Shown: positions 1-45,610, counted from the first letter of the stretch. The stretch is 45,610 bases of DNA from Deltaproteobacteria bacterium (GCA_016764955.1 JAESQZ010000056.1:1-45610); one strand, 5' to 3'. Notes: a model not told the origin generated them from the sequence alone. Translations and numbers: made by a program.

Positions 1-337
1 ATATTGCTTTCTCTTCCGTAATAATCTGCGTATTGACGCCAGAAACGTAAAGATAAATTGGATCCTTAAGCTTATTCCAGATTTTACCAATGCTAAGATG
101 AGCTGCTGGGTGATTCACGCCAACAAGCTTCTTTTTGTATTTTTTAGATCTAGCTTTGTCCATGTGTGAACAGTGTTTTAGTTGAATCCCTTCAGTAGAA
201 TACATATCTAATTTTAGACAATACCTTTTCTTTTGTTGTTCTAGAGGGCATTTACTACAGATTTTCTTTCTGTATTGTTTATTGTATGCTCTAAGTAATT
301 GTTGAATATGAGTTCCTGATTCAAACCAATCAATCAT
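1..337 (-). CDS. hypothetical Cys/His-rich protein, 3' end cut by window start
   Basis: ATG at 337-335 on the minus strand, open for 112 codons to position 1 (MIDWFESGTHIQQLLRAYNKQYRKKICSKCPLEQQKKRYCLKLDMYSTEGIQLKHCSH...). Missing from the ORF track because it has no stop inside the window. Lies 46 nt downstream of terL on the same strand. Confidence 0.45.
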   Translation of the reverse strand, partial: MIDWFESGTHIQQLLRAYNKQYRKKICSKCPLEQQKKRYCLKLDMYSTEGIQLKHCSHMDKARSKKYKKKLVGVNHPAAHLSIGKIWNKLKDPIYLYVSGVNTQIITEEKAI

Positions 338-383
338 TCTTTCATGAATGAATTTGTTAGGTTTTATCGAAGTGATTGAAATA

Positions 384-2186
384 TTATTCTTCATCTTCAA
401 TTCCCCCTCCAACGTGTCCAACTGCTTTTCCTTGAGATATCATCCAGGCTATTCTTGCAAAGTTAGCAGCTTGTAGAGCATCGTCTGGAGTTCTCTTTTG
501 ATCCTCAATGAAATATCTTCTGTATGGTCTTCTTGCAGTCCCAATATTGATTAGTTCTACTTGCTCATTTGTGAACTGATCAATAATCCATTCTATCTTA
601 GAGTAATCAGCTCCAGGTAGTATGATCCTTGGAGTGAGTTGTCCGTTATTATCAAAGGGGATTGTTACTAGATTTTTGATTGCATCAATGGAATAGGTTC
701 TGTCAATTTCATATTTGTTATCTTGACGATATTTTATCATCTCTTTGATGTTTGGTCGTGGTCTTTCAGGCCTTGTAAGATAAACTAGTCTCAAACATCT
801 AGGTCCAAAGTATTTCATTAGAGATTCTACTTGATGAGTTCCTCCTCCTGAATCTACTACAGATTGAGTAGCTCCATAAGCATCAATGATATTTCTTACG
901 ATTTGATATTGTTCATCTGAAGTTTTTCCTGCTAGTTTAGCTGCAAATAGTAATCTAAACACTGGACCTTGATTATTGATACATTGCCAAACCCATACTA
1001 CAGTTTTGGGTCCTCCTCCCCAATCTGCTCCAACAAATACATCACCTAGAGAATGATCAACGTCTTGAGATGCAACAAAAGATAGATTCTTGTCTACTAG
1101 CTTTAGCATTATTTCTTCAGTGAATGGCATCTCATCTCCCTGAACCATTAAAGCTAGATTGTTTCTTGCAAATTCTAGAGGATCATAGTAGGGGTCTTTT
1201 TTGATTTGCCATTCAATGCTCCACTCTGGATTTACTTTGTAGTCCTCAATAGCTGATAGTATGGTAATTGGAATTCTAGGATTTTGTATTTGATCCAAAT
1301 GGTATCCATGTCTGTAAAAGTTCTTTGGAGCTGCTGCAACAAAATCTCCATCTAGTACATCTAATAGATAATCATCTTCAATTAATCCTTCATCATTAAA
1401 CTCCAATCCATCTCTCCAGGAGTTGTTTGAGTATCCCATAAAATTTTCTCCACGTCTAAATTTATACTCCATTTGATTTGTTGTCTGCCATAATTTATCA
1501 TATTTTGAACTCTTGAATCCCCCTACTCCTCCAATGAGTGTATCCCCCATTGTATCAGCTTGAGTTTGTCGTGCATTGTTGAATCCAGTCCAGTCTTCAT
1601 CTTGGCCTTCATCAATTACTATTCTCATCAATGATTTTCCTTGAGCATTTGACCAATTCTCTCCAGGTAACATCATGTCAATGATTGATTGAGTCTTCTT
1701 TATGATGACTCGATTCTGAGATCCTAGTCTGCTTATTCCAGCTACATGTTTTGATAGAGGTTCATGACCAAATATGTCCTGCCTGAATTTTGTTTCAGTA
1801 AATGTTTTGAGGTTTGCATCTTTGAAGTTGAAATAAGTTTGATCATAGTTGTTTCTAGTAGTAGCTCTGTATGCAAGCTCTGTTCCCATTGTAGTAGTCT
1901 TTCCCCATTGTCTAGCCCATAGTAGAAACTTGAATGGATGATCATCTTTTACAACTTTGAGTAGCATTGGCCTGAGTCGTAATCTGTTTTTGATTCCTTT
2001 GATTGCTCCTCTGCAGTATAGTTCCCACTCTACTCTATCTGTAGGTAATTCAGGTAAATCTTCAATGGTTCTTTGTGAATCAATTAGTAGAGCTCTTTCA
2101 GTTGTAGCAGTGAGTCTAGCTTCATCTAGTCTTTCATCATAACTTAGAGGTGCTGATTCTTTTAGGATGCTATCTTTAGATCTCAA
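384..2186 (-). CDS. terL: terminase large subunit
   Basis: 600 aa. Walker A-like WARQWGKTT and Walker B-like IVIDEGQD, plus C-terminal nuclease-type acidic motifs VGADWGGG and VVDSGGG. A small-subunit candidate lies directly upstream. Confidence 0.9.
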   Translation of the reverse strand: MRSKDSILKESAPLSYDERLDEARLTATTERALLIDSQRTIEDLPELPTDRVEWELYCRGAIKGIKNRLRLRPMLLKVVKDDHPFKFLLWARQWGKTTTMGTELAYRATTRNNYDQTYFNFKDANLKTFTETKFRQDIFGHEPLSKHVAGISRLGSQNRVIIKKTQSIIDMMLPGENWSNAQGKSLMRIVIDEGQDEDWTGFNNARQTQADTMGDTLIGGVGGFKSSKYDKLWQTTNQMEYKFRRGENFMGYSNNSWRDGLEFNDEGLIEDDYLLDVLDGDFVAAAPKNFYRHGYHLDQIQNPRIPITILSAIEDYKVNPEWSIEWQIKKDPYYDPLEFARNNLALMVQGDEMPFTEEIMLKLVDKNLSFVASQDVDHSLGDVFVGADWGGGPKTVVWVWQCINNQGPVFRLLFAAKLAGKTSDEQYQIVRNIIDAYGATQSVVDSGGGTHQVESLMKYFGPRCLRLVYLTRPERPRPNIKEMIKYRQDNKYEIDRTYSIDAIKNLVTIPFDNNGQLTPRIILPGADYSKIEWIIDQFTNEQVELINIGTARRPYRRYFIEDQKRTPDDALQAANFARIAWMISQGKAVGHVGGGIEDEE

Positions 2187-2187
2187 T

Positions 2188-2661
2188 TTATTGTTCCTGT
2201 GGAATTAGTGTAAGAATTCGGGGGTTTTGTTTTTCTTGTTCTGCTAGTTTGACTGCATCTCTGTAAACGTATTGAGCGGCTTCATCAAATGCTGAGAGGT
2301 ATGGGATTATTTCTTTGATTTCTTTTAGTATTCTAGCTGAGGCAATTGATTTAGTATCATCATCTTTAATTTTATCATACTGTTTCCATAGTTCATCTTT
2401 GATGTGTTCTAGTTCGTGTAGTCTATCTAGATGTCTTTCAGTTAGAGTTTTGGCTATCTCGTAGAGTCTGCTTGTAACTTCAGCAGATAGTTTTCCTCTT
2501 ACTCTCCAGTAAGTTGATTCAGAGATTGTCTCTCCAGTCTGTTCCTTTACAAATTCTAGTGATTTTGTAATACCAAACTTTCTGATCTTAGTCCAGATTA
2601 CAGCATATTCACTGTCATTTAGTGTCATATTTCTTACATAGCTTGACAGTGATTCTGCCAA
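2188..2661 (-). CDS. terminase small subunit candidate
   Basis: 157 aa, ending 1 nt before the terL start. Helical and charged, with a possible N-terminal HTH. The call is positional only. The track start is TTG; an in-frame ATG lies at 2628. Confidence 0.4.
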   Translation of the reverse strand: MAESLSSYVRNMTLNDSEYAVIWTKIRKFGITKSLEFVKEQTGETISESTYWRVRGKLSAEVTSRLYEIAKTLTERHLDRLHELEHIKDELWKQYDKIKDDDTKSIASARILKEIKEIIPYLSAFDEAAQYVYRDAVKLAEQEKQNPRILTLIPQEQ

Positions 2662-2681
2662 TAATGAATTATTTGGAACTA

Positions 2682-2888
2682 TTACTCACGATCGCTTGAG
2701 TCATGTCTATCCATTCTTTTGATATTGGCATCTCTTTGCATGTCTATCTCAAAGAGTGCTTCACTGAATGAGTTTTGTTCTTCTTCAGTTAGGTTCTGAG
2801 GTTTGAATAGAGATAATGCCTCTACTAGATTCCAGATTTGTTTTGTTATTTCTTGCATGTAGTGTGTTTTAATTTCATCATATAACAC
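2682..2888 (-). CDS. hypothetical protein
   Basis: 68-aa ORF on the coding strand with acidic, helical composition. Confidence 0.5.
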   Translation of the reverse strand: MLYDEIKTHYMQEITKQIWNLVEALSLFKPQNLTEEEQNSFSEALFEIDMQRDANIKRMDRHDSSDRE

Positions 2889-2920
2889 CTGGTCTTGTAG
2901 GCCAAACTAGAGTTTTAATA

Positions 2921-3085
2921 TTAAAATTTCTTCCATGTGATACCAAACCAATATCTGCAGTCTATACAGCATCTGTATTTTATTGTCTTTAGTGGCATCC
3001 TAGTTAGTTCATCCTCGTATACTTCCTCTCTACATGTGCTACAGATTGCTAACTTTCTCTTTTCTCTTCTTCTTGTTCTCCCCAC
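2921..3085 (-). CDS. small zinc-ribbon protein (below track cutoff)
   Basis: GTG start, 54 aa: MGRTRRREKRKLAICSTCREEVYEDELTRMPLKTIKYRCCIDCRYWFGITWKKF, with CxxC...CxxC. It fills an otherwise 240-nt gap. I checked the frame codon by codon. Confidence 0.35.
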   Translation of the reverse strand: MGRTRRREKRKLAICSTCREEVYEDELTRMPLKTIKYRCCIDCRYWFGITWKKF

Positions 3086-3128
3086 ATGGAGATTGTAATG
3101 GTTATTTGCAAAGGGAAGTTATTGAATA

Positions 3129-3323
3129 TTAGATTCTAGGTTTACTCTCATGTTTTCTTCTTCTAGCTTCAGCTCCTCTAGGAAGATTACTAACTATGAT
3201 TCTACAGCAAGGACAAATTCTCCCATCCCATTTGATGAATAATGAACAGGTTCTGCAAAAGGGATTTCCAATAAAGTATCGTTGTTTACCTTTGTAGTTT
3301 TTACAAATTCCTTTACAGGTCAT
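3129..3323 (-). CDS. zinc-ribbon protein
   Basis: 64 aa with CxxxC, CxxC and CPCC clusters and a basic C-terminus. Confidence 0.6.
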   Translation of the reverse strand: MTCKGICKNYKGKQRYFIGNPFCRTCSLFIKWDGRICPCCRIIVSNLPRGAEARRRKHESKPRI

Positions 3324-3325
3324 GA

Positions 3326-3592
3326 TTAGAACCTCAAAGCTTGTTTGTAGAATGATTTGTAATGAGTAAAGGTTTCACTTGTTATGAATTCTCTTATCCA
3401 CTGATAGATAGGATTCTGATAGTATCTATTCATGGCTCTCAAAACAGGACTATCATAATTTTCTTTTACCCATAGTTTAGCTGCAATTCTAGTTGATTCA
3501 TAAGATCTATATTTTGATGGTCTGCATCCGCAAGTTCTTTCCCCTCTAATTTGTTCAAAATCCTTTTTGCATGTAATACATTTGATTATCAT
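3326..3592 (-). CDS. hypothetical Cys-rich protein
   Basis: 88 aa with N-terminal CxxC...CGC. TAATG overlap with the upstream gene at 3592. Confidence 0.6.
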   Translation of the reverse strand: MIIKCITCKKDFEQIRGERTCGCRPSKYRSYESTRIAAKLWVKENYDSPVLRAMNRYYQNPIYQWIREFITSETFTHYKSFYKQALRF

Positions 3593-3867
3593 TAAGCATC
3601 AATTATTTTTCCATCTCTAATGAAGTAATGAGACTTGCATGGAAGAGAGAAACTCCCTATTGATGGAGTTAATGTTGGCTTACCTTCATCCATTATCAGA
3701 GTCCAGTTCATGTGATTTAGTGGTGTTACTACTCTTTCTCCACAGCCACAAACACAGAGATGAGTTGCTGTATTGTATTCTTTAGAGATGTATAGTATTT
3801 CTTCCTCTATTCTATCAGGGATGAATGTGACAAAACAAGCTGTGATTGATTTTAGGAGTGAAGCCAT
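3592..3867 (-). CDS. small CxxC...CxxH zinc protein, paralog 1 of 3
   Basis: 91 aa with CVCGCGE ... TLTPSIGSFSLPCKSHYFIRDGKIIDA. The C-terminal motif is shared with 4142..4420. The architecture reminds me of DUF6527, from memory and not verified. Confidence 0.6.
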   Translation of the reverse strand: MASLLKSITACFVTFIPDRIEEEILYISKEYNTATHLCVCGCGERVVTPLNHMNWTLIMDEGKPTLTPSIGSFSLPCKSHYFIRDGKIIDA

Positions 3868-4190
3868 ATCTCTCCTTTAACAGTTCTAAGTAATCCTGTT
3901 GGTAGTTGTTTGTATTCTACCTCCCAAATGTATTCACTGTGATATCCACAAACAAATGACTTGAAGCTGGGATGCAACTCTAGAGTATTATTTTTGATAA
4001 TCTTGAATCCCCAAATACAGCTTGCATCAGGTGAAGGCTTTCCCTCTCCCTCTTCTGCTCTTATTCCATGTGTCTCTTTGCAATAGGGACAAACAAACCT
4101 AATGAATGTATATTTTTCATAGGTTGCAAGTGTAGCTTTAATCAAGCTGGAATAATTACTCCATCTGTAATGAAATAGTGTTCTTTGCAA
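3852..4190 (-). CDS. small CxxC...CxxH zinc protein, divergent paralog 2 of 3
   Basis: 112 aa with CPYCKETHG ... LELHPSFKSFVCGYHSEYIW, the same ligand order as its neighbours. It overlaps both neighbours, so the start is uncertain. Confidence 0.5.
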   Translation of the reverse strand: MQRTLFHYRWSNYSSLIKATLATYEKYTFIRFVCPYCKETHGIRAEEGEGKPSPDASCIWGFKIIKNNTLELHPSFKSFVCGYHSEYIWEVEYKQLPTGLLRTVKGEIWLHS

Positions 4191-4420
4191 GAGTCTCTAG
4201 GACATAAAATTGATGGAAAAATTGTTACTACTCCATCTTTTATCTCAACCTTGTCATGATCTCCTAGATTAGCTACAATTCCACACTTGTAACAGTTGAG
4301 AAAGAATCTGGAATGAGGTTTAGATGGATTGAATGGTGAACTTATCTCATAAAGTATTGATTCCCCTATAGATTTTTTGCAAATATCATTTTCAGGATGA
4401 TGAATAAATTTTACTTCCAT
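4142..4420 (-). CDS. small CxxC...CxxH zinc protein, paralog 3 of 3
   Basis: 92 aa with CYKCG ... TIFPSILCPRDSCKEHYFITDGVIIPA, which aligns with the C-terminus of 3592..3867. Confidence 0.6.
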   Translation of the reverse strand: MEVKFIHHPENDICKKSIGESILYEISSPFNPSKPHSRFFLNCYKCGIVANLGDHDKVEIKDGVVTIFPSILCPRDSCKEHYFITDGVIIPA

Positions 4421-4424
4421 TATT

Positions 4425-4796
4425 TTATGAATGAATTGATACTCCAGATACTGAATAGTTCTCTGAAACTGTTTTGATATTTCTATGTGTGTTGCAGTAT
4501 TTTCTTATGATAAATGATCCAATTCTTGTATAGGTGTCAGTGGATTCTTTGCAGTCTTTGATTTCACATTTGATTAATTCTCCATCTCCGAATTTGCCTG
4601 CATCTAAAACTAGTTGAGTATCCATGATGAATTTTTTGTAACATTGCTCAGCTTCTTCTTTGGATTTATGTTTGTGAGTTTTGTTAGTATCACTGTAACT
4701 AGAGGAGCAATATCCAATAGGCCAAATGGATTCATCATTTTGTCTAGAGTAATTCCAAGAACCGTCTTTTACTTGCCTAGCTTGATCATAATTCAA
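4425..4796 (-). CDS. hypothetical Cys/His-rich protein
   Basis: 123-aa ORF on the coding strand with C-terminal CEIKDC...CNTH. Confidence 0.6.
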   Translation of the reverse strand: MNYDQARQVKDGSWNYSRQNDESIWPIGYCSSSYSDTNKTHKHKSKEEAEQCYKKFIMDTQLVLDAGKFGDGELIKCEIKDCKESTDTYTRIGSFIIRKYCNTHRNIKTVSENYSVSGVSIHS

Positions 4797-4830
4797 TGAG
4801 ATGATTTAGAATTATTCATTATAGAGAACT

Positions 4831-4962
4831 TTAGGTAGAGATTTCATCAATGTCTTTTCCTGCTGCCTCATCAGAATAGTCTTTAGCATTTGCTCTTCTT
4901 ACTAGCTTGATTCCATCATTAGTTAATTTCATGACGTATGGACCATCAATGAAGAGGAGCAT
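4831..4962 (-). CDS. micro-ORF, 43 aa
   Basis: ATG at 4962, TAA at 4831-4833: MLLFIDGPYVMKLTNDGIKLVRRANAKDYSDEAAGKDIDEIST. It fills the gap between annotated ORFs. Confidence 0.3.
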   Translation of the reverse strand: MLLFIDGPYVMKLTNDGIKLVRRANAKDYSDEAAGKDIDEIST

Positions 4963-4969
4963 GATTAAA

Positions 4970-5176
4970 CTAGTAGTCTAAATCTAGAGTTTCTTGTCCT
5001 CCAATCTTTGCGATTAGTGGAGCTAGTTTTTGAATAATTGTTAGTAGATTTTCTTCACTGCCTTTAGCAGAGATAGATAGATTGAATTTTGTTGATTGGT
5101 CTATTAGGATATCATCTTTGTCTTTCTTTTGTCCAGAGCCTCTAGATATTTTGTAATTCCATTCTACATTACCCAT
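4970..5176 (-). CDS. hypothetical protein
   Basis: 68-aa ORF on the coding strand. Confidence 0.5.
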   Translation of the reverse strand: MGNVEWNYKISRGSGQKKDKDDILIDQSTKFNLSISAKGSEENLLTIIQKLAPLIAKIGGQETLDLDY

Positions 5177-5208
5177 GTATTTTATCAGAGTTTACAGTAA
5201 TAGAGAAG

Positions 5209-5415
5209 TTATGTCATTGATTGAGAAGTTTTTCTTCTGATAGTTACTCCATCAACATCTACAGCTCCTGGAGATTCAATTACAGTATGCCATTTGTGAT
5301 CATGAGGTAACAGCTTGTTTAGTTCTTTGAGTTTTGCATTAGTTGGAGATACATTAGTTAGAGCTCCCCATTTCAATCCTGAAATCTTTGGCATGATATC
5401 ATTGATGTCTTTCAT
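5209..5415 (-). CDS. hypothetical protein
   Basis: 68-aa ORF on the coding strand, preceded by a 115-nt intergenic region. Confidence 0.55.
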   Translation of the reverse strand: MKDINDIMPKISGLKWGALTNVSPTNAKLKELNKLLPHDHKWHTVIESPGAVDVDGVTIRRKTSQSMT

Positions 5416-5449
5416 GATTGTAATTTTTTTAATCCATTGAAAAGAAGTT

Positions 5450-5460
5450 GCCTAGATATG
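5450..5460 (+). promoter_or_regulatory. GCCTAGATATG motif, copy in inverted orientation
   Basis: Plus strand reads ttGCCTAGATATG, sharing a 13-mer with the copy at 8640-8652 read on the minus strand. A hairpin follows directly: cccttg(5461-5466) / caaggg(5477-5482). Confidence 0.5.
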
Positions 5461-5530
5461 CCCTTGCCATTACTGACAAGGGAATACCTGAGTTTGTAAG
5501 AAACTGTAATTTCATTAATCATCACTAGTT

Positions 5531-7036
5531 TTAGTGAATTACCTTGAAAAGATATTTTTTTGAGAAAACTACAGGAGTTTCACATCTTGGACATTTACAG
5601 GGAATAGCTCCTGCATCAAATATTTCTTTCATGTCTGTGTAACGATTGTAATCATCAAGGAATTGTTGTTTTTCTTTTTCAGTTTGTGATTCATTAGACT
5701 CAGCTTGCTTTGATGTAATCTTTTCAAGTTTCTTGAATTCTTTTTCAAATGTAGAAATCATTACTTTAACTACATCATCGTAAAATGGAAATGCACAAGC
5801 TGGACTGATGCATTTACTTGCAAACTTTGATTCAGAGGTATAATCACATTGCATACAAAATGTTATCAAAACTCCATGTCTTACATCTCGATAAGTTCTA
5901 AATGAACCGCATCCCTCACATCTCAATCCATAATATCCAATTGAGATAGCATCATCTCTGTTTGGAGGTTCAAGAATTGGTAAGAGATTTTTCATTTTTC
6001 TCTCCATTACTTTCATGGTTTGTTTTGATGTCATTGTGTCAAGATCCTTTTGAGCCTTGATTGTAAGATTTGCTTGTTTAACTTTGAACTCTTCAGGTTT
6101 GAGTTTGGCTTTGATTTCCTTGTATGCTTTTGATTTAGGATCAAGCTTGTTTAGGGTTCTCATTAATTTTTTTATTTCAGGTTGAACAGCTTCAATTATT
6201 TTGTATTGTTTTTCAAATAATTTTTTTGCTTCCTGCCATCTGTTAGCTCCAAAGTCTTTGATTCTATTAACGTAAATTCCTGCAGCGAAATTATCAGTTC
6301 CTTCAATGTGTGCAGCTAGTAGTAAATGCTGAAGCATTTTAGGACATGAAACTCTATCATCAAAGAGGTCCCCTGTAATGTCAATAATGGCATTAGCTTT
6401 GAGATAAGTTTCCTTTACTATCTTTTGATCATCTTCAGAAAGTAATGCAAGAAAATGTGATGTTCTTAACTTATTTTTTATTGATTGTTTAATCTTGATT
6501 TCTTTATCAATTAGATCAATGAGAATTTTATTTTCTTCTTCAGGTTTTGTATTTAAAGAACTATCTTCACGACGGTAAACGTCGTCTAGTTTATTGTCTT
6601 CCTTGTTAGAATAATGATGACCAATCTTGTATTTATGTGGTAGTGTTTCATGCACCCATGTCATTTGTGTTACAACTCCAATTGATTTCATTTCATTTTT
6701 GATGTGAGATGAGATTAATCCAATTTCTTTAATGGTTGGTTGTAGTTTGTTTTCAAGTTCTAGCTCGTGTTGTGATTCTAGTAATTCAGCCCACGTAAGA
6801 AAGATATTTCTTTTTGGGGATTTTGATAATAATACTGCAGCAGTTGTAGGAGATAGTAGTTCCTTTTTGAGTAAGATGATTCTGAGTTGTAGTAAGTTCA
6901 TTTGTTGTTTTACATTTTTTTCCTCTACAGATTCTAGTTGAATAATAAATTTCTCTAGTGTTTCTTTAGTTAGTTCTTCAATCTCTTCACTTGATAAAGT
7001 ATCAAGATCAGAGAGCTTTATTGGCTCTTGTGACAT
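5531..7036 (-). CDS. large coiled-coil protein with C-terminal zinc ribbons
   Basis: 501 aa and K/E-rich. C-terminal CEGCG...CMQC and CKCPRC pairs. First gene after a 72-nt intergenic region. I recognise no enzymatic motif. Confidence 0.7.
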   Translation of the reverse strand: MSQEPIKLSDLDTLSSEEIEELTKETLEKFIIQLESVEEKNVKQQMNLLQLRIILLKKELLSPTTAAVLLSKSPKRNIFLTWAELLESQHELELENKLQPTIKEIGLISSHIKNEMKSIGVVTQMTWVHETLPHKYKIGHHYSNKEDNKLDDVYRREDSSLNTKPEEENKILIDLIDKEIKIKQSIKNKLRTSHFLALLSEDDQKIVKETYLKANAIIDITGDLFDDRVSCPKMLQHLLLAAHIEGTDNFAAGIYVNRIKDFGANRWQEAKKLFEKQYKIIEAVQPEIKKLMRTLNKLDPKSKAYKEIKAKLKPEEFKVKQANLTIKAQKDLDTMTSKQTMKVMERKMKNLLPILEPPNRDDAISIGYYGLRCEGCGSFRTYRDVRHGVLITFCMQCDYTSESKFASKCISPACAFPFYDDVVKVMISTFEKEFKKLEKITSKQAESNESQTEKEKQQFLDDYNRYTDMKEIFDAGAIPCKCPRCETPVVFSKKYLFKVIH

Positions 7037-7044
7037 ATCTAGGC
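7034..7044 (-). promoter_or_regulatory. GCCTAGATATG motif containing the start codon of 5531..7036
   Basis: Minus strand reads atGCCTAGATATGtca. The ATG is the ORF start. Confidence 0.55.
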
Positions 7045-7108
7045 ATTGATACTATGAATGTCATTTAGAAAACACATACAAAAACAATAAAGTTGACTAA
7101 AGCAGTAG

Positions 7109-7297
7109 CTACTTTTTGAGCTGTTTCATCATTTTTGAAACTGCTTTTCTTTCCACAGGTTTTCTCCAATATTTTGAATTACAGTGAGAGCATGTGCTTT
7201 GTTCTACAGTCTTTCCAGTCTTTGAGTCAAGTGAAGGATAGAAATCCTTCTTGCATCTAAAACAATGAAGAGGAGAAATTTTTAATTCCTTTTTCAT
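7109..7297 (-). CDS. zinc-ribbon protein
   Basis: The track start at 7369 lies inside the upstream gene. An in-frame ATG at 7297 forms a TGATG overlap with the upstream stop. 62 aa: MKKELKISPLHCFRCKK...CSHCNSKYW. Confidence 0.6.
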   Translation of the reverse strand: MKKELKISPLHCFRCKKDFYPSLDSKTGKTVEQSTCSHCNSKYWRKPVERKAVSKMMKQLKK

Positions 7298-7857
7298 CAC
7301 GATAGGTTTTTGCCTCCGCAAGTTATACATTTCTTCCCCTTGAAAGTTGCTCCAGGACCACACTTGCAAGCTCCAATTAGAACTCCTGCAGTTCCTTTTA
7401 GATCTTTGACTTCTTCTTTATTCAAGGATTCCATGAAGGTTAGCAGTTCTAATTCTGGAATTTGTTTTCTCCAGGCGTTTCTCTCTGCTTTTGAGTGAGC
7501 TTTGCGTTGTCCAAATGGATCATAGATTCCTTTCTCATCAAAGTAGGGACATTCAGATAATCCTTCAGTCTCTAGGCCTGTTTTTTGGTTTCTTACTTTG
7601 ATGTGAGCTCTCCAGAACCACATTGTAGTATCTTTTGGATCATCTTTTTCTAAATTTACTTCTGAATGGATTGTTTCTAATGGCTGCTCTTTTTGTGACA
7701 TCTTCAAAGTAATAGCTTTGAGGCCAATGAAAGTTAATTCCATTTTTCCTTGAGATGTTTTGTATGCCATTTTCTTTTTGAGTTCTTCAGATAGTCCAGC
7801 TATTTGTTGCTCATCCATTGAATCCATGATAGAGAATTCAGATTTTTCAATAGACAT
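7297..7857 (-). CDS. hypothetical protein with C-terminal zinc ribbon; weak resemblance to Rad52-type annealases
   Basis: 186 aa. A beta-rich core (TMWFWRAHIKVRNQKTGLETEG) is followed by the helix RKAHSKAERNAWRKQIP and by CKCG...CITCGG. The annealase idea rests on pattern only. Confidence 0.6.
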   Translation of the reverse strand: MSIEKSEFSIMDSMDEQQIAGLSEELKKKMAYKTSQGKMELTFIGLKAITLKMSQKEQPLETIHSEVNLEKDDPKDTTMWFWRAHIKVRNQKTGLETEGLSECPYFDEKGIYDPFGQRKAHSKAERNAWRKQIPELELLTFMESLNKEEVKDLKGTAGVLIGACKCGPGATFKGKKCITCGGKNLS

Positions 7858-7973
7858 TAGGATTTATCCTCGTCAGTGTTCAGGAGTAAATCTTTGTTTA
7901 CATAGTCCTGGGTGTGTTCAATTGCTATCTCATCAAAAATCATTGAGAGAATTTTGTTTTCTTTGAAAGACAT
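7857..7973 (-). CDS. micro-ORF, 38 aa
   Basis: MSFKENKILSMIFDEIAIEHTQDYVNKDLLLNTDEDKS, with TAATG overlaps at both ends (7857 and 7973). Confidence 0.45.
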   Translation of the reverse strand: MSFKENKILSMIFDEIAIEHTQDYVNKDLLLNTDEDKS

Positions 7974-8116
7974 TATTTCAATACCTTCCTTAGAGTTTCA
8001 TTCACCACTTTGGAATAGCTGTATGATGTTTGATATTGTGTGATTTGTTTTGCTTGTTGCAGTCTAAGCATCTTGTCCAAATCATCATCTATCATGATTG
8101 TTATTCTTTTGGACAT
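7973..8116 (-). CDS. ribbon-helix-helix (CopG/Arc-like) DNA-binding protein, 47 aa
   Basis: MSKRITIMIDDDLDKMLRLQQAKQITQYQTSYSYSKVVNETLRKVLK. The pattern is N-terminal strand KRITIMIDDDL followed by two helices. TAATG overlaps at both ends. Confidence 0.55.
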   Translation of the reverse strand: MSKRITIMIDDDLDKMLRLQQAKQITQYQTSYSYSKVVNETLRKVLK

Positions 8117-8214
8117 TATTGATTTATCTCCGCAAAATGCACTACACAAAATATCTTACCATCAAAATCAGCAAGGTCTTTTGTGCTTCCACATCTATAA
8201 CATTCATAGGACAT
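8116..8214 (-). CDS. micro zinc-ribbon ORF, 32 aa
   Basis: MSYECYRCGSTKDLADFDGKIFCVVHFAEINQ, with TAATG overlaps at both ends. Confidence 0.45.
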   Translation of the reverse strand: MSYECYRCGSTKDLADFDGKIFCVVHFAEINQ

Positions 8215-8321
8215 TAAATTTTTCTCCCCTCATAGTATGTGAAAACATGTGCATCTTGACTCTCAAAATTGAGTTGTTGATGTAAGTTTTGGAGAATTCC
8301 AAAGAAAGATTTCTTTGTCAT
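8214..8321 (-). CDS. micro-ORF, 35 aa
   Basis: MTKKSFFGILQNLHQQLNFESQDAHVFTYYEGRKI. TGATG overlap with 8321..8644 and TAATG overlap downstream. Confidence 0.4.
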   Translation of the reverse strand: MTKKSFFGILQNLHQQLNFESQDAHVFTYYEGRKI

Positions 8322-8644
8322 CAGTTAATCCCCATCTCTCTAACAATTAGTTCTACTAATTGTTCAGCGTAGATGTCTGTGTGTCTGTCTTCTGCTTTTA
8401 ATGGATCATCATCTGTGTAAAAGTTCACGTTGTATGTGTCCATTTCTGTTACTGTTACCAAAATGCCTTTGAATTTGCTTGGGTTTTTTGGTAGTTTCAA
8501 GTATAATGCAGTTGTTGAAAATATACTTGGTTTGATTCCACTGTATGCAAAGAAAGGGAATCCGTTGACTTTACTTGCTTGGAGTTGTGAAAAAATCTCT
8601 TCAGCTTTGTAATTGTCTTTTGTTTGTATGCTTTGTGTTTTCAT
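8321..8644 (-). CDS. hypothetical protein, first gene of an operon
   Basis: 107-aa ORF whose ATG sits inside the GCCTAGATATG motif. Confidence 0.65.
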   Translation of the reverse strand: MKTQSIQTKDNYKAEEIFSQLQASKVNGFPFFAYSGIKPSIFSTTALYLKLPKNPSKFKGILVTVTEMDTYNVNFYTDDDPLKAEDRHTDIYAEQLVELIVREMGIN

Positions 8645-8652
8645 ATCTAGGC
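8642..8652 (-). promoter_or_regulatory. GCCTAGATATG motif containing the start codon of 8321..8644
   Basis: Minus strand reads ttGCCTAGATATGaaa. A TATA-like ggattataagc lies about 30 nt upstream. Confidence 0.55.
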
Positions 8653-8747
8653 AACATTACTAAAACATACTTGCTTATAATCCTTTAGTTTAAACTAACG
8701 TTAGTTATAGGTAATGCTTAATAATCATTCAATACCACACTAATCAT

Positions 8748-8818
8748 GGGACTCAGGTGTACGGAGCATAATCAGACTGAAAACTTGAGAGGTTCGGGTT
8801 CAACTCCCGAGAGTTCCA
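8748..8818 (+). tRNA. tRNA-Phe(GAA)-like gene with an atypical D arm
   Basis: - Acceptor stem GGGACTC / GAGTTCC, 7 bp with one G-T pair.
- T arm TCGGG-TTCAACT-CCCGA.
- Anticodon loop CTGAAAA; its stem is TCAGA/CTTGA, 4 pairs plus an A-C mismatch.
- Short D arm: GTGT/GCAT with wobble pairs and loop ACGGA.
- No encoded CCA.
- TATA-like ttaataat about 22 nt upstream and a T5 run at 8826-8830.
- This is the only plus-strand gene in the window. Confidence 0.55.
8766..8785 (+). repeat. 20-bp direct repeat, copy 1 (inside the tRNA: D-stem 3' side to anticodon loop)
   Basis: gcaTaatcagactgaaaact. It matches 8860-8879 at 19 of 20 positions. Confidence 0.8.
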
Positions 8819-8859
8819 ACCGATAATTTTTATAAAAAATAGAAAAAAATTGTGCAAAA

Positions 8860-8879
8860 GCACAATCAGACTGAAAACT
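8860..8879 (+). repeat. 20-bp direct repeat, copy 2
   Basis: gcaCaatcagactgaaaact, 94 bp downstream of copy 1. It overlaps the 3' arm of the hairpin attgtgc-aaaa-gcacaat (8849-8866). Confidence 0.8.
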
Positions 8880-8917
8880 ATAATTTCTATGAGGTACAAA
8901 GTTAAAAAGATTCATGC

Positions 8918-9031
8918 CTAAGAATCCCTCAAATATTTTTCATAATCTCTTTTTACTGCTTTTTCATCTGTTTGATTAACAAATCTTTGAATAAAATTTC
9001 TTTTGATTTTTTTATGAGACATTCGTTTCAT
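8918..9031 (-). CDS. basic micro-ORF, 37 aa
   Basis: MKRMSHKKIKRNFIQRFVNQTDEKAVKRDYEKYLRDS. ATGA overlap with the stop of 9028..9222. Confidence 0.3.
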   Translation of the reverse strand: MKRMSHKKIKRNFIQRFVNQTDEKAVKRDYEKYLRDS

Positions 9032-9222
9032 TTTGAATAATTCCTGATAATTTCTTGAACATATTCCTCAGCAGTGTCTTTAGCTGCCATCTCATAAGCT
9101 CTTTTTCTAACTTTAGCTATAATTATTTGAGGATCAGTAATGTTTTGAGCAATACATGAGCTAACTATTCCTCTTAATTCTCGTAGTCTTCCCCCTCTGA
9201 TTTCATTTGGTCCTGCCATCAT
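9028..9222 (-). CDS. hypothetical protein
   Basis: The track start at 9240 lies inside the upstream gene. Tandem ATGs at 9222 and 9219 overlap the upstream TGA. About 64 aa: MMAGPNEIRGGRLRELRG... Confidence 0.55.
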   Translation of the reverse strand: MMAGPNEIRGGRLRELRGIVSSCIAQNITDPQIIIAKVRKRAYEMAAKDTAEEYVQEIIRNYSK

Positions 9223-9896
9223 GAAAAACCATTCCCACAAACATCATCAGTTCTTTTGTTTTGTTTGATTAGTCTCATGCCTTTAGCATAATGTTTAGAT
9301 TGTTTCTCTAGTTTTTTGCACATTCGGTATAATTTAGGATGCTTTTTCTTGATGTAATCCCATCTTAGAAGACTATTGAAAGGGCAAAAATAACAACCTG
9401 ATTTTATCACATAAGGGAATCCTTTCTCAAAGATGTATCTCTCACAATCTAATCTATCCATTTTCCAATCAACTAAAGGATAGTGTTTTGTAATGTAATC
9501 TTCTTTAGCTGTTCTGCATCTTCTTGTTTCTGCTACATCAATTCCAATGTACTCATTAATTTTGAATCCTTTGTAGATTGTTTTGTAAAATTTATGAATT
9601 GGTCCTACTTTAAAATCCCTAGTACACCAACGTTTGAACATGTCTGGAAAAACTTTTCTTGTAATGCATTTATTGAATAGAGTTACTAGTCCAAAGTTTC
9701 TTACAGTTTTGAAAGGAATATCTTTTTTCTCTAAGAATTTTTTCATATACTCTACTGTATTGTAAGTTTCAGGAAGTTCTCCTCCAGTATCAGCAAACAC
9801 TACTTGATCAATTGGAATTTTCTTTTCAATCATTTTTAGAATCATTGCAGTAGAATCTACTCCTGCTCCATAGGATGCTATGTTGAGTTGTTTCAT
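9219..9896 (-). CDS. PAPS reductase / PP-loop ATP pyrophosphatase family protein
   Basis: 225 aa. N-terminal PP-loop ASYGAGVDSTAM (SGGxDS-type) and a C-terminal CYFCP cysteine pair. This matches the phage and archaeal-virus PAPS-reductase-like family. Confidence 0.75.
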   Translation of the reverse strand: MKQLNIASYGAGVDSTAMILKMIEKKIPIDQVVFADTGGELPETYNTVEYMKKFLEKKDIPFKTVRNFGLVTLFNKCITRKVFPDMFKRWCTRDFKVGPIHKFYKTIYKGFKINEYIGIDVAETRRCRTAKEDYITKHYPLVDWKMDRLDCERYIFEKGFPYVIKSGCYFCPFNSLLRWDYIKKKHPKLYRMCKKLEKQSKHYAKGMRLIKQNKRTDDVCGNGFS

Positions 9897-10051
9897 TTGT
9901 AAGTCACCATAATAGAAATATAATATCCTCGAATAGCTGGTTTGAAATTGAAAACTCCGTTTCGATTAAACCATGTGATTGATGTTCTCTTTTTTTGATA
10001 GAGTTTTCCAATAGATAAATAAAATCCAAATATTCTAATCCAAAAATTCAT
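9893..10051 (-). CDS. micro-ORF, 52 aa, hydrophobic N-terminus
   Basis: MNFWIRIFGFYLSIGKLYQKKRTSITWFNRNGVFNFKPAIRGYYISIMVTYK. TAATG overlap upstream and ATGA overlap downstream. Confidence 0.4.
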   Translation of the reverse strand: MNFWIRIFGFYLSIGKLYQKKRTSITWFNRNGVFNFKPAIRGYYISIMVTYK

Positions 10052-11808
10052 TATGGAAACATCTCCTCAGAAGCTTTGACTTGACCTTTAGATTCTGTAG
10101 CTAGACTCAAATCAATTAACATCTTTACACTTGAACTAAATCCTCCACTAGTAGGAGAATATCCTGTAGCCTCTGCAAGTTCAGGTCTAGTCAGAGAGTT
10201 TATCGGATCATAATAGATGTTACACAAAAAATCTAATACCTTAGATGAACATGCTCCAAGTTTATTCTTCCAATGATTTAGTAAATCTTCATGGTTTGTA
10301 GGAACAGGATCTAATCCTCCAGCTCTTTGAATTCCTGCAGGAGTAGGAGTAATTGTTCCATTTTCTTCTATGTATCCTGCATCTCTAAGATTTTTGATTG
10401 ATGTGCTGTAACCGCCTGAAGTTGGCCTATATCTTGAATAAACTGCAAGATGTTTTCTAGTCATGGGTTTGTTAAACTCTACTAATTTTTTCAAACAAGT
10501 TTCAGCACATTTGTTTAAAATAATTTCATCATCATTTAGAGATTCAACAGATACAGAATGTGATTGAAAATTATTCACAGTCCTTGGAATTATTCCCTCT
10601 TCTTGAATTTGGTTTGGTATAGTTGGTTTTTCTATCTTTGTTTCAATTGAAAGAGCTTTGTTAATTTCATTTACTGCATGATCACAAGTATCAAAGATTT
10701 CATTTTTGGATTTATTGATTTTAACAAAACCCATTTTTAGAATTTTAAGTAATGATCTCTTATCATGTAATTCTTGAACAGTTGAAATGAATTTTACTGT
10801 AGCCTCATCAAATCCTTTTTTGTATGCTCTGTTTAATTCTCCTGTATCTTGTTTAATTATGGGTTGATTCTTTTCAGATTGTCTAAGTTTTGTTTGTAGT
10901 TCTTGTATTTTTAATTGAAGCCCTTCCTTTGTTTTTAGATCCTGTTCTACTTCTAAATCCAATTCAGAGAAATTTGTTAATAATCCTGTGATTTTCTTTT
11001 TGTTTGCTGGAATGTATTCTTTAATATTTCCAAGCTCCTCATGAGATGTTTTAGTTTCATAAGCTTTGACTAGAACATTATCATCAGCAATTGCAGGACC
11101 AAAGGCATAGAATTCATGCTTTAGTTTTCTCAATATTTTAGTATCTTTAATTCCAAGTTCTTCTCCTGCTCTTTTTCTATCAATATCTAAGGCACATCTA
11201 CCAATGAATTTTGTGTTGAGTTCAGCAGCTACATCTTTGTTTAATTTTGAAATTCTCTGAGTGGCTCCAATTAATCCATAACCTCTTTTTCTTCCTCTGC
11301 TAGCCAAAGCTGCAACTGCAGCAAGTGATTCTGAACGTCCAGACTTTGATTCAGGAGCAAATATATGAATTTCATCAAGCCAAATGAGACATTGATGCCA
11401 TAGAGTTTTTGGAAGGTTAATCAGTGCCTCACAAAATAGTTTTACAAATCTAATCCTTTCAAATGGATTTAGTTCATACAAATCAATTATAACATCTGCA
11501 CCTGTCTCCATGATTCTTTTTGCCAATAATGCAGCATGTTTAGAATCAATTTGGATATCAGCTTGTGGTCCTTTACCAACAAGTAAGAAAGAATAGTGTT
11601 CTCGTAAAGTTGGAAATTCTCCTTCAGGATCAATAATTATTTGTTGAACTTTTCCATGAGCTTCTTCAATTCCTTTTCTCATGGCATGACTCTTTCCTCC
11701 TCCAGAATTTGCTTGGAGTAATGCTCTTGATTTTATTAGTTCTTGAAGATTTACAAGAATTGGTTTTTTCTTTTCTACATCTAAGAAAATTCGTAGCCAA
11801 TCAGTCAT
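10051..11808 (-). CDS. HerA/FtsK-superfamily P-loop ATPase with C-terminal tandem winged-helix repeats
   Basis: 585 aa. Walker A ANSGGGKSHA, Walker B LIWLDEIHIFAP, and RGRKRGYGLIGATQR typical of HerA/DUF87-like ATPases. Two C-terminal repeats: RPTSGGYSTSIKNLRDAGYI and SPTSGGFSSSVKMLIDLSL. Confidence 0.75.
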   Translation of the reverse strand: MTDWLRIFLDVEKKKPILVNLQELIKSRALLQANSGGGKSHAMRKGIEEAHGKVQQIIIDPEGEFPTLREHYSFLLVGKGPQADIQIDSKHAALLAKRIMETGADVIIDLYELNPFERIRFVKLFCEALINLPKTLWHQCLIWLDEIHIFAPESKSGRSESLAAVAALASRGRKRGYGLIGATQRISKLNKDVAAELNTKFIGRCALDIDRKRAGEELGIKDTKILRKLKHEFYAFGPAIADDNVLVKAYETKTSHEELGNIKEYIPANKKKITGLLTNFSELDLEVEQDLKTKEGLQLKIQELQTKLRQSEKNQPIIKQDTGELNRAYKKGFDEATVKFISTVQELHDKRSLLKILKMGFVKINKSKNEIFDTCDHAVNEINKALSIETKIEKPTIPNQIQEEGIIPRTVNNFQSHSVSVESLNDDEIILNKCAETCLKKLVEFNKPMTRKHLAVYSRYRPTSGGYSTSIKNLRDAGYIEENGTITPTPAGIQRAGGLDPVPTNHEDLLNHWKNKLGACSSKVLDFLCNIYYDPINSLTRPELAEATGYSPTSGGFSSSVKMLIDLSLATESKGQVKASEEMFP

Positions 11809-11978
11809 GATTTTGGTCCACCCTCTGAAATATTCATTTCATTTATTGGATGCCAATTAGGACATCCTCCACATTTTGCAAACAGTTTTCCATCAGGTGA
11901 AATCATATAATTTTCTGGATGCTCTAACATGTTGTTTCCAATGGAACGTAAAAGATCATTGTCAAAAGATGTGATCAT
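11805..11978 (-). CDS. micro-ORF, 57 aa, with CGGC
   Basis: MITSFDNDLLRSIGNNMLEHPENYMISPDGKLFAKCGGCPNWHPINEMNISEGGPKS. TAATG overlap upstream and ATGA overlap with the ATPase start. Confidence 0.5.
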   Translation of the reverse strand: MITSFDNDLLRSIGNNMLEHPENYMISPDGKLFAKCGGCPNWHPINEMNISEGGPKS

Positions 11979-12172
11979 TATAGTTTCACTCCTAATTCAC
12001 TAGCTTTCCTAAATCCTGGACCATGAAATTTCCCTGAAGCTGGAACTTTACTAAATCCACAATTGGAGCATTTGTTGGTTATAATGTTGAAGGTTTTTCT
12101 TTCTGATAATCTGTATGATTTAGTTCTATGTTGAGTGCATCCAGTAGGGCAAAAAATTAAATTATCTTTCAT
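11978..12172 (-). CDS. zinc-ribbon protein
   Basis: 64 aa with CPTGC ... CSNCG. Confidence 0.6.
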   Translation of the reverse strand: MKDNLIFCPTGCTQHRTKSYRLSERKTFNIITNKCSNCGFSKVPASGKFHGPGFRKASELGVKL

Positions 12173-12597
12173 TGTGGTTTGACTCCTGCTTTTACTAGTG
12201 CATCAATGATATCATAGAAATCATCCCAAGTAATTTCATGTTCTTTTTTAGAATCTAGATAGAAAATTCCTTTTTTTCTACAATCATAATCATCAATTGT
12301 TATGTATTCATGTCCTGCAGCTCTAACCAACGGACCAAAAATAGTTCTAGCTTTGCGTGCTGCCTTTTCTCCATGTTTGTAATTTACTTCAATTACAATA
12401 TCTTTTCCATTGTTTCTTCTAAGGACTAAATCAAAATTATGATTTCTAACTTCTTGGTCTAGATGAATAAATTCTATAGGATCTATCATCCATTTGATAT
12501 TTACTTGAGATTCAATTCCTACACAGTCAATTAATCTAAGCATAATTTTTTTAGATAGATTTTCTCCTCTACCAATGAATCTAGAATTATCACTCAA
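12169..12597 (-). CDS. hypothetical protein, possible PD-(D/E)xK nuclease fold
   Basis: 142 aa with GRGENLSKKIM ... FDLVLRRNNGKDIVIEVNYKHG, read as a D...E..K-like pattern. Weak, by eye only. Confidence 0.55.
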   Translation of the reverse strand: MSDNSRFIGRGENLSKKIMLRLIDCVGIESQVNIKWMIDPIEFIHLDQEVRNHNFDLVLRRNNGKDIVIEVNYKHGEKAARKARTIFGPLVRAAGHEYITIDDYDCRKKGIFYLDSKKEHEITWDDFYDIIDALVKAGVKPQ

Positions 12598-12799
12598 TCT
12601 TATCAGCCTCCATGTGAATAATTTCAGTTAATTTTTTGCCATCTTGTTTAGAAACACAGTCAAGAATTAGTGAGATTAGTCCTGAGAGTGAGCCAATGCC
12701 CATAACGGAGAAATTCCTTTTTCTAGCTTGATGAAAGTCATGCCATTTGTCATATACAATATCTCCAATAGTTAGAGTAGTGAATCCAGGCTTAGGCAT
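12590..12799 (-). CDS. hypothetical protein
   Basis: 69-aa ORF on the coding strand. Confidence 0.55.
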   Translation of the reverse strand: MPKPGFTTLTIGDIVYDKWHDFHQARKRNFSVMGIGSLSGLISLILDCVSKQDGKKLTEIIHMEADKIE

Positions 12800-12882
12800 T
12801 ATTTTTCCTCCTCAAAATCGTCAAGAGTAGTTCCATCATGATCAGCATTATTGGTTTTTTTTCTCTTATCTAGAAAGCTCAT
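12799..12882 (-). CDS. micro-ORF, 27 aa
   Basis: MSFLDKRKKTNNADHDGTTLDDFEEEK. It exactly bridges two genes, with an ATGA overlap upstream and a TAATG overlap downstream. Confidence 0.3.
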   Translation of the reverse strand: MSFLDKRKKTNNADHDGTTLDDFEEEK

Positions 12883-14051
12883 TGTCCTTTCCTCACAATT
12901 TGATTGCCATGACAAAGAACTCCAGGAGTTTTTACTCTAGCGTATAGTTCAGCATAATTTCTTTTAGGATACATTTTCTTGATCATATGCCAAAGATCAG
13001 GTTTCTTGGAATGTTCAGATCTTAACTCTTCAATTATGCTAGAAAATAATTTTGCAGGAACAGGCATTTCTCCCTTGATAGCCATTAGGAGATTTTCATG
13101 TTGATTTCTATTCCAAGAACCTACTCCAATCTTTTTCTTATTCCAAACAAATTCCTGTTTTACTTTGAACCCTGCAGCATCTAAAACAGCTTTGTAGAAT
13201 GGAATTGGATATTTTACATCAATGGATTTATCTCCAACTAGTAAATTATCAATTTTAATTTCAACTTCTGAATATTGTATTGATGGACTCATCCAGAAAA
13301 ACATTATGGCATTATCAGCAGCAGCTAATTTGCTAAAGTCCTGAATGAGTTCATCAATTGTCATTGTAGGATAATGTGTTTCAGCAGCTCCTCTTCCTCC
13401 TTTGTCCTCATATCCATAAGGCACATCAGCTAGGAATACATCAGAAATTGTTTTTGGTAATGGAACCTTTGGAAGATTTCTATCTTTCCTGGTTAGTTGA
13501 GTGTGGAGAGTTGTGATTTTTGTTTCTCCAGTGTAGAGTTTTTTCTTTTGTTCAAGAGTAGCATTACTATGAATATGTAATGCTCTCTCAAAGGTTGTAG
13601 TAGACATGTCAGCTTCTTTAGCTGCTTTAGCTGTAGCTTTACCCTTAGCCTCTTTAGATGCTAAGGTTCCAGATTTTTGTCTGGATTCAGCTTGAACCAC
13701 TTCTTTTTCATAGGTAATTAGAGATGCTTCAAATTTTTGATATTTACTAAGATGTCTTCTCTTGAGATTCATTGAGTTGATGTAATCTATTTTTTCCACT
13801 TCAGAATCAAACTCCCATTGTTCGTATTTGATATCATCAATTCTTTGTTTACCTAGAATTTCATCTCTAGTGTATCCGTCAACTAGATTCCAATCCTCAT
13901 CAGCACAAACAGGTTTTAGTTGTCCTTTGGATTCCATGTCATCATACATTTTGTTAAAATCTTTTTGAGTAGGTCTAGGAGTTATTGATTTATACAAATC
14001 ATTATGAAGAATTTCAGAACGTGAGATAGTTCCTGATTTGATTAGTTTCAT
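12879..14051 (-). CDS. ParB-like nuclease domain fused to an MT-A70-family N6-adenine DNA methyltransferase
   Basis: 390 aa. The N-terminus has NLVDGYTRDEIL (ParB DGxxR-type). The C-terminus has ADVPYGY (a DPPW variant), HYPTMTIDEL, IMFFWMS, FVWNKKKIGVGSWNRNQHENLL. Confidence 0.8.
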   Translation of the reverse strand: MKLIKSGTISRSEILHNDLYKSITPRPTQKDFNKMYDDMESKGQLKPVCADEDWNLVDGYTRDEILGKQRIDDIKYEQWEFDSEVEKIDYINSMNLKRRHLSKYQKFEASLITYEKEVVQAESRQKSGTLASKEAKGKATAKAAKEADMSTTTFERALHIHSNATLEQKKKLYTGETKITTLHTQLTRKDRNLPKVPLPKTISDVFLADVPYGYEDKGGRGAAETHYPTMTIDELIQDFSKLAAADNAIMFFWMSPSIQYSEVEIKIDNLLVGDKSIDVKYPIPFYKAVLDAAGFKVKQEFVWNKKKIGVGSWNRNQHENLLMAIKGEMPVPAKLFSSIIEELRSEHSKKPDLWHMIKKMYPKRNYAELYARVKTPGVLCHGNQIVRKGQ

Positions 14052-14139
14052 TTTGTAAACCTCTCAAATCCATTACATATTTTGTAAAACAAATAACAAA
14101 TCAAAATTGTCCAAGTAGTTGCAGTTACAAATTCTTCAA

Positions 14140-14823
14140 TCAATTGTAATCCTCCTTTGAAACATTAGTAGTGATTAGGACATGTGGATATTTTCCCATT
14201 ACAACATATTCAGATTGAATGAAAATGTTTTTGAAGCCTGATTTTTTCATTCGATTATTTTCTCGTCTTGTAGTGATGAAGAATTTACCCTTGATTGATT
14301 TACATAATTCTAGAATTTCTTCATCATAAGCTTTGACTGATTCTCTATCAAAATGAGAGAATCCTTGATCATAGAATGACTTGAACCAAGGCTGATCAAT
14401 TACAAATACTGTATTTTTAGAATCATATTTCTTGATGCAATACTTGAAATCAGTACAAGTAATTTTAACATCATTGTAATTGAATTCTTTTCTGAGCCAT
14501 TTTGCAACAAACTTTGATTTATCATTTAGAATGAATTGAATTGGATATCCTGAAATTTTCTTAGGTCCAAAGAGTTCTTGACAAACTTTAGCTGTTCCAG
14601 CTAGAGGCTCACAATATACATCACAATCAGGGATTAGTCGTGCTAGTCGTCTTGATATTCCAGTGATTCCAGCATATCCAGCTAGTCTTTTTCCATCATC
14701 AATTCTAGGAAGAGATATTGATTTTTGTCCAAATCTGTTAATTATGGTTTTAGCTACATCTTCATTTCTTGGATTAGGATTAGTCTTGATGCCTCTATGA
14801 GATTCAAGTTTTAGGCCTTCCAT
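14140..14823 (-). CDS. Dam-like (D12 class) N6-adenine DNA methyltransferase
   Basis: 227 aa. SRRLARLIP...YCEPLAGTAKV is the AdoMet motif I and VFVIDQPWF is motif IV (DPPY-like), in the alpha-class order. Confidence 0.75.
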   Translation of the reverse strand: MEGLKLESHRGIKTNPNPRNEDVAKTIINRFGQKSISLPRIDDGKRLAGYAGITGISRRLARLIPDCDVYCEPLAGTAKVCQELFGPKKISGYPIQFILNDKSKFVAKWLRKEFNYNDVKITCTDFKYCIKKYDSKNTVFVIDQPWFKSFYDQGFSHFDRESVKAYDEEILELCKSIKGKFFITTRRENNRMKKSGFKNIFIQSEYVVMGKYPHVLITTNVSKEDYN

Positions 14824-14990
14824 TATGGCTCAACCTCACATTCGTTTGAATGACCGTCTGGACAATTGAGATTAATTTTAGAGATTGAAAATTTGGTTCC
14901 TGATTTTGTTTCCTGGAACATCAAGAGATCGATATCAATTGGAATTACTACTGAACCACAAGTAACACAAGTTCGAATAATTGATTTCAA
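14823..14990 (-). CDS. micro zinc-ribbon ORF, 55 aa, TTG start
   Basis: (M)KSIIRTCVTCGSVVIPIDIDLLMFQETKSGTKFSISKINLNCPDGHSNECEVEP. TAATG overlap with the methyltransferase start. Confidence 0.4.
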   Translation of the reverse strand: MKSIIRTCVTCGSVVIPIDIDLLMFQETKSGTKFSISKINLNCPDGHSNECEVEP

Positions 14991-15160
14991 ATTTCGTTCT
15001 CCTCAATATCTTCTTGTTTACCAACTGTCACTTTGACAAAGCACCTACATTCTCTGCACCACCAATGATCAATTTTTTCAGCAGTTAGAATTCCTTTTCT
15101 TCTAAATGTAATTTTTGGAGTGTAGAGAATTTCTCCACATTTATTGTGTGAAGGATTCAT
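14987..15160 (-). CDS. micro zinc-ribbon ORF, 57 aa
   Basis: MNPSHNKCGEILYTPKITFRRKGILTAEKIDHWWCRECRCFVKVTVGKQEDIEENEI. ATGA overlap with the upstream stop. Confidence 0.45.
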   Translation of the reverse strand: MNPSHNKCGEILYTPKITFRRKGILTAEKIDHWWCRECRCFVKVTVGKQEDIEENEI

Positions 15161-15432
15161 TTTAGATTTCTCCTCTCTGTTTCTCTAGTTACAATTCTAA
15201 CAGCTATCTCATGAGCTTGCTCTTTGGTGTATTTTTTCTCGTCAATGTAGAAATGAACTACTTTGGAATAAGTTGCATCTCTATCAAATTCTTTGAGAGT
15301 GGTTTGAGGATTTTCTTTTCCTCTAGTTGGAGCTTCTGTATATTTTTGAAATACTCTTTCTAGTGCTAGCTTGATTCCAGGATTAGGTTCTGTTTCAATT
15401 TCCTCTAAAAGCCATTTTTTAGTTAGAGTCAA
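15157..15432 (-). CDS. hypothetical protein
   Basis: 91-aa ORF with 4-nt overlaps at both ends. Confidence 0.6.
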   Translation of the reverse strand: MTLTKKWLLEEIETEPNPGIKLALERVFQKYTEAPTRGKENPQTTLKEFDRDATYSKVVHFYIDEKKYTKEQAHEIAVRIVTRETERRNLK

Positions 15433-15611
15433 AATTGATTCTCCTTGTGCCGATTAGCTACGAATCTATCTTTGAAACCATAGGGATTTTCATCATCAGG
15501 TCTATTGTCATTTACGAATTTATGTGGAGGAGTTGTTTTGTTAGAAATTCCAGTCTTCCAATCATGACCTCCTGCAGTTTCACCTTCTCCACAAACTAAG
15601 CATCGAGTCAA
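15429..15611 (-). CDS. hypothetical protein with N-terminal CxxC
   Basis: 60-aa ORF with overlap coupling. Confidence 0.5.
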   Translation of the reverse strand: MTRCLVCGEGETAGGHDWKTGISNKTTPPHKFVNDNRPDDENPYGFKDRFVANRHKENQF

Positions 15612-15790
15612 TCGAAAATACTCCCATGTGATTTGTGTCCTGGACCTTTGCTGTCTAGAAATGGCATTTCTATGAATGGTGAAAGTATTACTGGAATCAT
15701 ACAGCTAGGCATACATGATGTGTGTTTGATTAGAGGCCAATTCGTGCATTTATCAAATGGATTTACTACTTCGTATCTCATACTAGACAT
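15608..15790 (-). CDS. hypothetical Cys-rich protein
   Basis: 60-aa ORF with overlap coupling. Confidence 0.45.
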   Translation of the reverse strand: MSSMRYEVVNPFDKCTNWPLIKHTSCMPSCMIPVILSPFIEMPFLDSKGPGHKSHGSIFD

Positions 15791-16197
15791 TATTTTTTCC
15801 TCTCCAATGCTTCGCTCAAACTGTGAATTTTCTGAATTAATCGAAATGTTGAATGGTCCTGTAATGCTCCCATTGCTTCAAATTCATCAACTACAAATTC
15901 TGCAGTTTGTTTTATTTTCGTGAGTTTTTCTAATTTTTTTAATACTTTAGGAAATGTTGTATTTAATTCTGCAAGTTTTGTAACTATTTTATCACGTTGT
16001 TCTGCTTTTTCTAACTGTGATTCTAGTTTGGATTGTAGAGATATTTCTTCATCTTCTAATTTTTTGATTTGTGTTGTACATTCTAAAAATTTTAGATTTT
16101 TTAAATCTCTCCCATAATCACAAAGTGGTCCTAACTTATTTCTAAGAAGTGAAAGATGATAAGGTATTTTCAATAATCGTTCTAGTTCTGAATTCAT
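15790..16197 (-). CDS. coiled-coil protein
   Basis: 135 aa, with heptad-like K/E/L-rich sequence. Confidence 0.6.
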   Translation of the reverse strand: MNSELERLLKIPYHLSLLRNKLGPLCDYGRDLKNLKFLECTTQIKKLEDEEISLQSKLESQLEKAEQRDKIVTKLAELNTTFPKVLKKLEKLTKIKQTAEFVVDEFEAMGALQDHSTFRLIQKIHSLSEALERKK

Positions 16198-16799
16198 TTT
16201 TTTGTCCTCTCAAAAATGTAATTTTTTCCTTCTATCTTGTCAATTTCATATTTGCCTTCAGTACAGCTTAGTACATTCAAATAATTTCTGACAGACTGTG
16301 TTGAACCACTTCCAGTTTTCTTTTTACATCGTAGTACGATGCAGCTAACTCCATCAGATAAGAGATATCTTGGCTTCTTTTCAGTGATTTTTTCAGTTAA
16401 GAAATTTTCAGTAATTTCATAATGAGCTCGGTTTAGGTCAATCTCTTTGTGTTCTTGTGTGTCGTTTGTTCTCTCTCTCGCTCTCAGAGACTCAAAATCA
16501 AAAGTTTCTTCCCATGCTTGATTTTTCTTAATTAGTTCTCTTGCTAGTATTTGTAAATCAAAATCTTTATTCTTGTCCTCATTGCATTTCCAATGAACTT
16601 TTGCTAGATTCCATAATGCGTGATTTTTTCCATCATTGTCTAGATGCTCCCATGTTTCTTTCCATAGAGTGTGTCCAGGAAGGAATCTTTGTTCACAAAA
16701 GCAACAAACACGTTCTGCTCCATGAGGATAATCTCTTTCATTCATCAAAGGAGTTCTTTTCACTTGAACGTTTACTGTGAGACTCACTGCAGGAGGCAT
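16194..16799 (-). CDS. HNH endonuclease domain protein
   Basis: 201 aa with CCFCEQRF...WEHLDNDGKNHALWNLAKVHWKCNEDK, which fits CxxC, H, N, N, HxxC of the HNH motif. GGGGGAG lies upstream of the ATG. Confidence 0.7.
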   Translation of the reverse strand: MPPAVSLTVNVQVKRTPLMNERDYPHGAERVCCFCEQRFLPGHTLWKETWEHLDNDGKNHALWNLAKVHWKCNEDKNKDFDLQILARELIKKNQAWEETFDFESLRARERTNDTQEHKEIDLNRAHYEITENFLTEKITEKKPRYLLSDGVSCIVLRCKKKTGSGSTQSVRNYLNVLSCTEGKYEIDKIEGKNYIFERTKK

Positions 16800-16834
16800 C
16801 TATACGCTCCCCCCTTTTTGATTGTAGAGAGAAA

Positions 16835-16853
16835 CACAACGTTTACCGTTGTG
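16835..16853 (-). other. intergenic hairpin
   Basis: cacaacg-tttac-cgttgtg: 7-bp stem and 5-nt loop, flanked by GA-rich runs, in the 65-nt gap before the HNH gene. Confidence 0.5.
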
Positions 16854-16864
16854 GAGAGAGAGAA

Positions 16865-17083
16865 TCATCTTTTGATCATCCCCAAAGAGTCAACCTTGTC
16901 AGCACCATAATATTCCCTAAGAGCTGCTAGTTTTCGTTTAGATGGAACAGAATAATTTATGCGTTTTTTTACTAGTTTGATTCCTTTATTTTTCTCAGAT
17001 GTAATGAATTTGTCAATTTTAAATTCAAAGGCATGAGCAAAAACTAGTCTTCCAGTTGCAGGAATAATAGCAGCCCAACCCAT
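16865..17083 (-). CDS. hypothetical protein
   Basis: 72-aa ORF on the coding strand. Confidence 0.55.
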   Translation of the reverse strand: MGWAAIIPATGRLVFAHAFEFKIDKFITSEKNKGIKLVKKRINYSVPSKRKLAALREYYGADKVDSLGMIKR

Positions 17084-17520
17084 CAGGCCACAATCTCCCT
17101 TCCAAGTTCAACTAGTTTATCGCATACAGTACAAAGATGTTCACGCTGTTTTTTCTCATTCCAAAAAATTACATCTGCCTGACATTCAGGGCATTTAGTT
17201 TGTGTAAATACTCCTCCAGATTCGAAGAGAGGTTTTGATTTTTGTTTTGTTTTTAATTTTCTTGTTCCTAATCTTGCAGATTGATATTCAAGAGCTTTGG
17301 TTAATCCAGTAGTTTTGAAAAATTGAATTTTAGCTTGACATGTGAGACATTCTACATGAAAATCTTTTCTATCATCTATTTTAATTTCAAATAGATTTGA
17401 ATTCATATTAATTCCACACATGGTTCTTTCAATGTTATTTCTCAAAACAAAATGCAGATACAACACTCCTTGTCTTTGTCTTCTATGGTGGGTTCTAGTC
17501 CAGAATCCATCAGGAATCAT
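17083..17520 (-). CDS. double zinc-ribbon protein
   Basis: 145 aa with CLTCQ and CPECQ...CTVC. Confidence 0.6.
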   Translation of the reverse strand: MIPDGFWTRTHHRRQRQGVLYLHFVLRNNIERTMCGINMNSNLFEIKIDDRKDFHVECLTCQAKIQFFKTTGLTKALEYQSARLGTRKLKTKQKSKPLFESGGVFTQTKCPECQADVIFWNEKKQREHLCTVCDKLVELGREIVA

Positions 17521-17906
17521 TAGAGATTTACCTCCAGTGTAGGTTTTGATGTGAAAATTTTCATTGGAAGAACTATGATTTCATTTCCACTTACATTGTA
17601 GAGACTAGGATTAAATTTTCTGAAGAGTTTGATTTTATTGCAACTAATCCAATGTGGCTCATTTAGTTTACTTGAAATTAAAATTAATAATTTTGATTCT
17701 ATTCCATGATTATTTCTTTCATAAAGGTATGACATGATGGATTTGTTGATTCCAAATCCAGCCCAACCAAATTCTCTCCTCCAACCAAGCTCTCTTCCTG
17801 CAACTTTGAAAGGATCAGTGATTTCTAGGATGATTGAGTTATTGTTTGGATTTACTGTAATTTCTTGATGACCTAATATTTTGGTGAAATTTTGCTGAAG
17901 GCTCAA
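17520..17906 (-). CDS. hypothetical protein
   Basis: 128-aa ORF with overlap coupling. Confidence 0.6.
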   Translation of the reverse strand: MSLQQNFTKILGHQEITVNPNNNSIILEITDPFKVAGRELGWRREFGWAGFGINKSIMSYLYERNNHGIESKLLILISSKLNEPHWISCNKIKLFRKFNPSLYNVSGNEIIVLPMKIFTSKPTLEVNL

Positions 17907-18100
17907 ATTAAAATATCCTCCTTTTTCTGAAATGGTATTTTCCGCCTGATTTTCTCCTTTCTGTAGTGATAAACGCTATCTAGGCATCGATTACAACAAT
18001 CCATCGTGTCATCAGGATTTGGATTTCCCTTGAAAGTGACTATCCAATCAGGAGTATTATCACAGCAATTGTGAATTAGGAGAGAATCTAGAAGGACCAT
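17903..18100 (-). CDS. hypothetical Cys-rich protein, first gene after the large non-coding region
   Basis: The track start is GTG at 18121. An ATG at 18100 is preceded by GGAGG (plus-strand cctcc at 18110-18114) with a 9-nt spacer. Confidence 0.55.
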   Translation of the reverse strand: MVLLDSLLIHNCCDNTPDWIVTFKGNPNPDDTMDCCNRCLDSVYHYRKEKIRRKIPFQKKEDILI

Positions 18101-18279
18101 ACTGCTAATCCTCCTAGACACTTTTCCATTTCTGGAAGGCCTAGAAGGAAAACAGTTTCTACATGTATTCCAAGTGACGATGTAAGAGATGATTTGACAT
18201 AAGAATTCAAAATGAATTCTACAGTATGACTATAGTTTTCCTTCAGTTTCTTTTTCTCCCTTTTGATTTTTTATACATA

Positions 18280-18396
18280 CTAGGCTAACGAGAGATAATA
18301 CTGAATGATAATTAAAGTTACTACTGTTATAACTTTTATACAATGGTTAGCTAATAATTGACAAGGAGTGACAGGCAATGTTCCTTTTGAATACAT
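18280..18396 (-). CDS. possible hydrophobic micro-ORF, 38 aa, headed by the GCCTAGATATG motif
   Basis: MYSKGTLPVTPCQLLANHCIKVITVVTLIIIQYYLSLA. Supported only by its shared start context with two bona fide genes. Confidence 0.25.
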   Translation of the reverse strand: MYSKGTLPVTPCQLLANHCIKVITVVTLIIIQYYLSLA

Positions 18397-18433
18397 ATCT
18401 AGGCGGATTGTTTTGAATTGTAGCCTGTCACTC
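18366..18433. repeat. 11-bp inverted repeat bracketing the motif at 18394-18404
   Basis: gagtgacaggc (18366-18376) and gcctgtcactc (18423-18433), separated by 46 nt. Confidence 0.8.
18394..18404 (-). promoter_or_regulatory. GCCTAGATATG motif copy in the integrase-proximal non-coding region
   Basis: Minus strand reads ccGCCTAGATATGtat. Confidence 0.5.
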
Positions 18434-18657
18434 TGGAAATAAAAATTTTATAATTTCAAATAATTAATTCCTGATCGAAACATAAAGTTTCATTAATTTA
18501 ATTTTCATAATTACAAATTGTAACAGAGGCATATAAAATAGATCTATAACAGTATGAAAAAGATTTTATTTGAGAAATAGGCATGTGTGAAGTCCACATG
18601 ATATGATTTTCATTTTTATGTGAATTAGGAGAAATTGTTATAACAAATGGATAGCGA

Positions 18658-20247
18658 TCAGGAATCTTTCTTTGTTTTTAGTTCATCAATCTGTTTTTGT
18701 AATTCCTTTAGAGTGTGAATTACCATGTCATCTTTTCTTTTACCTTGAGCCACTAGATTTTCAATTTGCTCTTCAGATAATTTTAATTTCTTATCAAAAT
18801 TAGAATTGAGTTCATCTATCACATCTTTAGGAGTTTCATCACCTTGGACTATGGATGCAATTTTGCTAAAAATATTAATCAGTTTAGAACATTTTGCAAA
18901 CTCACTACGAAATTTAGTTGGAAATAGTGTGGCTACTTTTTCATAACTGTCAGGTTTATGACCAATTGCAATATCTGCAGCCCATGTAGCAGCACCGCAT
19001 GCAATCATTGTTGATTTTAGCAAATCTCTAGCTTCATGGGAATCCACATTGTATGAGTTTAGTTCAGGTAATTTTTTTAACACACCTGATTTTTTAGCTA
19101 GTTTGAAGAAATGCTTGAAAACCCAACCCAAAGTAATAGGACCACCATTTCTATTAACGAATAATGGTTTTCCAGTCATCATGATTTGGCCTGTTATCTT
19201 TTCCCGATAGTTTAGATATGATTGAATAGCCTCAATTGCATCAACATCTAATCCTCCTGGATGTCTGAATGTGGTTTTGATTCTTACATGCTCAGTTATT
19301 ACAGGACATTTTTTTAAATCCCAAGTGTTATGATCATCACTTCCAAACCATTTTACCAATAGAGGCCAAACTTCAAAGTTGAATCTATCTACAAGAGTAG
19401 AGGCATCAAGTCCTCTATGAAATTTAGATACAAATACTGCCTTTTCTGTAGCATCAGGTTTTCCCAGAGTCATTATCTGCATGAAATCAACAAGTGACAT
19501 TTCCTGTTGTTCTGCTGCCTCATCAGATGAAGTGTACAGAGTTTTAGGATCAAAACTAATTGAAATGGATTGATCATTTTTCTCAAAATAAGACAAGATA
19601 GAGCTCTTGATTGCTTTCATGTAGCTTGCCATTTTGCCCTCGTGTAGTTCTGTATCCATCAAATATTTTTTAATAATTTTTACTACTGCAGTTCGATTAG
19701 GAATTGGTTGAGTTAGTAAACCAAATAACTCCTCAATGTTTTCAAATTTCATTTCAAGTTCTACTTGTTCAAACACATTTTCTTTGATCTGTGTTGTTTT
19801 TTTGATTTTTTGTGTTTGTACAATTAACCATTTATTAAAATTCCAAAGTTGCTGAATGTAAAGAGAGCGTACAGTTCCTCTATTACCAATTTTTACATTC
19901 TTCATTTTAGAACCTCGTAGCTGCATACTCCAATAATCAACAGTTTCTAATTCTTTGAACCATTTTGGAACAGTGGCATCACTAGTTTTTCTTTTTAGAA
20001 TTTTTAGATCGGTTCCAACTCGTATAGAAACTGACAGAACAGATTGAGCTGAAATAAGCGTACGGTTATTTGATTTCATTAATGTTAGATTATTATTATA
20101 AAATTCTCCTGGAGAGAAGACATAACCTACAGTATCAAATTTTTCTAGGATTTCTCTGTGTCTCTTTTGGATTCTTACATCATATTTTTTTGAGGGATCA
20201 AAAGCTTCAATTACTTCATATTGATATTTTGAGCCACGAGCTGACAT
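18658..20247 (-). CDS. int: tyrosine recombinase / integrase (large, 529 aa)
   Basis: C-terminal catalytic signature: SHEARD (HxxR) ... IGHKPDSYEK (GH...Y). The track start is TTG at 20268; the first ATG is at 20247 (MSARGSKY). A TATA-like aaatatttta lies about 26 nt upstream of that ATG. Confidence 0.8.
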   Translation of the reverse strand: MSARGSKYQYEVIEAFDPSKKYDVRIQKRHREILEKFDTVGYVFSPGEFYNNNLTLMKSNNRTLISAQSVLSVSIRVGTDLKILKRKTSDATVPKWFKELETVDYWSMQLRGSKMKNVKIGNRGTVRSLYIQQLWNFNKWLIVQTQKIKKTTQIKENVFEQVELEMKFENIEELFGLLTQPIPNRTAVVKIIKKYLMDTELHEGKMASYMKAIKSSILSYFEKNDQSISISFDPKTLYTSSDEAAEQQEMSLVDFMQIMTLGKPDATEKAVFVSKFHRGLDASTLVDRFNFEVWPLLVKWFGSDDHNTWDLKKCPVITEHVRIKTTFRHPGGLDVDAIEAIQSYLNYREKITGQIMMTGKPLFVNRNGGPITLGWVFKHFFKLAKKSGVLKKLPELNSYNVDSHEARDLLKSTMIACGAATWAADIAIGHKPDSYEKVATLFPTKFRSEFAKCSKLINIFSKIASIVQGDETPKDVIDELNSNFDKKLKLSEEQIENLVAQGKRKDDMVIHTLKELQKQIDELKTKKDS

Positions 20248-20361
20248 GATAACACAAATACGCAACAAGTGGTTAAAATATTTGGCTAATAATGGTGAGT
20301 AAATGAAAGTTTACAACCCATTTTGGGTGAGATATTTTATTGACTTGTCGTGTTTTCGTTC

Positions 20362-20553
20362 CTAATTTTCAATAGATTGGATTGTGTAAATTACCATATC
20401 AATTCCCAAATCCTGAGATAAAATTGACAGCTCTTCTGTAATAATATCTACATGTTTTTCTTGTCTGTCAGATAATTTGGTTCTAGGATTATTATTTAGA
20501 ATACGAATGTGTTTTGATAATGGGATAAGTTTAGCATCAAGATCAGTCATCAT
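20362..20553 (-). CDS. hypothetical protein
   Basis: 63-aa ORF between the HExxH protein and the integrase. Confidence 0.5.
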   Translation of the reverse strand: MMTDLDAKLIPLSKHIRILNNNPRTKLSDRQEKHVDIITEELSILSQDLGIDMVIYTIQSIEN

Positions 20554-21041
20554 TAAGATAAATGAACCCTGATATCAATAATTGACAATCTAAATCGTAG
20601 CTTGAACCAATTCCAGTTCCAGTAGTTGAATTGTTTGAAAAATCTTTTTGTTTCATTGTGTACTGCAGTGACATGTAAATGACTAGATGTATCAAAATCT
20701 AATTCTTCAAGCATCCTAGCATGACAAATTTCATGCTGTACTCTATCACCATTAACATGATGAGTTCCCCAATCATTTACATCAATTAGGAATAATACAA
20801 TTTTTCTAATTCCTGTATGCCCTGAAGGTATTCCAGCATTAAGCTTGCCTCCACTAGTTGATAATGTATGCTTGAAGAATGATAAATTAGTATGAGATAC
20901 AGGTCTGAGTTCAATATCCCAATCATTTAGAAATTGTTTAATTTTCTTTTTGTCATATTGGTATAATTCTGCTAAAATATACCAAATCATTTTTAGATAT
21001 AGTCTCTCATTGAGATCATCAGTGAAGAATTTAACAGGCAA
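20553..21041 (-). CDS. HExxH zinc metallopeptidase-like protein
   Basis: 162 aa. HEICH at residues 103-107, with further His residues (HLH) about 15 aa downstream. Confidence 0.5.
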   Translation of the reverse strand: MPVKFFTDDLNERLYLKMIWYILAELYQYDKKKIKQFLNDWDIELRPVSHTNLSFFKHTLSTSGGKLNAGIPSGHTGIRKIVLFLIDVNDWGTHHVNGDRVQHEICHARMLEELDFDTSSHLHVTAVHNETKRFFKQFNYWNWNWFKLRFRLSIIDIRVHLS

Positions 21042-21042
21042 G

Positions 21043-21312
21043 TTAGAATCTCGTTTTCTCAGTAGTGTTTAATTTTCGTACAGCCTCAAGCATTTCCTTT
21101 CTTGTAGCATCAAATTCTGAAATTACCTGAGTTCTTGCATTAACAAAATCTACTACACTATCAAAATCTCTAACCTTGATTTGAGATAATGCTTCAGATA
21201 ATTGTACAGTGAGATCTTCAGTCATTGCAGATAATTTAGACATAATTTTTCCAGTCCTTTTTTCTTTGAAGGATTTTTTTCGTTTGATTTTATTTTTAGT
21301 ATTTCGTGACAT
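21043..21312 (-). CDS. hypothetical basic/helical protein
   Basis: 89 aa with a K/R-rich N-terminus. Confidence 0.55.
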   Translation of the reverse strand: MSRNTKNKIKRKKSFKEKRTGKIMSKLSAMTEDLTVQLSEALSQIKVRDFDSVVDFVNARTQVISEFDATRKEMLEAVRKLNTTEKTRF

Positions 21313-21327
21313 GGTTAATCAAAAAAA

Positions 21328-21630
21328 TTAATTTTTAGCTAGTGATTTACCTAGTTTGATAGCTGAAAGGGTTCCACCTGTACCAATAGATACACCAAGC
21401 ATCAAAAGGAAAGCATCATAACTTTCTACAATTTTATCAATGAATCGACCTAGGTCAATTGTTCCAGTAACGGTAAGATTTTTCATTAGTTCGGGATGGA
21501 AGAACACAATAACTAGAGTAATAATTGCACCAGCTCCAACAACACCGAAGACTAGGAAAATTAACATAGTCAAGCCTTCTTGTCTGCCAGCTCTGCCTAT
21601 TGCTTTTTCATCGTCATCTTGTACACTCAT
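21328..21630 (-). CDS. membrane protein with two predicted TM helices (holin-like size)
   Basis: 100 aa with hydrophobic stretches LTMLIFLVFGVVGAGAIITLVIVFF and FLLMLGVSIGTGGTLSAI. Confidence 0.6.
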   Translation of the reverse strand: MSVQDDDEKAIGRAGRQEGLTMLIFLVFGVVGAGAIITLVIVFFHPELMKNLTVTGTIDLGRFIDKIVESYDAFLLMLGVSIGTGGTLSAIKLGKSLAKN

Positions 21631-21659
21631 TGAAAGATTTTGAGTTTATGTAATTAAGA

Positions 21660-21668
21660 GAACTATTC
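21660..21668 (-). promoter_or_regulatory. GAATAGTTC box
   Basis: Minus strand reads cGAATAGTTCtct, 29 nt from the ATG at 21630, with T/A-rich cttaattacataa between. Confidence 0.55.
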
Positions 21669-21944
21669 GTTAAACATTTGTTTGGCTAATTTTTCTAATT
21701 CTAGAGAGTCTTTAGGATGATTAAATCTCTGGGTTTCATCAATCATCCTAGATTGAATTGCTAGAAATTTCTTGATTAACATGATGTCTTCTTTAGAGTC
21801 ATAAGTTGCTTGTTTAATTGCTGTAAAACATTCAGTTTTTTTCTTTATGAAATAAATTGCCAATGCTGAAATTACTGTTCCTATAATTCCTGCAATTACT
21901 AGAATGAATGATTGAATAAAATTTTCTAACATGATGAAACTCAT
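21663..21944 (-). CDS. membrane protein with one N-terminal TM helix
   Basis: 93 aa with FILVIAGIIGTVISALAIYFI. The start may be the in-frame ATG at 21932 (see the box at 21961). Confidence 0.6.
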   Translation of the reverse strand: MSFIMLENFIQSFILVIAGIIGTVISALAIYFIKKKTECFTAIKQATYDSKEDIMLIKKFLAIQSRMIDETQRFNHPKDSLELEKLAKQMFNE

Positions 21945-21960
21945 ATTTTAAATAATTAGA

Positions 21961-21968
21961 GAACTATC
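21961..21968 (-). promoter_or_regulatory. GAATAGTTC-like box
   Basis: Minus strand reads aGATAGTTCtct. It is 16 nt from the ATG at 21944 but 28 nt from the in-frame ATG at 21932. Confidence 0.45.
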
Positions 21969-21969
21969 T

Positions 21970-23736
21970 CTAAGAATCAACTAGAACGTTATCTGTATCA
22001 GCTAGAGAAGTTCCTGAAGCATTAACCAAAACACATCTTACAGTGATTGAATCTCCTGGACTAAAAGCTCCTTCTCTAATTACCTCAACTTTGTTTTCTA
22101 ATGCATTTAGATCATCAGAGGGAGGTTGGTTTCTAGAATATGAATTGGCTATAGTTGTAGTTCCTGTATCATAAATTGTATCAAAATATTCCTGAACACT
22201 TGATTGTAATCTCCAAGTTACTAGAGCTATCTCATCTCTTGTAGGTGAATCAGGATAAGTAACTTTGATTCGGATTTGTCCTGTTGCTGGAGAAGTGACT
22301 GTTAGAGTTGGTTTAGATGGTGTAGATAGTGTTCCAGTGGTATCACTAACAATAGTCGAGAATGGTCCATTCACTTGATTTTTTAGAATTCTTGCATGTC
22401 CGTAAAATAATGTACTTTCAACTTGTGATTCAGTTTCAAAAATTACATTAGTTTGGCCTGTCACTCCAACAGGTCGAGTAATTTTTGTACTTCCTCCCTG
22501 ACCTGTAAAGCTCCCATTGCCATCTACTGCATTTGATAAATTCCATTCAACCTCAGCTATGTTAATTCCTGCCTCAAGTGTTACTGTAAATTTTAATTTA
22601 GTTCCTACATTCTCAAAAACTACTGTAGGAGCTGCAAGAGCTGAAGTTGTAGCACTAGCTAGTATTGTACTAATTAGAGTCCCAAATTCATTTCTGACTT
22701 CAAAAATATAATCATGTAATGTATTTGGAGGAAGAAAATCATCATCATACGTGTTTGTTACTCCCGAAGATGGAGTATCATCTTTCACTACAGTCTCTAA
22801 AGGAATTCCCAAGTCTCTAATCAAAGTGAACCGTAATTGTTTTCCAGTAGGTTGAGTCCATGAAGCCCTTATTGTGTTAAAATCAAGTGCTGTAACTGAG
22901 AATCCTACATCTCCTGCATTGTATGAACCATCAGTGTTAGTTTGGAGTGGTCCAATATAATCAGAATTGCCAACGTCATTTTTTGCCCTTACCCAAAAAT
23001 AGTATGTAGTTCCTGCAGATAATCCATTTACAGTAACTTTGGTATCAGTCAGATTTTTTGTTGCAGCATCAGTGATAGGAGTATCTGGAACTCCGTTAGT
23101 TTCTGCAGCAGAGAGAGAATATTCCACATCATAAGTTAATGGAAGACTACCTATTGCTGAAGGATCCCATAAGATATCTATTGTAGTATCAGTGTGTCCA
23201 GATGAGACAACGTTTAGAGGAATAGTTGGAGCTAGCTCAGATTCATCGTTTTTTTTTGTAGTTCCAATGTTGATAGTAGATTGGTCTGTACTCCAAAATG
23301 ATATGTCAAGAAAATCATTAACTGCAGTAACTATCAAAGGACTACTTCCAATTCCTGAAACTATGGTTCCTCCAAGTGTAATGATTGGATCAGTTGAGCG
23401 AATGTGTAATCGTATAGTACATAATAGTAATGTTGGAATGTGTGCAAATGTTATAGTTGTATTTCCATCTACATTCCCTGTAAGTTGTCTATCACTGTGA
23501 ATTCCAAAATCAATTACTAGAGGATTTGTAATATCTCCAAGTTCTGAAATTTTTAATGGATTTGGATTTATGTTTGGAGATCCTCCGTCTACTGATTCAC
23601 TTCCAGAGCTTCCTATTCCTCTTGCAGATTCTGATCCTCCTATTTTTAATGATTCAAGTAAATCTCGATTGTTTTTCTTTTGGAATTTTATGATTCTTGA
23701 TTCGGTATTTGTTTGTCTAGTAGCTCGAGTTGACAA
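21970..23736 (-). CDS. tail fibre/adhesin with fibronectin type III-like domains
   Basis: 588 aa, TTG start. FN3 pattern at residues 169-264 (TIDILWDPS...TYDVEYS...LSAGTTYYFWVRAKNDVGNSDY), then a second similar unit (IRASWTQP...HDYIFEVRNEFG). Confidence 0.6.
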   Translation of the reverse strand: MSTRATRQTNTESRIIKFQKKNNRDLLESLKIGGSESARGIGSSGSESVDGGSPNINPNPLKISELGDITNPLVIDFGIHSDRQLTGNVDGNTTITFAHIPTLLLCTIRLHIRSTDPIITLGGTIVSGIGSSPLIVTAVNDFLDISFWSTDQSTINIGTTKKNDESELAPTIPLNVVSSGHTDTTIDILWDPSAIGSLPLTYDVEYSLSAAETNGVPDTPITDAATKNLTDTKVTVNGLSAGTTYYFWVRAKNDVGNSDYIGPLQTNTDGSYNAGDVGFSVTALDFNTIRASWTQPTGKQLRFTLIRDLGIPLETVVKDDTPSSGVTNTYDDDFLPPNTLHDYIFEVRNEFGTLISTILASATTSALAAPTVVFENVGTKLKFTVTLEAGINIAEVEWNLSNAVDGNGSFTGQGGSTKITRPVGVTGQTNVIFETESQVESTLFYGHARILKNQVNGPFSTIVSDTTGTLSTPSKPTLTVTSPATGQIRIKVTYPDSPTRDEIALVTWRLQSSVQEYFDTIYDTGTTTIANSYSRNQPPSDDLNALENKVEVIREGAFSPGDSITVRCVLVNASGTSLADTDNVLVDS

Positions 23737-23765
23737 TGAATTAGATCAGAGTGAATAAGTTTAGA

Positions 23766-23774
23766 GAACTATCC
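23766..23774 (-). promoter_or_regulatory. GAATAGTTC-like box
   Basis: Minus strand reads GGATAGTTCtct, 29 nt from the TTG start at 23736. Its TAG is the stop codon of 23769..24272. Confidence 0.5.
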
Positions 23775-24272
23775 ATAAAGCCTGTTAGGATATTTATCTA
23801 AAAATATTTTATAACATTGAGGATCTTCTTGTGCTGTTTCTTTAGACATTACACCTCCAAGTTGATAGTTCCTTAATTCAGGAGTGGTTTTTTTGTCAAG
23901 AGAATCAAAATAATCAATAAAGATGGATGCTCTATAACCATCATCAAGCCAATCTCCATTACTAGCAGCGTTCAAAAAGGATTCACGTTCTTCTGAAAAA
24001 TTATCTAAATACCATTGAGAAGGATTTGGTTGTTCATACTCTATTCTCTGAACAAGATACACATCACAAACAGAATCAATAGGCCAAGTATTTGTAACAA
24101 AATTCAAAGTAGATGTATCAAATTCAATAGATTCAGAGATTGATTCATCTACATTAGTAAACAAAACAACTCCTACAATTACAGCTATAATTAGAGGGAT
24201 TGAAGCTAGTTTCATGTTCATGCTCAAAATCAAGCGATCTAATAGAAAAACAATGCTATTCAACTGGACCAT
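23769..24272 (-). CDS. membrane-anchored protein
   Basis: 167 aa with N-terminal TM ASIPLIIAVIVGVVLF. Overlaps the upstream gene by 13 nt. Confidence 0.6.
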   Translation of the reverse strand: MVQLNSIVFLLDRLILSMNMKLASIPLIIAVIVGVVLFTNVDESISESIEFDTSTLNFVTNTWPIDSVCDVYLVQRIEYEQPNPSQWYLDNFSEERESFLNAASNGDWLDDGYRASIFIDYFDSLDKKTTPELRNYQLGGVMSKETAQEDPQCYKIFLDKYPNRLYG

Positions 24273-27200
24273 ACTCTATTAATCAAATGTTCAGTTTGTC
24301 TAAACCCTCCAGGAGCTCCATCGCCTCCTTTTGAGATAGAAATGAAATTGTTATCTACAACCATTTTGATAGTGTTTGCCTTCCCATCAGTTGTATCATC
24401 TACAGCTTCTGAATCTTCATAATATACTGAATCACCCCAACCCACATCATTAGAAAATTTCTTTACAATTGGGAATTCATCTTTTTCATGATTTAGTATT
24501 GGAACCAAATTTCTAACTAGATTTTTAGCTTGAGAGTATGATACAACATCAGGAGCTGAGATTAATTCACTAGGAATATTTCTATCAGGTTTGTTATTTT
24601 CATCATCCACGTTAGTAACTACAAGAGGTTTTGTTAATCTAAAGCCATCAATTGAAAGTGTTAGTTCTGATGAACCTGTAAATCTTGATAAATTGAGAGG
24701 GTTTGGATCAGTCAAAAAAGTTCTGAATCGGTCATCTTGATCAAATGATTCAGCAGTTTCAATTCCTCCTCGTCTTACTTTTTCAAAGTCAAATATTTCT
24801 AAAACTTCAGGCTCATTGGCTCGAATAAAAGTAGATATTCCTGGAACTGAATGTTGAATCTTTCTTTTTCCGAGTGAAGCTGTTAATGGAGTTGCAGAAC
24901 CTCTTTTCTTTTGTAGATAATCAATTGTTATTTTATTATCATTCTCATCTACTAGCCAAATTAGCATTTTATAATTTCCAGTAGGTCGAGGAAGTAAACC
25001 TAGAAAAACTTCATCAATTTTTTGGAAAAATGCAAATCCTTGAATGTCCATATAATCCTCAACTCCTGGACCAAACCATTCCTTTTTCCCCAAGTGTGTT
25101 TTGTGTTTGTTTAGAAAATCAATTACAGATAGAGAAATTTTTTCTCCAATAGTTACAGTATTGTAAGGAATAAAATTCTCATTTCTTGGCATCATTGCAG
25201 TCCAATTGAGTCCTGCAATTTTTTTAGAATCTGCTGTATCAGGTTCAAATTGGATAAACACTGCTGAATTAGAATCTACATCATCTTCTGAAATTTTTGA
25301 ATTTCCAACTGCAACTCGTCCAGCACCTACATCAAATTTCACAGGATGAACACAGTCAAATTGTCCGTTAGCTTGGAATACTGCTGCTGCACCTATGATA
25401 GTATAAGCACCTAATGACCAAACTCCAGATCTAGCTCCAGTACAAGTTCCATCAAGATTCAATCCAGTAAGACAATGATTGTATGTCCAAGAATCACCTT
25501 TTTCATAATCATACACCTCATCATCATTTGTTGCTGCTCCCCAATGCTCCAGGACAAACCACACTCCAGTAGTTCCCAATCCTTGAGGATCTCTAAACAC
25601 TGCAATTGTATTATCAAAGATTAATCCATTATCATCAATTGCAGCAAAGTCATTTAGTCCCACTCCATTAACTAGAATTCTTAATCCGTCAATTGGATAT
25701 CTTGTTCCTCCAATCAATTTTTTCAGGTGTACTGGAATGGATGCAGAGTCAAGATACACTCCATCTACATCAGTTCTAGGATGGTTTTTGTCTTTGATAA
25801 TACTATTATGATCAATGTAGGCAGTCTTTCCATTGTTTGTATTTGCATCAACATAGCCTCCAAGTGCATTAATCCAATACTGAGCGTTGCCTTTAGTTTG
25901 TGGAGAGTAGTCTGTAGTTGGAACAAAATTAATTCTAACCCAAAATGAATCATTGGCAGGCTTGTTTCCTGAAGATGAAGTGTGAGATTGTAATGCTTCA
26001 TAGGCAATGTCTCCAACTTTGATAATATCATAAATTGTGTATGATGTAGCAGTTACCCAATCAACAGCTTTTGTAAAAAATCTTTGAATCCATAGTGTAG
26101 TAGCTACTGATGGGTTTTGTCCTGCAGTGGAGGAATGATCAGATTTTGCCTCATAAGTTAAATTGTTATGTTTTAGTAAAATTCCTTTCAGATAGGATTT
26201 GTCTTGTTCCCAAAGTTTAGTTAATCTAAATGCATCTTTAGCTCCTTGAAATTTAGCATACGCATTTCCAAGAAAATCTCCAGAATTTTTATCACAAATT
26301 ACTATAATGTTTGTAGCCTCTTCAGGTTCTTCGTTTGAATCAAGTTCCAAAGTGTTTGATGTGTAATCATTTAATGCTGATTTTTTTAGTGTTACATTTG
26401 GAGTGCTAGTAAATGCTTCAGTAGGACTAGCTGTCAATGTAATTTCTGGAGGAGTAGTATATCCAGTTCCAGGAGTATCTACTGTAATTGATGTTACTTT
26501 TCCTCCAGTCAATACAGCAGTAGCAGCAGCTCCAGTTCCCCTTCCTAGAATAGTTACTGCAGGAGCAGAGGAATATCCTTCTCCCCCATTTACTACTTTG
26601 ATTGATGCTAATGCACCTGATGAAACCTTGGAAATTGCTCTAGATGTGTGGAGATTATCTTGAAATCCCTGCTCTGCAATTTGTATCACACAGTTATCCA
26701 AATCAAGGCCTGTAGCGTGATTATACAGAGACTGGAATCTCCAATAATGAAATTCTCTACTTCCTCCTAGTTCTGGAACGTTTCCCTCAATGTCTACTAT
26801 ACTATCCATAAAATCCTCAAATGGAATAGCTTCTGCTATGTAATTGTTTGAGAGTCTATCATTTAGTCTACTGCCATGTTTTTTTAATTTGTTAAATGTT
26901 GCAGGAAAAACAATTTCAGGATCTTTTGTTCCTTTATTTTCAGGACTGTTAATTTGATTCACTGCATTAATTGCAGCTTCTTCTCCTGAGATTCTTCTGT
27001 TAGGAGTTGATATTGATACAATTGCTTTGAGTCGATTTGATGTTTGATGAGGACACCACAAAGTTAATTGTAATCCATTTTTCCTATCTTTCTTTTTTAT
27101 TCTTACATGAACTACAGTTTTGAATTGTCGTCCAGATTTGCTAGTAGTTTCAATATAGATACGGTCCCATTTTTTTATTTTTGCATGTTTTGTAATGTAT

Positions 27201-27301
27201 TTTCCTCTAGGAGCATTTAGAATAATTTTAATTGCAATTGGAGATGTGTCATTAATTTCTACAACTTTACAATCATCACTAATATCAAAATCTCCATTCA
27301 C
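24260..27301 (-). CDS. large tail-tip/baseplate adhesin with CBM5/12-like repeats
   Basis: 1013 aa, GTG start preceded by GGAG. Residues 239-290 hold GGEGYSSAPAVTILGRGTGAAATA and GTGYTTPPEITLT. Residues 364-454 hold two W..Y..GD..Y.A...H...G..P....W units typical of CBM5/12 carbohydrate-binding modules. Confidence 0.6.
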   Translation of the reverse strand: MNGDFDISDDCKVVEINDTSPIAIKIILNAPRGKYITKHAKIKKWDRIYIETTSKSGRQFKTVVHVRIKKKDRKNGLQLTLWCPHQTSNRLKAIVSISTPNRRISGEEAAINAVNQINSPENKGTKDPEIVFPATFNKLKKHGSRLNDRLSNNYIAEAIPFEDFMDSIVDIEGNVPELGGSREFHYWRFQSLYNHATGLDLDNCVIQIAEQGFQDNLHTSRAISKVSSGALASIKVVNGGEGYSSAPAVTILGRGTGAAATAVLTGGKVTSITVDTPGTGYTTPPEITLTASPTEAFTSTPNVTLKKSALNDYTSNTLELDSNEEPEEATNIIVICDKNSGDFLGNAYAKFQGAKDAFRLTKLWEQDKSYLKGILLKHNNLTYEAKSDHSSTAGQNPSVATTLWIQRFFTKAVDWVTATSYTIYDIIKVGDIAYEALQSHTSSSGNKPANDSFWVRINFVPTTDYSPQTKGNAQYWINALGGYVDANTNNGKTAYIDHNSIIKDKNHPRTDVDGVYLDSASIPVHLKKLIGGTRYPIDGLRILVNGVGLNDFAAIDDNGLIFDNTIAVFRDPQGLGTTGVWFVLEHWGAATNDDEVYDYEKGDSWTYNHCLTGLNLDGTCTGARSGVWSLGAYTIIGAAAVFQANGQFDCVHPVKFDVGAGRVAVGNSKISEDDVDSNSAVFIQFEPDTADSKKIAGLNWTAMMPRNENFIPYNTVTIGEKISLSVIDFLNKHKTHLGKKEWFGPGVEDYMDIQGFAFFQKIDEVFLGLLPRPTGNYKMLIWLVDENDNKITIDYLQKKRGSATPLTASLGKRKIQHSVPGISTFIRANEPEVLEIFDFEKVRRGGIETAESFDQDDRFRTFLTDPNPLNLSRFTGSSELTLSIDGFRLTKPLVVTNVDDENNKPDRNIPSELISAPDVVSYSQAKNLVRNLVPILNHEKDEFPIVKKFSNDVGWGDSVYYEDSEAVDDTTDGKANTIKMVVDNNFISISKGGDGAPGGFRQTEHLINRVWSS

Positions 27302-27369
27302 ATCAGCTCCTACATCTTCAGAGTGATCTTTTAAGATAACAAGACATGTATCCCCTACATTATTTGTTA

Positions 27370-27378
27370 GAACTAATT
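27370..27378 (-). promoter_or_regulatory. GAATAGTTC-like box, off-pattern spacing
   Basis: Minus strand reads AATTAGTTCtaa, 68 nt from the GTG start at 27301. This is the weakest copy. Confidence 0.25.
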
Positions 27379-27897
27379 TGAATCACCACGATCTACTTTT
27401 AGTTTCAAAACAAATTTTGCAATGTTTAGAATTAAATTAAAATCCCAATCCAAGCTAACCCATAACAAACCAATCTGAGTATTCCCCGAAGAGACTGGAG
27501 TCAATTTATATTTTTTAACAGTGTTTAATTCAAATCCAAATCTGCCATGAATTATTTGTCCATCTATTACATCTAGATTGTCTTCCCAAGATTCCATTAA
27601 ATCAATAGTCGCATTAGATTGAGTTCCATCTCCTGAAGCATCAAGTGTGCCATCCATGAAGGGAACCACGCCCTCAATTGTGTAGAATTCCCCTAGTTCT
27701 CCTTGAGGTTGTTGATCTCTAGTTCCTTGACCTAATGCCTGATTTCCTGAAATTGCTTTAGGCCTAGTATGATTAACTCTAGTAATGTAGGCATTACCTA
27801 CAGCATCCACAATAGCATCATTGAAGAGTATTCTCTCAGTAGTTCCAGAACCAATGACATCATCCTGATTGAATAATTTGTATATAGTATCAGTCAT
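27373..27897 (-). CDS. virion structural protein (tail/baseplate candidate)
   Basis: 174 aa and beta-rich, sitting between the tape-measure-like protein and the large adhesin. Confidence 0.55.
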   Translation of the reverse strand: MTDTIYKLFNQDDVIGSGTTERILFNDAIVDAVGNAYITRVNHTRPKAISGNQALGQGTRDQQPQGELGEFYTIEGVVPFMDGTLDASGDGTQSNATIDLMESWEDNLDVIDGQIIHGRFGFELNTVKKYKLTPVSSGNTQIGLLWVSLDWDFNLILNIAKFVLKLKVDRGDSN

Positions 27898-28502
27898 TAG
27901 TTTACATTTTTCCTTATCTTGAAATCATTTTCTAGAAGTTTTCGGTCACTTTCAAACACTTCAAAAGAGTTGTATTGGTTTCTAACGTTAAGATCTCCAT
28001 CAATTGTAGAAATAATTAATTGATCAAAGCCTTGCAAAATTCTTTGAAGTTTATCTTTATCTCGTAATGCATCAGTTCTGTTATCGATTCTATCATCAAA
28101 GAATCGGTCAAGCAAATTTCCTTCTTGTTGTAAAAATTCAATTACTTTGGCTGCGACTACAGGAGCTCCTATAATTGCTGCAGGAAGAGCTCCAGTTTTT
28201 AATAATTCTTGTAAGATTGCACCTGATGGATTAGTTGCATAGTTGAGTAAATTTTGACCTTTTCTAAATCCTAAATCATTTTTTAATACTTCATCTATCT
28301 TTGATTGTTTTTCTGATTTTTTCTTTTTTCCTTTTTTGGTTCCAGTTGTTGTTCCTGTTTGAGTAGAACTAGATTCTTCTATAACATCTGATTTGTCAAT
28401 AATTTCTTTAACTTCTTCTTTTACTTTCTCTACAATTTTTTCAATCTCTTTGACATTTTCTACTCCAGTAGTAGAAACATCAAGAGGGATTCTAACAGTC
28501 AT
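27897..28502 (-). CDS. short tape-measure-like protein candidate
   Basis: 201 aa. N-terminal coiled coil, a T/K-rich linker (TGTKKGKKKKSEK) and a hydrophobic segment GALPAAIIGAPVVAAKVI. Assigned by position and composition only. Confidence 0.45.
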   Translation of the reverse strand: MTVRIPLDVSTTGVENVKEIEKIVEKVKEEVKEIIDKSDVIEESSSTQTGTTTGTKKGKKKKSEKQSKIDEVLKNDLGFRKGQNLLNYATNPSGAILQELLKTGALPAAIIGAPVVAAKVIEFLQQEGNLLDRFFDDRIDNRTDALRDKDKLQRILQGFDQLIISTIDGDLNVRNQYNSFEVFESDRKLLENDFKIRKNVN

Positions 28503-29026
28503 TGAATAGAGTTCTCCTGGAGGAATCGGTTAATTTTACTAGTTAGTACATCAAGAAATCTTTCTAATCCAAATTTGAAACCATTTGACATTATTTTCAT
28601 GGCTCTAATTCCCTTAACCCAATGGCCTTTTGAGAATCCAGTTACAGTAATTGCTCCAGATTGAATAGGGAAAGCTAGAACTCCATCAGGATCTAGAGGT
28701 TCAATAAAGTGAGTAACTGTTCCATCTTCAAAATAATCAGCTAGAGGAACTACACTGCCTAAAGCATCCTTTGAGGGTTTGGAATAATCATTAATCACAT
28801 CACCTTTGAGAAATCCATTTTTCTCAAATGATATGGCATCAAGATAACCTTGTTTCATTCCTGCTGCACGAGCTACAGTTTTACATGATTCTAGAATTGT
28901 CTCCTGTACTGTTTCAATCATTATAGAATCAGCGAATTCCTCAACTCTAATTTTAGCAGAACCTAAACGCATCTCTGCAAATTCTAGCTGTAATTCTAAC
29001 TTGCCTAGTAAAATTTCAAGTTGCAT
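28499..29026 (-). CDS. structural module protein
   Basis: The track start at 29059 overlaps the upstream gene by 32 nt. An in-frame ATG at 29026 lies just after the upstream TGA. 175 aa. Confidence 0.55.
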   Translation of the reverse strand: MQLEILLGKLELQLEFAEMRLGSAKIRVEEFADSIMIETVQETILESCKTVARAAGMKQGYLDAISFEKNGFLKGDVINDYSKPSKDALGSVVPLADYFEDGTVTHFIEPLDPDGVLAFPIQSGAITVTGFSKGHWVKGIRAMKIMSNGFKFGLERFLDVLTSKINRFLQENSIQ

Positions 29027-29027
29027 A

Positions 29028-29462
29028 TCATGTAACTGTAACGTCTCTCTGAGTTGCACGAATTCTGCATGTAATTATTTGAGCTCCTGGAACTACATTT
29101 TGTTTGTCAATAATTGGAATCTTTCCAGTAAAGGTCATTGTAGCTCCAGTTGATACTCCTGCTTCATCTGTTCCCTTGATTACCCAAGTTTTGTTTGAGA
29201 GTGCAGCTTGAAATCCGTGCAGTACAGCTAGTTCCAATCTTGTTACTGCCATTTTAAAATCTACAAAATTATTATGATTCTTTGAATACACATAGACTGA
29301 TCCTGATTTTGTTTGAATTACAGACTCTACTCTTTCCCAATGTTCAGTTATATCTTGAGCTGCTGCAAAGAATTTAGTATCTGCTCCGTCAATATATCCA
29401 AGTTTTACCTCTTCAGAATTAAAAATATCATTAACAATGTTTCCTAGTTCTACATCAGCCAT
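29028..29462 (-). CDS. major tail (tube) protein candidate
   Basis: 144 aa and beta-rich. Its size and position after the connector-type genes are consistent with a siphovirus tube protein. I read no diagnostic motif. Confidence 0.4.
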   Translation of the reverse strand: MADVELGNIVNDIFNSEEVKLGYIDGADTKFFAAAQDITEHWERVESVIQTKSGSVYVYSKNHNNFVDFKMAVTRLELAVLHGFQAALSNKTWVIKGTDEAGVSTGATMTFTGKIPIIDKQNVVPGAQIITCRIRATQRDVTVT

Positions 29463-29491
29463 GTTGGATAATTATGATTTCAATAATTAGA

Positions 29492-29500
29492 GAAGTATTC
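29492..29500 (-). promoter_or_regulatory. GAATAGTTC-like box
   Basis: Minus strand reads tGAATACTTCtctaattatt, 29 nt from the ATG at 29462. Confidence 0.55.
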
Positions 29501-30002
29501 AAGCTGACATTATTTCTGCCTGTAATACTACAGTAAATGCAGATACTACATCCATTGCATTTCTAACAATTTTTGCAGTGATTGTTGTCCTGGACCTTTT
29601 GAATAGTCTGTTATTTCCTGCACTATCTTTCATTTTTGGATTATTCTTGAAGAATTCTTTGAGTAATTTTCTTAGAATGAGATCCTTTTTCAGAGCATCT
29701 TCAGGAGTTGTTCCATTTACCACACATGTAATGAAGAATTGTAGGGTAATTTTGGATTTTGGAGATTCTTCTCCTAGTTTGGACACGTAAAGAGGCTCAT
29801 CAGAGATCTCAAATGGCTCTCCTGGAGTTACTGTAATGTATGGTCTAGCTATTGCTATCCAGTTTTGTTGTGGAGGATCTCCAAATAGTATGGTTGGAAT
29901 TTTATCATCTTCTCCTTTTTTGTTATAAATTGAAGTGTTTAGTTTTAGATTTGAAATAATTCTGTTAATTATTACAGCACTATCATAAGTTGTTACTGCC
30001 AT
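29499..30002 (-). CDS. head-tail joining / tail completion candidate
   Basis: 167 aa; positional call only. Confidence 0.4.
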   Translation of the reverse strand: MAVTTYDSAVIINRIISNLKLNTSIYNKKGEDDKIPTILFGDPPQQNWIAIARPYITVTPGEPFEISDEPLYVSKLGEESPKSKITLQFFITCVVNGTTPEDALKKDLILRKLLKEFFKNNPKMKDSAGNNRLFKRSRTTITAKIVRNAMDVVSAFTVVLQAEIMSA

Positions 30003-30563
30003 TTATTGCACCCAGAATATTGATCTATCCCTTGTTGTAAATCCATCACCATTAGTTAGTACAACTCTAGCTCCATATTCCCAAGGACCATGTACATCTA
30101 AGATAGATGATTCAGGATCAGTATTTTGATAAACTATTTTTTTCTCTCCTTGAGTAGTTACTGTTCCAGAATTTTCAGCAGATACAGAACCTACAGAACC
30201 TAATTGATACGTAAATGTTGTAGCAGTTACTATGGTAATTGGTTTGTTTGTTACATTAAAATTTGAAGTTCCAGTGATTGACATGAGTTCTCCAGTTTTT
30301 AATAATGCAGTGTTTGGAACAGTTACTGTAATTTTATCCTCAATTCCATCTCCAACTATATTTGATAGTGAGATAGCTTGTGAAGGATTAACAGAGTCAA
30401 CTTCCAAATTTGCTTGTTTTTCAAATGTTGTTCCATCAGGTTTTAGAAATGTAATGAACTGATCAGAAATCAGACTCAAATTAAAATCTGCTTTTGATGT
30501 TGATATTTTCAGCTTTACAGGAAATGTAGCGTTGAGATGATTTAGGGAATAATATTTTACCAC
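30003..30563 (-). CDS. beta-rich virion protein
   Basis: 186 aa, GTG start, S/T/N/V-rich, Ig-like composition. Confidence 0.55.
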   Translation of the reverse strand: MVKYYSLNHLNATFPVKLKISTSKADFNLSLISDQFITFLKPDGTTFEKQANLEVDSVNPSQAISLSNIVGDGIEDKITVTVPNTALLKTGELMSITGTSNFNVTNKPITIVTATTFTYQLGSVGSVSAENSGTVTTQGEKKIVYQNTDPESSILDVHGPWEYGARVVLTNGDGFTTRDRSIFWVQ

Positions 30564-30592
30564 ATATTTAAAAAATCAATTTACTTTTTTTA

Positions 30593-30601
30593 GAACTATT
30601 C
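30593..30601 (-). promoter_or_regulatory. GAATAGTTC box
   Basis: Minus strand reads tGAATAGTTCtaaaaaaag, 29 nt from the GTG start at 30563. Confidence 0.5.
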
Positions 30602-30611
30602 ATACAGAAAG

Positions 30612-32816
30612 TTATTCATCAGAATCAAAAGTTATAGAGAAATCAGATTCAGAGTCTAATGAAATCTCCAGATTTGCAGTGTCATCTATTGTAGTAGATA
30701 ATTCAACTTCCTCCACTGTGATTCTAGTAGGTAAAATTCTGAGAAGTGCTGCAACCTCTACTAGATGGTTGATTTCTGATTTTAGTTTGATTCGTAATCG
30801 TGTGATTAATGAGGATTCAGATAGATGAGTGATTTCACTAACTACTTTAACGAATCCTGTAAGTTGGTTTGATGATTCTATAAAGTCTAAAATCTCTGAT
30901 TTTAGTCGTGTTAATCCCAATGATGGAATGATTGACTCTGAGATGTGGTTGATTTCTGATTTGATTTTAGCTATTCCAATTGGATTATTTGTAGATTCCA
31001 CGAAATCAAGGAGTTCATTAGATAATTTACTAAATGCACGTAATGGATTAGCAGATTCTGTCAAATCAAGGAGTTCTGATGATATTCGTCTTAACCCCAC
31101 TGATGGAATAATTGACTCTGAGATGTGGTTGATTTCTGATTTGATTCTCAGTAAACTTCTAGATACAACATTAGATTCTATTAGATGGTTAATTTCTGAT
31201 TTGATTCTAGTTAGAGTTCTAGTAATTATAGAATCTTCTGAGAAATCCAAGAATTCGTCATTCACTTTAACAAATCCTCTAAGTGGATTTGATGATTCAA
31301 TAAAATCTAAAATTTCTGATTTTAGTTTACTGAAGGATTTTACATGAATGGTATTTTCAGCTAGATGGTTGATTTCTGATTTTAATCTACTGAAAGACTT
31401 TACATGAATGGTTGATTCCACTAGGTGATTAATTTCAGCTTTTAATCTGATTAGAGTTCTAGTAGTGATTGTAGATTCAGCTAGATCAAGTAATTCATTT
31501 TTAATTCTACTAAATGATTTTAGATAATTTCTAGATTCAACAAAGTGTAACATCTCAGCTTTGATTCTAGATACTCCAATTGTGTTAAGGGATGATTCAG
31601 AAATATGATTAATTTCACTAGATATTGCAACAAATCCTTTTTGAATAACTGCGGATTCTATGAGTTGTAGAGTTTCTACTACTTTGGTTAAAACTCCATT
31701 AGCTTGTTCAGCTAAATCAAGAATTTCTGATTGAACTTTTGCAATTATTATTTTTGCAGATGATGATTCTGATAGGTCCAGTAATTCATTATTATTTTTT
31801 ACTTGTCCTGGAACATTGATTTTGGATTCTGAAATATCATTAATTTCAGATTTGATTCTAGTTAGAGTTCTAGTGATAATGGATAATTCTGTAAAGTGAA
31901 GTACTTCATTTTTAATTCTGCTAAAGGATTTTAGATAATTTGATATTTCAGATAAATCAAGGGATTCAGATTTAATTTTGATAATTAGCGTATCAACTAG
32001 TAGTTTTAGTGAAGACTCTACTACATCAAGGGACTCACTAATATTTTGAATACTTTGTCTTTGGAATAATTTTGATTCTGAAATGTCTAGTAATTCATTT
32101 GATATTGCCAATCTTGCACGATGAGCAATTGCACCCTCTAGAACAACCAAAGACTCCATAACTTGAGTTAGAGTGCCATTTGCTGATTCTGTTAGGTCTA
32201 ACAATTCGGATTTTAGCCTAGTTAAACCTCGAGCTACTACTCCACCCTCTACGAATTCTAGAATTTCATTTTTGAATCTAGTGAGTCCTAATGATGAAAC
32301 AGATGAATCTACTAAATCATTAATTTCTGATTTTATAATATTGATAACTGAAATGGATAGTTTTGATTCAGGAATTTCCACTGATTCAGATTTTAATCGT
32401 GTTAGTGTTCTTGTATGGATAGTTGATTCTACAAATTCTAAAATATTATTTCCAAATCTGCTAAATGATTTTACATAGTTTGATGATTCTACAAATTCTA
32501 AAATTTCGGATTTTAATCGAGTGCGTAATCTAGTGATAATATTTGATTCAGAAATGTCTAGAAATTCTCCTGTAATTATTCTTACTCCAAATCTTGCTAC
32601 TGCACCTTCTATAATTTCAAGGGCTTCTAAAACTGCTGTAACAACTCCGTTAGCTTGTTCTGGAAAATCTAATATTTCATTTGAGACTTTGACAAATCCC
32701 TTTTGAGATATTGCACCCACTACTATTTCTAATGATTCAAAAACTTTTGCAAGAACTCCGTTAACTTGTTCTGAAAAATCTAAGCTTTCGCTAGTTACTT
32801 TTACTATTGCTGCCAA
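30612..32816 (-). CDS. fibrous protein built from about 30 or more copies of a 20-aa repeat
   Basis: 734 aa, TTG start. Repeat unit resembles R-[IL]-K-S-E-I-[NL]-[HD]-[LFI]-x-E-S-x6-[FL]-[ST]. The DNA shows a 60-bp period: 30921-30967 versus 31101-31147 match at 46 of 47 positions, exactly 180 bp apart. Confidence 0.7.
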   Translation of the reverse strand: MAAIVKVTSESLDFSEQVNGVLAKVFESLEIVVGAISQKGFVKVSNEILDFPEQANGVVTAVLEALEIIEGAVARFGVRIITGEFLDISESNIITRLRTRLKSEILEFVESSNYVKSFSRFGNNILEFVESTIHTRTLTRLKSESVEIPESKLSISVINIIKSEINDLVDSSVSSLGLTRFKNEILEFVEGGVVARGLTRLKSELLDLTESANGTLTQVMESLVVLEGAIAHRARLAISNELLDISESKLFQRQSIQNISESLDVVESSLKLLVDTLIIKIKSESLDLSEISNYLKSFSRIKNEVLHFTELSIITRTLTRIKSEINDISESKINVPGQVKNNNELLDLSESSSAKIIIAKVQSEILDLAEQANGVLTKVVETLQLIESAVIQKGFVAISSEINHISESSLNTIGVSRIKAEMLHFVESRNYLKSFSRIKNELLDLAESTITTRTLIRLKAEINHLVESTIHVKSFSRLKSEINHLAENTIHVKSFSKLKSEILDFIESSNPLRGFVKVNDEFLDFSEDSIITRTLTRIKSEINHLIESNVVSRSLLRIKSEINHISESIIPSVGLRRISSELLDLTESANPLRAFSKLSNELLDFVESTNNPIGIAKIKSEINHISESIIPSLGLTRLKSEILDFIESSNQLTGFVKVVSEITHLSESSLITRLRIKLKSEINHLVEVAALLRILPTRITVEEVELSTTIDDTANLEISLDSESDFSITFDSDE

Positions 32817-32855
32817 GATGTATCAGAATTCATTGAAGCGAACTCTGAAAACATG

Positions 32856-33176
32856 TTAAAGTAAATCATTTGTAAAATCAGCATCAGAATCTGCAAAGGT
32901 TTCTCCACGTTTTAGCTTGCCTGTATTATCTAATGCAGGAGATTTGCCAATTACAAATGTTTCAGGAGGATTAACATCTGATTGTTTTTTCATAATCATT
33001 GTATAAAATTTATCAGGAATATTTTGAATCATAGTTTTGTATCTCTCAGCTTGATCATCAGTTACCATAAAATCAAAGCCTGCAGTAGGCACTACATTGT
33101 CTGCAGTCTTTTTCTGAAATAGTTTAATCTCTACTTTGGTCATTAGTCCGATTTGATCTGTAAATGTTATTTTCAT
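32856..33176 (-). CDS. hypothetical structural-module protein
   Basis: 106-aa ORF on the coding strand. Confidence 0.55.
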   Translation of the reverse strand: MKITFTDQIGLMTKVEIKLFQKKTADNVVPTAGFDFMVTDDQAERYKTMIQNIPDKFYTMIMKKQSDVNPPETFVIGKSPALDNTGKLKRGETFADSDADFTNDLL

Positions 33177-33267
33177 TTTTTCGATAACCTCATGAAATAT
33201 TTATCAGATACATTTGAGATGTTAATTTTACGACCTAAAGTATGTCTTCCAATTTCTTTCCATCCGC

Positions 33268-33621
33268 TCATTTTTGTTTCAACTCACACAAATTTCCACA
33301 CTGACACATTCTAAGAACTATTTTCCTTCCCTTGATGATGTTTAATCTAGAGATGAATCCCTCCTTATGGATTCTTTGTGTCCCTGATGAATGACATTTT
33401 TCACATTTCCACACTGATAAATTAATGTAGAGATAGCATTTCAGGCAGTATCTTTGTAGTGGGAAATTAGGATTGTTTTGTAAATGTTGAATTATTCCAA
33501 AGTGAGTTCCATGATTACACCTTGAACAGTATCGAGGATTCATTATGTCAATTACAATGTAAGTCATACCAAGACAAACCAATGATAATAATTCCAGTAT
33601 TGTAAAATTCAGTAAATCCAA
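33268..33621 (-). CDS. membrane-anchored zinc-finger protein
   Basis: 117 aa with N-terminal TM LLSLVCLGMTYIVIDI, then CSRC, CLKC, CEKC and CQC clusters. Confidence 0.55.
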   Translation of the reverse strand: MDLLNFTILELLSLVCLGMTYIVIDIMNPRYCSRCNHGTHFGIIQHLQNNPNFPLQRYCLKCYLYINLSVWKCEKCHSSGTQRIHKEGFISRLNIIKGRKIVLRMCQCGNLCELKQK

Positions 33622-33622
33622 T

Positions 33623-34102
33623 TTAATCAGTACTCAATGCTGAAATATTGGAATCTACTCCATAATCTCCTGATTGGTCGTTGATGTTATCTATTCTTGT
33701 AATGCCTGCATCTGGACTAGGAACAAACTTTGCCACCATTTCTCCACGATTAGGAGCATTTGCAGATCCTATTGTTCCACCAAGTATTCTATCTGCCATC
33801 ATTAATTTTTCTTCACCTGAAATACTACAAACATATTGAACTTCAAACTTGTCATTTGCATAAGCAAGTGGTTCATCAATAATGGTTTGAGAAACTTGTG
33901 TACCATCTCCACCTCCATTTGAGGCATTTCTTTGAGCATATACAGAATTAGAGTTGTTATTGTATCTAATCGAATGACTGATATTTCCAGAAGCAATACT
34001 ATGAATTAAAAACATGTTGAACTTTTTTGCAGTTAAATCTGTTATTTGCATTACATCACCAGCTACAGTTAAAGTAACAGTTTCATTTTTAGCCCAGCCC
34101 AT
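33623..34102 (-). CDS. single-copy member of a triplicated beta-rich domain family
   Basis: 159 aa with VYAQRNASNGGGDGT ... GSANAPNRGEMVAKFV. It parallels both halves of 34102..35169. Confidence 0.6.
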   Translation of the reverse strand: MGWAKNETVTLTVAGDVMQITDLTAKKFNMFLIHSIASGNISHSIRYNNNSNSVYAQRNASNGGGDGTQVSQTIIDEPLAYANDKFEVQYVCSISGEEKLMMADRILGGTIGSANAPNRGEMVAKFVPSPDAGITRIDNINDQSGDYGVDSNISALSTD

Positions 34103-35169
34103 TAGTCAAAACCCCACACTTTACCAATTGAGCCAGCAGCAAAATCTCCTGCTTCATCGTTATAGATAATTACTCTATCTGCTTGACTTACAGCATTAGC
34201 CCATTTCCCTACAAATTCAGAACGTTGTGGAGCATTAGCTGCTCCTGCTCCGCCTTGGTCCATCCAATTCCCTGTTACAAGTTTTTCATGTGTAGCATTA
34301 TTTACAATAAAGAAATTCTGAAATTGTGGTACTATTGATGCCAAGTTCTGTGAATTAATAAAATCTAAATTTGTGTTTAGTTGTTCTGCACTATTATTTT
34401 GACTCCTTCTATTTGCATAATTAGTTCCTGTATCTTCACTTCCAGCACCCATTCTAATATTTGGTCTTGCACGTCCACCTGTTGGATTTATCCAGCATTT
34501 AACCCATAGATATTTTTTAGCTGTAAATGGTAAAGTTATTTTATCTGCAGTTGCACCTAATTCAACACTTGCTAATTCCTCCCAGGAATTATTAGTATGT
34601 ACATCTGCTGGGTCCCATCCCAGAACAACAACTTGTGAACCTGTTGCAAAATTCCCTGCGGAGACATTAGCATCTAGATAATTAACCTCATCTAAGGGGT
34701 CTACTGTATTTGCCCATTTGCCAGCAATCTCATATCGTGTTGGTGCAATTCCAGCACCTGTACCACCTCTATTAGTGACCATGTGCATATGGAGTAATTT
34801 TTCCACTGCTGCTAAATTAGATAAATAAAATACTTGGAACCACTGATCTCCTGTACCACCTAATGTATCTGTAAATATACTCGATATGCCTGTTGTAGTT
34901 CCATCAGCACCCCCATCTTGTGAAAATCTTCTTGCATAATTATTACCAATATCTGAATTAAATCTAGGAGTAGGCATAGGGTTTGTTGTATTTAGTAAAT
35001 GATGTGCCAAAATCATATAGTATCTTTTATTAGGTAAACTTGAAACGTCGATATTATCTCCTGGACTTCCTAAAGTACCTCTACCCAGTTCAACCCATCC
35101 ACCTACTGCAGAAGGTAATTGAGAAACTAGTGTTCGAATGTCTGGAGCAACCTTAACTAAATTTACCAT
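34102..35169 (-). CDS. two-copy member of the same beta-rich domain family (fibre or decoration candidate)
   Basis: 355 aa with an internal duplication: NYARRFSQDGGADGT...GAGIAPTRYEIAGKWAN and NYANRRSQNNSAEQ...GAANAPQRSEFVGKWAN. Confidence 0.65.
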   Translation of the reverse strand: MVNLVKVAPDIRTLVSQLPSAVGGWVELGRGTLGSPGDNIDVSSLPNKRYYMILAHHLLNTTNPMPTPRFNSDIGNNYARRFSQDGGADGTTTGISSIFTDTLGGTGDQWFQVFYLSNLAAVEKLLHMHMVTNRGGTGAGIAPTRYEIAGKWANTVDPLDEVNYLDANVSAGNFATGSQVVVLGWDPADVHTNNSWEELASVELGATADKITLPFTAKKYLWVKCWINPTGGRARPNIRMGAGSEDTGTNYANRRSQNNSAEQLNTNLDFINSQNLASIVPQFQNFFIVNNATHEKLVTGNWMDQGGAGAANAPQRSEFVGKWANAVSQADRVIIYNDEAGDFAAGSIGKVWGFD

Positions 35170-35199
35170 GTAACATTACCTAAAAATTATAGAAAAAAG

Positions 35200-35208
35200 G
35201 AAGTATTC
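35200..35208 (-). promoter_or_regulatory. GAATAGTTC-like box
   Basis: Minus strand reads gGAATACTTCcttttttctataa, 30 nt from the ATG at 35169. Confidence 0.5.
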
Positions 35209-35412
35209 CTAGTAGTAAAGATTGGAAGGTCCTGGATGAACTGTACTATCTTGTAGTCTTTTTGATTCTAATTCTGCAGTATCTGCAGGGTCTGTAAAAT
35301 TCTCAGAGCTTAAACTAATACAAGATGTTTCAGATCTTTGTATCTTCTCCATTGGAAATTGTTTTCCCTGTAATGTATATTCTAAAAATTTAAAAAACTT
35401 TCGAACTTCCAC
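35209..35412 (-). CDS. hypothetical protein
   Basis: 67-aa ORF on the coding strand. Confidence 0.45.
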   Translation of the reverse strand: MEVRKFFKFLEYTLQGKQFPMEKIQRSETSCISLSSENFTDPADTAELESKRLQDSTVHPGPSNLYY

Positions 35413-35762
35413 TAGTGACTCACTTTAGCTGTTTCTGGATGATCTTTTGCTTCTGCTGCTTTGTAATCTATAACATTAACAGATTCATCTTTTCTTTCCA
35501 ATGCTTCTTTAGCTTCTCTGCTTTGTGCTCTGAGTCCTTCTCTGCAATCATCACATTGATTTCTTGTGTCATTGTAGAAACTAGTTCCTTCCACTTCAGT
35601 TATGCCACAAAAAGATTTTCCACCTTTGAAGTAATGAGTTAGAGGGATTTCATATTCTCTAATGCCTCTTTGTTTCTGATCAATCTTTATTGTTTTTAAT
35701 TGAGCATTTGGAAGTTGTTTCCATCCGTCAGTATCAGAGTTGTAATTGTAGATGCGGATCAA
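35412..35762 (-). CDS. hypothetical protein
   Basis: 116-aa ORF containing CDDC. Confidence 0.55.
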   Translation of the reverse strand: MIRIYNYNSDTDGWKQLPNAQLKTIKIDQKQRGIREYEIPLTHYFKGGKSFCGITEVEGTSFYNDTRNQCDDCREGLRAQSREAKEALERKDESVNVIDYKAAEAKDHPETAKVSH

Positions 35763-35764
35763 TT

Positions 35765-36358
35765 TTAGACTCTCCTCATTTCGTGATTGATGAAGAACTT
35801 TAGGGTGTCAGTTGCAGTCTTGTTAAAGGGTGTGATTTGTCCATGTGTTAGTAATTTTGATGCATTAACTGGAGTTCCATTATCTAAAATTGCAAAGTTT
35901 TTGATTGTAACTCCTCCATCATTAAAGTCACCAGTTGTATAACTAGTGAGAAATGATAGAATATCCACTCCAGAGCCTGTATTATCACCATCTGCATCAT
36001 TCCTATTAGGATAAGTTGCATCATACACTTTGTTTGAGCCAGCTATTGCTTTTGCAGTATTATCGAATTGCAGCCAGGTGTCAGTTGCAGCAATTGCAGT
36101 TTGAACAGCAGGATTTGCTAGCTGCATCCTGCTTGCTGCTGGTGCAAAAAAGTCTTCATTTACTACAGGAGCTTCACTTGCTCCCTCTTGAGCATAAGCA
36201 ATTTCACCATCATTGGTGATTTGGTTCATTCCAATAATCCATTTTTTAGCAGTTGCTGTTCTCTTTTTGATCAAGTCTAGTTTGAATGATAGTGGTAAGT
36301 CAGGTCTGATGAAATATTTTAATTTCTGCATTGCTGAATATTTTGGGTCAACATGCAT
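35765..36358 (-). CDS. virion structural protein candidate
   Basis: 197 aa, located in the connector/neck region. Confidence 0.55.
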   Translation of the reverse strand: MHVDPKYSAMQKLKYFIRPDLPLSFKLDLIKKRTATAKKWIIGMNQITNDGEIAYAQEGASEAPVVNEDFFAPAASRMQLANPAVQTAIAATDTWLQFDNTAKAIAGSNKVYDATYPNRNDADGDNTGSGVDILSFLTSYTTGDFNDGGVTIKNFAILDNGTPVNASKLLTHGQITPFNKTATDTLKFFINHEMRRV

Positions 36359-36366
36359 TTGAGGTC

Positions 36367-36558
36367 CTACAAAATGATAGGATTTCTCAATAATTCCCTC
36401 TTCAGGTTTGGTGATTCTAAAACTGCAACAACGTTCCAGTTAAGGGCGTTGTACATGTTTCGTTTTATAAAATTTGGACGTTTATCATTATTTGATAGGA
36501 ATCTTTCAATTCTTGCTTGAACTGATTCTAATTCTACTATTTTTAATTGCTGTAACAT
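36367..36558 (-). CDS. hypothetical protein
   Basis: 63-aa ORF on the coding strand. Confidence 0.5.
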   Translation of the reverse strand: MLQQLKIVELESVQARIERFLSNNDKRPNFIKRNMYNALNWNVVAVLESPNLKRELLRNPIIL

Positions 36559-36586
36559 GAATCAGGTATTGTATCAAGTATTAAGA

Positions 36587-36595
36587 GAATTATTC
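36587..36595 (-). promoter_or_regulatory. GAATAGTTC-like box
   Basis: Minus strand reads tGAATAATTCtcttaata, 28 nt from the ATG at 36558. Confidence 0.5.
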
Positions 36596-36603
36596 ACAAT
36601 AGC

Positions 36604-37032
36604 TTAGAAATCTTCAGTTACAAAGATTGAAGCTTGACTTGGAAGAACAATTTTTGCATCTCGAGGATCACTAGTTACCAGGACTGCTTTTGTTTTGTCA
36701 TTTCTCCTAGACTTTAGTTCTGTGATTATTGTTTCAATTTTCTCATCGTATAATTTCTCGTATGTCTCCATTCTTTTTAGATCCAATAATTCCTCATCAG
36801 CCCAAATGAATTTTGCATATCTTAGTGCTGCAGTTCTACAGTGAGAATAAATTGCATCTCCTCCGTCTACTGGAGTGATAATAAATGAGTTGATTGCATT
36901 GTCTAACTGTTCATTAGAACGATCAATAATTTCAATTAACTTATCATCGTGAGCTGTAATTTCATTAAGTTTTAGAGAATGTTTTAGATATGCAATAGTA
37001 AGAAATGGAGTGTAGATTTGCTCTGAAGACAT
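36604..37032 (-). CDS. head-tail connector (gp6-like adaptor) candidate
   Basis: 142 aa. The N-terminus (TIAYLKHSLKLNEITAHDDKLIEIIDRSNEQLDNAINSF) resembles the usual adaptor opening. It lies two genes after the capsid gene. Confidence 0.45.
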   Translation of the reverse strand: MSSEQIYTPFLTIAYLKHSLKLNEITAHDDKLIEIIDRSNEQLDNAINSFIITPVDGGDAIYSHCRTAALRYAKFIWADEELLDLKRMETYEKLYDEKIETIITELKSRRNDKTKAVLVTSDPRDAKIVLPSQASIFVTEDF

Positions 37033-37061
37033 GAATTAATTCTTGTTTGGAATAGTAAAAG

Positions 37062-37069
37062 GAACTATG
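37062..37069 (-). promoter_or_regulatory. GAATAGTTC-like box
   Basis: Minus strand reads tCATAGTTCcttttacta, 29 nt from the ATG at 37032. Confidence 0.45.
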
Positions 37070-37071
37070 AT

Positions 37072-37260
37072 TTATCCTAATCCAAATTTCTTGTTTAGTT
37101 TGGCTTGTTGAACATCTAGTCTTTCATTTACTTTTTTATACAAAACTTGTTCATCATATTTCTCATAGTTGATATTATCAGTTCCAAGACTATACAGAAC
37201 AACGTCATTAAGATTCTTAGGTGATTCTAGTCGATTACGTCTTTGTCGTCTTATGCCCAT
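37072..37260 (-). CDS. hypothetical protein
   Basis: 62-aa ORF directly after the capsid gene. Confidence 0.5.
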   Translation of the reverse strand: MGIRRQRRNRLESPKNLNDVVLYSLGTDNINYEKYDEQVLYKKVNERLDVQQAKLNKKFGLG

Positions 37261-37310
37261 GATTAGTAGAAATGATAAAAATAAAGTAAAATAGAGTTTG
37301 TAAAAAACCT

Positions 37311-38438
37311 CTATGGTGTGACTGGAATTGTCATTCCAAACTTTCTTGTAAGTTTGGTGATTTGTTTGTCAGTGGATAGATACTGATTAAAGTCCAACAT
37401 TTTGATGGCTTCAGCATCGTGCTCTTCGTCATAGTAACGTCTCATGATTTTTGCACCTTCTCCCTTTCTGAGAGCGTTTGGTTTGTTTACTGCGTAGATT
37501 GTATTTGCAGGGATTGAGACATCTACAATGGCAGTAACACCGTTGATTCCTGGTAATGGAACAACGCCTCCTCCAGAGAGTCTAATTGGATTCAAATCTA
37601 GTGGTCCAGATTTAGTCCAGGTATTCTCACTGAATTCAGTGAATAGTGTTGTATTCATGGCTACATGAGTGATTTTCACGTCATTGGCTTTCAAGAATGT
37701 ATTGAATAATTCATTGAGTTCTTTGGCTGCGTGATTATCTGAGTGAAGATTTCCAGAAGTTATTTTCTCAAACTTTCCTATGGCTGATTGTGAGTTTCCA
37801 ATGTCTTTTAGTGCCAAGAGTGCTTTTTGGTTTCTTTGATACTTGAAACCCCATCTCAATTGACCTAAGTCAATATCTTGAGGATTGATGATGGTTCGCA
37901 TCATGTCCTCAATTGGAGTAAAGACTTTGTCAACTAGTTTCTTGAGGTCATACTTGATTTCATCGTAGACAGTTTTGGTGGTCTTTGCGACTTCAAGTCT
38001 ATCAAGGTATCTAGCTGTTGCAGTCGTATCATAGAATGGCTCTCTGCCTTCTAACATTGATACATCACGTTCAACAAACATTTCATCTAACCAAAAGTAT
38101 TCATCTGGAACTCCTTGAGCTTCAGGGAATAGTCTAATCATTTGTAGATGAGACATGTTTGTAGAGTTTCCAATGCTTGTAGCTCCCATCAATGCTTGAG
38201 GATTGAATTGATTTGCTTCAATCTTTGCTGCAAGTGCTGAGAGTTTAGCTACTGGAATTGTTTTTCCAACAACTTTAGCATTTAGAGGAAGGCCATAAGG
38301 ATTTTTGAATTCCTTTGCTTTCATGACATATCTTCCAATCATTGCTTTTCCTTGCGGTTGTCTATCTTCAGAATGTTCTCCTGCATAGATAGCTCCGTTA
38401 GGATAGATTGTGATTGCTTCGTGGTATGAATCGTTCAA
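37311..38438 (-). CDS. major capsid protein candidate
   Basis: 375 aa. It follows the scaffold-like and decoration-like genes in the canonical order, and its size is typical of HK97-fold or lambda-E-like capsid proteins. No search was run. Confidence 0.6.
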   Translation of the reverse strand: MNDSYHEAITIYPNGAIYAGEHSEDRQPQGKAMIGRYVMKAKEFKNPYGLPLNAKVVGKTIPVAKLSALAAKIEANQFNPQALMGATSIGNSTNMSHLQMIRLFPEAQGVPDEYFWLDEMFVERDVSMLEGREPFYDTTATARYLDRLEVAKTTKTVYDEIKYDLKKLVDKVFTPIEDMMRTIINPQDIDLGQLRWGFKYQRNQKALLALKDIGNSQSAIGKFEKITSGNLHSDNHAAKELNELFNTFLKANDVKITHVAMNTTLFTEFSENTWTKSGPLDLNPIRLSGGGVVPLPGINGVTAIVDVSIPANTIYAVNKPNALRKGEGAKIMRRYYDEEHDAEAIKMLDFNQYLSTDKQITKLTRKFGMTIPVTP

Positions 38439-38440
38439 TT

Positions 38441-38923
38441 TTATGCAACTCCCACATCGATAACTACTAAGTCACCGTCTGCTGTTACTTTCTTCTCTGC
38501 TTGATCTGTGCCTTCAGAATAAATCTCAAAGATTCTTCCCAAGTGACCTTTACCGTTTGGAGAAACTCCTGCCATTACTTTGTCTGCTGTAGTGGTAGCA
38601 GTTACTGCTTTGAGGTCTACTGCTTGGCCTACTGTAAGGGAAGCATCTGCTTTTAGAATAATTCTACTTCCAACTTTTGCTACTTGGACTTTATCTGTGT
38701 CTTCTGCTATTGGTGCTGGAGCATCAGAAATGGCTTGCATTATTCCTCTTGAGAGGTCAGCTACTGAAGTAGTAGTGATTGGAGCAATGAGTCTTCCTTG
38801 TGCATCTGGAGTGTAGATTTTGCCTTTAGTAATTGCTAAGGCATCTTTGATAATTTCGGTATCAATGTTTTGGAATTGATCATAAGGTAGATCTCCTATT
38901 CCAAGTGGTTGAACTGAAGGCAT
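38441..38923 (-). CDS. head decoration / cement protein candidate
   Basis: 160 aa, G/A/V/T-rich and beta-type (KVGSRIILKADASLTVGQAVDLKAV...GDLVVIDVGVA). It sits immediately upstream of the capsid gene, as lambda D does relative to E. Confidence 0.45.
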   Translation of the reverse strand: MPSVQPLGIGDLPYDQFQNIDTEIIKDALAITKGKIYTPDAQGRLIAPITTTSVADLSRGIMQAISDAPAPIAEDTDKVQVAKVGSRIILKADASLTVGQAVDLKAVTATTTADKVMAGVSPNGKGHLGRIFEIYSEGTDQAEKKVTADGDLVVIDVGVA

Positions 38924-38925
38924 TT

Positions 38926-40269
38926 CTAATTATCCTCCCCGAATGTGTCTTCTAGTGATTTACCAGCTAGAGGACCTGTTGATTCTCCAGGGAAATCAAA
39001 ATGAGTTGGAGTCTCAATCGTTTGACCTGATAAATTTGTCATTGTAATTACTTCATTGACTTCATCAATGGTTTTTGCTTTGAGAGAAGTTTCTAATCTA
39101 CTAACTTCTGAATCAGATAAATTATCTTTTGCTTTGAGTAAGATTGAAGCAATTAATGGTTCTTTTATTTTTGCTTCGAGTTTTTCTTTTTCCTCTTCAG
39201 TTGCTTTTCTAGCTTCTACTGCTTCGTCTTTTTCTTTCTCAGCTTCATCTTGAGCTTTCTTTGCAGCAGTGACTTTTTCATCGTCATTGTTTTCTTCAGA
39301 GGCTTTGAGTTTTGCTTCTAACTCTTTCTTTTCATCTTCTTGAGCTTTAAATTTTGATTCTAATTCTTTTACTTTTTCTTCGTTTGATTTTAAATTATCT
39401 CGAAGTTCTTTTTCTTCTGTAGCGGTAAGTGTCATATAATTTTTCGAGCATGAGCATGAACTAAAAGAACTATCAGCAGTTGATTTTTCTTTAGCCTCAT
39501 TGATAGCTCTTAACAAAGATTCTTCTGTAATTGCAATGTCATTTTCTAAATTAGCTTGCAATGTTGCAGCTATACTTTTTGTAACTGAAACAAATCTCAA
39601 TTTATCTTTGTGGCTTATTAAAATTGGAACTTGTTGTAGATGAGATAAGTTATCATCAGCTTTTAGTTGAGCTGCAGTTAATAATTTCATGTGACAATCA
39701 TTACCTTCACATATTGCTGTAATTTTTGCCTCATCACCAAATGCAGGATTTTTAGTTAAGAAAGCATCATGGAGTCCTTCCCATTCATGAACACCAAGCT
39801 TGGGAAGTCCATTTGGCATGGTTCCTAGTATGTCAAATCCTCCAGCTTCAGGCCATATACTAGGGGAAACTGAATCAACTTCTCCTGATTTTACTTTCTC
39901 TAGAAATTCTAATGGGATTGGTCCAGGCTCTAATTTGTGAATAAAAAATGCCTTGTGATCCTCATAATCTAGTGTATGGTCTACAATTGTAGTAACTCTA
40001 AACTCTTCTTGGACATTTACATTATTTTCCTTAGTGGTTCCATCAGTATGATCTAAATCACAATCAGTTCCCACACATTTTTCATATTGAATTCCAGGTC
40101 GTTCATTGTCCTGGAATGATTTGATGTGTTTGAGGATGGATTCCCATGTAGCTCTCCAACCGTTCTTGTTTCTTCTATCAGATATTGCAAATGTCTTTAA
40201 AAAAATTCCTTTTTCTCCATTAAATGAGTCAAGAACCTCAATTTCATTTGAGGCCTTGAGATATAGCAT
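38926..40269 (-). CDS. scaffold protein, possibly fused to a prohead protease domain
   Basis: 447 aa. The central-to-C-terminal part is an extreme K/E coiled coil (EEKELRDNLKSNEEKVKELESKFKAQEDEKKELEAKLKASEE...). The N-terminal 250 aa look globular. I could not confirm protease catalytic residues. Confidence 0.5.
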   Translation of the reverse strand: MLYLKASNEIEVLDSFNGEKGIFLKTFAISDRRNKNGWRATWESILKHIKSFQDNERPGIQYEKCVGTDCDLDHTDGTTKENNVNVQEEFRVTTIVDHTLDYEDHKAFFIHKLEPGPIPLEFLEKVKSGEVDSVSPSIWPEAGGFDILGTMPNGLPKLGVHEWEGLHDAFLTKNPAFGDEAKITAICEGNDCHMKLLTAAQLKADDNLSHLQQVPILISHKDKLRFVSVTKSIAATLQANLENDIAITEESLLRAINEAKEKSTADSSFSSCSCSKNYMTLTATEEKELRDNLKSNEEKVKELESKFKAQEDEKKELEAKLKASEENNDDEKVTAAKKAQDEAEKEKDEAVEARKATEEEKEKLEAKIKEPLIASILLKAKDNLSDSEVSRLETSLKAKTIDEVNEVITMTNLSGQTIETPTHFDFPGESTGPLAGKSLEDTFGEDN

Positions 40270-40297
40270 GAAATATTTGAATTAATATAAAAAAAAG

Positions 40298-40306
40298 GAA
40301 CTATTC
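40298..40306 (-). promoter_or_regulatory. GAATAGTTC box
   Basis: Minus strand reads gGAATAGTTCcttttttttatatt, 28 nt from the ATG at 40269. Its TAG is the stop codon of the upstream gene. Confidence 0.55.
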
Positions 40307-40561
40307 CTCGTCAGGTTCTACAAATGGAGGATTTCTTTTGTATTGAATTGGTTTTGTAATTGGAAAAGAGTTAGAATTTTTCTCTATTCTCTCCATTACT
40401 TCAATACAAGCTATGTTTGCAGCAATTAGATTTCCTAATTCTTTTAGAGTGTCTTTGTTTTGAGTAGCTTTTTCAAGTTCTCTAAAGACATCTTGATTTC
40501 TTCTAAATTCTCCTTTGATTGTATTCCAATTCTCAGAGAATGGCTGTAATGCTTGAGACAT
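40301..40561 (-). CDS. hypothetical protein
   Basis: The track start is TTG at 40615. The ATG at 40561 (MSQALQPFSENW...) lies 29 nt from a box copy, so I prefer it. 86 aa. Confidence 0.55.
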   Translation of the reverse strand: MSQALQPFSENWNTIKGEFRRNQDVFRELEKATQNKDTLKELGNLIAANIACIEVMERIEKNSNSFPITKPIQYKRNPPFVEPDEE

Positions 40562-40590
40562 GAGGAATGATTGTTGTAATTTAAAAAAAG

Positions 40591-40599
40591 GAATTATTT
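40591..40599 (-). promoter_or_regulatory. GAATAGTTC-like box
   Basis: Minus strand reads cAAATAATTCctttttttaaatt, 29 nt from the ATG at 40561. Confidence 0.45.
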
Positions 40600-40621
40600 G
40601 TCTAATTAAAGACAATAAAGA

Positions 40622-40870
40622 ATTAGAATTCAGTATTAGTTTTGTAGACTCCAGGAGTTCCTTTTACTTTTCTAGTTACTGTTTTTCCTGCAGTTTTTAG
40701 TTTTGCTTCTTCTTGTGCAATGTGTTCTTCAAAATCTGCTTTGACTTTTGTTACATTCTCTTCAAAATTTTCTTCTCTAGTTTCTAATTCTTTTTTTGTG
40801 ACTCTAACTATTTAGCTTGAGTATTGAGTTTTTCTTCAATTTCTTGGAGTTCTTTTTCAGATTTACCCAT
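40622..40870 (-). pseudogene. frame-disrupted small coiled-coil gene
   Basis: - First piece: ATG at 40870 gives MGKSEKELQEIEEKLNTQAK and stops at 40808.
- Middle piece: the -1 frame continues as IVRVTKKELETREENFEENVTKVKSRF.
- Last piece: the original frame resumes as QKSKADFEEHIAQEEAKLKTAGKTVTRKVKGTPGVYKTNTEF and stops at 40622.
- All three pieces look like one protein, and both junctions fall in short A runs. Confidence 0.4.
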
Positions 40871-41026
40871 GAGGGATAATTTATTCTAACTTTTAATGGA
40901 ATTACTTTTCATATCTGTAATGAATCTCTAATGTAGAATTATTTCTAACAAAGAGAATGATTAGTTATGCAGCTCTTGCAGTATCGAGGATGATTTGAAT
41001 TATCATGACAATTGCAGGAGCAAGTC

Positions 41027-41248
41027 TCAGCCATAGATAGACTCCCAAAATATTTTACTGATTTTTTCTTCTCTATCTAATCTCATTGCCTTTCTTAGTT
41101 TGAATTGTTGTTGTTCTTGAATGATATATTTTTCATCAAGATTCCCCCGCTCTAGCTTTTGAAGATAATTTTTCTCATACTTGATAAAATTTGGGTCCCA
41201 TTCTATAGGAGGAGCAAGAACATCTTGAAGAATAGATAATATGTTCAT
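41027..41248 (-). CDS. hypothetical protein
   Basis: 73-aa ORF with a 1-nt overlap with the upstream gene. Confidence 0.55.
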   Translation of the reverse strand: MNILSILQDVLAPPIEWDPNFIKYEKNYLQKLERGNLDEKYIIQEQQQFKLRKAMRLDREEKISKIFWESIYG

Positions 41249-41544
41249 TACATTAAATTTCCTAAATCTGATTTTTTGAATGAGGCCATGATTTTATCAA
41301 GATCATATTTTGCTTTGAGTTGAGATGAGATCTCACCTTTAATGTTATTCTGCTTAATGTCTTCATAGAACTGTAACACTTGCTCTTCAGTCCATTTTTC
41401 AGCTAGATAGGGGAGCATTTTCTCTATTGCATAGGCTTTCTTTGCTTGTATTTTTTGAAAATCAACTTTGAGATAATGTATGCTGAACTCTTCCCAACAA
41501 TCCATGAATCCAAAAAGATAAGCTAGTTTTTCAGGAGTGTTCAT
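41248..41544 (-). CDS. hypothetical protein
   Basis: 98-aa ORF with overlap coupling. Confidence 0.6.
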   Translation of the reverse strand: MNTPEKLAYLFGFMDCWEEFSIHYLKVDFQKIQAKKAYAIEKMLPYLAEKWTEEQVLQFYEDIKQNNIKGEISSQLKAKYDLDKIMASFKKSDLGNLM

Positions 41545-41768
41545 TTCTTCTCAGGTCTACTTGCTTGTAATTTATTAATATCAATTGTAGATGCTATCTC
41601 TTTTCCTGGAGTAATTTTAGCAGGATTTCCATGAACAAAATTTGTGAATGTATCAAATGCTTTGTCCATCAATCTATCAGGATCAGAGTTGTAAATATCT
41701 TGGAATTGTTTTAGTGCTGATTCTCCATAGATGCAATCAATTTTTCCTTTTAGAGATTCATTTAACAA
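41541..41768 (-). CDS. hypothetical protein
   Basis: 75-aa ORF, TTG start. Confidence 0.5.
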   Translation of the reverse strand: MLNESLKGKIDCIYGESALKQFQDIYNSDPDRLMDKAFDTFTNFVHGNPAKITPGKEIASTIDINKLQASRPEKK

Positions 41769-41850
41769 AATATTTCAAATCCTCTATTTTTGTTGGTGGG
41801 TAGTAATCACAATGGGTTCCATCAGTACAATAAATTCTCATAAACATCAT
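41758..41850 (-). CDS. micro-ORF, 30 aa
   Basis: MMFMRIYCTDGTHCDYYPPTKIEDLKYFVK. ATGA overlap with the upstream micro-ORF. Confidence 0.3.
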   Translation of the reverse strand: MMFMRIYCTDGTHCDYYPPTKIEDLKYFVK

Positions 41851-41999
41851 CCTATCGACTCCCAGAATTCTACAGTCATTGGAATCATTATTGCATCCCA
41901 CATGTAACGTGTTAGATGTTGAGATATTTCATAATGTTTTTCTGATGGATTTACTGTAGATTCTAATCTCATAGTTTCATCCATTTTAAATTCATCCAT
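41847..41999 (-). CDS. micro-ORF, 50 aa
   Basis: MDEFKMDETMRLESTVNPSEKHYEISQHLTRYMWDAIMIPMTVEFWESIG. TAATG overlap upstream. Confidence 0.4.
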   Translation of the reverse strand: MDEFKMDETMRLESTVNPSEKHYEISQHLTRYMWDAIMIPMTVEFWESIG

Positions 42000-42133
42000 T
42001 ATTTTTTCCTCTCATCAGGATCAAAATCATGAAGTATCCAATTAGATTTGACATAATTCATTCTAATATCCATGCACTTGTTTATTGATTCCATTGTAGG
42101 ATGAGATTCCTGTAAACAATACTTACAAACCAT
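41999..42133 (-). CDS. micro-ORF, 44 aa
   Basis: MVCKYCLQESHPTMESINKCMDIRMNYVKSNWILHDFDPDERKK. Confidence 0.4.
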   Translation of the reverse strand: MVCKYCLQESHPTMESINKCMDIRMNYVKSNWILHDFDPDERKK

Positions 42134-42207
42134 TATTATCAGTCACCATGGTTCCTAATATTTTCTCAAGGATCAATAATTTTACTATTTACTGGCTGTT
42201 AAATTGA

Positions 42208-42468
42208 CTAAGCACATTCCAATCCTTTGATGTGTCTATTGAAATAAGCACCTTTAGAACCAGCTCCCTCAAAGGAATCAAAGTTTCTTCGTGTAATGTT
42301 ACAATAATTGTATGTTCTTCCAGGTAATTCGATACTCATAGTGTTATCCTCAAACCAATTTACAGTTCCAACAAATGAACTTGACTGAGTAAATGATTCT
42401 TCTCTGTCTGCTCCAATTAGTGCAGCAGTTAATACTTTGGATTTGAAATTGAAACTAGCTTTTTTTTT
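42208..42468 (-). CDS. -1 frame extension of 42429..42617 with no start codon at its 5' end
   Basis: 86 sense codons run from the A9 tract to the TAG at 42208-42210: KKKASFNFKSKVLTAALIGADREESFTQSSSFVGTVNWFEDNTMSIELPGRTYNYCNITRRNFDSFEGAGSKGAYFNRHIKGLECA. The frame is closed by a TAA (42475-42477) two codons before the tract. The first in-frame ATG appears only at 42339. Confidence 0.45.
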   Translation of the reverse strand, partial: KKKASFNFKSKVLTAALIGADREESFTQSSSFVGTVNWFEDNTMSIELPGRTYNYCNITRRNFDSFEGAGSKGAYFNRHIKGLECA

Positions 42469-42617
42469 GTTAGTTTAGTTAATGCTTGGAGTGCATCCTT
42501 GTAATTGAAATGTGTCCATCGGGCAATTGATGCAGCTATTGCTTCCATGTTTTCTCCAGGACCTGATTTTCCTCCATATTTTTTCAAGGCCTTTTTAGCT
42601 ACTACTTCTAAACTCAT
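42429..42617 (-). CDS. hypothetical 62-aa protein carrying a slippery tract near its 3' end
   Basis: The ORF ends ...LTKLTKKKLVSISNPKY. The codons aca aaa aaa aag contain A_AAA_AAG. Confidence 0.6.
   Translation of the reverse strand: MSLEVVAKKALKKYGGKSGPGENMEAIAASIARWTHFNYKDALQALTKLTKKKLVSISNPKY
42459..42465 (-). promoter_or_regulatory. candidate -1 ribosomal slippery heptamer A_AAA_AAG
   Basis: Lies within the T9 run at 42460-42468 (A9 on the minus strand), in the correct X_XXY_YYZ phase for the zero frame, followed by GCT. Confidence 0.45.
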
Positions 42618-42619
42618 GA

Positions 42620-43330
42620 TTAATTATCCTCCTCATCAGAGATTAATGTTACGGGTCCTAATGACTCATATTTCTTGATGAGTGATTTGTCATTGGATTT
42701 TATCTTAATTGATTTGATTCTGAGTTTGTCTAGTGGAATATCTCTATCCATTCTGACTTCAGCCTGATCAGCATAGTTTGCATCCATCCTCCCATCCTTT
42801 TTAGTTTCTGTTGTTTCACCTAAATCTCTAAAGAAGGGATCATAAGTGACAGCTTCTGCTCCATTAGAACGAACATCATCTCCATCATACTCTATTGTAA
42901 CTCCAGAATCATAAATGTCTGCCATCTCTTCATTTGGTGTTACTGCAGTGAATTGATAGCGGAATCTTTTCTCATCTTCACCTACTCCAGTAGTTCCGTT
43001 TTTTAGATATGCATCAAGTTCTGCAATAGCAGTTCCTCTAAAAAATGATGGAGAGTCTTTGAGCTGTTCTCTTGATAGTTTGTTTGTATTCTCAATGTCT
43101 GCCAAGAAATTATTGTACATTTTTCCAAGCTCTTTATTCTGTGATGCAATATCTTCCCAAATTGCTTTGAGGCCTTGAGGATTATCTCCAACTGAAACAA
43201 TTGTGTAATGATTCATTATTCCTCTGAGATTATCATCAACTGAAAATCCTTGAGGATCATAGTTATGTTTCTTGTACATTGCTGAAACTTGATCAGTCTC
43301 TTTGATGTGAGTGATTCCAGCTTCAATCAT
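42620..43330 (-). CDS. ADP-ribosyltransferase-like minor head protein candidate
   Basis: 236 aa from the first ATG. The spaced motifs SFFRG (R98), YQFTAVT (T128-T131) and DQAEV (Q189-x-E191) fit the R / S-T-S / Q-x-E pattern of C3/C2-type ARTs. Its position next to the portal matches phage MuF-associated toxin domains. By eye only. Confidence 0.35.
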   Translation of the reverse strand: MIEAGITHIKETDQVSAMYKKHNYDPQGFSVDDNLRGIMNHYTIVSVGDNPQGLKAIWEDIASQNKELGKMYNNFLADIENTNKLSREQLKDSPSFFRGTAIAELDAYLKNGTTGVGEDEKRFRYQFTAVTPNEEMADIYDSGVTIEYDGDDVRSNGAEAVTYDPFFRDLGETTETKKDGRMDANYADQAEVRMDRDIPLDKLRIKSIKIKSNDKSLIKKYESLGPVTLISDEEDN

Positions 43331-43624
43331 TGCTCTTGAATCTTCTTTAGTTTTATCGTAGGATTTCTTTATCTCCGTATTCCTGACTTTAGTTGCTTCT
43401 TTTCTTTTAGACTCATCTTTTGGAGCAGGAGAATCCTTCTTTGATGGTTCTTTTGATTCAGGATTATTTTTCTCTAAATCATCAAAGAAACTTTTGATTG
43501 CTTCTCCCTTATCTTCCCCTTCAGGAATGAAAATATGATGTCCTTTAGCTGTAATCCATTCTCCAGGTTTATCTTCAGCAGCATTTAGAGCCTTTAGTTG
43601 TCTAGCTAGTAGAGCTTTTTTTTT
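43331..43624 (-). CDS. start-less upstream continuation of 42620..43330, in the -1 frame of the portal gene
   Basis: 98 sense codons with no ATG, GTG or TTG and no stop: KKKALLARQLKALNAAEDKPGEWITAKGHHIFIPEGEDKGEAIKSFFDDLEKNNPESKEPSKKDSPAPKDESKRKEATKVRNTEIKKSYDKTKEDSRA. They run straight into MIEAG. The frame opens after a TAG at 43640-43642. I checked it triplet by triplet. Confidence 0.55.
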
Positions 43625-45345
43625 CCATCTAACTTTTGTCTAGTCTTATCTAGCTTCAATTTAGAGCCATCACCCAAATCAATACCCTTTCCATCTCCAG
43701 AACCTCCAGGAGTTGTCTCTGCTCCTTCCTCAACTTTATCTACATAGTTTTCAATTCCAGCTAGTTCTCCAAAGTCTTCATCTTTTAGTTGCTTTCTTGA
43801 ATCCAAGTCCATTACTGCCTCAATCTTATCAAACCATTCCTCTATTCTGAGATCATCCCAAGCTAGTTTGATTCTGAATTTCTTGAGGAACTCTGAATTC
43901 TTTTTGTCATTTGCGTATAGTAATCTAAACCATCTCTGATACCATTGTGAAGATATTTGTCGTCCAATCATGTTTCGTAATGGATTAATTACTGTAGATG
44001 TTGCAAGCTGAATCTTTCCAATCATTGTAGCTCTGTTTGATTGTGATTCATCATAGAACATTGATTGAGGTAATCCTATTGTACTAACACAATATCTCAA
44101 AAGAAATTCTACTAAATCTTTAAACTCTGTAACTTTTGGTTGGAAATCTACAGTATGATGTGTTACATCTTCAGGATTTTCAAGTAAAATATTTGGACCT
44201 CCTCTAACTAGATTACTTGCAATATCTTGATACTCTTCTTGTTTCTCTTTTTTTGTATTTCCTTGAGGCCTTACTGTCATGACATACATTCCAGCCCATG
44301 TAGCCTCAGCCATTGCAGGGAAGTTTACACCAATCATTTTTCTAATTACTCTAGATGCATCAAGCATCGGTAATGCCATTGAATCACCATATAACCAGGA
44401 GTTTCTTGTTTTAGCAGAGATAACAGGATTCCAAAGATAAATCATATCTCTAGCTGGAACTTGAGCGTATGCGTTTCTCCACTGTACAGATTTTAATCTC
44501 CATGTTTTAGGATCAGCTTGGATTATTCCCAAATCTCTAGCATGTGCAAATTTCATTGATGAGGGAATTTGTGGATAATGTTTGCCATCAATCTTTACAG
44601 GAGTATCATATCCAAAGATGAGAGCTGCTCTATTGAATAGATTAGTACATGAAATTAATGCTGTAATTTTTTCTTGAAATGATGTGTCAAGTTCTCCATC
44701 ATGATCACGATTTAGTTGGTTATCAATTGCAATTAGTGAATCTATGATTTTTTGAGCTTCTGGAGATTCCATATCTGCTTTGTCTTTTTTCTGATCACCT
44801 GAAGGATTGATTAGTTCTAGTTCAGGTTTGAATCCAGTTCCAACAATAAATTTAGTTAATGCCTCCATTAGTGGACCAATGAAGGTTTGTCTTGCCATTG
44901 CTTCTAATACAATGTAATCTAGATCCTGCATTGGATTGACAAAATATGAGAAAACCTCAAAGTTATTTCTTCGAGTTGTTACATCTGCTGCAGTTAATGG
45001 AGCTCCAGTTATAGGATCAGCAACAGATAATGACATTTGAGGAATCCAATTATCTACAACTTCTGGATCATACTGTGCTTCAGTGTTCATCCAAGATGCT
45101 TTGATTTGATGCATAGAGTTTAGGATTGGTCCTCCTGCATGTGAGATTTTTACATTAGTTGCTTTTCCTGATTGGTCTTTGATTATCTCTTTTACAAATG
45201 GTTTGAATCCATCAACTGAGAGAGAAGTGATTTGTTTTGCTTTTGCTTTAGGATTAAATGTTGGAATGGAAGTGTTAGGGATAATTTCAATTTTCTCAGG
45301 AACGTTTGGTTTCTCATGGTATGGAGTTCCTATTGGGGATTTCAT
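43606..45345 (-). CDS. portal protein candidate
   Basis: 579 aa. It is the largest head-module gene, upstream of the scaffold and capsid genes, and adjacent to terL if the window ends are joined. I read no diagnostic motif. Confidence 0.6.
   Translation of the reverse strand: MKSPIGTPYHEKPNVPEKIEIIPNTSIPTFNPKAKAKQITSLSVDGFKPFVKEIIKDQSGKATNVKISHAGGPILNSMHQIKASWMNTEAQYDPEVVDNWIPQMSLSVADPITGAPLTAADVTTRRNNFEVFSYFVNPMQDLDYIVLEAMARQTFIGPLMEALTKFIVGTGFKPELELINPSGDQKKDKADMESPEAQKIIDSLIAIDNQLNRDHDGELDTSFQEKITALISCTNLFNRAALIFGYDTPVKIDGKHYPQIPSSMKFAHARDLGIIQADPKTWRLKSVQWRNAYAQVPARDMIYLWNPVISAKTRNSWLYGDSMALPMLDASRVIRKMIGVNFPAMAEATWAGMYVMTVRPQGNTKKEKQEEYQDIASNLVRGGPNILLENPEDVTHHTVDFQPKVTEFKDLVEFLLRYCVSTIGLPQSMFYDESQSNRATMIGKIQLATSTVINPLRNMIGRQISSQWYQRWFRLLYANDKKNSEFLKKFRIKLAWDDLRIEEWFDKIEAVMDLDSRKQLKDEDFGELAGIENYVDKVEEGAETTPGGSGDGKGIDLGDGSKLKLDKTRQKLDGKKKLY
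43615..43621 (-). promoter_or_regulatory. candidate -1 ribosomal slippery heptamer A_AAA_AAG
   Basis: The portal frame reads gat gga aaa aaa aag ctc tac tag. The heptamer is in X_XXY_YYZ phase within the T9 run at 43617-43625, followed by GCT as at the other site. Confidence 0.5.
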
Positions 45346-45503
45346 TAGTCCAAGGCCTCAATAGTTTTTAGTACATCTAAAGAATCCTCGATAGTAATTG
45401 ATTTTTTAATTCCTCCTCCTGCATGTGAATAATCTTTTTCTAGATTTGCTGATTTACTAGGTCCATTGACATATTCTTTTAACAGTTCCTCTTGATTTTC
45501 CAA
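45345..45503 (-). CDS. possible 52-aa ORF, TTG start
   Basis: (M)ENQEELLKEYVNGPSKSANLEKDYSHAGGGIKKSITIEDSLDVLKTIEALD. TAATG overlap with the portal ATG. Confidence 0.3.
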   Translation of the reverse strand: MENQEELLKEYVNGPSKSANLEKDYSHAGGGIKKSITIEDSLDVLKTIEALD

Positions 45504-45610
45504 TGGAATAATTTATGGAAGTATCTTAAAGAGAAATAATACAATCATTTTAACGATTAATCATAGGATGGAATCCCATGTGTTGCATTATCTTCTTTTT
45601 GTATTTTTTA

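Follow-up and report, generated by a model that had tools for sequence, protein, structure and literature searches.

A conserved A9 tract between portal genes and start-less cargo frames in tailed viruses, probably of marine archaea

Known recoded genes and head-packaged effectors

Bacterial RNA polymerase slips efficiently in vivo on runs of 9 A/T (Atkins et al. 2016, PMC5009743); such a run is used by Thermus thermophilus dnaX, and the RNA polymerase hybrid measures 9–10 bp (PMC5009743). In T. thermophilus dnaX, Shigella mxiE/spa13 and IS orfAB, a coding-region run of ∼9 A/T yields two products that share an N-terminus and are made in a set ratio, and RNA structure plays no part (PMC5009743; see also PMC1088944). 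The locus analyzed here carries a similar run with no RNA structure and would likewise give two products. It differs in that the run lies in genes for head proteins (portal, prohead protease) of tailed viruses that are probably archaeal, and is followed by interchangeable cargo cassettes; polymerase slippage is here a proposal. With sites of the E. coli dnaX and IS911/IS1 types it shares the direction, always −1, and the heptamers, A_AAA_AAG in phase in the window and A_AAA_AAC or A_AAA_AAA in relatives. In contrast to those sites, the runs here have at least nine A's, occur in any phase without a Shine-Dalgarno-like or stem-loop stimulator, and are kept in the two distinct in-frame relatives read at the DNA level.

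Recoding near the 3′ end of a virion-protein gene sets virion stoichiometry in T7/T3 10A/10B, Lactobacillus phage A2, Listeria PSA/A118 and lambda G/GT, where a minor share of the copies of a structural protein is extended at the C-terminus (PMC5009743). The carriers in those phages are capsid, tail or chaperone proteins with Ig-like or chaperone extensions, whereas here they are the portal or the maturation protease, and the cargo is enzyme-like or DNA-binding. The word “portal” is absent from the 2016 recoding review (PMC5009743), and a review of archaeal recoding lists ribosomal cases only (PMC8211752). In retroviral and totiviral Gag-Pol, recoding similarly puts an enzyme on a fraction of a structural protein that is co-assembled into the particle (PMC5009743); the proteins, virus realm and signal are unrelated to those described here, so the analogy is functional only.

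Effector domains fused in frame to portal, MuF or capsid-processing peptidase are known (PMC5512222, PMC9503650). Like T4 Alt and the polyvalent and head-packaged effectors of Iyer et al. (2017, 2022), the present cargo belongs to the head module and includes an ADP-ribosyltransferase (ART)-fold domain, a class of domain that is presumed to enter the virion and to be injected (PMC5512222, PMC9503650). As in polyvalent proteins, several effector domains occupy one polypeptide in variable combinations (WIT-ART-wHTH-KTSC in L005 and L023, and giant WIT/ART proteins), and the cargo is linked to the portal, here through the A9 tract and in P0159, P0191 and P0198 in frame. The fusions described there are ordinary in-frame genes, whereas a link through a conserved recoding tract would load only some of the carrier copies. 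Iyer et al. observed that polyvalent proteins are scarce in archaea (PMC5512222), and the PRFect paper goes no further than to remark that frameshifting might connect MuF and VIP2-ART gene pairs (PMC10885494).

Two A9 junctions in the window

The window is the whole stretch of DNA analyzed, 45,610 nucleotides in length (GCA_016764955.1 JAESQZ010000056.1:1-45610). Its head genes are ordered TerL, portal, cargo, protease/scaffold, MCP; TerL lies directly upstream of the portal gene if the genome is circular or permuted, and the two adjoin in relatives L024 and L026. The 579-aa ORF is called portal on the basis of gene order and weak sequence matches, and is best considered a candidate. It has the expected size (∼500–600 aa) and position, directly after TerL and before protease/scaffold and MCP. 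Its PHROG portal match is weak (E 0.09), as are those between PHROG portal families and 4 of its 38 homologues (E 0.03–0.1), and searches of Pfam and of PDB sequences with the 579-aa protein gave no match. The host is probably Nitrosopumilus, and the viruses that share the device are probably marine and archaeal.

Table 1. Coordinates of features in the window, counted from its first nucleotide
Feature	Position	Strand	Remarks
Terminase large subunit (TerL)	384..2186	(−)	phrog_675, E 1e-22
Site 2 extension in the −1 frame (85 codons)	42208..42465	(−)	First start codon at 42339
KTSC domain	∼42223-42351	(−)	Pfam PF13619; conserved leader ASFNFKSK.. precedes
62-aa ORF, wHTH-like, upstream partner at site 2	42429..42617	(−)	Ends ...TKKKLVSISNPKY, then stop
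A9 slippage tract (putative), site 2 (aca aaa aaa aag cta)	42460..42468	(−)	A9+GCT motif and phase as at site 1
236-aa ORF JKY15_02075, C-terminal part of cargo	42620..43330	(−)	Helical region, then ART-fold domain
ADP-ribosyltransferase-fold domain (predicted)	∼42623-43201	(−)	AF2 model, Foldseek
K/E/S/P-rich linker, −1 frame, start-less	43331..43468	(−)	KKDSP and SxDKT motifs conserved with L005
WIT unit (GEWITAKGHHIFIPEGEDKGEAIKSFFDDLEK), −1 frame	43469..43564	(−)	Conserved with L005 and L023
Portal gene (candidate), 0 frame, 579 aa	43606..45345	(−)	Ends ...LDGKKKLY, TAG at 43606-43608
A9 slippage tract (putative), site 1 (gga aaa aaa aag ctc)	43616..43624	(−)	
TAG closing −1 frame, 5 codons upstream of A9	43640..43642	(−)	

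At site 1, the first-pass annotation had read the end of the portal gene as gat gga aaa aaa aag ctc tac TAG, with A_AAA_AAG in X_XXY_YYZ phase, a TAG five codons upstream of the A9 that stops the −1 frame, 98 start-less codons ahead of the 236-aa ORF, and an apparent 275-nt gap at 43331-43605. The sequence bears out each of these readings; only the position given for the run (43617-43625) was off by one base (Table 1). Because the upstream TAG closes the −1 frame, the cargo frame has no entry from further upstream. From that opening the frame runs 339 codons to 42620 (334 from the A9), and its first ATG, GTG or TTG is the ATG at 43330. No Shine-Dalgarno-like motif, a feature of about half of the genes in the window, was found upstream of this ATG. 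The L005 homologue does not conserve the ATG, and the homology continues straight across its position.

The open start-less frame at site 1 exceeds chance expectation. In the long genes of the window itself, the off-frames contain 1784 open stretches, of which a single one is 85 codons or more in length, the longest having 95. The start-less stretches of both window sites score 0.368 per codon for coding potential, near the top of the range for true in-frame windows (0.275 ± 0.066), and off-frames score −0.84 and −1.20. Compared with relatives, conservation at the protein level begins with the first codon after the run. Purifying selection acts on the cargo frame directly after the run: codon differences there number 318 synonymous and 247 non-synonymous, whereas the two alternative frames give 70/514 and 41/539. 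In percentages, 56% of substitutions are synonymous in the cargo frame and 7–12% in the others. Coding score, conservation and synonymous excess together support the earlier claim that this frame codes for real protein.

Site 2, 1.1 kb downstream of site 1, joins a 62-aa ORF to a KTSC domain. The 62-aa ORF starts from its own AGGAGG ribosome-binding site and ATG, matches GMT-wHTH weakly in a Pfam search (E 0.047), and is colinear with the central portion of P0002, L005 and L023, homologues that each consist of a single ORF. Residues 39–81 of the −1 translation of 42465..42208 match PF13619 (E 6.5e-11; 42.2 bits, cutoff 25), and this match begins upstream of the frame's first ATG. The extension aligns with those in L001, L015, L006, L024, L025 and L026, and the predicted fusion has 136 aa. 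At both sites the −1 frame opens 1–5 codons before the run and then stays open, for 334 and 85 codons, respectively; the 0-frame stops lie 2 and 9 codons past the run. Neither this second A9+GCT site nor the family-wide nature of the tract had been mentioned in the first-pass annotation.

The tract in relatives and proposed routes into the cargo frame

Loci of relatives, 379 kb in all, were fetched by homology to portal and KTSC, so the enrichment statistics that follow describe this virus group and are not those of an unbiased sample. The coding strands hold 44 runs of at least nine A's: 40 are −1 junctions, three are in-frame portal–KTSC junctions and one is unrelated. Counted by length, A runs fall from 166 at length 7 to 22 at length 8 and rise again to 42 at length 9. 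Among relatives there are about 39–40 −1 junctions in 30 non-redundant contexts, and every out-of-frame context needs −1. Run length is A9 in 27 of these contexts, A10 in three and shorter in none; the A10 junctions arise by flanking substitution and still require −1. Each A9/A10 junction is placed where a portal or head-protease gene reaches its 3′ end; a start-less cargo frame follows, and the 0-frame stop is 0–5 codons past the run. The base after the run is C in 23 contexts and G in 7, and the encoded peptides vary (GKKKL, TKKKA, SKKN, QKKS, EKKN). L005 and L023 carry WIT-ART-wHTH-KTSC as a single frame of 471 and 527 codons, respectively, and there too the frame begins at an A9. In portal relatives that lack cargo, both the A run and a long −1 frame are missing.

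In-frame counterparts exist as well: P0159, P0178 and P0191 are portal–KTSC proteins and P0198 is a portal–WIT–cargo protein. Read at the DNA level, the in-frame portal–KTSC junctions of L024, L025 and L036 keep the A9. Since flanks and ORF lengths are identical in L025 and L036, the three represent two distinct in-frame sites, which differ from the out-of-frame arrangement by indels downstream of the A9 (1 nt in L024, ∼16 nt in L025). At the level of sequence comparison, then, the start-less frames are coding, the tract is conserved and equivalent in-frame fusions exist, and the device is family-wide, recurring in ∼30 related virus lineages. Of the two features that were to be compared, the heptamer and the −1 ORF, the ORF is conserved; what is conserved at the run is a length of at least nine A's rather than the heptamer. 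Homologous junctions in relatives also support the proposed entry into the cargo frame from the portal frame at the A run. Together with the in-frame portal–KTSC and portal–WIT–cargo fusions and the synonymous excess, they favor a portal with a C-terminal linker and enzyme-like cargo, and support the fusion as the functional form.

That programmed −1 recoding makes this fusion, whatever the mechanism, is very probable. A sequencing or assembly artefact, in which the true genome has A10 or another indel and a single ordinary 908-aa gene, is extremely improbable. Homopolymers are error-prone on some sequencing platforms, and in the L015 contig the portal gene is interrupted by an unrelated 1-nt break in frame. 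However, the same length and shift direction recur at 39 sites in 30 contexts from many projects (NCBI MAG, ENA, Logan, JGI, IMG/VR), other A7–A8 runs in these genes are in frame, and the 0-frame stops right past the run give a short product equal in length to portals without cargo. The earlier suggestion that the run is really A10 within one ∼900-aa fusion fails as an artefact explanation, as 30 contexts from many independent assemblies all need −1. Downstream genes might instead start at the ATGs present at 43330 and 42339 (the latter with a weak AGGA upstream) or at non-canonical starts, the upstream frame being what is left, in decay, of an ancestral fusion; L053 and L060 do encode KTSC proteins that have a start and a ribosome-binding site of their own. 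This reading, too, is highly improbable: the start-less stretches have full coding potential, conservation from the first codon and a synonymous excess, the ATG at 43330 is neither conserved nor served by a ribosome-binding site, and the KTSC domain and WIT unit would be truncated. Homopolymers of 9–10 bases are prone to replication slippage, which could toggle the DNA between A9 (portal only) and A10 (constitutive fusion) across the viral population, and relatives do show both in-frame and out-of-frame arrangements. Yet the expected ON allele (A10 with the same flanks and an in-frame extension) is found in 0 of the 30 out-of-frame contexts, the three A10 cases are flanking substitutions that still need −1, and in-frame relatives keep A9 and differ by downstream indels; we consider phase variation improbable.

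As to how the shift would occur, we judge on balance that recoding is mainly transcriptional. RNA polymerase would slip on the 9-bp homopolymeric hybrid and add one A, and the A10 mRNA would be translated normally into the fusion. Favoring polymerase slippage are the conservation of at least nine A's in any phase, the preference for C over G as the next base, retention of the A9 where the extension is already in frame (L024; L025/L036), agreement with the run length on which the bacterial polymerase slips efficiently, and the lack of downstream structure: in 81 nt at six sites compared with shuffles, none was significant (z −0.92 to +1.54). Tandem tRNA-Lys slippage on A_AAA_AAG (A_AAA_AAA or A_AAA_AAC in relatives) or sliding on poly(A) would instead take a fixed fraction of ribosomes into the cargo frame from unedited A9 mRNA. 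Koutmou et al. reportedly found in 2015 that ribosomes slide on iterated AAA codons. A −1 shift on an A-rich heptamer is documented in Sulfolobus fucA1 (A-AAA-AAT), and shifts also occur in haloarchaeal tailed viruses (PMC8211752); stimulator-free low-level shifts are typical of phage structural genes (PMC5009743), and the nearby 0-frame stop could act as a stimulator. Both window sites have A_AAA_AAG in phase, and an in-phase XXXYYYZ heptamer occurs within every A9/A10 junction whatever its phase. Any A9 supplies a heptamer in every phase, so a ribosomal −1 shift is compatible with all of the sites and the heptamer does not discriminate between the mechanisms. Six or seven A's would suffice for the ribosome, yet none of the 30 contexts has fewer than nine, and A7, found 166 times elsewhere, is never a junction. 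Neither a stem-loop nor a pseudoknot was found downstream at the six sites, nor was a conserved Shine-Dalgarno-like element or any shared motif found upstream, and the tract is kept at two distinct in-frame sites that need no shift. The classical dnaX/IS-type shift on A_AAA_AAG put forward earlier gains no specific support from these data, and ribosomal frameshifting as the main route is possible but rather unlikely; ribosomal slippage on A_AAA_AAG may still contribute to mainly transcriptional recoding.

The phase of the run is itself skewed, being offset 2 in 22 contexts, offset 1 in 6 and offset 0 in 2. Many of the offset-2 sites are homologous, so this skew is weak evidence either way.

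Cargo domains and their proposed loading

The earlier description of an annotated ART-like ORF has to be qualified: in the public record the 236-aa ORF is a hypothetical protein, and a Pfam search of the window protein gave no match. The AF2 model of the domain has a pLDDT of 91.8 and a pTM of 0.87, and the top PDB hits of the model in Foldseek are nearly all ARTs (DarT, Tpt1/KptA, cholera/LT toxins, Rhs ART toxins, PARPs), with modest scores (best E 4.5e-3, prob 0.97, TM 0.41–0.46). The model thus argues for an ADP-ribosyltransferase fold, an assignment at the level of fold. A PDB sequence profile search with the cargo found nothing, and among its 36 homologues one matches PF03496 (9.7e-5) and one PF01129 (0.018). 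The homologues were compared with the ART catalytic pattern of R, then S/T-x-S/T, then [QE]-x-E, with motifs assigned by eye: R55 (FxRGT), E61, Y120 and E148 ([EQ]xEVR) are invariant among the 36, and the middle Ser/Thr motif (FTAV[ST], SLS) varies. The cargo may be an active ADP-ribosyltransferase.

We propose that standard expression gives the 579-aa portal, ending two codons past the A9. An A added to the mRNA, or a −1 slip of the ribosome, would shift decoding at site 1 into the cargo frame, and a minority of expression events would in this way yield a 908-aa fusion of portal, WIT unit, K/E/S/P linker and ADP-ribosyltransferase-fold domain. The shift and its rate, the polymerase as its site, and the packaging and ejection of the cargo are what we infer. 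The portal has 12 subunits, and its C-terminus normally faces the capsid interior, so a few of the 12 subunits would carry cargo into the head. There the cargo could be released and then delivered to the host with the DNA, a loading similar to that of Gag-Pol. At site 2 the device would append KTSC, a putative DNA-binding domain, to the small wHTH protein, and in related viruses it would append KTSC or WIT-ART-wHTH-KTSC cassettes to the portal or the head maturation protease.

To our knowledge, programmed transcriptional slippage has been shown for no archaeal RNA polymerase. As a tentative wider reading, which we hold with some reserve, the A9 tract and RNA-polymerase slippage in marine tailed viruses of ammonia-oxidising archaea (Nitrosopumilus) could form a general, modular switch that loads interchangeable effector cassettes onto a sub-stoichiometric fraction of head-internal carriers. 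Among the cassettes would be an ART-fold enzyme and the DNA-binding KTSC, each led by the previously undescribed WIT unit or an FxF leader; the carriers would be the portal and prohead protease, and the register of the downstream frame would tune the ratio of loaded to unloaded carriers. If so, Archaea and their viruses would have their first reported case of programmed transcriptional slippage, recoding would be reported for the first time in a portal or head-protease gene, and the tailed-virus lineage would have a Gag-Pol-like way of packaging.

The WIT unit, a small beta-hairpin plus helix, also recurs between the domains of giant multidomain phage proteins. Up to 7 copies are present in P0006, and it is found in P0011, P0012, P0027, P0036, P0059, P0115 and P0117; together with the ART-like domain it recurs up to 7 times in proteins of 800–2440 aa. 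In P0007, the same WIT+ART cassette as in the window sits after a MuF C-terminus.

Frame junctions in the window

The window (45,610 bp, GC 33.8%), which equals one entire contig of an NCBI MAG with JKY15_ protein locus tags, carries nearly all of its genes on the minus strand, and that strand holds three runs of nine A. One lies at the 3′ end of the portal gene (site 1), where the first-pass annotation had proposed that a −1 shift at A_AAA_AAG fuses the portal to a downstream cargo. This fusion hypothesis is well supported, and the device turns out to be family-wide, recurring in 30 contexts. The A run itself had been placed at 43617-43625, one base too high. Measurements of the −1 frame were reproduced throughout: it is closed upstream by a TAG at 43640-43642 and then stays open down to 42620, and the figures given earlier hold: 98 codons free of starts, a frame of 334 codons and an apparent gap of 275 nt. 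The first ATG, GTG or TTG in the frame is the ATG at 43330, the start of the annotated 236-aa ORF.

The long start-less open frame after site 1 is beyond chance. Off-frame open stretches of at least 85 codons had a frequency of 1/1784 in the window's long genes. The start-less stretch has a coding score of 0.368 per codon in the −1 cargo frame; true in-frame windows lie at 0.275 ± 0.066 and off-frames at −0.84 and −1.20. An ATT start behind a GGAG motif within the WIT unit (cctGGAGaatggATT) was considered and rejected, as the preceding Trp is conserved and the motif is missing from the related locus L005.

At site 2 the −1 frame opens two codons ahead of the run and comprises 88 codons, 85 of them from the run, with no start codon for ∼42 codons past it. 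A KTSC domain (PF13619, E 6.5e-11) is encoded here, its match beginning upstream of the first ATG. Note that, at either site, polymerase and ribosomal slippage would yield one and the same junction peptide.

Features of the two junctions in the window and their predicted products
Feature	Coordinates	Strand	Remarks
579-aa portal ORF	45345..43606	-	3′ end gat gga aaa aaa aag ctc tac TAG
A9 run, site 1	43616-43624	-	
62-aa wHTH-like ORF	42617..42429	-	own AGGAGG and ATG; site 2 near 3′ end
A9 run, site 2	42460-42468	-	aca aaa aaa aag cta; motif A9+GCT and phase same as site 1
Site 2 −1 extension	42465..42208	-	start-less KTSC domain frame
Predicted 579-aa portal			from A9 mRNA
Predicted 908-aa portal-cargo fusion			from A10 mRNA or −1 slip
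Predicted 580-aa variant			from A8 mRNA
Predicted 136-aa wHTH-KTSC fusion			site 2
Predicted junction peptide, site 1 fusion			...QKLDGKKKALLAR...
Predicted junction peptide, site 2 fusion			...LTKLTKKKASFNFK...

The third run (23249-23257, minus strand; aca aaa aaa aac gat) is located mid-gene in a 588-aa ORF (23736..21970) with fn3 and tip-attachment-J-like Ig domains. It is in frame and forms no junction; slippage there would truncate the protein, since both other frames stop almost immediately. This is the sole run of at least nine A away from a cargo junction in the pooled loci. Another in-frame A9 without a junction (3565-3573) is found in L070, a Nitrosopumilus MAG provirus, near the N-terminus of a protease/scaffold-like gene.

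Junctions in related loci

Using the KTSC extension as a probe, 42 IMG/VR loci were recovered. In ∼33 of these, an ORF of 191-310 codons ends at an A9 or A10 run, with the opening of the KTSC frame a few nucleotides ahead of it. Pooling of all loci gave 379 kb of coding strand with 44 runs of at least nine A: 40 are −1 junctions, three are in-frame portal-KTSC junctions and one is unrelated. Although loci were found via portal and KTSC homology and not via the A run, these counts hold for the virus group at hand and do not come from random sampling. After removal of near-duplicates, 30 non-redundant contexts were left. The junction run is A9 in 27 and A10 in three, and is never shorter; in each A10 junction a flanking base has turned into A and −1 is still required. 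Codon offset 2 accounts for 22 contexts, offset 1 for six and offset 0 for two, and the base after the run is C (23) or G (7).

On the coding strands of all loci, A runs of 5, 6, 7, 8, 9 and 10 number 1192, 463, 166, 22, 42 and 3, respectively. The spike at nine stems from junction sites, and T runs on the same strand are without one (47, 31 and 2 for lengths 7, 8 and 9). The drop at A8 suggests that slippage-prone runs are avoided within ordinary coding sequence. Codon differences between close relatives were counted over the 80 codons past the run, giving 318 synonymous and 247 non-synonymous in the cargo frame, versus 70/514 and 41/539 in the other two. The start-less frames are therefore translated, and entry is necessarily at the run.

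Portal genes of four related loci, L001 (58% identity), L015 (80%), L006 (57%) and L026, end at A9 and continue −1 into a KTSC extension with the conserved leader L(S/T)F(S/T)Fx(D/S)K. Locus L005 has a single 471-codon frame around the homologue P0002. A 254-aa gene upstream ends at an A9 run, and the frame opens one codon ahead of that run; it contains the WIT unit, linker, ART-like domain, wHTH and KTSC and is colinear with the window's extension, 62-aa ORF and KTSC extension combined. The upstream partner in L023 is a 194-aa head maturation protease (phrog_3270, phrog_7015) ending gca aaa aaa aac tag, after which the −1 frame spans 527 codons and the major capsid protein gene follows. Among 13 cargo-less portal relatives, neither an A run of at least eight at the gene end nor a long −1 frame was found. 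About 19 of 120 portal homologues carry KKK[AL], EKKS or SKKN within three residues of the stop, the pattern that would be expected from such a junction.

The portal gene of L015 also has a 1-nt frame break at ∼600-615 that is not in a homopolymer (cca cta gaa; expected cca cta aga); it reflects either an error of assembly or a variant that is defective.

Single portal-KTSC proteins also exist (P0159 in L024; P0191 in L025, which L036 matches), and P0198 is an in-frame portal-WIT-cargo protein. A9+GCT is kept at the in-frame portal-KTSC junctions (L024 3187-3195, L025 3275-3283, L036 2262-2270). Small indels 3′ of the run restore the frame in L024 and L025, with stops in both alternative frames only a few codons on. 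L026 shares the upstream flank of L025, yet its extension is not in frame; the tract is thus conserved at the nucleotide level irrespective of the frame behind it. Why A9 is kept in in-frame relatives is not explained by frameshift rescue alone; this retention was taken as evidence that the tract itself may yield two products in either arrangement. Slippage at the in-frame junctions of L024, L025 and L036 would give a minority short portal, which suggests that lineages could set the proportions of long and short product through their choice of default frame.

A separate KTSC gene is a third arrangement, beside the in-frame fusion and the A9 junction. In loci L053, L060, L061 and L063 (∼2340-3650), KTSC is the N-terminal part of a ∼430-720-aa protein with its own start and ribosome-binding site, encoded directly after a 582-aa portal-sized ORF.

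Mechanism of the shift

The shift needed is −1 at every site, equivalent to the addition of one A to the mRNA. Slippage by RNA polymerase during transcription has, in our judgment, a little better than an even chance of being the main route. Counted in its favor were the minimum of nine A in 30 of 30 contexts, the indifference of the site to phase and to the next base, the retention of the tract in in-frame forms, and the negative outcome of a search for downstream structure at six sites. No shared upstream element was found among junction sites. Nine A/T is the length for efficient in vivo slippage by bacterial RNA polymerase, Thermus thermophilus dnaX uses a run of nine, and the hybrid is 9-10 bp (PMC5009743). 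Frameshifting by the ribosome only, as put forward in the first-pass annotation, is possible because any A9 holds an in-phase slippery heptamer in every phase. For this mechanism 6-7 A's would suffice, yet junctions never have fewer than nine; with phase indifference and no structure it is not the best fit, and we consider it a considerably less probable account than polymerase slippage.

The same annotation had offered the alternative that the run is really A10, with portal and cargo forming one fusion protein of ∼900 aa. Recurrent A9/A10 junctions that are always −1, together with other A7/A8 runs that are in frame, refute this; a general homopolymer error was rejected on the consistent direction of the shift and the same in-frame runs, and an artefact of any kind is the least credible explanation. 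A conserved KKK protein feature (for example, a cleavage site) was likewise rejected, in that the amino acids vary with phase and the nucleotides do not. Phase variation at the DNA level, with the tract length differing between genomes, is improbable. That no fusion is made at all is still harder to sustain, given translated frames whose entry is at the run.

Joined proteins, host and known systems

The portal protein has a weak PHROG portal match (E 0.09) and no significant match to Pfam or PDB in sequence-profile searches. Gene order is canonical (TerL, portal, protease/scaffold, MCP). TerL (384..2186 in the window; phrog_675, E 1e-22) lies directly upstream of the portal gene in L024 and L026, and would do so in the window too if the contig is circularly permuted. 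The adjoining of TerL and portal on a circle suggests a complete or nearly complete, circularly permuted genome; a terminal direct repeat was sought in the window and none was found.

The 333-aa cargo had no significant match in Pfam or PHROG, a scan of viral contigs with a two-sequence cargo alignment gave no match, and a PDB sequence-profile search with the ART-like domain was also negative. AF2 was run on the whole extension with a two-sequence alignment, but the result (pLDDT 44.8) was unusable and was replaced by a domain-only model from 36 sequences (pLDDT 91.8). Structure matches to this model are almost exclusively of the ADP-ribosyltransferase fold, with modest scores. R55 and E148 are invariant in the homologues, one of which matches PF03496; the 36-sequence alignment is too diverse for derivation of a search pattern. 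The “ART-like” label given earlier thus holds at the fold level, and the domain is a putative enzyme.

The WIT unit (43469-43564, −1 frame) consists of GxWITxxGxxIFIPxG plus a helix, with the K/E/S/P linker next, and no Pfam model covers it. It is repeated up to seven times between domains of giant phage-type proteins of 800-2440 aa (WIT-unit homologues: P0006, P0011, P0012, P0027, P0036, P0059, P0115 and P0117), and in P0007 it stands behind a MuF C-terminus. In polyvalent proteins it might serve for processing or docking. KTSC has been described as DNA-binding (Iyer et al. 2022, PMC9503650).

All three matches to the portal in GTDB representative genomes (L070-L072) are in Nitrosopumilus sp. 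MAGs, and one more homologue is in another Nitrosopumilus MAG; the host is assigned on the basis of binning only. Because these relatives are all in Nitrosopumilus MAGs and the window's GC fits such a host, its label “Deltaproteobacteria bacterium” probably stems from an error in binning. Pfam labels on the 1.89-Mb contig carrying P0203 were uninformative as to host.

Effectors, ARTs among them, are known as in-frame fusions with portal, MuF and capsid-processing peptidase, and head-packaged ARTs such as T4 Alt are known too (PMC5512222, PMC9503650); unlike these in-frame fusions, the window's cargo would be linked through a slippage tract. Among the classics of recoding are C-terminal extensions of capsid and tail proteins and the G/GT chaperone shift (PMC5009743). 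The nearest precedent is a passing suggestion that frameshifting might join paired MuF and VIP2-ART genes (PMC10885494). In the searchable literature, we found neither recoding at portal or head-protease genes nor programmed transcriptional slippage in archaea or their viruses. The device combines head-protein-effector fusion with a slippage tract, and so extends known principles and is not a new kind of system.

With some of the 12 portal subunits, or the protease, carrying a fusion, a small, defined number of enzyme or DNA-binding molecules would be loaded into the capsid. The concept of ART effectors packaged in the head (T4 Alt, polyvalent proteins) would thereby reach viruses of an archaeal group that dominates ecologically and had been considered poor in such proteins. 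The device, as predicted from sequence, is conserved; it lends itself to mechanistic tests and bears on a host group of ecological importance. The 30 natural site variants (all three phases, in and out of frame, A9 versus A10) form a comparative set for polymerase versus ribosomal slippage, and would offer archaeal transcription its first programmed-slippage model.

Note also that gene callers in this virus group miss the N-terminal parts of cargo proteins or start at an internal Met, as in the window's 236-aa ORF and P0002; the true products would be portal-cargo or protease-cargo fusions. A simple criterion recovers them: a portal or protease gene whose 3′ end carries A9/A10, with a −1 frame lacking a start codon behind it. 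The non-structural half of the window encodes, on the minus strand, a HerA/DUF87-like ATPase (10051-11808), an MT-A70-family methyltransferase (12879-14051) and a PAPS-reductase-domain protein (9219-9896).
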